Assembly (NCBI RefSeq): GCF_003704095.1
Contig: NW_020844573.1
Location: 744,001-808,000, forward strand
DNA length: 64,000 nt
Origin: Pocillopora damicornis
Lineage: Eukaryota
Reading direction: 5' to 3'
Shown: positions 1 through 64,000 of the stretch, one piece after another
Layout of the letters: each line of letters starts with the position of its first letter
How positions within the stretch are numbered: the stretch's first letter is position 1
Notes under the pieces: model-generated
Databases searched by the model: none
Seen by the model: the letters and a program-made list of their open reading frames with translations, nothing else
What the model was told of the DNA's origin: nothing
Position numbers and translations under genes: made by a program

Positions 1-159
1 AGCACTCTTCTGTTACCGTAGAGGGGATTTTAATTTATCATCGATAGTTGTCCGCAGTTATGTGCGTTTGTTTCTTAGACTTCGTGACAGCTGTCGTTTG
101 GTTGCGTCAATCAAGGTGTTCGAGAGAGAAAGCGTTGCTTGATGCGACCAACTAATATT

Positions 160-510
160 ATACAATACAATATAATATTTATTTTGCCATATACGACATT
201 TACAGATGGAAAAAAAAATGAAGAAAATTGATGACAGAAAATAAATGGCGAGAAAACCTGAAAGAAACCACGAGGCTTATAACAAGTCAGGCTTTCTCAC
301 TTAAAATAACTAATCTTATATTAGAATTACAATATGGACTTATGGTAATAACTTTGACCGCGCACACGTACACACACACACACGCACACACATATTAAGT
401 AAGTTAGTTAAGAATTACTGCCTTACAGAAGTTAATACCTAGAGAGAAGAAATTCCTTAAGCTTTCTTTTAAAAGAAGCGGAGGAGGGAGAACTATTTAC
501 TAAGGTGACC
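160..510 (-). mobile_element. 3' fragment of a non-LTR retrotransposon (CR1/L2-like LINE)
   Basis: Minus strand 509-432 reads VTLVNSSPSSASFKRKLKEFLLSRY*, resembling LINE ORF2 C-termini. It is followed by a 3'UTR with a (GT)n tract, AATAAA and an (ATTGT)n-like tail near 160-185. Confidence 0.55.
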
Positions 511-1276
511 ATTTAAGTCTCTGGCTCTTGTGAATGGACAGTGTACGCGCTACTCTCGCGAGCAATCACAAGCACTCTGTGATGGCCGAGAATACATTTC
601 CAAAGGAGTAGCACCCCTAGGCACTTCTTGCTACTCAAACTGGGGTGAGTTTTGAGAACTCGAGAGGCGCTTTGATATACTGACTTAAATCGCAGAGAGG
701 TATTTAACATACACATTTTTTTTTTGTCATTGTAGTCACAGCTACAGGAGTATGTGAAATAGTGTTCAGGCTTACAAATGGTCAAGGAGTATTCCAGTGG
801 ATCAGAGGGAAGGCAAGGACTCTGTATGATAAGAATAACAAGCCAGAGGCTATTACTGCTGATAATGTTCTTTTGAAGTGAGTCGAACAATTTTCTTTCC
901 CCTTTTAGTCTTGGTTTAAAGTGATGTACAGGGCACTGACTCGTCACCAGTCCTCTTCTTTATTTGCGCAGTGTGGGAGTGTGACTCGTGTGGGAATGGG
1001 ACTTGCGTGGGAGTGTGATTCTCGTGGGAATATGATGCGCCTGTGTGTGAGGAGGGAAAGAGAGGGCTTTTTCCAAGATGGTGGACGGTTGAAAAATGGG
1101 AAACAGACCTTCTCCTTGTGCTAATTATAAATCATAACTACTCCCTTATAGGAGTGTTTTATAGGAAGATCTTCTAACTATATTGTCCACAGTGCAAGGG
1201 ATTCGACATGCATTTACCTTGCGTCTGCTTTAAATTTCTCATTGAGTTTCTCGTAAAATTTTTTTACTTCTTTCAG

Positions 1277-3674
1277 CGATGAACAAGGACCATACTTCAG
1301 AAAGGTTTGTTATGAAGCGCTCCTTGAATGGAAGTCTCGTCAGAAGTCTCTTCCTTCGGTTCCCGGTGAGGATGACCACAATGCACGTCTGAAGGTAATT
1401 AGTCAAGAAAAAGGGCTTAAAACACCACCACCACCACCACCACAAGCGAATGGACTTCAAACGGGCGCTGTTCCTTCATCTGTTCCTTCATCTGTTCCTT
1501 CCCGGTCACAAAATGTACCAGATGAACCACGCCCAGTGGATTTGCCATGTGCAGTAGACAGATCATATCCCCCACCCCCACCCCCACCAAACGGACTACT
1601 TCCACAAGGCATAACAGGTACATCAAGTGGGGCACACACAGGGATACCAACCCCATTGGGTAGATCATTCTCGTCCAACAGACCTGTTTCAGCTGCCGTG
1701 CCACCTCTGGCCACCTCCAGGGAAACTGGTAACATCAGTGGGCAAGGTTTGTGTTAAGCGTAGTTTCAGTTTTTTCAAGTGTGTCAAATAACATCTGTTT
1801 TAATCTCTTTAATTAGCCATCCTTGGTTTATTCTTGTCTCTTTCGTTGTTTCCTATACGACTGAACCAATTCTTTTTTATTTTTTTTGTTTGTTTCCTAT
1901 CCGACTGAACCAATTTTTTTTCACTTTAAAGCTGAAGGTAGCTTTACACTTCGCAAAAAGGGAGATTTCTGTCGCGTGCTAGTTAAGAAGCTCGAGTCAA
2001 TTATCAGGCATTGAAATGGAGAGCGAATAATCTTAGTTGTTTTGGCACACTTCCACTGGTCGTTCAAAACCTCACAACAAAAGAGGCTCGAGTTTTTTTA
2101 TTTTTTTATTTTTATTATTTTGTTTACAATCACACACTGCAAGACCGCTTACTATCCATCACCGAATAGATAGCGAACGGCGTAACCGATCAGATTGCAG
2201 TATGGGTGGTAGAACATTGGTAGATTTATACGAATTTGACATTGCTTCTTTTAAGCTGCCAAACAATCGTCTTTATGCCAGTAGTTGCTAAGGCTGATGA
2301 AATCCTTAACAAAGAAAATGACGTAGTTAAGGTAACAATAAAAGTTGTTCTTTTCTTTACATAGTAGGAATGACTGCCATACCTGATGAAGTGTTACTGG
2401 ACGATTCCAAAGATATTGAGATTACTGACTTTAGCAGTGCAACCAATGTGGCAGAACCTAGCGGTCCTAAATTGCCTACGTTTGACTTGACGTCAGGTTC
2501 ATCAAAGTCGTGTATGTTTGGGTCTGCACACCTGAACAGGCAGCCTGTAGAGATGAAGCCAACTTTGGCGCACAGTGGAACTGGTCACAACTTCAAGACG
2601 GAAAACCGGAATGATTCAACTCATTTGTTCTCAAAACGGAGTAAGTCGGCTCACGAAGAGATTCATCGCATCAAACAATTCCTTATGGGTAATGAAGCAA
2701 ACTCCTTAACCCATCTACCTCGGGCTGATAACACACTTGCTATCAATGGGGGAAGTGTTCACAATGTCGCTGATCCTTGGGCCGGTTATCCAGTTGACTC
2801 ATCGCCTGTTCTACCTGAGGTAAGTTTCCCGGATGACGACGATGAGTGTTCGATGAACTATCCACAGGCTTTGCAGAGTGAAATGCGTCCGCCTTATCAA
2901 CCAAACGGGTGCACTTTACCCGGGATGGTTCAAGGCAATGTTACGAGCACGCAGTTCGTTGGAACTCAACAACCCGACGCAGATAACTTTGTATATCCGT
3001 TTTTACCAGACATGAGTAGCCTCAGCCATGTGAATTCTTCAAACGCCTTTGTTAACGGCATATCTAAGCAGGAAATTCATCAGATGTCAGCAACCATAGA
3101 TGGATTGCCATCATCGTTGCACAATGGGCAGGAGTTTAATCCAGCATTCCGTTCCCCAGAGGGAACCCTCCCTCAGTCATTTACGCCGAGCTACCAACAT
3201 AACCATAATGGACTACCCCACCCTCAAAGGGGTGCTGGTTTTAACCCAGTCGTAGATGCTACTTCTGCAAACCATTTTCCTCTTGATTTTATGTTAAACT
3301 CCAACACCACAAGTGTACCAAGTCAAGACACTAGCCTGTGGTTTTCATCAACTAATGCCACTAACCTAGCTCAGAATTTGCCCCCAAAAATCGAAGATAT
3401 GCCAAGCGTGGATGAAATTACGCCAAGCTTGTATGCAAACACTACCATGGCTCCTTACACTAACCCTGAACAGTTTAACAATGGACATCTCTCAGAATCT
3501 GTGCAGCTATCCGATGCATTTCAGCCTCCGAATGGTATGCACTTAAACCAGTCCGGTGTGAATCAATGCTTTCAAAAACAAACTTTTCAGAAAGAGCCCG
3601 GAAGTGCGAAGAATGTGGATCCAAATTTACATCAAGGTGGAAATAGCTTACTTAGAATGATGCTTACCCTATAA
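1277..3674 (+). CDS. Last two coding exons (1277-1746, 2365-3674) of a probable transcription factor with a long P/S/N/Q-rich C-terminus; likely an aryl hydrocarbon receptor-family bHLH-PAS protein (5' part outside window)
   Basis: Acceptor tttcag|C GAT GAA CAA GGA at 1277 opens a frame DEQGPYFRKVCYEALLEW...ISGQG to donor G|gtttgt (1746, phase 1). This matches acceptor catag|TA GGA ATG (2365), which enters the 434-aa ORF ending GNSLLRMMLTL*. A phase-2 intron before DEQG resembles the AHR PAS-B/TAD exon junction (T^DEEG). Confidence 0.6.
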
Positions 3675-3816
3675 CTAGAGAGTCTAACTTGGTTGTTTGC
3701 ATGAAAATGGTGTGGCAGGGAAAGGAAGTCTTGCTCTGTTTCTTAGCTTCCGAGAGACGCGCGACCCTTTTATACGTTTTAATTAACGGTTGCTTCAATT
3801 CAAACGGGAGCTAGTA

Positions 3817-4079
3817 AGAGCATTTTTCAATTGACTGTCGAAGAACGGAAACCAAAGTTATCATAACAAAGAAAAGCATTATCGTTAGCCGATGATAACT
3901 CATATTTAATACAGGCAAACTACCCAAAGCGTGGGAAAATGTGGGTGACCAAGCCACGACTGTTGTTGGTGTTGCGTCTGAAAGGATGGCACGAGTTTTC
4001 TGGGCTAACCACAGAGCGAGGTAAAGCAGAACTTAAGTAATTCCGGATTACTTGCGACATTCCATTGAAAATTGCTCTA
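3817..4079. mobile_element. MITE with imperfect ~24-bp TIRs
   Basis: Left end agagcatttttcaattgactgtcg; reverse complement of right end agagcaattttcaatggaatgtcg. Confidence 0.6.
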
Positions 4080-4991
4080 TGTGTAAAGCAACAGAAATAC
4101 TTTATTATGTGAAAACGCTTACTTGGTACCAAATAAGTCAGCGGTCGTAAATTTTCACCCCAGCACGAACGTCGATTAAACAACTACGCGCTACTCAGTC
4201 GATCGGTCTGTACGTTGCTTGTCGGATAAAAATTTCGGGAGAAATTCGGTCGGCATTCGGTAGCCTTTTTGTTCGTGGTGTGTTGTCGGTAACTAGTCAG
4301 CTTAAGAGTTTAAGGAGTAAGTTAAGAAGTGAATCGATAAAGTGACCTCAAACGTTGTATTTATCAGTTAAATCTGTTTGAGGTGACTTTGGTTTGTTGG
4401 TAGATATTTCCTGAATAATCTATGTTGGTGAAGAAAGTCGATAGTTCGTCAAAGTTTTCATTCGTTTGGTTGCGGTATTTCCGCGATCATCGATCGGTCA
4501 AACATCGAGGTATCCATAGTTCGTCTTTAAATTTTCGGCAACTTTTGAGCGGCTACTAGGCAGATTACAAATAGCTTAATACATTAATACATTTTTTAAA
4601 AGAATAGTTTTCCCGCTTAAGAGAAAGTCTTACTTAAAGTAGAGAATAGTGTCTTGAATTATTTCTTGTACTAGTTTTACAAACACGTCGTAATATAATC
4701 GTAACTAAATTGTCGTGCTACCATACAAATTATTTCACATTAGTTTAGGCCAATTTGGATTATAGAAAATAAATTTCTTAGTAAAAGACTTCGTAAAAGT
4801 ATTTTGGTCGGGTAAATAACATTAGAAAGCTAAAAGCAAATTGAAAAGCAACTAGGACAAATGAAGATTTAAATGATATATCGGAATGAAAATGACGAGT
4901 TCTAGACACTAGTAAGCCTCTGAAATCGTAACATAGCTACTTCTAACTTGAGGGCCTAGTAATTCGGTGGGCGGATGAGATTATACACCAA

Positions 4992-5122
4992 GGCCTAGTT
5001 GTTCACAGGGTGGATAATGCTATCCACTGGATAAACATCTTTCCGGTGATAGCGTAGTAAACTTTCTTCTGGATGGCGATTTGTCCGTCGGATAGTGCTA
5101 TCCGTCCTCTGAACAACAGGGC
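4992..5122. mobile_element. Short palindromic MITE (gttgttc...ggataatgctatccac family)
   Basis: Inverted ends gcctagttgttca / tgaacaacagggc. Related copies at ~43457-43590 and ~44030-44130. Confidence 0.55.
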
Positions 5123-5902
5123 GCGGTTAAATCGCACTCTTAGTAACATTGTAGTGTGATGTGTTGTGTTAAAAGTTGAACATTAGCCACGCTTTGAGAA
5201 ACAGTATTCCATTACCTGTTGTGTTGTGTGACTCATCAGAGTATGGGTCGGCCTATATTGTATTACTAGGCAACAGTGAGGTGTTACGTTGTTGTAATGA
5301 AATGCCGTGGAAAGAGCGTCTTCCCCAAGAAGAGTCGCGTACCTACTACTCGGGTCGTTGTTAGATGAACGTAAACGGCGGCCTGTTTCGTGTGTGTTTT
5401 ACTCATTAGATTTATATTGGAATTTTATTCATGGGACATAGTCGGGACTTGAACAAGTGTCCCCTGAACAGAAAGGAGGCTTCAATTTGCTCATGCCAAT
5501 TTTTTTAGGACGTAAACGGACATCTTTGGAATTGGTCCCTTTTCTTTTCACTCTTTATGTGTTTCTGACGTTTTCAAAATAAATTCATTGAGAAAAGACT
5601 CTTCAATCTTGGCATCTCTGTACAACGTTTTACAGCTGTGTCCTTATCTGCCTAAGTATTTTTATACTCATTTCTATGTGATGGTGTTTCTTGCCTGGAA
5701 AGTGTTTCATTTCATTACTTTGGGTTTTTCTCAGAATACTCAGTCTTGTAAGTTAATCATTGTAACTGTAATACGATGTAATCTGGATTATATAAAGAGC
5801 TTATTATTTCTTATGTCTAATAATATATCCACTATATAAGTAATACAATCGTGTATTATATGTACAGAACTGAATGATGAGATATTACTAGCTTCCAGAA
5901 AT

Positions 5903-6036
5903 TAGACTCGCACCCAATTATTATTTGCATTTTTCGGACGAGAGAATATTGGGCGTTATGACACCTTTTTCTTAATAATCTAGATTCAAGTCTTCTCTCA
6001 CTTCGAAGGCACCACTAACGACTGGGTGCGAGTCTA
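5903..6036. mobile_element. MITE with perfect 14-bp TIRs
   Basis: tagactcgcaccca (5903-5916) and tgggtgcgagtcta (6023-6036) are exact reverse complements. Confidence 0.65.
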
Positions 6037-8380
6037 TCAAAGTATGACAACCTGGCTTGAAAACCTAGTAATTGAAGAAGCTGGCAAATAAGATTATAGC
6101 TATAAATAATTCTTTCGGACGATGTGTCATTCGTTTTAGGCGAAACTAGCGAAGATAGAGTAACTTAACGCGTTTAGTAATGCATTATTGCCGACATACC
6201 CCGTGATCGATTTTGTAGAAGAAAACGGACTTAATCCAGGTGTGATAATAAAGTCAAGCCCCATGATATTTAGAGATGGCTTAGCAGCAGAATTTTAAAA
6301 TTACTAGTGTTATTTACAGTTCAGAGAACGTTTTATTATGACAACAGAGAAACTATTTCTTGTGTTTATGACAGTAAAGGTATGGCTAAATATGGATTTT
6401 AGTGCGGCTGTTTCCTTCTACTGGCGTTTACTTATCACATTAACTCTTAGATCAGATTATTAATTCTCCCTTCTCATTGGGAACTTTTTCCAACAAACTA
6501 GGGCGTTGGGAAATTTAGGTATTTTATTAAGATAACACCAATCAGCTCGTCAGCCTGCATATTCTCATTGCCTGAAGGCCAGATGATACATCAATCCGAG
6601 AATGAAATCGCAGGAAGATGAATTTTCAATTATCCCTTGGTGATATTTGGTCAGGAATTTTCGCGAAGTTTTTGAAAATTGTCGCTAATTGGAAGGAAAG
6701 TAACGGAAAAAACACTGCGCAAGCAAATAATGAACCAAAATAGGGAATGGGGGTTGCAGAATAACAAGGGCTGGGAAAGATGAAACCTAAAAAAAAACGT
6801 TTGACGAACCATGCTCGAATCCCTTGTGACCACTTGGTCGCGGGGGGACTGGACAAGAGATTTCCACTCATCGTTTGACAATTCTTTGGATATTCTTGGA
6901 AATTTCCCAGCCGAAAAATGCTTAAAATCAATGCAGATTATCTTAGTAAAGGAATGAGGAGTAACGATTCATTCTTGTTAGAATCAAGTACAGTGTGATT
7001 TACCAACTGTCATATGTTATCAACAAACCGCGAAGTATGGTCCAACCACCCCCACCCCCACCCCCACCCCTTACCCCAACTTGTGGGTGCAAACTGATCT
7101 TTTTCGTGCAGCATACCTTTAATTCATGTTAGTTCTTGATATCATATGTGATATCTGATACTTCTGTCGGCTGGTATTGGGTTCTTTAAACAACGTTGAA
7201 TTCCTGAAAGGACCTACTGTTAAATTACTTTTTCGCTAGCGTGAAAAGTTTTGCAGAAGACATAGATCCATTTACTTACTTCCCACTCAGGGGATTAGGA
7301 CACGTGGTACCAGCAAAAACACGCGCTTATTTCCATAGAAACGTCAGGTCCATTGTCCGTTTTTGCGCGTGCCCTAGCCTCAAACTTGTACAAAGAGTCA
7401 AAAGCTTGAAGGAGGTGAAGTGTCGAGGTAATGGAATATCGGTGTTTTTGTTGCTGAATATGAAAGGTACAGGTGTGTATCGATTTCCTCCTATTGGCGC
7501 AACATTTGCAAAGAAGGGAGAAGCAATGATCATAGGTCACATCCATGCTACCGCTGGATTTCAAGAGTTTAAAATTTTGACACACGACCCACGCGCACAA
7601 TTCTTTGAAAACTTGAAGCCTATTCTTGTGAAACGTTTATGGTTATTTATCGGTACCTTTACACACATTTAATTTGTTTCAAACAGGAAACCCTTGTGGT
7701 GAAGAAAAAGGGGTTTTTAATTGCCGTCTGGAATTTGTAAACAAACAAACAAGTCACTAGCAGTTTGTGATTTTTTTCAAGTTATCCCCTTCGCGTGCAA
7801 ACTTTTTTCGACTATTTTGCCGAGCTCTTTTAATAACTCAACTCTATGATAGCGATCAAATGAGCGTTCTTGTCGATAGTCTTCCAATAATATGGTTAGA
7901 GACCTTTTTTGTAATCATTTTGCCCTTTAAACCCTTTTCAGCTGTTTTCAAATGTGTCAAAATTTAATTACTGGATGAAACTTTCGCTCAGCAACAATAA
8001 TTCTTCAATAACGATGTTTCTGTCACTTCCACTGAAATCAGACGAAATAATGAAAAATCTTTGAGGATGTTAATCGGGATATTGGCGTTTATTTATGTTA
8101 ATCTATTAGCTAATAGTATATTTATAAGTTGATCTCGCAATCCTCTCAGAGAGCCTCAGGATCGAAAGAGACTTAGCAAAACAAACTTCGAAATTAAGAT
8201 TTCTTGAAAGATTTTCGATAAGATTCAGCAAAGATCTTGCAATAGGATGCTCCTAGAATCTTCAAGGATATTTAGATATCTTCAAAGTCCTTAAAATTGT
8301 AAGTTTTGATAAGGATTTTAAGAGAGGCTTTCTGCTCTTTTCCCTTTTCCAGTTGGATTTTTCCGCGCCATGGAGTGAAA

Positions 8381-11300
8381 ATGAGGAGTCCTTTTGGGCT
8401 CAAAGAGAAAGGGAAAATTTTACAAAGAGCTACTAAATCATGTCAGAGCCTCTTGGATCTGCGTGGTCTGCACATTGCCAGCATACCTAATGAAATCTTT
8501 GCAAAGCCTTTGGTGGAAAACTTGATAGTTTTAGAACTAAGTTTTAATGGCCTCCAGTCACTTCCCAGTTGTATTTGCCAACTGGTTAGTTTGGAGGAAC
8601 TTTACCTTGGACATAATAACTTAAAAATTTTGCCCAAAGAAATTGGAGATCTTCCAGCCTTGACAAGACTTGATCTGGTACATAATGGTCTTCAAGAAGT
8701 CCCATTTTGCATTTCAAGATTGAGAACTCTAGAGTGGGTTAATCTGGCTGGGAACCTGGTGGAAGTTTTACCACCTTGGTTGCTTCTTCTACCAAACCTT
8801 CAACATTTGTACCTTGTACGTAACCTCATTGAAAACATCCCCAGGGATTGTTATCTTCAAGGAATAGATTGCATGCGCAGGTACTTTAGATTGCCTTGCA
8901 CTAGAGATGCTAGTGACAGAAACTGCCACACAAATTTGAGGCTATTGTCTCCTCAAAGAAAATGCTTTACAAGACCAAAGCTGCGCTCAAATACTCTGGA
9001 CAGACCCCTGTTGTTGTCTGAAAGTGAACCAGATGTAGGATTTAAAAAGTTAGTCTGTGAGCAGACCTCCCCTAGTTCAAGATGTTCACCAGTTGAAGAT
9101 GATTCCATGATTTCCGCATCCTTGCCTGTGGAAACTTTACCAGGTAAATACGTCGAGCAACATCAGAACATTGTATCCAATTTGGAAAAGGCTCATCAGA
9201 ATGAACTTTGCCTGGTTAAACAACAGAAAAGCAAGCTTCTTCACAAGCAGGAGCTTAGAAAAAAAAACATTGACTCCTTGCGTAAGATGAAAGAACAGTG
9301 TAAACCGGCACCATTTCCTTATACAAGAAGGAGGTTAGATTTTAGCCTGGATCTTGAGAGTCTGAACAGAAGAAGACCAAGATGCTTGACTACAAGTGAA
9401 TATGGAACTTGTTCCTCCATTACAGAGAGCATTGGAGTAAGGGAGCATTCGTTCCTAAACAGAAAAGATTCTCTTTTGAGTTTTCAATCATCTACTTCAC
9501 TAGATGATGCTTTCAACAACAATTTACCAGCAAATCTGAGGCAGAGAAAGCTCTCAAGTGACAGTGGCAGCTCCTGTTTGAGTGAAGTTTCTGAAAATGA
9601 CTGTTACATCAATGACTCTGACTTAGAGTCAGTTATTGACCGACGTAGACACATAAGTCTGGGAGACATCTGTGTTATTATCCCAGAGGAAAATATCACT
9701 GGCCATCTGCAGTCAGAATTTCATCTGGAGGTGTTAGAAGATATGTCATTTGCTCCTACACTCAAGAGTCGGGAGGTGCTTGCTAGTGAAGTTATTGAGA
9801 TGACACCACATGGAGCCGAGTTTTTCAAAGATGATCCAGCCATCATCAGTTTTCCTTTTGATGTTAAAGTTGGAAGGTACGATGTTGTCACTTGTCTTTG
9901 CAGCAACACTGGTTTTGGGCAGAGAACAAGTTGGGAAAAAATGAATCCAAGTGACTACAAGGTCTTCACTTCTCATGTAGAAATCAGAGCCTACCATTTC
10001 AGTCTTTTTGCGATTGTGGTAACAAAAGGCTACCCTGAAGCTCGCAAGACCATAAAAGCTGGTATAGGTGGTTGTCTCCACATCCCCGAAGTCCCTGGAA
10101 TAGAAATTCTCTTCCCAGACACATCATTACTTCATGATATTGAAGCATCTGTGAAGGTTCTTTATGCAGATCACCCTTATGATGTTGATCATTCTGACCC
10201 AGAGGCATTAGCACTTGCTACACCAGTTGTCCAACTTGGTCCTCATGGCTGTGTGTTTAATCTACATTCTGCTGACTCTGTGACTGTGCGCCTTCCACTT
10301 CCAGATGGCAAAGAGATTTTAGAGAGGTATGGAGACAGGCAGCTCACATTTTGGTGTAGTTCTACAACAGATGGAGAAGATCTCCAGTGGCAGCAGTTCT
10401 ATCCTAGGTTTTTCCACATTGATAATGATGACAATGCTCTATGCTCTGTATACTTCTCTGTGGAGCACTTCTCTTTCGTTAGAGTTCTCTGGAACATCAT
10501 TGATACCATCTTGTGGGAAGCCAAGCTGGGTGCCTCTAGTATCATTCCTCTGTTCCAATTCAGTGTTTCCTTTCAAGCTTTGATGTCAGAAGTGAGCGAG
10601 AATGGGCTGAGGTTTGGCCTTTGTATAGCGTGCTACAGATTTGGTAAACCTTTGGAGGACATTGGCAATTTTCCTACTGTTGTTGGTAAATGTATTGCAC
10701 CGAGACTGCTACACACAGGAAGGCTGCAAATCAGGTAAGCTTAACTAGATTGTATGTATTAAAATGTATGCCTTATAAATGTGCACCAGCACATGCAGGA
10801 TTTTCCAATACTGGGGTCCAACTTTTGAAACATCAGTGACTTACAACAAAACAAATGTGACTTCATTTTACCCCAAATTTAGAGTAGCTATTTTAGTAGC
10901 TCATATCTTTAGGAGTATTTGAATAAATGGGAAAGATACATTATTGTAAATTAACATAAACATAGAATGTTAAAAACCCAAATTGGCAGGTATTTTTATT
11001 ATCAACTGAAGGTATGTTTTTACTCTTTATCAAGGAAGTGTGGCATGGGCCTAAGAACCCTCTCCTCCACCCTCCCCTCCCAGACACCTTTCTCAAGCCT
11101 TTTTTTTTTATTATTTTGTACATATTAAAAGTAATCAGCTCTAAAATTAGTTGAAGAGGAGTAATGTGTTTTTCCTCCTTTACCTTTTCAATTATTTTTT
11201 CTCAGTGCCTCTGAACCATTTCATAACTTTAAACAATGCAAAATTTCACTCTCTCCCCAGCTTAAACCTTAATTGACTTGATATGACAATTCACATTGCT

Positions 11301-12633
11301 CATACTAAACACTTTCTTCAAACCATATCTGTTACAAGGTTGGAATCAGATCATTTTGACACAGACACCTCAATTGGTGTTAAAGATCTTGTAGCTGTGG
11401 AGAACTTCACTGGCCATCCATTTGTGATTCAGTTTGGATGTCGATTTAAGGGAGAGCCACCATATGGAAACTTTGGTAATGTTTTTGTGGATGAACTATC
11501 AAAGAGTGGTGAAAACAAGCCAGTTTTCTCTTTCCTCTTAAATAGGGTAAGCTCTTATGTAATGCTTAACTACACTGAACAACTACAACTTAGATTTACT
11601 TTCAAAGGAGAAGAGCAAACCTCCTATGAGATTTTCTGTAGCTTAACCTGTGAAATCCTAACATCAGTATCCAGATTCTCCATACTTTTCTTATCAGTTC
11701 CTTTGGTACTGACAAGGAGAATTTGTGTAATCACACAAGTGCTTAGGTTGATGATCATTTCCCTTATTCTCATGATCTTAATGAATGATTCAGCAATATT
11801 AATGTAAAGAGAAATTAGAAGCTGGTCAATCCTAGGGTTAACAGCAAGAGAGCATCAGACTGTAAAATTTAAAGGTTTTGGGTTGAATTCCTTAAGGTAC
11901 TATAGGTTTTTCTCCTTTGTCCTACACTCACAAGAAGAAATCAATAATAACTTCCTCTAATTGACTACTTAACTTNNNNNNNNNNNNNNNNNNNNNNNNN
12001 NNNNNNNNNNNNNNNNNNNNNNNNNNNNNNNNNNNNNNNNNNNNNNNNNNNNNNNNNNNNNNNNNNNNNNNNNNNGTTGCAAGATGTAAAATGTTAGGTA
12101 TTAATGTGTCATCAAAGAGAAAATTCACTTCTCTTCATCTGAGGAGTATCCCTGAGAATTGACCTCCATCACATCTGAAAAAAGACAATATACTTTAAAC
12201 AAAGTCCTTGTTCTTTTAGATGCACAGACATATCCACACTTTTCTCATTCTTGACTGACTGCCCAATATTTTGATTCTGACAGAAATGGAACCCAAAATG
12301 TGCCCTTGTGTAAAAAAGAATGCTCGCAAACGAAGACTTCCAGAGGCTATAAATTGGGAAGAGAAATTCCAGGACCTTTCCCAAAACATTGGAAATGGAA
12401 AGTGGAAACAGCTTGGCCGAGTGTTGGGGGTTAGTGATAACAAAATAAAGGAGATCGAACATGACTGCTGCATCAATAAAGATGGCTTGTATGAAAAATC
12501 ATATCAAGTGCTTTTAGCATGGAGAGATCTCTACCCAGATCGTTGCGATCTGAATACTCTCTCTGGGGCATTATGCAAAGTGGGGCTCGAGTATGTTGCA
12601 AGACAATACTGTTTTGCTTTAGAGATGGGTTGA
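8381..12633 (+). CDS. PIDD1: PIDD1-like protein (LRR - linker - ZU5 - ZU5 - UPA - death domain). Exons 8381-10734, 11339-11546, a small exon partly in the N gap ending 12097, and 12284-12633
   Basis: N-terminal LRRs (LEELYLGHNNLKILPKEIGDLPALTRLDL). Two ZU5 domains (SEVIEMTPHG, TPVVQLGPHG), each ending in an HFS motif (YHFSLF, EHFSFV). C-terminal death domain (KWKQLGRVLGVSDNKIKEIE...YQVLLAW). Splice phases are consistent only if a phase 0/1 exon (...VARCKML^) emerges from the gap. Confidence 0.8.
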
Positions 12634-13808
12634 TATCACCCATTGTTATTTGAAATCATGTTGTAAATACTGATTGAGAGGAAGTAGTCAAACAATGACT
12701 CAAGAGGTCATTTCAACAGTTTATTTTTGTCCTGGTGATAGAAAAATATTGTACTATAAGTGGAGTGAGGTAGGGAACTGAAGAAAAATTCATTTTGTTC
12801 TCTTAAAAGAACAGATGTTGTATTCTATGACCTATTAATGAGATGTAAATTTACATTAATTAGCTTTAGATGCACTTTTCTATGGTCTCATACTTCTCCA
12901 TGAGTAGAACACACCTCTCAATAATGAAGGAGATATCTGATTACACAAGATTAGCATGCCTAGTATGTACATTAAGCTGTAAATACTTATTTCCGTGAAA
13001 TAATCTTTTATGTATTGATTGTGGGAAAGCCAACCAATATTTTCTGTACATCAGATGTGTCATACATTGCTTCATATCAAACAACTTCTTCCAGACATAC
13101 ACCATACAGTTAACCTAAGATATCATTAACATCTGATCCAATATTTGTACATGTGTGACAGTAATCAACCCTCAAACATTTTGAGCCGTTGTTAAGACTT
13201 GGCTAAGAAGACTTACTTCAACTTTCTTTCAATTGCTGTAGTTTTAGTTTTTCTTTTTTTATTATATTTGAAAAATTTAGGCTTGCTTTTTCAATGCATG
13301 CAAATGAAAAGTGTAGTAAAGCTATTGGTACTTATTTTTTTATTATTAAATTTTAGTTTGTAACCATCCTGAGAGCTGGTCTCAGCTGAAATACTCTGCA
13401 AGTCAGAGTAGATTTACATCAGGGTGCTTTTAGCCTCACAGAGAGATATTAGATATGTATTGTTAAGTAGTATTTATTAGATAGTTTGTTTATTTTCCAT
13501 CATTTTTAACTGTTTTCAAAGACAAATCCACTAACTCATGTAAAGCATGAAGGTTTTTGTACCATGTTTTCTAAGTTTGTAATTTGTAATTAGTACACTT
13601 GTTTGTAATACAAAAAAGAAGGAAGGAAGTTAGTTTAATATGGAAAAATTTCTATAGAAAAGGGTAAAAAATACAAATGTAATATTTTTATCAGTAAGAA
13701 GCTTTGGAACCATTGTGAACTTAGCTAAAAGAAGAAAATGTGTAGAGTAATAAATTAAAGTTAATGTGAACAACAAAGAAATAAAGCAGAAAAAAATTGT
13801 TTCTTTTG

Positions 13809-16800
13809 TTATTCAAGGTCTTCTGTTTGTTTGTTTTTTGTCCTTCCATCAATTTCTTCTGCAAACACAGTTTTGAGTGGATCCAGTAGTTGTGGAAGTT
13901 TTGAAAAATTGCTTGAGTGAACCTGTCAAAAAAGTCAATCAAGAAAGAAGTATGTTTCTATTAATATCTGCCTGGCTGGGAAATTAAGCAGAATGGACAA
14001 TCACTATAAACGTGGGGAATGCAGAACTCTGATCAATAATACCTCTTCCTAACTGAGTTTGAGGTCCATAATGTAAGTTTCAGAACACATTTTCCACTTG
14101 GATTTATGGCCAAAGCACATAATACATAAGCCATAAATCTGAGCAAAAAAAAAAAGGTTCTGTAACTTACAGTACAGACCAACAAAAGAAGCTAGCAAGA
14201 TATCATTTTATCTCTAGGTTCACATAAAAGAGGAAGATATCAATCAACCCTTTACACCCCAACATCAGTATGCAAATTCTCCATGCTATGCTCTATACAT
14301 TTCTTAAGGTGCAGACAAGGAGAATTTGTTTAACAATCAAGAGCATCTTTAGTCGGTGATCATTTCCTTTATTCTTGTGACCTAAATGTGTGAAATTTCC
14401 TTCCTTGGATACATTAAACTAAACATGTCTTCCTCTCAGGAAGGCATGAGATCAAAATGAGGCTGTAAGGGATACCTGAAAATTTAATTTTTCTTCTTGT
14501 AATAAATTATTATCCATACAAGACCATGTAAAAAAATATCTTTGATCAGGAATTTCAAACACTTTATCCAAACGCGGCCATTGGCTGTGCCAGTAAAAGG
14601 GCTGGAAGGGAAAACCCAAACATGAAGGCTGCTTGTAGGCTAAAAAGATGACAGTACAAGGTCTCACAGACTGTGGTAGACTGCCATTAACCAGCTTTGA
14701 ATAAAACCCTTGCTTGATTAATCCATAGTTTTTACTGTACCTTCATGTGATCAAATGCAATGCCTGTACACCTTGTAAATTGTTCACTGAACACTGGGAT
14801 TTTAGGATAACGTTGACTAAAGTGATTCAATATGATAAACTTTGCACCCATCTTCATACCACTTTCAATTGCCTCAGTAGTTGTACTGGTCAGAAAGAAA
14901 ACACCTTAAAATTTAACAAACAAACAACCAAAAAGAAAGAAAAGTAACAAATAACAACAACAACAACAAGCAACTCAGGATGGAAAAAGGAAAGTTCACT
15001 ACACAATTACTGATTTTCATATCTTAGAGCAAAGGAGATGCCACTCCCTTAATTCACAAAAAAATCTAAGTCATACATTGTTGATGGCTTGATGTACAAT
15101 TTATTTCCAAACAATATAACAATGCACTTAAAAATCACAATTGTTCTCTCCCTTGAGAAAAAAAGTGTTTGTTTTACTTTCCCTTGTTCTTTACCTTTTA
15201 CACACCCCCCCCCACCCTCTCTCCCCCTCTGTCTTTTGTCAAACTTGGGCCAAATCTTTGTGTGGACTTTAAATTTGCATTTTTTTAACCTACTGACGAA
15301 CTGGTGATATTTATAGTTTTCTCATCGGTTTGAAGTTGAGCGATCCTTCAATTATTTCATTGTTCCCTGACCAATCATCATTACCAAACCTGTGCTTTTT
15401 CTCTAGAGCTTCTTTTATCAGTTCATCTTCAAGAGTGGCTTCATGAATGAGGAGATCAGCATCTGTTCCTGAAAAATATTAATAACACTTTGAATTATTG
15501 TTGTACACCTGAATTAATCGCCACAATGTTGAATTATTCTGACTAACAAAGAAAATTTAAGATTGATCTAGCCTGTTTTGCTGACAGCCTATACAAAACT
15601 GGTATAGTTTAAACCATGAATGTTTTACCTAGAAGGTTCACACATCTGGCTGTACTGCAAGATAGATCAACCTTACCAACTGGAGTTAAATTTCAGGGTG
15701 GTTTGCTGCCAAAGCTATAGGAAACTGCCCTGCACCAAGAAAACTGGTAGCCTTGGAGGGGAGCAAGCCACCTAGCTCAAGTGTACAAGAAAGGAACCAT
15801 CTATTTTTGGATACATCTCTTCAGCCCTTGTGCCTCCTCCCACCCTTGCAAATGACTTACCAGCCTTAATCAGTGCTAGGCATGGTCGTGTATCGCCAGA
15901 ATAAACAATCTTCCAGCCTCGTATGTGTGTCAATACCAAGCCATAGGCCTGTGGGCAGTGATCTACAGGCACTGTTAAAACCTGAAAAAATAAAAAAACC
16001 CTCAACATTATTTCTGAGCACTTAACTCACAAATTATACATAGTTCTAGGCCACTATCGTTTTCTGTAACCACACAAATACACTGCATGTTTTGCTATTA
16101 TTAATTATATTGTCTGCAATTCTGCATCCCACTTTTTCTGATTCCTTCAAGCTAGAGACCAGGAGACTACTTTTACATTAATCTATTAATAAATATTTTG
16201 AAACTCACCTCCTTTGCATCTAAGTGATGTGTAACAGACCAGTAATCTTCATACAGGCCTTTTACAGCTAAGTCCCTGCTGTCCACAAACCTAGCATGAA
16301 ACAATTTCATGAAAAGCATGATCACCTTTGGCTACATGATTGTCTAGTCATATGTTTTGTAGCTTAACATTCGTAATGAAGTTTTTTTTTTAATTTGTTG
16401 ATCAATGTACTTTTTAGCAGTCAATAACACAATTATATTAAACAATGATTCTTTCCTTGTTATTGACTTGACAGGAGCAACTGATAAGTAATATTTCTCA
16501 AGAATTAAATTAAAGACTTGGGTGGAGAGTGACATTTGGTATTAAACAGCAAGCAAAGACAGAAAAGTATTATAATCAAAACTACAAGATTATTACATAA
16601 TTATTAATAATAATAAAACAAAGATCATATCCATATGTATATTGCACTACATATTAGGTATTTATTACAACAACAAAATGAGGGGAATTTTAAAAACCTG
16701 TACTCAATGTCCTCACAGAAGCTGTCGTACTCCTTCAACCATTTTCCTATTTTGGCAGGACCAATGATTAACAGAACATCACCCTCCTACAATAAATTTA

Positions 16801-19800
16801 ACTGAACCATTAACCCTTGGACTACCAAGATCTGATTGTTAATTCTCTCCTCTTGCTGCTACACAATTCCTTGTAATTTAGTTACAAGAATTTGGTGTAA
16901 GATCAAGATTAAAACTTCTTCCTGATAAGTTTGAGTATTCTCATTGACCATTTGCTAGAGAATGTATGGATCTCATAGGGAGAAATTACATGTTAGTCAC
17001 TTCTGGGAGTTAAAGGGAAAATCCTTACCATATCTACTGTTTCTCTTTTCTTTAAAATACGAATAAGACCCTGCGGGGTAGAGTGACCAAAATAAAAATA
17101 TAGTATAAACAAAACAAATTTGAAAACAACAATCAAACAAAGCAATAACAAAAAACAAAAACATGTATTTGAGCTTTGGAAACATACAAGTATGTAATGA
17201 AATAAACCCCTTAAACCTAATTGTCATTTAATTATAATTTTCAAGATAAATGTTTCCAACAAAAGGGAAAAAATGCAGGGATGTTTACATTACACAGACA
17301 TTTTCCTCCATAATGCTACCATTGATAAAATTCTGCATATGCAAACACCTAATGACTGACAAAAGGATATTTTTTGCTCTCTGTGAGAAGCCTGATTACA
17401 TTTTTTCATCTTTTTCTGGCAATGCAGGTCAACAGTATTTTGCTGTACCCCCATTCCTTAATTAGAAACTCTTCTTACTGTCTGTTACACAATGTGTATG
17501 ATGTTAGTTTGGATAATTTGGTATTGGATCAACTTATAATCCCCTAATTGACATTTTTCCTTATTCTCATCACCTGTCTACTTGATATTGTATTGATATT
17601 GTAAGGAGAAATTCTGTCATGGTCACTCATGGGAGTTTAGGGGTTAACTGACTTATTAAATGACTGGTAGATCATTCATGGTTATTGTAACAAAATCAAT
17701 CTTTATTATCTTACCAAGTGATGATCAGCATGAATGTGAGATATGAAAACACATTTGAGTCGCCTCAGTACATGGTCCACATATTTACCATAATGTCGAT
17801 AGAGCTGCCCATATGTACCTTCACCACAGTCAAGGAGTATGGAATCCCTCTCACTATTCACAAATTTAATTATACAATTGTCACATTATAACCCAAAAAT
17901 TGCAAGTAACTTGGTTTCTGCACCACTTTTGCTTGTTGTATTCCCTAAAACTTTCAAGAAATTAAATACAGAAACAAATGTTTTATGTGTAAGTGACACT
18001 ATCAACTGCAGCTTCTATGCCAACTTTTTGTTTGTAACACATTTGGATGGCAGCTGTTTTCCATTGTTTACTGGATGCGCACAAATCAACTTGGAAATTA
18101 TTTGTTAATTTGAGATGTGTGGTCTAGTGATGAAAAAGAAACAATTAAAGAATAGAGGAGGTTTTATAATGTACATGATTATCTTTTCAATTGCTTGTAA
18201 GGTTAATGAAAATTGTCCCGCAAAAAATCAAAAAAAGTTTAATTAAAAAAAAAAAAAAGGAAAAAGTTAATTTTGTTGAGGTTGGCAAACTGGAAAGATG
18301 CAAGGATAAACCAAAAGGAAACCAGGATGTCTGAGGATAAAGAAGATTTCAGTGGATCATAAATCACAAATTAACATGAATTATTTAGTCTAAATGTTTT
18401 TACCAGGTGGGGCAAAGCTCCTATATTATTTAATCTTCTCCTTCATTTCCACTCTCATTTTTCTTACCTCATATTGATCAATGTAGAGCTGACATTTCTG
18501 TATTTTGATGGAATAGATGCCCCAGTTCCCAAGAAAACTACCTCGTAATCCTTGTGTTGCATTTCCCATGCACTTTTCTTTACTTTCATTTGAATCATTT
18601 CACTCAAAGTAAAACCACTTCTTTCAGTGCCTGATAGAGGTACTCCAACAGCATCCAAGGTATCTCTGAGAACATTCCTATACTTACTTTCTGCAAGTCT
18701 ATTTGTAGGAGGACTTCTGATTAAGTCACTTGCCACCAAGGAGCTGCTAGTTGGTAGTGATCTGGAAGTACCAGCTACTGATAATGATTCCTTCTCTTCG
18801 GTACTTCTTTTCTTCAAGCCTCTATCACATAACAACTCTATAGATTGCTCATTTAAGAGTGCTTCAGTTTCTTTCATCACTGTGTCCACATCTAACTTTT
18901 GTAGTACCTCAGACCTATCAAACCCTTGTTGTTTACCTTCTCGAAGATAAAACTTGAGTAAATTCTCCCCAGGAAAGCAATTCCTCGGTAAGGCATCTTG
19001 TTTTATTTCCTGCAAAAAAACATGTGAGCAGTTACAAACTGTATAATAATACATTTGAACCTATCATGATAGACACTTTGTGTGAGCATCAGCATCTCTA
19101 CCTATGACTATCTTGACATGAACCATTTGAAATCCCACTGAGCTGCATCCACAGCACTAATTCCAGGGTTTGCCATATTTTACAATCCAATCTATGCCAC
19201 AAATTATTCTCTTAAATGATACTTACAGGTGTGTCCATGGTTTCCAATAGGGGAAAAATCTCTGGATTAATGGTGTGTAATTTACACTGAACAGTTCCTT
19301 GAGACTGAAACACCAGGGGTGCCATACACACATGCTTGTTAATCAACAAATGGGACACCTTGTCTCCAAACCTGGTTTTTTATAACATTTAAATTATGTC
19401 AATATTTCCCACCAGAAATTTACAGCACATGGTTTAAAACAAGAGGTACACATAACAATTGATGACTGTCCTGTCCGTCAAAAAATAAAAGAATAACTGT
19501 CTTGCATCATTGGTCTATGTGTGGATAGCCCCTTAACCCTTTAACTCCCATGAGTGACCAAGACTGAATTTCTCCTTACAATATCAATAGAATATCAACC
19601 AGATAAGTGACGAGAATAAAGAAAAATATCACTTTGGGAATAATTAGTTGATCCAATACTAAATTCTCTGAACTAGCTTTATAAGAATTGAATCGCTGAC
19701 AGTAAGGAGAATTACAAATTTGATCTGAAAGTTAAAGTGTTAGAGAAATGTTGCTGAAGAAAATGATTCACTTCTTCAGTTAGTTGCATTAAAGTCATAA

Positions 19801-22348
19801 TTTCTCCAATGATGACTTCACCTCAAGTTGTTAAAATGTCGGTTAGTGATTAACATAAAACTTCTCCCTACAATATCCATACATTATTCAGCAAACAGGT
19901 AATGAGAATATTAAAACTTATCGGATAGAAGTTGCTATCTTGATCTAGCACCAAGTTCTCATAACTAATTTACAAGGAAATGTGTAGCAGCTAGAGGAGA
20001 GAATTAACAAGCAGATCTTGGCAGTTAAAGGGCTAATTTTGACAACAGTGTGACTATTTAGGACTACTCTCCTATGGTTACTGGCATTCATACTTCTTGT
20101 TCAAAATCACTTATTCATAAACTAATAGGAAATAAATTCATTACAGGAACTACAATGAACACTACCAACCCTTTCATCCAATCTTTATATTCTTCATTTT
20201 GGAAAACATCCATTGGTGTCAAGTGTACAATAATGACAGGAGTTAAGTTTGGCCCTCCCTCCCAGTACTTTTTGAGCTGCTCATTGGAGACTAATGATGG
20301 TATAAATGCCACTGTGGGACATTCAATGATGAGAAAAACAGAGCCAGGCTGAGAAGGTCCCATGACTTGCTCAGGATGCACCTGGAAAAAAATGGAATGG
20401 AATATCTTGTATATCTTTAATGGACTGCAATCTGGCAAGAGTAGGAACACATTAACATACCCTCAATTAAGACAAAAAAGGATAAATTTGTGATGTTGAT
20501 AATATTTGAATCAGATAGCCAAGAAATCTTCAGATAATTAATTGTTATGTATAAAAAATCATGCTCTGTTATATTTAAGTTGGCTATGAGTGATAAAAAT
20601 TAACCCACAAATTTCATTTCCTTAGATAATTATAGTATCACATTTAATGAAAGTTTCTTTAGTGAAGATAATAGTGTTTCTTTTATTGTACTGTTGAACA
20701 AACAATGTCCAATTGAGATTTAAAACTGACCTTGCGTCCATCTTCTAGCGTGACAATCTTTCCAGCAACAAAATCCCTGAACAAGGGTCCTTTTGGTACA
20801 CCTAGCTCAATGGCTTTCTTAGGGAAAAGCTTCCCAGGTAGAGTGGAAAGCTGGCAGATGTAGCAAACTGCAGTTAATGTCTCAGGACTGTCCATCTTTG
20901 CTTTTTTAACTGATGGCAGATCATCCACATCACTTGAAGGAGAAGAATCATCACCTAATTTCCAAGCACCATCTGCAGGGTATTTTGAAAGAGAGAGCCT
21001 TGAAACAGTAGTTTCGTGTGTTTCTATTGGCAACCCCAAGAAACCCCTTAACCCCTTAAAAAACAGTGATTAGGATCTAATTTCTCCTTCCAATATCACC
21101 CCTTAAGGCCATGAGAATAAAGGATATTGTCACCTATTACAGCAGCTCTTGATAGTTAAACAAATTCTCATTGTCGGCACCTTGGCAAAGGTAAGGACGT
21201 AAGTATGGAGAACATGCATACTGATAAAAGGATATAAAGGGTTAACCCTTCAACTCCCAAGATCTGATTGTTAATTCTCCCCTCTTGCTGCTACACATTT
21301 CCTTTTAAATTGGTTACAAGAATTTATTGTGAGATCAAGGTAACAACTTCTACCTGATACATTTGAATACTCTCATTACCTGTTTGCCAAATAATATATG
21401 GATATCATAGGGGGAAGTTACATGTTAATCACTTCTGAGGGTTAAAGGGTTAACTTTGCAAGCTCAACTTATTTTCTGCCTTGGTTAACATGTATTTGCA
21501 TCAAATCAATTAATGGCAAATAAACTAGGAAGAAAGCAATTAAATGTACACACTTTGAAGGAACACATGACAAATGCAAAATAAAAATACACAATAGTAC
21601 TAACCATTAAGAAGAACTGGCCATATTGTTAAATTTTCGTCTTCATACTTGTCCTTATCTGCTCCTGTGAATCCAACACAATCAAACTTCAGGTTTTCAT
21701 GATGCAAGAAAAATCTTGTGGCATGAATGAAATGAGACAAGGTGCTGGGTCCATGAAGACGAATGCCTGATTTTCCAAAGTCCCTCACTGTCATTGCAAC
21801 TCCAGGCAGACCTCCAATGTACTCCCAACATATCCGCGTGAAGAAAAGGTTGTTCACCCTTGAGAGTTTTAGTTTGTGTTCAAAGCATAATCTCTGAGTT
21901 CCCTCTCCACAGTTGAAAAGATATCTGTGCATAACAGCAATACAGCAATGTGAACCAGTGAATCAATCATGCAGTTATTCAGTCAATCAAGTTATTAGTC
22001 AATCGAATAACAACAAATCCCTCCATCGACCACCCAGTCAATAAATCCTATTTTTTTTTCAAATGTCACTTCGAATTTAAGGTCAAAATAGATATTTAAG
22101 GTAACTAAATGCCTAGAGAGAGAACAAATTAAGATAAACAATAAATATCATATTCATTTTGAGCATCAGACATCAGCATACCTCTGAGATTCAGCAAAGA
22201 GATATAACGATGGACTTGTGTCGCCAGTTTCTGTTCCGACAACTTGCAGATAAACATTTGCTGTAGGTTTGGACGTACTCAGGGATGCTGCCATTAATTT
22301 ACACGTTCTCTGGAGTTGAAACTTCCTTAATATTGACAATACTCTCAT
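13809..22348 (-). CDS. ELAC2: Zinc phosphodiesterase ELAC2 / tRNase Z long form, ~812 aa, 14 exons: 22348-22182, 21924-21605, 20972-20731, 20381-20170, 19371-19227, 19009-18468, 17853-17715, 17070-17029, 16786-16698, 16290-16209, 15981-15861, 15468-15390, 14885-14741, 13922-13809
   Basis: Motifs [11 protein letters not shown], flexible arm [38 protein letters not shown] (HxHxDH), YSGDTRP, HEAT, HST, NHFSQRY. All introns are GT-AG and phase-consistent. Confidence 0.95.
21048..21453. mobile_element. Two adjacent piggyBac-like MITEs sharing one TTAA (representatives of an abundant family)
   Basis: ttaa-cccctt...aaaggg-ttaa-cccttcaactccc...gaggggttaaaggg-ttaa. Further full or partial copies at ~16810-17017, 17470-17646, 19533-19742, 29693-29884, 39105-39305, 44135-44523, 47595-47805 and 49443-49650. 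Confidence 0.75.
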
Positions 22349-22980
22349 TTAGAACGAAGGTAAAAAGTATTAAAAGACTTCACTACATTTTCCTCATGCT
22401 AGCCGCCATGTTGAATTTTATTCTCTGAGGAAGAAACGTGCCTCCTTACATCACAGTTTTGTAGAGACAGTGAACGACCGCTGGGTACCATTTCGTTCCC
22501 AGGATCTCTCGATCATTTGCGGCTCATCCTGCGTATAACTCCTGGAAGACGTGCATATAAACTCTAGCATTTTTTTCCTACTACTCTTTAAACTCACCTA
22601 CGGGCTCCGTTACCCGCTTTGCTTTGAATTCATTTACCAGCTGAATCTTTTCTTTCTTCTTACCTGTAATGTCCTAAAAGTTCTTCACGGTGGCAAAAAC
22701 TTACCCTCTGTATTACTTTAGGGCCGATTTCTTATTAAAACAGTAAATGGGGAACTAAATGGGGAAAGATATTTTCAAGATTCAACAAACAATTTTTAAG
22801 AGTTGCCGGATATAAGGACTGAATTACCACAGAGGCAACAACAACTTTGTTTATTTGTACCCTACTTTAATTTACACGATAAAAAAATACATACATTACT
22901 TGAAAAATGGAGTGAGTTTAGGTTACACGTAATAACCGCTGAGGGCTTAAAAGGTAGGGCAGCTTTACTTAGGTTACCAC

Positions 22981-23027
22981 GCACACACACACGCACACGC
23001 ACACGCACACGCACACGCACACGCACA
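22981..23027. repeat. (CACACG)n microsatellite, probably within a LINE 3'UTR remnant
   Basis: gcacacacacacgcacacgcacacgcacacgcacacgcacacgcaca. It produces the RTRTRT/CACACA artefact ORFs. Confidence 0.8.
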
Positions 23028-24454
23028 TACTGGACAAAACACAAAAAGTGAAAGAAAGCCAGTAGACAATGAAAGACAACAAAAGAATGCAACACAACAA
23101 GATGGTCGCGAAACAAAATATTTATTGAACTTAGCAAGTGCGTTAGAAACTTTGTAGTTTTTCCAGCAGTACTGTGTAAAAACCACACGCTTAAATCGCA
23201 TAATCTGAGAAGTCTGAGAAGTCTGATACGGAAAACCCCGAAAACAAATGATTCACTAAAATATATTAAAGTTCACACGGCAACCAGGTGGACAATCAGA
23301 CATGGTTTGATGCTACTCTGGTTTACAGATTTAATGAATGTGACCGAAGAGGTTACAATTCCTAGACCCTGATTATTATTCACTTTTCTACTTCCGACTC
23401 TACTTCAAAGTTCAATAGGCAAGAACGCCCAAAAACTCTGTGAATGACGAGCTCGAATCCCATCGAAGTCTGGAGTTTTTCTGGCTTCTTTCCAGCACAT
23501 TTTCAGACGCTAAGCCTCTGAAAAAAAATTAACATCTTCTTTAATTAGAATTAAAATGGCTTTTTTAAAAAACTTAACAGATGACCCGCAACTACTAATT
23601 TTGCTGCATCTTTTATTGATTTCGTCAAGTATCGTACGCAGATGTTCCATTTGCTCGTTTGCCGTTATCGTATTACTACTGTTAAAACACGACGTTGTCA
23701 TTTTTCATTTACAACATTCATATTTGCAGAGGATCTGTTCCATATTTCGGCCTAAACCTGGTAGTCATGAAGTCAAGGAGGAGAAAACAATATAAATTTT
23801 GAATGGGCCGAACCTAATGCTTAGACAGTTCGAGGATTTTTAGTCTCTGTATTAGTTTAAAGGAACTCTTAAATTTGGAATGATAGCATGGTTTTCATGT
23901 ATGGCTGCAGACATCAAATCATTTTGTTTTATGTACTAGACATCTCTGAAATGTGAAGAAGCTGAATTTTCATAAAAGGTTCTATTTATAGCCATGACAA
24001 CCATAATTATGGTTTAATTCCCAGGTGGGCTGTTATAAACTCAGANNNNNNNNNNNNNNNNNNNNNNNNNNNNNNNNNNNNNNNNNNNNNNNNNNNNNNN
24101 NNNNNNNNNNNNNNNNNNNNNNNNNNNNNNNNNNNNNNNNNNNNNNNNNNNNNNNNNNNNNNNNNNNNNNNNNNNNNNNNNNNNNNNNNNNNNNNNNNNN
24201 NNNNNNNNNNNNNNNNNNNNNNNNNNNNNNNNNNNNNNNNNNNNNNNNNNNNNNNNNNNNNNNNNNNNNNNNNNNNNNNNNNNNNNNNNNNNNNNNNNNN
24301 NNNNNNNNNNNNNNNNNNNNNNNNNNNNNNNNNNNNNNNNNNNNNNNNNNNNNNNNNNNNNNNNNNNNNNNNNNNNNNNNNNNNNNNNNNNNNNNNNNNN
24401 NNNNNNNNNNNNNNNNNNNNNNNNNNNNNNNNNNNNNNNNNNNNNNNNNNNNNG

Positions 24455-24973
24455 CGATACCGGGAATTTGTGACCCACAAACGTGTTGTTGCTGCTATCT
24501 TATCAAACTGGCTTCTGGGTCTGTTTGTTTCCCTTATGATACTTTGGGCTCCTTTCAGCGCTCAGAACTTAATTCTTTCAGCTGCTGGAGTTATTTGTTT
24601 TCTTCTTACAGCAATGATTTACATCAACATTTATTTAGTTGCTCGACGCCACAAAGTTCACATGCGGTCTCTGCAAATACAGCCAAGAGAACGCATCGAT
24701 GAAATGGGAGATTTTGCCCGCCAACTCAAGTCTGCTGTCAGTGTATTCTACGTATATATAGTGTTTTTACTTTGCTATGTTCCTTTTTACGTCTGCGTGG
24801 CTTCCATTAAAATCTACGGCTCGAGTACAACATTGAAAAAATGTTATCTCCTCTCAGTGACTCTGGTTTTTCTAAATTCATCACTGAATCCTGTGATTTA
24901 CTGCTGGAAGATGAAACACATTAGACAAGCAGTAATGGACTCACTAAAGAGCATATCTTGGAACAGAAATTAG
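24455..24973 (+). CDS. Class A (rhodopsin-like) GPCR, adenosine/melanocortin-receptor-like; C-terminal half, 5' part lost in N gap
   Basis: RYREFVTHKR...TM4-TM7 with CYVP and FLNSSLNPVIYCWKM (NPxxY). Paralogous to the ORFs at 32033 and 36283. Confidence 0.85.
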   Translation, partial: RYREFVTHKRVVAAILSNWLLGLFVSLMILWAPFSAQNLILSAAGVICFLLTAMIYINIYLVARRHKVHMRSLQIQPRERIDEMGDFARQLKSAVSVFYVYIVFLLCYVPFYVCVASIKIYGSSTTLKKCYLLSVTLVFLNSSLNPVIYCWKMKHIRQAVMDSLKSISWNRN

Positions 24974-27389
24974 CCTTCCTAATTGACTCATACGGTTTTC
25001 AAAGAAGTGCCGAAAGTGATTGAGCTTCAGAACTTCTCAGTGTGGTTTTTTGTAACTTTGCCTTGCGATTGGTGAAAAAAGAAACTCACGTCGCTTTTTC
25101 AGTGGACCCAATTGAAAACTGAGAAAAAAAATCGCGATTTCGTGATAATTACTTTCAAGCTTGCGGCAGATTTATTAATTTTTCTTACATACGTTCTCAT
25201 TTTTTGCTTCTGGTCGTATTCCTCTGCGTTTCTGATTTGCTATGGAGATTACTCAATCTGGTTTTAGTTTTAGGACACTCCATAGAAATCCGCTCGGTAA
25301 AATTTCCGCACAGCCCCATACTACATTATGCATTCNNNNNNNNNNNNNNNNNNNNNNNNNNNNNNNNNNNNNNNNNNNNNNNNNNNNNNNNNNNNNNNNN
25401 NNNNNNNNNNNNNNNNNNNNNNNNNNNNNNNNNNNNNNNNNNNNNNNNNNNNNNNNNNNNNNNNNNNNNNNNNNNNNNNNNNNNNNNNNNNNNNNNNNNN
25501 NNNNNNNNNNNNNNNNNNNNNNNNNNNNNNNNNNNNNNNNNNNNNNNNNNNNNNNNNNNNNNNNNNNNNNNNNNNNNNNNNNNNNNNNNNNNNNNNNNNN
25601 NNNNNNNNNNNNNNNNNNNNNNNNNNNNNNNNNNNNNNNNNNNNNNNNNNNNNNNNNNNNNNNNNNNNNNNNNNNNNNNNNNNNNNNNNNNNNNNNNNNN
25701 NNNNNNNNNNNNNNNNATATATAAACTTAGTTTTCTCTGTTCAGGGCCCTTTTTTTCTGTAGTCGCGCTAGTCGCAGTTAGCTTTCAAGCAGTTCCTTTA
25801 TTCTTCATTTCGTCTTCGGACAGTGTTTTTCCCTCAAGCACAGTTTTCCAGTAATCGTAATAATGTAAATATTATCGTTTCAAGTTGGCTCAGTGTATTT
25901 CTTTACTATCACCTTTACTTAATCAATTGTTGTAATTTTGTATTATTTGTTTATTTTTAAAGTTTCAACCTACATCGTTCACCGTCAATAAATCGCCTTT
26001 TTTATCAGTAATTGTGGTGTTGAGAAGTTACTATTGCCGCAGTCATATAGTTCCCAGACCATCTCTCCTGAGCAATTGTCCGCGCAGAGTCTGAGAAAAT
26101 GTAACTTCTGACGTTTGAGTGACATGGGAACGAATTGGTCAGAAATTAATATTCTGACGGCACGTTGAAGAGGTTCGCACGGCATCACGGTAGTTTCGGA
26201 TTATTTAAGCGTTTCGCTGGGAAATTAGGACATTCTACGTCGGCCAGTCTTAGGTTTGACCACTTTCTTTTTTCATTAATTTATTTTTTTAATTTAATGT
26301 AATTTTGCTTTACAACAAAAAATAAAATATCACTGCTTTCATTGAATTTTCTGTGTGATTAGTAGTGTAACTAGTTTTATTTTAGTCACCCTTTCCTCGG
26401 GGTATAGTGCTGCTGCATTACATGAGGAATACGTTTCCACATATTTTTTGGCTACTTCTAGAGAGTGGTTTTTTAGTGGTGTTTCGTAACTGGCGTAGCA
26501 CAGCCTATTTTTGTATAACCCTTCATTTTCAGTGAATACTTGCAGATTGTAGTAGGATGCGTAGACTACAAGACTGGCTGACTCCTCCTAAATAAGCTTT
26601 CACATTGAATATCTCGCCTGAGTGTAGTCAGAATATTTCTTTTTGGTGATATCGCGGATTTTAGGGTCTTAAGTTTGACGGAGCCGAAAAAATTGAGGTA
26701 TGGGACTGAGTTTTATACAATATGAAAAATAATCTTAATTCTTTGGTTAAAAATGATCTATTTACAACAAATTTAGTTGACTTAGAAGCGACTCTCGGCT
26801 ACCTTTGTTTATCGTCAAGATAGTTTTTCCATTAGGGAGGGTACACCCGAAAATGATTGTTGTGAATGACATAAATCGTTGGCTGACAACCTGAGCGGAA
26901 GTCATCATCATCAGCTTGACTGATAATCTTAAATAAAAAAGATACTTTTAATTCGTCGTCAGAGTCAGTTTAGATGGACTTCTGCATTTGAAACAGCTAA
27001 TGGACTATCGTCCATGTTTTCATAAAATATTTCAGTTTTTCCTGTGCCTGATTTTCATGAAAAACTGAGAAGTCGGACGGTTGCACCTTTACTGCGCTCT
27101 TACAACTGATATTTCTTGGCTTAGAAATTGCAATTGAGGTGTTGATTACTGTTTGATTTTTTTTTTTGCTAAGAGGCCAAACTTGAGCTTAAACTTAAAT
27201 TCGACAGACCATGCAGTTGAACGACAGTCGTTAGCGTTGTGCTATCAAGTTTTCAATGCAGAAATTTCTGAAATTTTTTAATTTCATTAGTTTGTTTTTC
27301 TTTTTCACTTTTTTTTTCATTCCTTGTGTTTTCTTTTGTCCTGTTTCTGGTCTCATTCATTTTTCAGAACTTGGCTTTTCTTTAATTGG

Positions 27390-27490
27390 CAGATATAGTT
27401 TGTTTTCTTGGAACGAAAATGATTTACATCAGCATTTATGTTGGTCGCAGACGCCATAAGAATGAAATGGAGTTTATTTAACTACAATTA
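27390..27490 (+). pseudogene. Degenerate fragment of the same GPCR family (TM5-ICL3)
   Basis: Reads GTKMIYISIYVGRRRHKNEMEFI* versus paralogue GTTVIYIKLYLVVRYHKNRIQFLQ. It has an in-frame stop and no intact flanking frame. Confidence 0.6.
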
Positions 27491-30400
27491 ACGTAGAGAA
27501 CACATCTGCTGAGCAACAGCACAAAGCGTGCATCACATGAAAAGGTAAAGTAACACGGGCAACAATTTAATTGGCCATCTTGCCGCGTGACTTTGCTGCA
27601 AACACTGTAAGGAATGTTGCCCGAATTAACACGTGCAGTGAGGTGCTTGAAAAAAGCCTATAGAGACAATAAACGGCTGAGAAATATATAAACAGTAACG
27701 ACAAGATCACAATTCTTGGTCTCGCTCATTTCTGATCGCACTGAACTGCACAATAATTACAGTATATCTGAGATGAGTAGGTCATTTTTCTGCACCATCA
27801 GTTAAAAAATTTAAAAGAAGAGTGAGTGCTCCGTAAGATTTTTTTGTACCTAAGAACATAAGCTGCTTTTAAGGTCGAGAGAATGCTGTTTATTTTAATT
27901 TTTTTTGGCCTTTCTGTCTGATCTCAATAGCTACTAATGAAGAAAGCTACAACTCCTTTTACGACGCCAATTAGATGTACCTTTACTTTCTCATATCGAC
28001 AGATATGTACTCTCCAGACATTTTAAACAATTTCTGTTAGCGACAACTGACAGGAACTACGAGGCCCTTTAAAAAAAAGATTAAGAAGATGGCTCGTTGT
28101 ATTCTTACATCACTGTTTTAAGCCTTGCGCTCAACGACAGGGGTTTTCAGGACAGTAATGAAATCCAAAGAGAAGGAAATAAAAGTGTTCTTCCCTTACT
28201 TTTCCTTCGCTGCGAAAGATGATCAAAAGCATTCTTTCGTGAGTTAAATAATCTTTCATTCCATGTTTTGTAAATAAGTCAGCAGCTGCGCGGGTTCTGA
28301 CTGGCCGCGGGGAACGAGAACTTAGTTGAACTTATATCAAGTTCTGTATTTAAAGATAACTGTTCATTTTCACCAAAAATTAATTTTGTCTAAGCTTTAA
28401 AATGCTGCTTCATCGGATATATTTTTTAGTGATTAGACCTTCGAAGAGAACAAGCTTCTTTCGACAAGTTAAAATTGCAGCCTAGAGCTCGAGCACACTG
28501 AGAAAGGCAATGTATTCATTTCCTTTATTTGAGTTATTTTGACCTCTATATTGAGCTGATTTTATTAACAAAGGAAATAGCCTTCTGTATATGAATAGAA
28601 AAACACTGAATCAACATCTTGCGCGGAAGCAAGGAAAAGCATTAAGAATATTTCACTTACTGAAAACGACAAAAATTGAAAAATTATTGATAAAAGTCTT
28701 AAAGCTTAAAAATGATAATATTGGAAAGGAGAGTTATGAGTGAACTGTTAAATGGAGATACTGATGATTCGTCACGAACGTGGGATGATAAAACAAAAGG
28801 GTTTGTGTTCAAGGGCGTAAATATGTCTTTCGCCTGGGTTAGAGTTAGCTAGCCTAGCCGCTAGGCAACGGGTAGACTAATTCTGAGAAGGGCTTAAAAC
28901 GTATTTATGCCCACGAACGTAAACTAAATTATTGTCATCATCACTTAGGAGAGCACTTTGAAAATAAAAAATGACTAAAAAATGAGAACAAAACAGCCTG
29001 ATTGGTCACGCGAGCGCGCGAGCGGGTTAAATACATTTTAGCAGGCCGCTAAAATCCCCATTTAAGCCCACAAAATGCACTACAGTGCTCAAAAAAAATT
29101 ATACTAAAGAATGTTTTAAACTTCACAGACTTTACGACTTTCAGATAGCCTCAGGGCAGTCTTATATTCTGGAAATATTGTTTTGGCGTTGTTAAGTTTT
29201 TTTTTTTAGAGTTTTACATACAATTTTTGGAGACAGTGTGATTTGTCATCATGGAACCACTAGAGAATATTACTTTTATCTATTGATACTAGTTAAAACG
29301 CTTATTAATCGGATAGTTCATGGTGTTGTGCATGTATTTAGCGGTGCTACCCTCATTTTCATCTGATGCCCATTTAAACCTTTAGCTACATAAGCTACTA
29401 AGTGGCTCCAGCTGGTGGCTAGCTGTCTCGATCCGTAAATGCTTCTTAGATGTGGCTTTTTATTTTTTCCTTGTGCGCATCAGCAGTGTGTCATACCTCC
29501 TATAGGTAAACTTGTCATACTTATGTTCCCTGGTGTCTTGATTTTGTTGAGCAAAACAAGCAATTAGGAAAAGTAGCCTTTTAAAATGTGACACCAACTG
29601 CTCTGAGGAATCGTTCAGCGTCATCTTCATTGTTTATTAAAAAAATGTGCTAAAAATTTGACGACGGTCTCTGCCATTTTGATCAGTCTTGTTTAACCCT
29701 TTCACTCCCAGATCGAATTTGTAATTCTCCTTACTGTCAACCATACATTCTTATGATGTTAGTTCAGAGAACTTAGAATTGGATCAACTCATTATCCCCA
29801 AATTGATTATTTTCTTTATCCTCATCGCTTATCTGGTTGATATCGTATTGATACCTTGGTCACTCATTGGAATTAAAAGTTTAAGAATGTTTCTATCTCT
29901 AAGCGATATGTTGGAACTGATTAGGAGAAAACCAAACGGCCGCTCTTTTTTTCAATAATCTCCGCGCTGTGGTTTGTGGTGCGGCTTCGTTGGCAAGATG
30001 TTTTCAACGAGTTGGTTTTAGTACATTTGAGAACAATTTTCAAACGGTTGAGTTCCTCGTTGGAATCTCAAAACCCTGCTAATAGTTTGATTGATTTCTT
30101 CGTTTTCAAAGAGGAAATTAAGATCATATCTTCTGGACCATACTTCCAGTTTAAAAGCTTTCTTAAGTAGATTGAGCGGTGATAACCTCACTAATTGTAC
30201 ATCAATTACTTTTTTTTTTCGAACAGAGTGAAATTTTTTTGGCATCTCAGAACTTCTTTCGAAATAAAAGAACTCAAGTAGGTATCTAAGAACCTTTACA
30301 ATTCATGGCGTGAACGTTTTTCGTGATACGATTCAAAATTAATCCAGCCATTAAACATCTTTATCGTAAAAGGTTTTTATTAATGTCTTTTAATGCGAAC

Positions 30401-32032
30401 GCCCTCAGGGCTCGGTAACATCGAGAGGCGGCTGTTGTCCGGTGTAAGCCTTTATGAATGATAAAAAATTTAAGTGTATGAGGAAACTCAGAAGACGTTT
30501 TTCCTTTGCGTCGAACACACGGTCATTTAATTACTCTTAACAGTTAGCTGTTAAACGGCTCAAAAACTAATCCTTTAGGTGCGCAAAAAAAAAAACAAAA
30601 ACAAATGTCAGCTTTCAACACCACTACTCTTTTGAAGCCCTCTTATTGGTTATGCAACTTCAATTTGACCAAACACAACGCTCCTTGAATTGACCGACAC
30701 AAATTCCTCTATCACACTACGTTTATAACAAAGTGGACAAAACTCTGTTGTAGAAAATCAGATTTTGGTAAAATCTTCCTAATATATATGTTTAAAGCTC
30801 ATGATTTTGTTTTGTAAATTTTGGCAATTTTTTTTTAACTTTGTAAATTAATATCGGTAAACAGGTTCAGTGGTAAGGAAATAAAAGGTCATAAATTACC
30901 TTTTTTCAATTTCCATCAGCGGACCCCGATGTTGTAATGGACTGCTGTGCAGGGAAAATGGGCCGTTAAAGGCTCGCAAATGTAATTTCCGGCATTCTGA
31001 GCATCATAAAAGGGTGGTGTTAACAATAATTTTTGTTGACAACTCGGTAACTAGCCTTTCATTCCTGAGCTTTCAGAATGTTGCGTTCGTGAATAAATGG
31101 CTTGCAGGGGGGGTTCTTTTTAAGACCCCACCCTTACCTCATTGCCGGCTCGTAACTCACTCGCAAGAAAGCCCACGCTAAACCCAAAAATTAGAGCCTG
31201 TATGAAGGCTATCCAGACGGCAGTAATTATATGAGAAATTTGATAGGCAGCAGTAATTATATAAAGGGTCTTATGGACGGCGGACGACCGCTAGTAACCG
31301 ACTTGCATCGAAACCCCAGTTCATTTATGAGACAACCTACCCATAAGAGAGATTAAATTTTCTTTATTTTGATTGGTTAGCATGAACAAAGTAGATAAAT
31401 TTGTCTAATCAATTTGCAAGCAGCTTCAAGTTTGACTGGTTAAATCATACATTTAATTTCTTGTGCTTAATTACTCAAAGAAACAAATAAGTGTTAAGAA
31501 CCATTTAGATTCGGATATTTTGCAATTAACATGACTTTCTCTGATAATACCCACTAATCGTGCTATTTATAGAATCAGTAAAGGTTGAGCCATCACTTGA
31601 TATACAACTGGAAGAAGTGAGAGAGATCGGTACGAGTTAGAAAGCTTTTTGTTAAGCCTCGCACTCACAACGAGACTCCACGTCTAGAAATCGAATTCAG
31701 GCGACTTCCGAAAGCACTGATTGAAAGTTCTAGTTTCTCCACATCAAAAGTAACCTCGTAATGGTCTGAAGCACGCTCATTTCTCGAAATATTGGAGGTA
31801 CGTTTGACTTAGTTCAACTCACAGCAAAAGTTTCACCTGCAATATATCAAAGTCTCGTCAAAGGATATGCTAACTATTGGTCGAAGTTCTCTTCAAGGCT
31901 GTAATTAACCCCTGGAATCATAACGTGTCCTCAGGCTGAAACAACAAAATTTGGATGCAGTTTTAAAGCTCCTTGCCAACGTTTGATCAGCCGGATTTTC
32001 CATTCAGCTGCTCTGTTGCTTGTGTACTTATT

Positions 32033-32998
32033 ATGTTTTGCGAAACATTGGTTCAATATTTTCCCTTCACCTCTGAATATGAAGAACTTCGCAGGAGTTA
32101 CATCGCTAACTGCGTCTTCAATAATTTTCTGACCTATCTCGCCGTTATGCTAAACATTGTGACATACTATGCGATACGAAAAACTCAATCGTTGCCAAAG
32201 ACGACAAAGACTTTGCTTTTGAGTCTGGTTGTTTCTGATGTCGGTGTGGGTCTGTTTGTTCAGCCATTTTACACTTCACTACTGGTCAGTTGGCTACAAC
32301 GAAACAGCCCGAGCTGCCTCACTTACCGAATGTTCAATAACGTCGGCCTGTTTTTTTCTCAAGCTTCGTTTGCTGGTGTTGTGGCTGTAAGTGTAGACAG
32401 GTTCTTAGCTGTTAATCTTCATCTCAGATACAAGGAACTTGTAACCCACAAACGCGTTCTTGCTGTGGTGATTTCAATATGGGTGTTCAGTGCATTTGTT
32501 TCTTTGATAATATTGAGTGGTCTGCGCCTTATTCAGATCATCATTCAGACCTTTGCTCAAATAAGTAGCCTTGTTGGGACGACAGTAATTTATATCAAGC
32601 TTTATTTGGTCGTGCGATATCATAAAAATAGGATTCAGTTCTTGCAAGCACGCGGTGAACAGCCTAGGGAAATAAAAAATTTATCGAGTGTTATAAAATC
32701 TGCGCTCGTTAGCTTTTACGTGTATGTGGCTTTTTTATTTTGTTACGCGCCTTATTGGTTCTCTGTGACGGCCATACGATTCTACGGTCCGACGGTGACA
32801 TTGAAGAGTTTACATCTCTTCTCAGTGACTCTAGTTTTTATGAATTCGTCTTTAAACCCTGTGATATACTGCTGGAAGATGAGACACATTCGGTGCGCCG
32901 TTATGAACATACTTCGGAGCATGTCCAGGAACAATGGCGTGGAAATTAAATTTAGTACTGAACAGTCGGCAATGAGCCCTTGTGATGTCACCAACTAA
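32033..32998 (+). CDS. Intronless class A GPCR, adenosine/melanocortin-receptor-like, 321 aa from ATG 32033
   Basis: Seven hydrophobic helices with LVVSD (TM2), SVDRF (TM3), CYAP (TM6) and NSSLNPVIY (TM7). Confidence 0.92.
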   Translation: MFCETLVQYFPFTSEYEELRRSYIANCVFNNFLTYLAVMLNIVTYYAIRKTQSLPKTTKTLLLSLVVSDVGVGLFVQPFYTSLLVSWLQRNSPSCLTYRMFNNVGLFFSQASFAGVVAVSVDRFLAVNLHLRYKELVTHKRVLAVVISIWVFSAFVSLIILSGLRLIQIIIQTFAQISSLVGTTVIYIKLYLVVRYHKNRIQFLQARGEQPREIKNLSSVIKSALVSFYVYVAFLFCYAPYWFSVTAIRFYGPTVTLKSLHLFSVTLVFMNSSLNPVIYCWKMRHIRCAVMNILRSMSRNNGVEIKFSTEQSAMSPCDVTN

Positions 32999-35900
32999 AG
33001 GCTATTTTGTCCGCTTAAAGACTTATTTTCTCGTAGATCAGCGTTGAGAGAGCCAGCGAAATAAAAAGCTTCCTCGATTTACTATAAAAAGCTAAAATAA
33101 TAGCAAAGGGCAGAGTTAACCGGCTTTCCAGAGACAAACACAGTTTGCATGCAGTTTATCAGGGTTTGTGTTAGGAAAAGTTGGAGCGTATTTCAGGAAC
33201 GCAAACCTGGATGTAGTTGTAAATCGACATTTGCATCAGGTTTTTATGTATAAAAAAGTATGATATAATCAAATGCAAAATTGAGAAACAGCAACTTTTA
33301 TATAAAGCAAAGCAACAGGAGAGTAAAGCAAATTTAAAGATCGCTTTTAAATGTTATAACTAATTTAAATTTTTGACAGAGTAAGTGAAATAAAAATTTG
33401 ATAAATTAAAAATTCAGACTTTTCACTTTCCTTTGCGATATCATCTTCTTTGAACGAATACACCAATAATACGTTATAAGGTTTTTTTTTAACCTATTTA
33501 CAAGAATAAACTTGTGGGATAAGGAAATTAATTTTTTTAGTAAAAGGGCGTCAAAGCATACCGATCAGTTTTATTTATTTTCGCAATAGTCAGGTGTGGC
33601 CATGACAATGGTTTAAGCGCGTATACATGTCAAAGACAGTCAAATCATATTAATTCAGCTAAGAGCTTTCGGGAAAGTTTTTGTTTCTATTTGCAATTCT
33701 ACCAAAATGAAGTGACAAGACTGAACTGAAAAAGAATTAAATAATGGGATGAATGATGTTACTCACTTAAAGATTTCCACAGCAGGACATTTTAACCCTT
33801 TCATTTTCAATTGGAAACTTCAAACAAACACATGGTTTATCTACATCCGCCTCTAGGCGTCCAAACTACTGAGTACTACAAGATGATAATAAGTGTTTCT
33901 GAGACAACCAACTCAACTGATGCTTTGACATAAAAAGTCTTTGTCGAACGACACAATCTTGACGCATTTTTAATTCAAGTAATCTATGGCTTACATCGAT
34001 CGATCATCTTCATCACTGATTGATCCCAAACTTAAATCATAGGTTTATCAACGTTTTAGGCGTCAATTACTGCTCTGTTTTAGTGAAGCTGAAAAGATAA
34101 TTTTAAACGTGATTTATTGGCATCAATCGGAAGATGATTTGAAAGGTTTAAATGACGTCCTATACAGATGGAGTACATCACTGATGAAAATAACTTTTTG
34201 CGGAAAACAGAGCAGGATGCCTCTGATCTTTTTTTTTTTCCCTTATGCTTCCGGTTTCCCAGTAGCTCTTACCTGAGCTGAAAATGAAAGGTTTCAAACA
34301 CCATTTAACAGCATTCGCTAAGGCCAGGGTAAAAAGTGTTTCATTTTAGCCTCCTTCATCGTCGTGGCATAGGAAATAAGAACTAACAAAATCCGGGATT
34401 AATGGAATGAAACTCTTGAATTATCAACTAATAACACCATCGGAAAATAGACATTAAACGAAGTAGAACTTTTGATACAATCTCAGAACATGATGTAAAA
34501 ATAATCACACCTTTTTTTTCTAACCATGTGAAAATAGAAATGTTTTTTAAGCTAAGACATCGTGAAATGAAATGCTCGGAAATTTGTGTTATAAACTGTT
34601 TTCGCGACTGATAAGAATGTGCCTTGAAGGGCCGAAGCCGTTTTAGCCTTGCATAAATATTTTGCGATATATTCAAAACACAAGAGAGGTTTCAATATCC
34701 TTTTGATTTAATAATAATAATAATAATAANNNNNNNNNNNNNNNNNNNNNNNNNNNNNNNNNNNNNNNNNNNNNNNNNNNNNNNNNNNNNNNNNNNNNNN
34801 NNNNNNNNNNNNNNNNNNNNNNNNNNNNNAACAACTTTTTGGTATGTAGTTAAATTACCAGACAAAAGCTCTGAGTGTACCAAAAGGCAAGTGAGGTCGC
34901 ATTCTCTAATTATCGAAACGCGCTTTAGGATTTCTCTAAAATTTCATGGAACAAATAAAGATTTAAATGACCGGGCAAAAGCTTTACCTGTACCAAAAAA
35001 GGCAAATGGAAAACCNNNNNNNNNNNNNNNNNNNNNNNNNNNNNNNNNNNNNNNNNNNNNNNNNNNNNNNNNNNNNNNNNNNNNNNNNNNNNNNNNNNNN
35101 NNNNNNNNNNNNNNNNNNNNNNNNNNNNNNNNNNNNNNNNNNNNNNNNNNNNNNNNNNNNNNNNNNNNNNNNNNNNNNNNNNNNNNNNNNNNNNNNNNNN
35201 NNNNNNNNNNNNNNNNNNNNNNNNNNNNNNNNNNNNNNNNNNNNNNNNNNNNNNNNNNNNNNNNNNNNNNNNNNNNNNNNNNNNNNNNNNNNNNNNNNNN
35301 NNNNNNNNNNNNNNNNNNNNNNNNNNNNNNNNNNNNNNNNNNNNNNNNNNNNNNNNNNNNNNNNNNNNNNNNNNNNNNNNNNNNNNNNNNNNNNNNNNNN
35401 NNNNNNNNNNNNNNNNCGTTTACTATTTCACTCCGTTTTCCTTACAGAAGGCCTGGCATGTATTTTTCTTGAAGATTTAACACTCGAAGATGGCGTTTCT
35501 GTCCTTAAAGGAAATCAATAGCAATGTTAAAAGCAGCAGCTGATTAAACATAGCGCAGATGTGTTACCGATTAGCATATCTAACGAATTGAACAAAAGTA
35601 TCTTTTTAGTTGCTTTTTGTTTTTTAATTAACTTCTACTGATTAGAACCTGAAACGTTAAATTACCTGGCGACCACAGACATGTAGCTAGAAATCTCGGC
35701 TTAAGAAATAGCCAAGTGTAAGACGTCCTTTTACTTTTCGAACTATGAAGTCTCCTAACTTCTCTATGTTCCGATTGGTTATGAGAAACTTCAACCCACA
35801 CGTACCAATTACTAGATTCGTTGTTCTTTTCAATTAACATGCAAACAATAAAGTTCGAGAGAGATAATTGAAAATGCGTTGTACGTAACCGTCAATCATG

Positions 35901-36282
35901 TTTTATAATCTTAAGGTAATCATGTTTCTGAGTTGTGATTGGAGAATATCGGTACAAGTTGTTAATTCTGCTTTTAAATGTCCGTTTGGAAGATAATTGA
36001 TCGCAGCATGAAAGAAAATCGCAATTTCGGTGTTAAGCCCCACAGCATGCCGCATGTTACTGAGAGGCGCAGTGATTTTCCTTCATAAACGAAAAACTTT
36101 GAACAGTACAATAATTCACCCTTTCCGTCTGGAGCTGAGAATAACGTTTGGAGAAGATTTGTCATATAATTCTTTGGAGCAGACGAGAGAGGGATCACCT
36201 GGGCCGAATTGAGAAACCTTAAAACATTTTTTCGTACCGCTCAATGCAATGGCTAAAGAAACGTTGACAGTCAATCAATAGT

Positions 36283-37209
36283 ATGAAGGAAAGATTTTGC
36301 GAATTTTATGGGCAGTTTTTCCCCTCCATATCTGATGCTGAAGAGCTTTACACGTCTTACCTCGCCAACTGTGTCTTCAACCATTTTCTTTCCTTTACTG
36401 CCATCGTGTTGAACGTAGTAACTATCTACGTAATACGAAAAACTTCGTCTTTACCAAAGACTTTGAAAATATTGCTTACGAGTCTTGCCGTTTCTGACGT
36501 TGGTGTTGGTTTACTGGTTCAGCCATTTTACACGTCACTTCTGGTCAGATTGTTACGACAAATAAATCTAACCTGTATTGAACATAAAATTTATTCCTTA
36601 AGTGCAAATGTTTTCTGTACGCTTTCGTTGTTAAATGTTCTGGCTGTAAGCGTGGACAGGTTCTTAGCGGTTCATTTTCATCTCAGATACCAAGAACTTG
36701 TAACTCACAGGCGCATCATTCTGGTGGTCATATCAATTTGGGTTTTTTCCCTGGTTCGTTCTTTCGCCACGTTGTGGCTTTCAAACTATGTGAATTTTTT
36801 TATCTCCATCCTTCTAAATGCTGGCGGTGTCATTTTAACTTCAACTATCTACTGGCGACTTTATTTAACGGTGAGACGCCACAAGAATCAGATTCACGGC
36901 ATGCAACAATCAGAACAGACTGAGGAGATGTTTCATATTTCGAATATCCTTAAAACTGCAGTCAGCGTATTCTACGTGTGTCTTGTGTTTCTGCTTTGTT
37001 ATCTGCCTATTGGTATCTGCCAGTCTGCAGTGACATTATATGGTTCGAATCACACCTTGATCAAATTCTATCATTATTCGATGACTTTGGTATTTCTGAA
37101 TTCATCCCTGAATCCTGTAATTTACTGCTGGAAGATGAGAGACATTAGACACACCGTTTTGAATATATTGCGGCGTGCGTCGTTGAACAAAAATCGCACC
37201 TCTCGCTAA
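36283..37209 (+). CDS. Intronless class A GPCR, adenosine/melanocortin-receptor-like, 308 aa
   Basis: LAVSD, SVDRF, CYLP and NSSLNPVIYCWKMR motifs. Highly similar to the ORF at 32033. Confidence 0.92.
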   Translation: MKERFCEFYGQFFPSISDAEELYTSYLANCVFNHFLSFTAIVLNVVTIYVIRKTSSLPKTLKILLTSLAVSDVGVGLLVQPFYTSLLVRLLRQINLTCIEHKIYSLSANVFCTLSLLNVLAVSVDRFLAVHFHLRYQELVTHRRIILVVISIWVFSLVRSFATLWLSNYVNFFISILLNAGGVILTSTIYWRLYLTVRRHKNQIHGMQQSEQTEEMFHISNILKTAVSVFYVCLVFLLCYLPIGICQSAVTLYGSNHTLIKFYHYSMTLVFLNSSLNPVIYCWKMRDIRHTVLNILRRASLNKNRTSR

Positions 37210-38113
37210 TTCTTGTATCTTCTTAGGTTTTACCGTAACTTCCCATGATGAATGTTTATGTTCAGACCCTATGGGGCTATGTGAGAAAAACTGTTTTATC
37301 AAATCGTAGTAGTGAGGTGACACAACTTATTTTCAATTTCACTTATCACCTGAGCAAGTTTTAAGCATTGTCTTGAAGGAGATAAATTTTCATCAATGTA
37401 TCAGTACACTAAAATAAATTCTTGCGCAATTTTTTTGGGTGAAAGTATTTTCTTTGCTTACCAAACGCAGAAAATCTGATCTGTAGTCCGCGAGCAGGCC
37501 CTAATTTAATTATTAGCGCTTCGGTTCAGGCTTTTCTTCGCCCGAACAAGGCTGGCCGGGAGAGATCTGCAAGTGGTCTGGCGCCTCGTCATTAATGGCT
37601 GGACCCCTGACAACCTCTCTCCGACTTGTTTCAAATCTTCCCACGAGCTAAGAAATGCGTGTCCTGCAGGGATAATTTATTAATAATAAGGGCCCGGTCG
37701 CAGGCTATATGAACTGATTAGGAAGAAGAATGTATCTGGAACGTTTTTGCCTCGTATCTTGAAGGGAGAGAAATATTTTTTTAATTTCATTTATGACCAA
37801 AAAGGTTGTGTCCTCGTGTACTGGTACACAAAGGAACGAAATATTAACGAACTGCGTCACAACTCCATGTATGGATATGAAAACAATAGGAACTCCCCCG
37901 TGTACCGGTACACCAGGACAGCCCCACCAAAAACCATCAAAAAACCTATTTACATCCCGTCTTTTGTTTCCAGTAATGTAGAGGCTGAGTTTTAGAGACA
38001 TTTATCAAATAACCGACGTCCCGGCAGATAGCAACGTGTTTTTCACTCTTTACTATGCATGTCTGCTTACCTTGAATCTAACATACACCAAAACTTCATT
38101 CAAATTTCCGAAG

Positions 38114-48983: not shown

Positions 48984-51716
48984 ATGGCCGAAGGGCACGA
49001 TCGAGAATCGCCGGTGGAAGATGCAATCGTCGAAAAGTGGAAAAGGTTCGTTATATGGTGACTACTTATGATAGATTATGAAAGCTTTATGGCATGTCAT
49101 GTATTCCTAATTTTTACTTAAAAATCGCTTAAAGGATTAACGAAATAAACTTTTATTTAATCGATAAATTATAATAAATTTTGTCTAACAAATGTTTAGA
49201 TTACTTTTTTGATGTTTATAGCCAATTCAGAAACATGATTTTACATCGTTAGGGAACAAATCGAATTAAAGGAGAAGCTTGTGTGCAAGGACTGCATCAT
49301 TTGGGGTGAATCCACGAATAATCCATTTAGTAACTTAAATCTAATCGGAGGAGTTGACATATCATTTGTCAAAGATGATCCAGATCACGCCTGTGCTTGC
49401 TTGGTGGTACTTTCCTTCCCTGAACTTGAGGTGTGTTTCAGTTTAACCCTCTAACTCCTAAGATCTGATTATTAATCCTCCCCTCTAGCTGCTTCACATT
49501 TCCTTGTAAATCAATCAAGAGAATTCAGTGTTAGATCAAGATAATAATTTCTACCTGATAAGTTTGAGTATTCTCATTACCTGTTTGTTGGGTAATGTAT
49601 TGATATTATGGGGAGAAGCTTCATGTTAATCACTTCTGGGAGTTAAAGGGTGAAATGGTAATTTATATTTGTTTGGCCTGAAATTAGCTGCACAACCCCT
49701 CACTGGAACCTGAATACATATTAATATCTCAACTGCTCACAAAGAGTCAAGCTGGCTTCCAGAGGCTTAGAAAATATATTTTACAATAATCACGTATAGC
49801 TTTTGAATCACTGGTATGGAGCCTTCATAATTAGTGAGCTACTATACCCACACATTCCTCCTGGAAAATCAATCTTCTCCAAAAAAATTATTTCTCGTCA
49901 CTCTTATTTGTAACCTTAAACTTTGTGAACACAGAAGTTTATTCAACACTGCCCTAGTAACCTGAGGTAAGGTGCAGTTAACATGAATACTTTTAGGTAC
50001 TGTACAAGGTTAATCAAAACTGAAGACATTCTGAAGTGCTGTTAAGGATTTATTTTATTACGTGTTAAATCTTGTGAATACTTCTTTAAATACAGGTTTT
50101 GTATGAGGATTTAACCCTTGTACATCTGAAATTACCTTACATACCAGAATTCCTGGCTTTCAGAGAAGTTGGGTTCCTTGTTAAAGCAGTTTCCAAGCTA
50201 AAAGAAGTTAAACCACATCTACTTCCACAGGTGAACAAGATTTTTGAGATGGTAATTCATCAACTAAAAGCTATACAGATCATTTCATTGATCAAAATTA
50301 AATCAAAATTAATTATGGTATTTGACATTATATAAAATTCATTTGATTAGAAGGAGAATGAGTCTAGATCAGCTGAGTTCATGTTATTGACATACATTGT
50401 TATTGTTGTTCTTGCTGCTGTTTTAGATCATTTTAGTTGACGGGAATGGAATGTTGCACCCCAGAGGTATGTTTATCAGTTTATTATTATCATAATGATG
50501 AGGTTTATTGCAATTAGGATATTTACCAAATATAATCATTTACTGGGTTTCTTGGAGCTGAACATAGTCAACTGATAATGATGATGTAATTTTTTTCCCT
50601 TTTAACTAACTGGAAGACTCATAATTTTTTTTCACTAGTAGGACAAAATATATCGCTCTAACTAATACTCGATCTCATTACTGGCAGGTTTTGGAATTGC
50701 TTGTCACCTTGGAGTGCTGACAGATATCCCTACTGTAGGAGTGGCCAAGACCCTTTTCCATGTGGATGGGATAAAGAAAGACTCCAAAAATGCAAATCAG
50801 GTATTTTAAGGATAAGAACATTTCCTCACAATTAAGTAATTTTCAAGAGAAAAGTAGTACTAGATAATGTCCATACCAACCCTGGCTCAAGAAATGCTGT
50901 TGGAATCTGTAAACTAAGATAAAGGGTTTGAAGCCAGGAGCCATCATTTGTAAAAAAAATTGAAGCCAATATGAAACTGAAATCTCCAGGAGTGGGAAAG
51001 TTAATGCAGACCAGTAACCCTCTCTGGTAGGAGGGGGGGAGGGGAATGTCATTTGAATGATCAACTAACTCTTTGAAGTATGTAGTAAAAACAATTTTTC
51101 TACATTCCTGTCTTGACAGATCAAAAACTGTCTAAAATCTAGTGGAGACAGTTTCCCACTGATAGGTGACTCTGGTACAATTTGGGGAAAGGTAAGATTG
51201 GTCAAATTGCCAAACTATAACAAAATGATAAGGGAAAGAATGAGAAGGTTGCATAAACTATTTTAGTTTCAATTCCTCTTTCCTCTTGCCTCTGCCCAGA
51301 ATTGAGACTTCACAGTGTTTTTTCCACCTAATGCACAAACAATTATGAGAACTCTTGTATACTGTAGAAAAATTGATTTTTCTGGGAGACTAAAAAAGCA
51401 AGGCAGCTTCTGAAGTGAACGGACAGTATGTCAACATCTGGCAGGTGAACTTGAATCCTATCAGTCTTAACTGATTTGGTTACAAAAAAGTAAATACTGG
51501 CAATTTCTTCAAACATGGCACTAAATCTCTTTTATTACTATTCCTCCTGTTATAAGAACATCACAATTATTTTTGTTTTTTACTCAGGCATTGAGAAGTA
51601 CCCAAGGAGCTCCTAATCCTATCTACATATCAGTGGGCCATAAGATAGGACTGGAGACCGCAGTGAGTCTTGTACATGCCACCTGTTGGTTCAGAACACC
51701 TGAACCAATAAGACAA
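48984..51716 (+). CDS. ENDOV: Endonuclease V (inosine-specific). Exons 48984-49045, 49253-49430, 50096-50230, 50427-50466, 50688-50800, 51120-51191, 51588-51716; final exon not visible, probably in N gap 51779-51878
   Basis: Motifs [59 protein letters not shown]. All splices are GT-AG and phase-consistent. Confidence 0.93.
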
Positions 51717-52145
51717 GTAAGAAACAAAACAGAGGCTACTGAAAAATTATAACAATGTACCTGATGACTGAGTTTGGTNNNNNNNNNNNNNNNNNNNNNN
51801 NNNNNNNNNNNNNNNNNNNNNNNNNNNNNNNNNNNNNNNNNNNNNNNNNNNNNNNNNNNNNNNNNNNNNNNNNNNNNNCAGTAGGAAACCATTAAATAAA
51901 TGAAAATACTTACAATTTAGTTGTGTCTGAATGACCAGTGCCGACATATTTTGATTGTACTGAAACAAGGGAGAAAGTTGGTAAAATATTTATAGAACAA
52001 AATTAAACGACAAGCTAGTTGTTGCAACCGTATCATCTAACACTGAGGTCTTTCCTTGCAAGCTTTACTATCTAAAGGAATACACCAGGCAAACCAACAG
52101 CAGAATGATTGACCTTTTCTGTTGAAACCAGAGACTGAAACCACA

Positions 52146-52550
52146 GGCAGACCACACTACGTGTTCATGGTTAATAATTGTTGACATGGGAAAAATGCAT
52201 ATCTAAATAATGTCTTGGTCTGAAAATCACAATAAAGTTGAATGAAATGTTAATCAATGCACTCACAGTATGTTTTTTCACCTTAATGAACCACTTGAAT
52301 AGTCTCTTCACAAAATTACCTTTGGCTGGAGGCTGTCCACAGAAGAAAAGGAGACAAGGCTTGCAACTTGGCCGGCTGCTGCTACTTCCTCCACTAAGAC
52401 TAGAATTAACTTTAAACTACTACTTCAGTTTGAAGTGCAGGAAGTCGCGGCTGCCGGCCACCAAGTTGCGGAGCTTTATTCATAACCCTCATAGATTTTG
52501 TTCGTCTCATGTCAACAATTATTAGCCACGAACATATAGTGTGGTCTGCC
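52146..52550. mobile_element. MITE with ~45-bp imperfect TIRs
   Basis: Left ggcagaccacactacgtgttcatggttaataattgttgacatg; right catgtcaacaattattagccacgaacatatagtgtggtctgcc. Confidence 0.75.
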
Positions 52551-52994
52551 GTAGCTGAAACTTTTTAATGATGGATATGTACGTAACAAAATAAATGTCA
52601 AGTTCTAGACTCTGATGCTAATGATCAGATAAAGCCGGTTTTAGTGCAGTACAACTGGTTATGATTAACAATTTTTTTAATAATAAGCATACTTACAATG
52701 TTCAAGTTGGCTGTGAATGTTGTATCTGTCTGTCTGCAAGTTAAAATGACAAAAAATCTCACATCAAATCGCCGATTTATTATTTGGCAAGTTACATCTC
52801 TAGTTGATGGGCTACCTTTCCTTGATTATTACAAAACCGATCTCATTTTCGAACGTTTTGAACTCTAAAAAAGAATTTAACTCACCATTCTCGTGCGTCT
52901 TTCAGATCACCTACGATGGCGTCGGTAGCACGTAAGTGTAATTACCTCAGCGGTTCTTTTAGTTAACGCATGCCTATTGCGCGCTAAATTCAAA

Positions 52995-53547
52995 ATGGCG
53001 GTTCGGGTGGAGGAGCTCTCGAACACCGAGCCGCAAATTGATGGCATCAGCGGCGAGAAATATCGAGAGATAGGGGATCAGGCAGTGTGGTCGTTATCAT
53101 CATGTAAACCTGGCTTCGGAGTAGAGCAGCTTCGTGATGGAAACCTAGAAACGTACTGGCAATCTGATGGACCACAACCGCATTTGGTGAGCATTCAATT
53201 CCGGCGGAAAACAGCGATTCAAAACATTTGCTTGTACGCAGATTACAAGGCAGATGAAAGCTACACACCGAGTAAAATATCCGTTCGTGCTGGGAATCAC
53301 TTTCACGACCTACACCAGATAGAACTGATAGAGCTCGAGGAACCAAGCGGATGGCTGACAGTGTCTTTGTCGGATGGGGACAAGCCTTTGAAAACGTACA
53401 TGTTGCAAATAGCGGTTTTATCCAATCATCAAAACGGAAGGGACACTCACATGAGGCAGATCAAGATTCACGCGCCTTTAACAGATACTGGGGCTTACAA
53501 AATGCCCACTTTTACTTCTGTGGAGTGTGCTATGTACAGCACAATCA
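52995..53547 (+). CDS. ANAPC10: Anaphase-promoting complex subunit 10 (APC10/DOC1), single exon; last codon(s) and stop fall in the N gap
   Basis: REIGDQAVWSLSSCKPGFGVEQLRDGNLETYWQSDGPQPH...DESYTPSKIS...NHQNGRDTHMRQIKI...YSTI, with the C-terminal IR tail running into the gap. Confidence 0.95.
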
Positions 53548-56498
53548 NNNNNNNNNNNNNNNNNNNNNNNNNNNNNNNNNNNNNNNNNNNNNNNNNNNNN
53601 NNNNNNNNNNNNNNNNNNNNNNNNNNNNNNNNNNNNNNNNNNNNNNNACTTATGTTAATGACATCACAATCTCACTGTATTGACTCTACTGCTCTTAAGC
53701 TTAAAATTCTTTTGTTCAGATGTTAGATAAATATTATTTTATTATTTGCCAGTTTGCCAAAATTATCATGCAATTTTTGTTTAAGAAAATGGTTCAGCCT
53801 TGTGGCAACCCACCACACAGACCAGAAGACTAAAAAAATAGTACATGCATCTTGGACTGGATTAAACTTGGTAAGTATAAATTAAGAAAACAAGCAATCA
53901 TGATTTGAGAGTCCTTTTACTCCTGTTTGACTTAATTTGTGCTCGCATCTCTACTAATTAGTCATTTGTCTTTTGTTTTTCCCCAGATCAAAATCATTTA
54001 TGTAATCTCATGTTTCTGGAAAGTTTTAACGCTGTTTTCCAGCCAATACCTCAAATACCTTGTCTCTAGTTCAGCCAGTTGGGCCAAAGTGGCTTTCGCA
54101 TCAGAAATTTTTGTCTAACATTTTATTGTTTATAGTCTATGCCATGCTGTAACAGTTATTTAAAAGAAGTTGATTGCATTTCGTCATTAGACACTGAATA
54201 ATCACGAAAGCAGCTTTCTTGAAAACTCTTAAACTGTAGATACAGAAAGCCGTCAGAAAAAGGTGTTGATCTTTAGTTTAAGTAGTCGTTTGCCTTTGTA
54301 AAAAAAAGATGTGAGAGACTCCCCAAGTTGTACGGCTGAGCGTCTTCAAAACAAAATGAACTTGTTGAAGGAGCTTGTGCATCTTACAGAATTTCGTGTA
54401 CCTTGTTTGTAACCAGCGTTTATCTTCTCGGTATTTTTTAAATATATTCTTTTTTTATTCTGAAATTCTCGTCAATCCAGTTAGTTACTTGCTTCTTCTT
54501 TTTAATAGTCGTAAACAGCAGTTATCATCTAAAATGTTTAAAGCTACCCCTGAAAGGTTTCAACTGGGTGTCTCCATCAATTTTCACCATACAACCAAGA
54601 GGCAATTACGGGAGCTCCAAAGGTAGTCATTTTAGTTTAAATTAACAGAAGCGGAACAAGATCGGCGATTATAACAGCCGATGTAGGTGCGGTGTTCAAC
54701 CTCTTCATTTATATTTGGGACTTCCTTCCCGGGGCAAATAATAGAAGTGGAAGGGAAAAAAAAAAAAAACTTTCGGCAGTACAAAAACTCGGGTAAACTT
54801 TGATCGAAAAACATGATCTCTCTCGCTCTCCGTCAGTTTCAGGACCAGATTTTACTGACATTAAATCACAATAGATTCTTTATCCCTGAAACGGCAATCA
54901 GTACACAGTACTAATTATTGCCTTGCACGTTTTCTCATGGACGCGACTGGACGTTCCATCGACGTATAACTTTTAGGCGTGAATTATTTCCCTTTATAAG
55001 TAGACGTTGAAGTTGTCACTGTTCCCGTTTGACCTCTCTTGACTACAAAAGTGGGTCAAAAGTGTTTCCGTTTGATTCAGGCCTCGAGGCTAAAAAGCTG
55101 AGCCGACGCTTTCAAAGCCTTGTGGAGTCAATGCCGAGGCTGTAAACTGTCATTGATTAGGCAGTTAGTCAATAAGCGCTTGTTTTTGTTGATTTTTTTG
55201 TGTTGCTTAGTCAGTTCATGATTCTGTACTCATCACGTCATGTTCGGCTTTTTCACTTGGTTTTTACGAGTTAGACGCACGATTTTATAAGCCCACGATT
55301 ACGTAGTGAAGATTTTACTCTCGTTCAGTTTTAATACCTGATGTTTGTCCACAAGAAAGTCTTGACAGCAATTTAAGAGGCATACAGATTGTGAGCGATG
55401 AGACAAGCTGAAAATTTGTAAGTATAGTGAACGCGCTGGTTTTTATTTCGTTCAAAATTACGAAAAATGAAGTTTGACAACTAACACACCAGACCTAAAA
55501 GAAAAGGATAACTAAATCTGTGCCCCTTAAGGCAGTGAACTGTAATCATCCTTTGACTGTTTGAAAACAGATCATCAGTGGCATTGTCGTTTCAGTAACT
55601 TTACTTTTTGTGAGAGGGTTCTCAGTTGTCTCAGTGCAATATCACGTGTAATTAATAGACTTCTCTATTTGCGCATTATAACCCTCGTAACAAGCTTTAA
55701 GCTTTGTTTACAGTTCGAACAACGTGAAATTCTAATGAAATTTTACATGAATCAAGAACTGCAGCCAACGAGACCTTTTAGCTTAAAAGTAAAACTTAGC
55801 ACACTTGAAGACGCAATTTTTATGGGTTTACTCTTTCTTTCAGCGATTTAGTTCCGTAAAAATCGAGCTTGACTAGGAAAACAAGCCACTTAGAAACCAA
55901 AAGTCGGCACGGCTAAAGAAAATATCTGCATAAATTTCAATGATCTTCTAATTCGCTAATCCCAGCCAACAAAAGCGAAGTGGAATCATTTAGCTATCAT
56001 TATCATACTATTTGTTCGCGTGTACTAGCAAATGTTACTTATTTATCTTGAGCTCAAGCCAGAGAGAGTAACGCGCAGCAAAATACACAAGGAAACCTTG
56101 CATTTTGAGGTTTGTGCAGCGTGTGAAAATAATTTATTACGGCTCAACTGAAAGAAGCTTTTTCGTTTCACTTAATGAAAAAGCAGCATTTATTTGTTTC
56201 TTTTCAATAATAACCTTTACGTCAAACCCTTAAGATAATAATTTAGTCCACATGGGAATAATCTTGTTGGGTTTTAATTGGCTTCTAGCTTTCTCATTAC
56301 GGGAAGACAGCCGGCTTGACTAAATCCTTCTTCAATAAGTCTTTTGCATAACAGAGTTTATGTCAAGTGGCTGGAGTGAATCACTTAATCACCTCTCTTC
56401 CTAACGAGACACGCTTGTTGTTAAGCTATGTGGGAGTCCATGTTTCTAAGGAAAAACTATTTCCACGGAGTTTTCTTCGAATAGTTCATCCCTGAGAC

Positions 56499-59211
56499 AT
56501 GGAGCCGGTGACTTCTTTGAAAATAATCGTTTTCCCAAGCCTAGAGGACAAGATATTTGTCGGCGACAAGAGACGATTTTGTCCAACAATCGCAAGCGTC
56601 GTTAATAACGTAACAACTAAGTCCGGAGTGGTTCTAGACGGTAGACAAACACGAATCGGTAACAACCGCCTAACTGAATCCAGAATACTAGGAACAAGGA
56701 ACAAAAGACAATTTAGCTGTCCCAAGATCATAGATTTTAACACGTTGAAATCGTTCCAGGAAATTCGTCCCATGCACAAACCCAAACGCATCTTTAATGG
56801 TTTCTTCCCGTCAAAGGTCAGGTCTACATCAATGGCTTTGCCAAACGCTTACAAGGAAGGACAAGTGAGTTAGTTTCAATTTTTCCCTTTTTCCGGCAAG
56901 TTACGTTTTTCTATTGTTGTTTGATGTAACTCGCTAATCGAAGTTGCCATGGGACACCTTATGTTATTTCTGAGTGCAAGAACCAGTTTCAAACCCTTTA
57001 ATGACCTGAAAAAATCTTCTTGTTGCCAACATTTTGAAAGTATTGACCGATTAACGAGGCTAAATTACGGATAGTTTAAATTTTGCCGTTAACCAACTCA
57101 GTTCGCGGGTTTAACACCATTTAAGACTACAGCAAAAAAGTCATTGGTCCATGACCGGAATTATTGCGTGTTGTCCGTGGAAGGGAAAAGTCTCTGCAGG
57201 GGAAGGTTCTCAGCTATGGGCTTCTGTTAAGACTTTTTGTCAATTGCGAATTATTGTTTTGATAATTAACGGGTGAAGGAACTAGGGATCTACGTTAACC
57301 CTTTTTATGTGTTGAAATTCAGATAATTTTTGAAGGGAAACAGTTGCTTCTGTCGAAAATAAAACTTTAGTATCCGTCCGTGGAGTTGAAATTTCAACTT
57401 AGTAAGGATCTGTTGTGAAAACTGAGTGAGACCAATATTTGGAGTTTTTACTTATTATAAAAGATAGTTGAAAAGGTGTTTCACTTTAAAGTGCATAAAC
57501 ATTCTTCACTTACTCAAAGGAATTTGATATCGTAAATTTATGCTTCCGAGCTTTTAAACTTTTGAAAGGTCAGTATTTTTTACCTAAAAGCCATCCTTAT
57601 GTTGACATGGCATTTAAAGACAGCTATGGCTAGTTGTTTTTGAATTCATCAAAACACAGATCAAAGTGTTAAGAAAAAAAGAAAAAAGAAAAGAAACGGC
57701 CGCCCCATTTATTACTTTGCCTCCCTTTTGTCAAAGTTTCCGAATAAACCTCTATCGAGGAAAAAAAATCAGTTATGGAAATTTTTCGATAAAAAAGAAA
57801 GATAAACAAAATGGTGGTGCAGGTGTTTAGACTAGAACCGAACGGAATGTTTTTTTGAGGGTCATTCATGTTAATTAAAACCCCCAGAGATGACTTTTGT
57901 AACAGAAGCTTGCATGCTTCTTTCTCCCGTTTTTCTCGACGACTGAGAATATGTTTGCGTATTGTTTGTGAATATCATGGCGAACTAGTTCAAATCTCAG
58001 AAAAATAAAACAAAATAAAACAACTTGAGGCGGAAAGAACGGTAAGGTAAACGTATATATATGCGGTTCATTAAACCATCATTGTGTTTACGATGTCTTT
58101 CCGTGTTTTCCGCCGGCCAAGGCGTAACTTCATAGTATCACAGAAGTTGATTAATATCTGGGATTCATCTTGAGTTTAATGGCCTCTTTCTTATCATAAT
58201 GCCTTTCATGACATTTTCGCAAAAGAAAGAAAAACCCTTCAATACTAACTCATTTGGCGGAGCTTGTATCTTATCTAAATCGACGAAAGTTATTCTCTTA
58301 GCACTGTTTTTTGTTTTATATACGTACTTAAAATCACGAAACTAAGCTTAAGGTGATGTAAGTATGATGTAGGAAAATTTTTATTGAATCAAGTATATAG
58401 GAGTAAAGCAGGTAATTTAGTGTTAACAACTGGGTTGAAAACGTAAATTAGCCACCGTAAAGGGTAAAAAAGCTGACGTTTCGAGCGTTAGCCCTTCGTC
58501 AGAGCGATATATAGGAGTAAACACGGTGAGAGAGTTAAGTTGTTTACTAAGAGAAGGTCAACTTAACTCAAAGCACACCTATGCCCAGCTGAAACTCAAA
58601 TGTTTTAGAGGCATTGAATGACTGACAGCAGATCTAACTTACAGTAATTGGGAGACGCATCAACCAAAGCAAATGGCTCCCTTAACTGTCCAACTAATCG
58701 AATTATACACGGACTGACTGACTGAGTGGTGGCATGCAAAGGAGACCAAAAGCAGGAAAACGCAAATAACAGAGAGTAATTCACACATTGACAGAAAATC
58801 GACGTTTTGCTTTAAGGCTTTAGCAATTTTTTATACCTTTTGTAATATTTCCATTCAATAATTCTTAATTCTCTTCATCAGGACGTAACTCTCGAAGAAC
58901 TTGTTCCTAATCCAAACGCTCCTCCATCATACGACGGAGCAGTACTCTCTCGTACAGCAACTTCACGAAACAGCAGTCTACGATCGGAACCGATCACGTT
59001 ACCGAATAATTCTGAGCCCCAATTATCGCCTCAGCAAAACGCTAAACGAGATTCGAGGAGGGTGGTTTACTCGCTAAGAAATGGCTCACCCTCCCCCTGG
59101 GTAGACAGATACAAACTAAAACAGAAGACGATCTCAGCATCCGCATTAACCGAAATAAGAAACAAGACGGGAACAGCCGAGGAACCGCCCGTGAGAGGAT
59201 TCTCAAGATGA
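56499..59211 (+). CDS. Uncharacterised basic, low-complexity protein, ~231 aa. Exons 56499-56864 and 58882-59211
   Basis: A 122-codon frame ends at a strong donor CAA|gtgagt (phase 0). Acceptor ctcttcatcag|GAC opens a 109-codon frame DVTLEELVPNPNAPPSYDGAVL...RGFSR*. Both exons are more GC-rich than the flanks. No family recognised. Confidence 0.6.
58408..58507 (-). mobile_element. 100-bp Penelope-like/retrozyme-type insertion carrying a minimal type I hammerhead ribozyme
   Basis: 14-bp TSD tatataggagtaaa at 58394-58407 and 58508-58521. Minus strand gct-CTGACGA-a-gggc-taac-gctc-GAAAC-GTC-agc at 58471-58505. Confidence 0.75.
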
Positions 59212-60447
59212 CATCTTCAGAACTAAAGGCGTGGTATGAAGAGATCGCCCATTGGAAAGGAGGAGGAAAAGAATCGTGGCCGAGAGGGGGTTGGGGGTGA
59301 TGTTGTGTACGTCTTAGAAGGAAAATGACAAATAGTCTTTTTAAAAATGCGAAAGAATTGAATGTCGTTCGTATCAATTCCTCAAGAATGAGTATGGATG
59401 CTCTTTGAATGAGAAAATAACTAATATAAAAATAAAAAATTCGAATGGACATTTTAAGTTTCAAATTGTTTTAATTAAAAAATCGCATTGTCTCTGAGTG
59501 CTATGAAGAGGTGTTTCCTCTCGAGAAAAAGTGTTTAATAGCTGGAATTGTTTCGTTTTCAAGTCACATATCCATGTAAATAAACAAAGAACGAAAATGT
59601 CAAGTTTGAATTTCATGGTTACATTCTCTTTTTGCGTCTTTGTTTATGATTCCAGGAACTATTGTAAACGATAAACGAGAAAATATAAACAAAAGAGGGC
59701 CGTGCGATACATTTAAGGAAGTAAAAACTTTTTTTTAGGCCCTCTCTAAGCGCTGTTGTTTACTTGATCGCAAGAAAACTCCCTTCTAGTTCGATCTTAA
59801 AACTTGATTGTTCAAGAGTGTACTTTAAAGGAGAAGAGGAAAAGAAGGGAGGTGGGGGAGGGGTGAGTATCTCCAGAACCTTTGACTCCCGTCTGCCCCA
59901 TTGTGAAATACTGCTGATCAATAAGTAACAAATGTGCGCATTTTATAAAGAACGATGAGTGGAGTTAGGGCTTGTCACTTTTGACGTTTTTAGGCTTCTT
60001 GTTTCAGTTAAAATATGCAAGATTAAGTTAATTTCTCCCTCTTCAGATTCAAAATACGCGAATAAACCCAAAGTTCCGAAATGACAAAATAATAGCAACA
60101 ACAAAAAATTGTATCAAAATATTTTAAAAATTGACTTAATGCAAAAGTAGAGAAACAATGATGCATGAAAAATCTTGAAGATTCTTAAGGGGAAAACCAG
60201 TTCCTTTTCTAATGAAGATACTCTAGTTTTTTTTTTCTCAACTTTTTTTTCTCTTGATTAGTAAAGCACCCTGGGAAACCGTGTTATCATGAAAGTGAAA
60301 GTTGTGGAATCAAACAGAACATTCAATTTTATTGTTTTCCAGAAAACCAATGGGTAAAATAGCTGATGGTTTCATTCATACCTTTGTCTTGTCTTTCACC
60401 TTAAAATACCATTCAATACATCATTTAACCTTTTTTTAATGGTAATA

Positions 60448-63400
60448 TCAGTCTATTTTCAAGACATTTTCTGCAAGCATTATTTTTTCTTGAAGTTCCA
60501 GAGGATTTTTCAGAAGTCTGTGAAGGTCTTCTACACTCATTTCCAAAAGCATTCCTGTAATTTTATCAGCATTTTCAGAATGTGACTCCTCAATCTTCAC
60601 ATACAGTTGTTCCCCCAACTCTTCTTTCATGGAATCTCCTGGGCTGCAGTGTTTAGTTGGTTCCCTACGAAATGGGACTTCATGACTAATTTACAACACA
60701 TTCAGAGAGACAAAAATAAGAACTCTTGCAAAAGCTTATCAAAGTGAGGTTTTGGATTCAGGATATGCCTTGTCATTCTGAGAGAAGAACTTTTGCATAT
60801 TGAAAGATACAATAAAGGCTTTCTCATATATCAATGAAAATGTTTTCCAAAGGCAAAAGATCAATTGGAAATTTAAAAAAGTTTCAAATATTTACATTTA
60901 CAGTTAGTATATACTACTATTGACTATGCTTTTCGCATGTACTGATTGGCTAGTTTAGAGGTGATTAAAAGTACAATTGGCCAAATAAGACAATTTTTTG
61001 GGTTTTTGTGTGGTATATACTAAAACCATTTTTCACCATTAAAACTGGCTGATGTTTTTTCTCCTCTTTGGTGAATAATTGTAAATTATTATAGATAAAA
61101 AAATGGAAAAATAGAGTTTGACAGAGATGTCAATCATATCTGTTACAAATGTGACACAAAGAAGGAATCTGAGTCCCCCACAAGGAAATGAACTCCAGAT
61201 TTATTTGATTATTTTACTTGAAATACTTAAAGGTGACTTGTAAATACTTTTGACCTGCTCACCTGTTTGAGCTAGTTTGTTCCATTCTGTGTAGGACAGC
61301 TAATGCTCCCTCAACTTTTTCCTTCAAAATCTGCTTGTTTAAAACCAAATTCTCCAATGCTGCACTGTCAATATCCATCAACATGCCTGTCAATTTATGA
61401 GCTTTTCCTGGATACCAATCATTTATTATATCATAGAGCTTCTCTTCTAACCTTTTTATTGTTTCTGCTTCAGATTTTTCAGAAGGTGGTAGACTGTGTT
61501 GTGTTTCACTGTTAGTTTTTGTTGAGGTGAGGATGCTTGCAGCATATGCAGCTTTTTCTTGTAGTGCTGCAGAATCATTAAGCAACATTTCTAAAGTAGC
61601 AATATTCATTTCTAATAACATACCAGATATTTTGTCTGCATTCTCTGGGAACCATTCACAGATTTTGTAATACAGTTGTTCACCATAAACTGCTTTGTCT
61701 TCCTGTCCTGTTGAGGGTGATACAGTTTCACTTATGTCACTCTGATTATTGAGTGCCGATAATGCCTGATTCACTTTTTCTTTTAACACCTCTTGGTCTC
61801 TGAGGAGCACTTCTAAATCGTAAGCATCCATTTCTAGAAGCATCCCTGTGATTTTGTCAGCTTGATCACAGCCAAGTTCACTAACCAAACTATAAAGTTC
61901 TTCTCCGATAGAAGTCTTATCTTGACATTGTCTCTGTGCAGTCTCTGTTTGGCTATTTTTGATTTGTCCAGAGTCATTTTCCAAAAGTGATATGATTTCT
62001 CCCAGTTTTTGCTCTAACAAGTTTGAATCCTTGATCATGAGCTCTAAACTTTGAGTATCCATTTCTAGCAAAATTCCTGTCAATTTTTCTGCATCATCTG
62101 GATATTGCTCTTCAATCAAGGCATACATCTGTTCACCTAAGGCTTGTTTTGTTTTAAAATTGTCATTGTGGTGTGTAGAGGATTCAGACGGTAAAATGCT
62201 GCATCTTTCTAATTTATTACTTTTATCAGATATATCTGTGGATGAGTCTCTTACATGTGAATTCCCTCTGAAAGAAAGACAAGGATTTTCAGGGTTTGTG
62301 CTTTGTTCATTTGTGCTATCTTTGACCAGTTGACAATCTAACCTGCAGAAGTGTTGTATACATTGTGGTTAAAATAAAACTTTCACTCAGTTTTTTTTCC
62401 AAGCTGTAAAAGTTCAAGTTGAATTTACTTCATTTTAGATTACCTGATAGTACAAAGTTTCTAACAAAGAAAAACGAAAAATTTTTATCTAGTTTGAAAT
62501 GTTTTCACCCTAGAAACAAAATTGAACCATTAGAAATAGGAATTAGAACAAATTCAGTATTTGTGATTTTCCAGTGATTTATTTTTGCTAAAAGTTACTT
62601 TTACATGTCAAATAAAATTCATCCTTCAGTTCAAAACAATAAATTTTCATGACAAGCTCTATTTTCACTTTAAAAATTTCCATATATATTTTCAAAGATA
62701 ACACTGATAAATAATACTGAAACTTACTTTTGTTACAATTATTGCTGTGGCAGGAACCAAAGATAGACAAACAGGCACCATGGTTTATCATAAATCAAAT
62801 TTGTTAATTCTGATAAATTTTCATCAGAATAATTATATAGTCATGGAGCAATTTCATAAACAATAGGATTTTATGTGGGCTCTTTTGTTTGACGGAAATG
62901 TAGGGAATATTTACAACAAAAACAAACTAATGTTAACCTTTCAAGTGAAAACATAATCTGATCTGCTTTTATTTAAATCTAAAAGAATAATATCAAATCT
63001 TCCGAAAGTTTAACAAGATTAAACACCTTTAATTAATGCTGCTATTTTCTCCAATAGGAGAAAGACAAGGGGAAAAATTTTGGTGGCGAAAAAAAATGAT
63101 TAAAGAATTGATTGAGAAAATCAAAGGCAAGCTATAGTAATAATTTATTTAGGGAAAACAGCTGTCTTTAATTCGACTTCGGAATGAATCAACAGGATTT
63201 CAATCACGCGATCTTGAAGATCGTTGGGGAAGAGATCGAAAGTGTCCGAGTAAAAGCCTTTACGCTAACCAACTGGTAATTTTGGCTTACCTTTCGGGAA
63301 GTACATGCCCTGCAGCTTTGTGAATCTTACAAAGAAGCTCTTCACGATTTGTTGAGGTTAGAATTCGTTTGAGTTCATTGCAGTCTAACTCCAGTAACAT

Positions 63401-63508
63401 ACCAGTAATGTAATCAGCATGTTCTGGATATATTTGTTGCACTATTTCGTACAATTCCTCTCCAAAGTCAGCTTCATTTTTCTCGCGTTCACTGAGTGAA
63501 TTTCCCAT
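60448..63508 (-). CDS. Protein of six tandem MLLE (PABC) domains with an N-myristoylation motif, ~504 aa. Coding exons 63508-63291, 62342-61263, 60664-60448
   Basis: Six repeats of K..(L/I/F/Y)GE.LY..I...(Y/H/F)P..A.K(I/L)TG(M/I)LLE(M/L)D...L..LL.....L.EK...A...L, matching the PABP/UBR5 MLLE pattern. Both introns are phase 2 and GT-AG. Starts MGNSLS in a strong Kozak context (aaaATGG). Confidence 0.88.
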
Positions 63509-63849
63509 TTTCCTGCACAAAGAGCTCACGAGTGAATGACGAATGCCAGCCAGAGCCTTTCTGGGGTGAGGGGAGTTTCGAAGCGATTTAAAGAGCATTT
63601 TTTGCTTAATAAGATACAATCCTTTCCTACGTTTACAAAAAAAAAACCGAAAATAAATTTAGATTCTAAATGCCTTCCATCTTGTCGGAGTTGTGTTTTT
63701 TTAAAGCTTATTTATTTTGATGTTTCTGTAAGCAAATCATACCCTCCCTCCCCCGCAGGTGAGACAAGTTAGGTCTTTGGTAGAACCCAGGTTGTTGCGG
63801 TCGTTCCTTTCGTACACAGACTTGTCGCTGATTAAATCTCGGGTTCAAA

Positions 63850-63867
63850 ATGGCGCGGGAACTTGAG
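63850..63867 (+). CDS. Possible 18-nt first coding exon (MARELE) of a divergently transcribed gene continuing beyond the window
   Basis: caaaATGGCGCGGGAACTTGAG|gtacaa: the same aaaATGGCG start context as ANAPC10, followed by a GT donor and T-rich intron-like sequence. Confidence 0.35.
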
Positions 63868-64000
63868 GTACAAAGTCTTTCTGCGTTTCTTTTTTCTTTT
63901 AGGCTTTCTAACGATTCTGCGAAGTTTCTTAACGCAGTTTTTTAAATAAGCACATCGAGTTAAACGCTATGAAACATTTTTATTTCAGGAAAAACATTCA

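What the first reader, a model, noticed from the sequence alone, without database searches (positions are those of the whole stretch)
60448..63508. Stand-alone six-MLLE protein with an N-myristoylation motif: candidate membrane scaffold for mRNP/PAM2 factors
Seen: a 3-exon, ~504-aa ORF made only of six MLLE/PABC repeats (cores ADYITGMLLEL, AEKLTGILLEM, ADKITGMLLEM, ADKISGMLLEM, AHKLTGMLMDI, ADKITGMLLEM) with S/T/E-rich linkers, starting MGNSLS (G2 and S6). There is no RRM or HECT domain. Established: MLLE domains bind PAM2-motif proteins (PAIP1/2, eRF3, TOB, PAN3, GW182, ataxin-2, LARP4). In animals they are known as single copies in PABPC proteins and UBR5; the fungal endosomal mRNA transporter Rrm4 has three. 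Inference: this may be a multivalent membrane-anchored adaptor or decoy that tethers translation/decay factors or mRNPs to membranes, analogous to fungal endosome-coupled mRNA transport. I do not know of a described animal protein with this architecture.
Basis: partly seen in the sequence, partly recalled or inferred. Interest (0 to 1): 0.9.

Follow-up and report, generated by a model that had tools for sequence, protein, structure and literature searches.

The report
Coral protein of six MLLE domains
This is a real, expressed and conserved coral gene whose protein is six copies of the peptide-docking MLLE domain of poly(A)-binding protein, with a conserved lipid-attachment motif at its start; such proteins occur across animals, but I found no published study of them.

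Summary
On the minus strand, three exons (63508-63291; 62342 or 62267-61263; 60664-60448) encode a 504-aa protein, or 479 aa from an alternative acceptor. Pfam finds six MLLE domains and nothing else. RNA contigs from four studies confirm both introns. No upstream exon joins exon 1, so there is no RRM or HECT part.

The MLLE domains are under purifying selection (dN/dS 0.18-0.29) and the linkers evolve faster. A fold of exon 2 gives four confident helical bundles joined by disordered linkers. Five repeats keep most of the PAM2-contact residues listed for PABPC1. Repeat 5 is a conserved variant.

The start MGNSxSE(R/H) is conserved in every stony coral checked. Acropora has MGSSGS and three sea anemones have MGN. 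All fit the N-myristoylation pattern. Fish, echinoderm, hemichordate and mollusc relatives lack Gly2.

Caveats: Pocillopora has an in-frame ATG 30 codons upstream that some RNA contigs cover. No second membrane signal exists. No binding was shown.

The family is widespread in animals (3 to about 17 repeats) and is annotated only as "PABC domain-containing protein". The papers I found describe only PABPC, UBR5 and Rrm4. Best reading: a multivalent PAM2-docking platform, probably myristoylated. A stable membrane scaffold remains speculative.

The parts
63291..63508 (-). Exon 1 coding part (72 codons plus 2 nt). It starts MGNSLSEREKNEADF and contains MLLE1.
   Evidence: Translation. The donor at 63290 is used in RNA contigs of runs X1, X6 and X10. 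Pfam MLLE E 1.1e-12.
63488..63508 (-). N-terminal motif M-G-N-S-L-S-E. It fits the N-myristoylation pattern G-{EDRKHPFYW}-x(2)-[STAGCN]-{P}, which I recalled from PROSITE PS00008.
   Evidence: Conserved as MGNS[LQVA]SE[RH] in loci L004, L005 and L007-L010 and in Oculina P0121. Acropora has MGSSGS, Nematostella MGNSGS, Exaiptasia MGNSEG and Actinia MGNFVG. The pattern test is a regular expression.
63509..63598 (-). In-frame upstream extension of 30 codons (MLFKSLRNSPHPRKALAGIRHSLVSSLCRK) starting at the ATG at 63598-63596. It is probably 5' leader or promoter, not conserved coding sequence.
   Evidence: It is present in L004 and is used by the P. meandrina model P0122. In-frame stops interrupt it in L005, L009 and L010. 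It shows 3/30 aa changes against P. meandrina, versus 0/72 in exon 1. RNA contigs of X6 and X10 cover it; the X1 contig stops at 63531.
63556..63576 (-). Conserved non-coding CACCC-like block (ACTCCCCTCACCCCAGAAAGG) between the upstream ATG and the main ATG. It may be a promoter-proximal element.
   Evidence: Alignment of the 200 nt upstream of the ATG from six coral loci.
63293..63478 (-). MLLE1 (core ADYITGMLLEL). Tyr replaces the equivalent of PABPC1 Lys580.
62268..62342 (-). Alternative 75 nt (25 codons, LDCQLVKDSTNEQSTNPENPCLSFR) at the 5' end of exon 2. It is present only in the long (504-aa) form.
   Evidence: The joint to 62342 is seen in X1 and X10, and the joint to 62267 in X1 and X6. 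Both are in frame.
61263..62267 (-). Exon 2 core: a disordered Ser/Thr-rich lead-in followed by MLLE2 to MLLE5.
   Evidence: Pfam finds 4 MLLE stretches, E 3.8e-58. The AlphaFold2 model has four helical bundles at pLDDT about 90, linkers below 50 and pTM 0.27. The top Foldseek matches are MLLE structures.
61955..62152 (-). MLLE2 (AEKLTGILLEM)
61724..61921 (-). MLLE3 (ADKITGMLLEM)
61502..61699 (-). MLLE4 (ADKISGMLLEM)
61265..61462 (-). MLLE5, a variant repeat (AHKLTGMLMDI). The Gly563 equivalent is Glu and the signature reads MLMD instead of MLLE.
   Evidence: The same variant occurs in Oculina and Desmophyllum. It forms its own clade in the repeat tree.
60448..60664 (-). Exon 3 coding part (1 nt plus 71 codons plus stop TGA at 60450-60448) with MLLE6 (ADKITGMLLEM, 60451-60630).
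   Evidence: The acceptor at 60665/60664 is used in all four runs. Pfam MLLE E 2.3e-17.
60421..60447 (-). Short 3' UTR up to a proximal poly(A) site, with ATTAAA at 60440-60435. Longer 3' UTRs also occur.
   Evidence: A poly(T) loose end lies before L002 position 121 in X5. Contigs of X1 and X6 run further downstream.

Best explanation
This is a functional, expressed gene of a Pocillopora-like stony coral. Its product consists of six MLLE (PABC) domains strung on disordered Ser/Thr/Glu-rich linkers, with no RNA-binding or catalytic domain. Shown here: the gene model, its splicing, its expression, its domain content, purifying selection on the domains, and a six-repeat array old enough to be shared position by position with Oculina. 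Inferred: each canonical repeat (1-4 and 6) docks one PAM2-type short linear motif, as the MLLE of PABPC1 does. The protein would then be a multivalent platform that gathers or sequesters PAM2 proteins away from the poly(A) tail. Candidates present in this genome are an eRF3-like protein and HELZ2-like nucleases. Repeat 5 lacks the small residue that forms the Phe pocket and probably reads a different motif, like the accessory MLLEs of Rrm4. Also inferred: the conserved N-terminus MGNSxSE(R/H) is N-myristoylated co-translationally. With no second membrane signal, this would give at most weak or switchable attachment to a membrane or a hydrophobic pocket. My odds: PAM2-type docking about 0.75, myristoylation in hexacorals about 0.55, stable membrane anchoring about 0.2.
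For: Six Pfam MLLE hits and no other domain. Both introns and an alternative acceptor appear in RNA contigs of four studies, and no upstream exon joins exon 1. dN/dS is 0.18-0.29 in the MLLE domains and 0.44-0.89 in the linkers across five coral loci. pN/pS is 0.40 against a 96% identical relative. Pocillopora and Oculina repeats pair 1:1 with strong support. The AF2 model shows four confident helical bundles, disordered linkers and pTM 0.27. The best structural matches are solved MLLE and MLLE-PAM2 complexes, with TM up to 0.93. Equivalents of the PAM2-contact residues of PABPC1 listed in PMC2854688 are kept as follows: Glu564 in 6/6, Tyr for Phe567 in 6/6, Lys606 in 6/6, Gly563 in 5/6, Lys580 in 5/6, Ala610 in 5/6, and Thr582, Met584 and Leu586 each in 5/6 with a conservative change in the sixth. 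The genome encodes PAM2 ligands, including an eRF3-like exon with overlapping twin PAM2 motifs. The N-terminal motif is conserved in every hexacoral checked and fits the myristoylation pattern. The sequence upstream of it is not conserved as coding.
Against: No binding was measured. The one complex prediction gave no verdict. All six repeats carry Asp, Glu or His where PABPC1 has Gly579, and several minor contact positions differ, so specificity may differ from PABPC1. Myristoylation rests on a motif only. The residues that follow it are acidic (EREKNEAD), with no Cys or basic cluster. In this genus an in-frame ATG lies 30 codons upstream. It is covered by RNA contigs in two of three studies that cover exon 1, and the P. 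meandrina annotation uses it. Deuterostome and mollusc homologues lack Gly2, so lipidation cannot be essential to the family's core function.
Confidence: 0.55

Rival explanations
1. It is a soluble decoy. The protein is cytosolic and unlipidated, at least in Pocillopora, where translation would start at the upstream ATG. It acts as a sponge that competes with PABPC for PAM2 factors such as eRF3, PAN3, Tob and Paip-like proteins, and so tunes translation termination and deadenylation. The plant single-domain protein MPC has been proposed to act this way.
For: There is no RNA-binding domain. Canonical contact residues are kept. The upstream in-frame ATG is covered by contigs of X6 and X10 and is used in the P. 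meandrina model. Homologues outside Cnidaria lack Gly2. No second membrane signal is present.
Against: MGNSxSE(R/H) is nearly invariant in corals that are otherwise 45-60% identical, and Gly2 is kept in Acropora and three anemones. That conservation needs an explanation. The extension is interrupted by stops in three other corals. It also changes faster than exon 1 between Pocillopora species.
Confidence: 0.25
2. It is a stable membrane scaffold for mRNPs. The myristoylated array would sit on an organelle or the plasma membrane and tether PAM2 factors or whole mRNPs there. This would be an animal counterpart of endosome-coupled mRNA transport by Rrm4 and Upa1 in fungi.
For: The myristoylation motif is conserved. 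The architecture is multivalent and flexible, like the Rrm4 MLLE platform (PMC9249222). One mollusc gene model fuses a 7TM receptor to four MLLE domains (P0152), though it may be a merged gene model.
Against: By established knowledge, a single myristate without palmitoylation or a basic patch binds membranes only weakly. The N-terminus here is acidic and has no Cys. The protein cannot bind RNA itself. I have no localisation or partner data.
Confidence: 0.17
3. It is an artefact: a fragment of a PABP or UBR5 gene, a pseudogene, or a chance ORF.
For: Nothing beyond the absence of other domains.
Against: Spliced polyadenylated transcripts occur in four studies, with no upstream exon joined. The upstream neighbour is on the opposite strand. 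Separate PABPC-like and UBR5-like MLLE loci exist. The domains are under purifying selection. Orthologues occur in many corals and anemones.
Confidence: 0.02

Closest known systems
[quoted passage not shown]
   Same: Same domain family: Pfam PF00658, the same helical bundle, the KITGMLLE signature and most PAM2-contact residues.
   Different: PABPC1 has four RRMs and a single MLLE. This protein has no RRM and six MLLEs. All six repeats have an acidic residue or His where PABPC1 has Gly579, and Tyr where it has Phe567 (as in UBR5, from my recollection of its sequence).
Rrm4 of Ustilago maydis (three MLLE domains; binds PAM2-like motifs of the endosomal adaptor Upa1)
   Same: Several MLLE domains on flexible linkers form a binding platform. 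A hierarchy of canonical and variant repeats is plausible: MLLE5 here lacks the Gly of the Phe pocket, as MLLE1 and MLLE2 of Rrm4 do (PMC9249222).
   Different: Rrm4 has three RRMs, binds mRNA itself, and reaches membranes through Upa1's FYVE domain. This protein has no RRM and would carry its own lipid. The two are not orthologous.
UBR5/EDD/HYD MLLE
   Same: Tyr at the Phe567 position. The sequence hit to 3ntw is E 4e-5. Some fish homologues are auto-named 'E3 ubiquitin-protein ligase hyd-like'.
   Different: There is no HECT, UBA or UBR domain here. The genome has a separate UBR5-like MLLE locus on another contig.
Arabidopsis MPC (MATERNALLY EXPRESSED PAB C-TERMINAL), a stand-alone PABC protein
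   Same: An MLLE-only protein without RRMs. I recall it being proposed to act by competing for PABP partners. I confirmed only that the name occurs in papers.
   Different: It has a single domain, is from plants and has no lipidation motif. It is not orthologous.
Uncharacterised animal 'PABC domain-containing proteins'
   Same: These are true homologues, and within hexacorals orthologues. Examples: P. meandrina CAH3105765.1 (96-100% identical per exon), Oculina KAL9956492.1 (six repeats, MGNSQSER), Nematostella XP_001630622.2, Exaiptasia and Actinia (four repeats, MGN...). More distant members occur in fish, coelacanth, sharks, amphioxus, echinoderms, hemichordates, gastropods and octopus.
   Different: Repeat number ranges from 3 to about 17. 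Only the hexacoral members start with Gly2. None has a published function that I could find.

Membership tests
MLLE/PABC domain family (PF00658) | Profile match above the curated cut-off | tested here: met
   Six stretches. Whole-piece scores are 48, 194 and 63 bits against a 27-bit cut-off. A six-frame genome scan finds the same six stretches.
MLLE/PABC domain family (PF00658) | Four- or five-helix bundle fold | tested here: met
   In the AF2 model of exon 2, each repeat is a bundle of four helices at pLDDT about 90. Foldseek's best matches are PABPC1 and UBR5 MLLE structures, with target TM 0.87-0.93 and rmsd about 1 A. Repeats 1 and 6 were not folded.
MLLE/PABC domain family (PF00658) | KITGMLLE signature helix and conserved PAM2-contact residues | tested here: met
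   The signature reads xITGMLLE, KLTGILLE or KISGMLLE in five repeats and KLTGMLMD in repeat 5. The Gly563 equivalent is kept in 5/6, and Glu564 and Lys606 in 6/6 (residue list from PMC2854688).
MLLE/PABC domain family (PF00658) | Binds PAM2 or PAM2-like peptides | tested here: inconclusive
   A complex prediction of MLLE6 with the coral's own eRF3-like twin-PAM2 exon scored 0.19, below the 0.34 mark. That is no verdict either way. It needs ITC or pull-down.
Cytoplasmic poly(A)-binding proteins (PABPC) | Four N-terminal RRM domains on the same polypeptide | tested here: not met
   No RRM hit in any exon. No spliced contig joins exon 1 to an upstream exon. The 10 kb upstream holds a gene on the opposite strand with no RRM hit in the four ORFs scanned. 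A PABPC-like MLLE lies on another contig.
UBR5/HYD E3 ligases | A HECT domain with the MLLE inserted | tested here: not met
   No HECT hit. A UBR5-like MLLE lies on contig C2498.
Rrm4-type endosomal mRNA transporters | Three RRMs plus three C-terminal MLLE domains, fungal | tested here: not met
   No RRM. The organism is an animal, not a fungus. The resemblance is one of architecture only.
N-myristoylated proteins (NMT substrates) | Gly at position 2 and the sequence pattern G-{EDRKHPFYW}-x(2)-[STAGCN]-{P} | tested here: met
   MGNSLSE fits. The Oculina, Acropora, Nematostella, Exaiptasia and Actinia proteins passed the pattern test. The N-termini of five further coral loci fit it by eye.
N-myristoylated proteins (NMT substrates) | Translation really starts at the Met before that Gly | tested here: inconclusive
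   Across species, stops or unrelated sequence lie upstream, and the ATG context is AAAATGG. In this genus, however, an in-frame ATG lies 30 codons upstream. Contigs of X6 and X10 extend over it, while the X1 contig ends at 63531. Contigs cannot place a 5' end.
N-myristoylated proteins (NMT substrates) | Covalent myristate on Gly2 | not testable with these tools
   Needs metabolic labelling or an in vitro NMT assay.

The most novel reading that the evidence does not exclude
Animals have an unstudied, ancient family of RNA-binding-free MLLE-array proteins with 3 to about 17 repeats. In hexacorals the family gained a myristoyl anchor. The array would then recruit PAM2 proteins, such as the termination factor eRF3, deadenylase adaptors and the expanded HELZ2-like helicase-nucleases, to a membrane surface. 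That would create a lipid-tethered hub for local control of translation or RNA decay, reached by a different route from fungal endosomal mRNA hitch-hiking.
Probability: 0.17. Interest if true: 0.8.

Novelty: new variant of a known kind. Interest (0 to 1): 0.58.

Why it matters
The two Rrm4 papers I read (2022 and 2024) describe MLLE domains in only three protein types: PABPC, UBR5 and fungal Rrm4. The 2022 paper calls Rrm4 the first protein with several MLLE domains. This gene shows that animals carry a conserved family made only of MLLE arrays. Such proteins should compete with, or act in parallel to, poly(A)-binding protein for the same docking motifs. This is a layer of control over translation termination, deadenylation and RNA decay that I did not find examined anywhere. 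The hexacoral members add a conserved lipidation motif, so a link between PAM2 networks and membranes can be tested directly in Nematostella and Exaiptasia. Vertebrate members exist in fish, sharks, coelacanth and lungfish, so zebrafish genetics is also available. If the protein proves to be only a soluble decoy, the finding is more modest but still fills an annotation gap.

Tried and rejected
1. Complex prediction of MLLE6 (window:60451-60642:-) with the coral's own eRF3-like PAM2 exon (L014:1465-1596:+). The score was 0.19 in both runs, below the mark, and controls were not run. This is no verdict and I do not use it either way (after three busy refusals).

2. Placing the 5' end from RNA. 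Only Logan contigs were available, not raw reads. They end at 63531 (X1), 63747 (X10) and 63819 (X6). They are unstranded and may merge with the head-to-head neighbour, so the start site and the use of the upstream ATG stay open.

3. Earlier notes of this scan, searched by place and by words. Nothing was found.

4. Literature searches for tandem, multiple or stand-alone animal MLLE proteins, for 'PABC domain-containing', and for MLLE together with myristoylation. None gave a relevant description. A search for HELZ2 with Nematostella and antiviral found nothing.

5. A search for an upstream MLLE exon or MG start at the distant five-repeat locus L011. None was found and its organism is unknown.

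6. A PABP fragment or a pseudogene. Rejected; see the rival explanations.

7. The 30-codon upstream extension looks basic, like a targeting peptide. I considered it as a real presequence and judged it unlikely. Stops interrupt it in three other corals, and it changes faster than exon 1.

8. The joined 504-aa protein was never assembled for a search, a fold or a predictor. All searches and folds were done exon by exon, by reference. No whole-protein NMT predictor or whole-protein fold was run.
Full report
**What is there.**
The gene lies on the minus strand. I scanned the segments exon by exon, by reference. Pfam gives MLLE (PF00658) once in exon 1 (E 1.1e-12), four times in exon 2 (E 3.8e-58) and once in exon 3 (E 2.3e-17). 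No other family reaches its cut-off. A six-frame scan of the whole assembly finds eight MLLE stretches. Six are in this gene, one is on contig C1056 and one is on C2498. The C1056 stretch reads like a PABPC C-terminus and the C2498 stretch like UBR5. This is therefore the only MLLE array in the genome, and it is separate from the two classical MLLE genes.

**Transcript evidence.**
RNA runs from at least four studies of coral or marine metatranscriptomes hold 35-53% of the sampled words of the 3.06-kb stretch. That is about what the exons alone would give. I laid contigs of four runs on 6 kb around the gene (L002; window coordinate = L002 position + 60300). They give these minus-strand GT..AG introns:
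- Intron 1 runs 63290-62343 in X1 and X10.
- Intron 1 alternatively runs 63290-62268 in X1 and X6.
- Intron 2 runs 61262-60665 in all four runs.

The two acceptors of intron 1 are in frame and differ by 25 codons.

A poly(T) loose end marks a proximal poly(A) site near 60421, after ATTAAA at 60440-60435. Other contigs run further downstream.

No joint enters exon 1 from upstream. The other joints (63865/63987 and two beyond the window end) are GT..AG on the plus strand. They belong to a head-to-head neighbour whose ORFs have no Pfam hit.

**The start codon.**
The frame stays open upstream of MGNSLS, and a second ATG lies 30 codons earlier at 63598-63596. I fetched related loci for comparison.
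- A 96% identical Tara Pacific scaffold (L004) has the same extension.
- Five more distant coral loci (L005, L007-L010) all start exon 1 with MGNS[QLVA]SE[RH].
- Upstream of that start, three of them have in-frame stops and the other two have unrelated sequence.
- The only conserved upstream feature is a non-coding CACCC-like block (63576-63556), which lies between the two ATGs.

The cluster that holds the near-identical ORF also holds a Pocillopora meandrina model, CAH3105765.1, 'PABC domain-containing protein', 509 aa. That model uses the upstream ATG and the short acceptor. Against it, the extension differs at 3 of 30 residues and exon 1 at 0 of 72. The Oculina patagonica model (503 aa, six repeats) starts MGNSQSERDK.

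The conserved, ancestral start is therefore the MGNS codon, in the context AAAATGG. Whether Pocillopora also makes an N-terminally extended product is open. Contigs of X6 and X10 run over the upstream ATG, to 63819 and 63747, while the X1 contig stops at 63531. These contigs are unstranded, they cannot define a 5' end, and they could merge with the divergent neighbour.

From the assembly size (234 Mb in 4,393 contigs), which I recall as that of the published P. damicornis assembly, I suspect the genome is P. damicornis. This is an inference only.

**The N-terminal motif.**
All the following N-termini fit the N-myristoylation pattern G-{EDRKHPFYW}-x(2)-[STAGCN]-{P}, which I recalled from PROSITE PS00008 (pattern test; sequences):
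- MGNSLSE in the window, and its coral variants
- MGSSGS in the Acropora cluster
- MGNSGS in Nematostella XP_001630622.2
- MGNSEG in Exaiptasia
- MGNFVG in Actinia

The first eight residues are nearly invariant among corals whose proteins are otherwise 45-60% identical. That argues for a constrained function at the extreme N-terminus.

Three points argue against a firm membrane anchor. The following residues are acidic (EREKNEAD). There is no nearby Cys or basic cluster. MLLE1 begins about 14 residues after Gly2. By established knowledge, a lone myristate binds membranes weakly and often acts as a switch.

Homologues in fish, coelacanth, shark, brittle star, sea star, acorn worm, gastropod and octopus do not start with Gly2. 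The motif therefore appears to be a hexacoral feature, not a family feature. I did not sample octocorals or medusozoans.

**Are the repeats functional MLLEs?**
I aligned the six repeats with the coral's own PABPC MLLE and mapped the contact residues listed for human PABPC1-eRF3 (PMC2854688). The equivalents in repeats 1 to 6 are as follows:

| PABPC1 residue | Repeats 1 to 6 |
|---|---|
| Gly563 | G, G, G, G, E, G |
| Glu564 | E in all six |
| Phe567 | Y in all six (as in UBR5, from my recollection of its sequence) |
| Gly579 | D, E, D, D, H, D |
| Lys580 | Y, K, K, K, K, K |
| Thr582 | T, T, T, S, T, T |
| Met584 | M, I, M, M, M, M |
| Leu586 | L, L, L, L, M, L |
| Glu587 | E, E, E, E, D, E |
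| Lys606 | K in all six |
| Ala610 | A, I, A, A, A, A |

Repeats 1-4 and 6 look canonical. Repeat 5 lacks the small residue that lines the Phe pocket. This parallels the accessory MLLEs of Rrm4, which have Ser or Arg there (PMC9249222). The same variant is conserved in Oculina and Desmophyllum.

The acidic or His residue at the Gly579 position in every repeat is a family trait. It could shift the preference at PAM2 position 9. This is an inference and was not tested.

An AlphaFold2 model of the exon 2 product, built with a 35-sequence alignment, has four helical bundles at pLDDT about 90. The linkers and the first 60 residues are below 50, and pTM is 0.27. This is a beads-on-a-string arrangement. 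Foldseek's best matches are solved MLLE domains, many with bound PAM2 peptides. Target TM reaches 0.93 at rmsd about 1 A, although E-values are modest because the domain is small within a long query. A sequence search of the PDB with exon 3 gives PABPC1 MLLE entries at E about 1e-6.

**Selection and age.**
Against five coral loci, dN/dS is 0.18-0.29 in the MLLE codons and 0.44-0.89 in the linkers. Against the 96% identical relative, pN/pS is 0.40 from 34 differences.

In a tree of single repeats, each Pocillopora repeat pairs with the Oculina repeat at the same position, with strong support. The six-repeat array therefore predates their split. Anemone repeats 1 and 2 group with coral repeat 1. 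Deuterostome repeats also pair by position. Deeper nodes are unresolved because only 58 columns were available.

**Possible ligands in the same genome.**
A PAM2 profile scan finds, among others, an exon with the overlapping twin PAM2 motifs typical of eRF3 (L014). It also finds at least four large ORFs that Pfam reads as HELZ2-like (AAA_12 helicase end, HELZ2 OB fold and RNB nuclease), each with a PAM2 motif between the helicase and the OB fold. A complex prediction of MLLE6 with the eRF3-like exon gave no verdict.

**How wide is the family?**
A word-indexed search with exon 2 found 342 proteins. The named ones come from Desmophyllum, Exaiptasia, Actinia, many teleosts, sturgeon, paddlefish, bowfin, sharks, coelacanth, lungfish, a brittle star, a sea star and an acorn worm. 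Nearly all are labelled 'uncharacterized' or 'PABC domain-containing', and a few are mislabelled 'hyd-like' or 'polyadenylate-binding'.

An exhaustive profile-free search gave 559 cluster representatives. They include models from amphioxus, a gastropod (1573 aa, seven MLLE stretches) and octopus (593 aa with six stretches, and 1754 aa with about 17 cores). Some are fusion models: 7TM receptor plus four MLLE, PHAX domain plus four MLLE, MIF4G plus RRM plus three MLLE, and a plant F-box protein with four MLLE. Some of these fusions may be merged gene models.

**Literature.**
The 2022 Rrm4 paper states that, besides PABPC1, only UBR5 and Rrm4-type proteins with MLLE domains have been described. 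It also states that Rrm4 is the first protein with multiple MLLE domains. Searches for tandem, multiple or stand-alone MLLE proteins, for 'PABC domain-containing', and for MLLE with myristoylation found nothing relevant. A plant single-domain stand-alone protein, MPC, exists. I know this from memory, and one search confirms only that the name occurs.

**Verdict.**
The claim that no such animal protein is known holds only for the published literature, because databases hold many uncharacterised homologues. The membrane scaffold idea goes beyond the evidence.

The best-supported reading is a multivalent, RNA-binding-free docking platform for PAM2-type motifs. It is probably myristoylated in hexacorals, and its membrane association is open.

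The joined spliced protein was never used in any search or fold. All work was done exon by exon. Masked N stretches near the UBR5-like locus and near 53.7 kb in the window were left as they are.

Noticed in passing
window 63865-64000 and beyond (G000:C1208:807865-810197; L002 3565-5897): A head-to-head plus-strand gene lies next to the MLLE gene. Its first exon ends 357 bp from the MLLE gene's ATG. Spliced exons are seen at L002 3687-3846, 4946-5082 and 5307-5897, continuing into an ORF at L003 2774-3736. The product is Ser/Glu/Lys-rich with no Pfam hit. The two genes probably share a bidirectional promoter.
   Followed up: partly
L013 (G000:C1978), L015 (G000:C1208:469359-472400, same contig as the window), L017 (C3341), L018 (C1840): At least four PAM2-bearing paralogues. 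L013 and L017 were read by Pfam as HELZ2-like (AAA_12 helicase end and HELZ2 OB fold; an RNB nuclease start in L013 only). L015 and L018 share the same sequence context around the motif. In each, the PAM2 motif lies between the helicase and the OB fold. They are candidate ligands for MLLE proteins. Whether HELZ2-type proteins are known to carry PAM2 was not checked.
   Followed up: partly
L014:1501-1572 (G000:C666:390325-390396): An exon with two overlapping PAM2 motifs (LNVNAKPFVPNVNAPAFVPSFL). This is the arrangement described for human eRF3, so it appears to be conserved in this coral.
   Followed up: partly
window 63556-63576: A CACCC-like block (ACTCCCCTCACCCCAGAAAGG) is conserved about 50-70 nt upstream of the start codon in all six coral loci compared, although the surrounding sequence is not alignable.
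   Followed up: partly
window 62268-62342 and 60421: An alternative 3' splice site adds 25 residues in a disordered region, and both forms occur in one run. At least two poly(A) sites are used.
   Followed up: yes
window 52977-53726 (+): An ORF that I recognised by eye as anaphase-promoting complex subunit 10 (DOC domain) runs into a masked run of N. It was not searched or filled.
   Followed up: no
P0280, P0137, P0152, P0142, P0148 (other organisms): Extreme or fused MLLE arrays occur in public gene models. They include Octopus vulgaris (about 17 cores in 1754 aa), Babylonia areolata (7 MLLE in 1573 aa), Nucella lapillus (7TM receptor plus 4 MLLE), Kingdonia uniflora (4 MLLE plus F-box plus propeller), and a PHAX-domain plus 4 MLLE protein from a JGI contig. 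Some may be merged gene models.
   Followed up: partly
L005:8001-9176 (protein P0005): In one coral, the large exon runs straight from the MLLE4 equivalent into the MLLE6 equivalent. Repeat 5 and intron 2 are missing, so the gene has five repeats. This is either a lineage-specific loss or an assembly feature.
   Followed up: no
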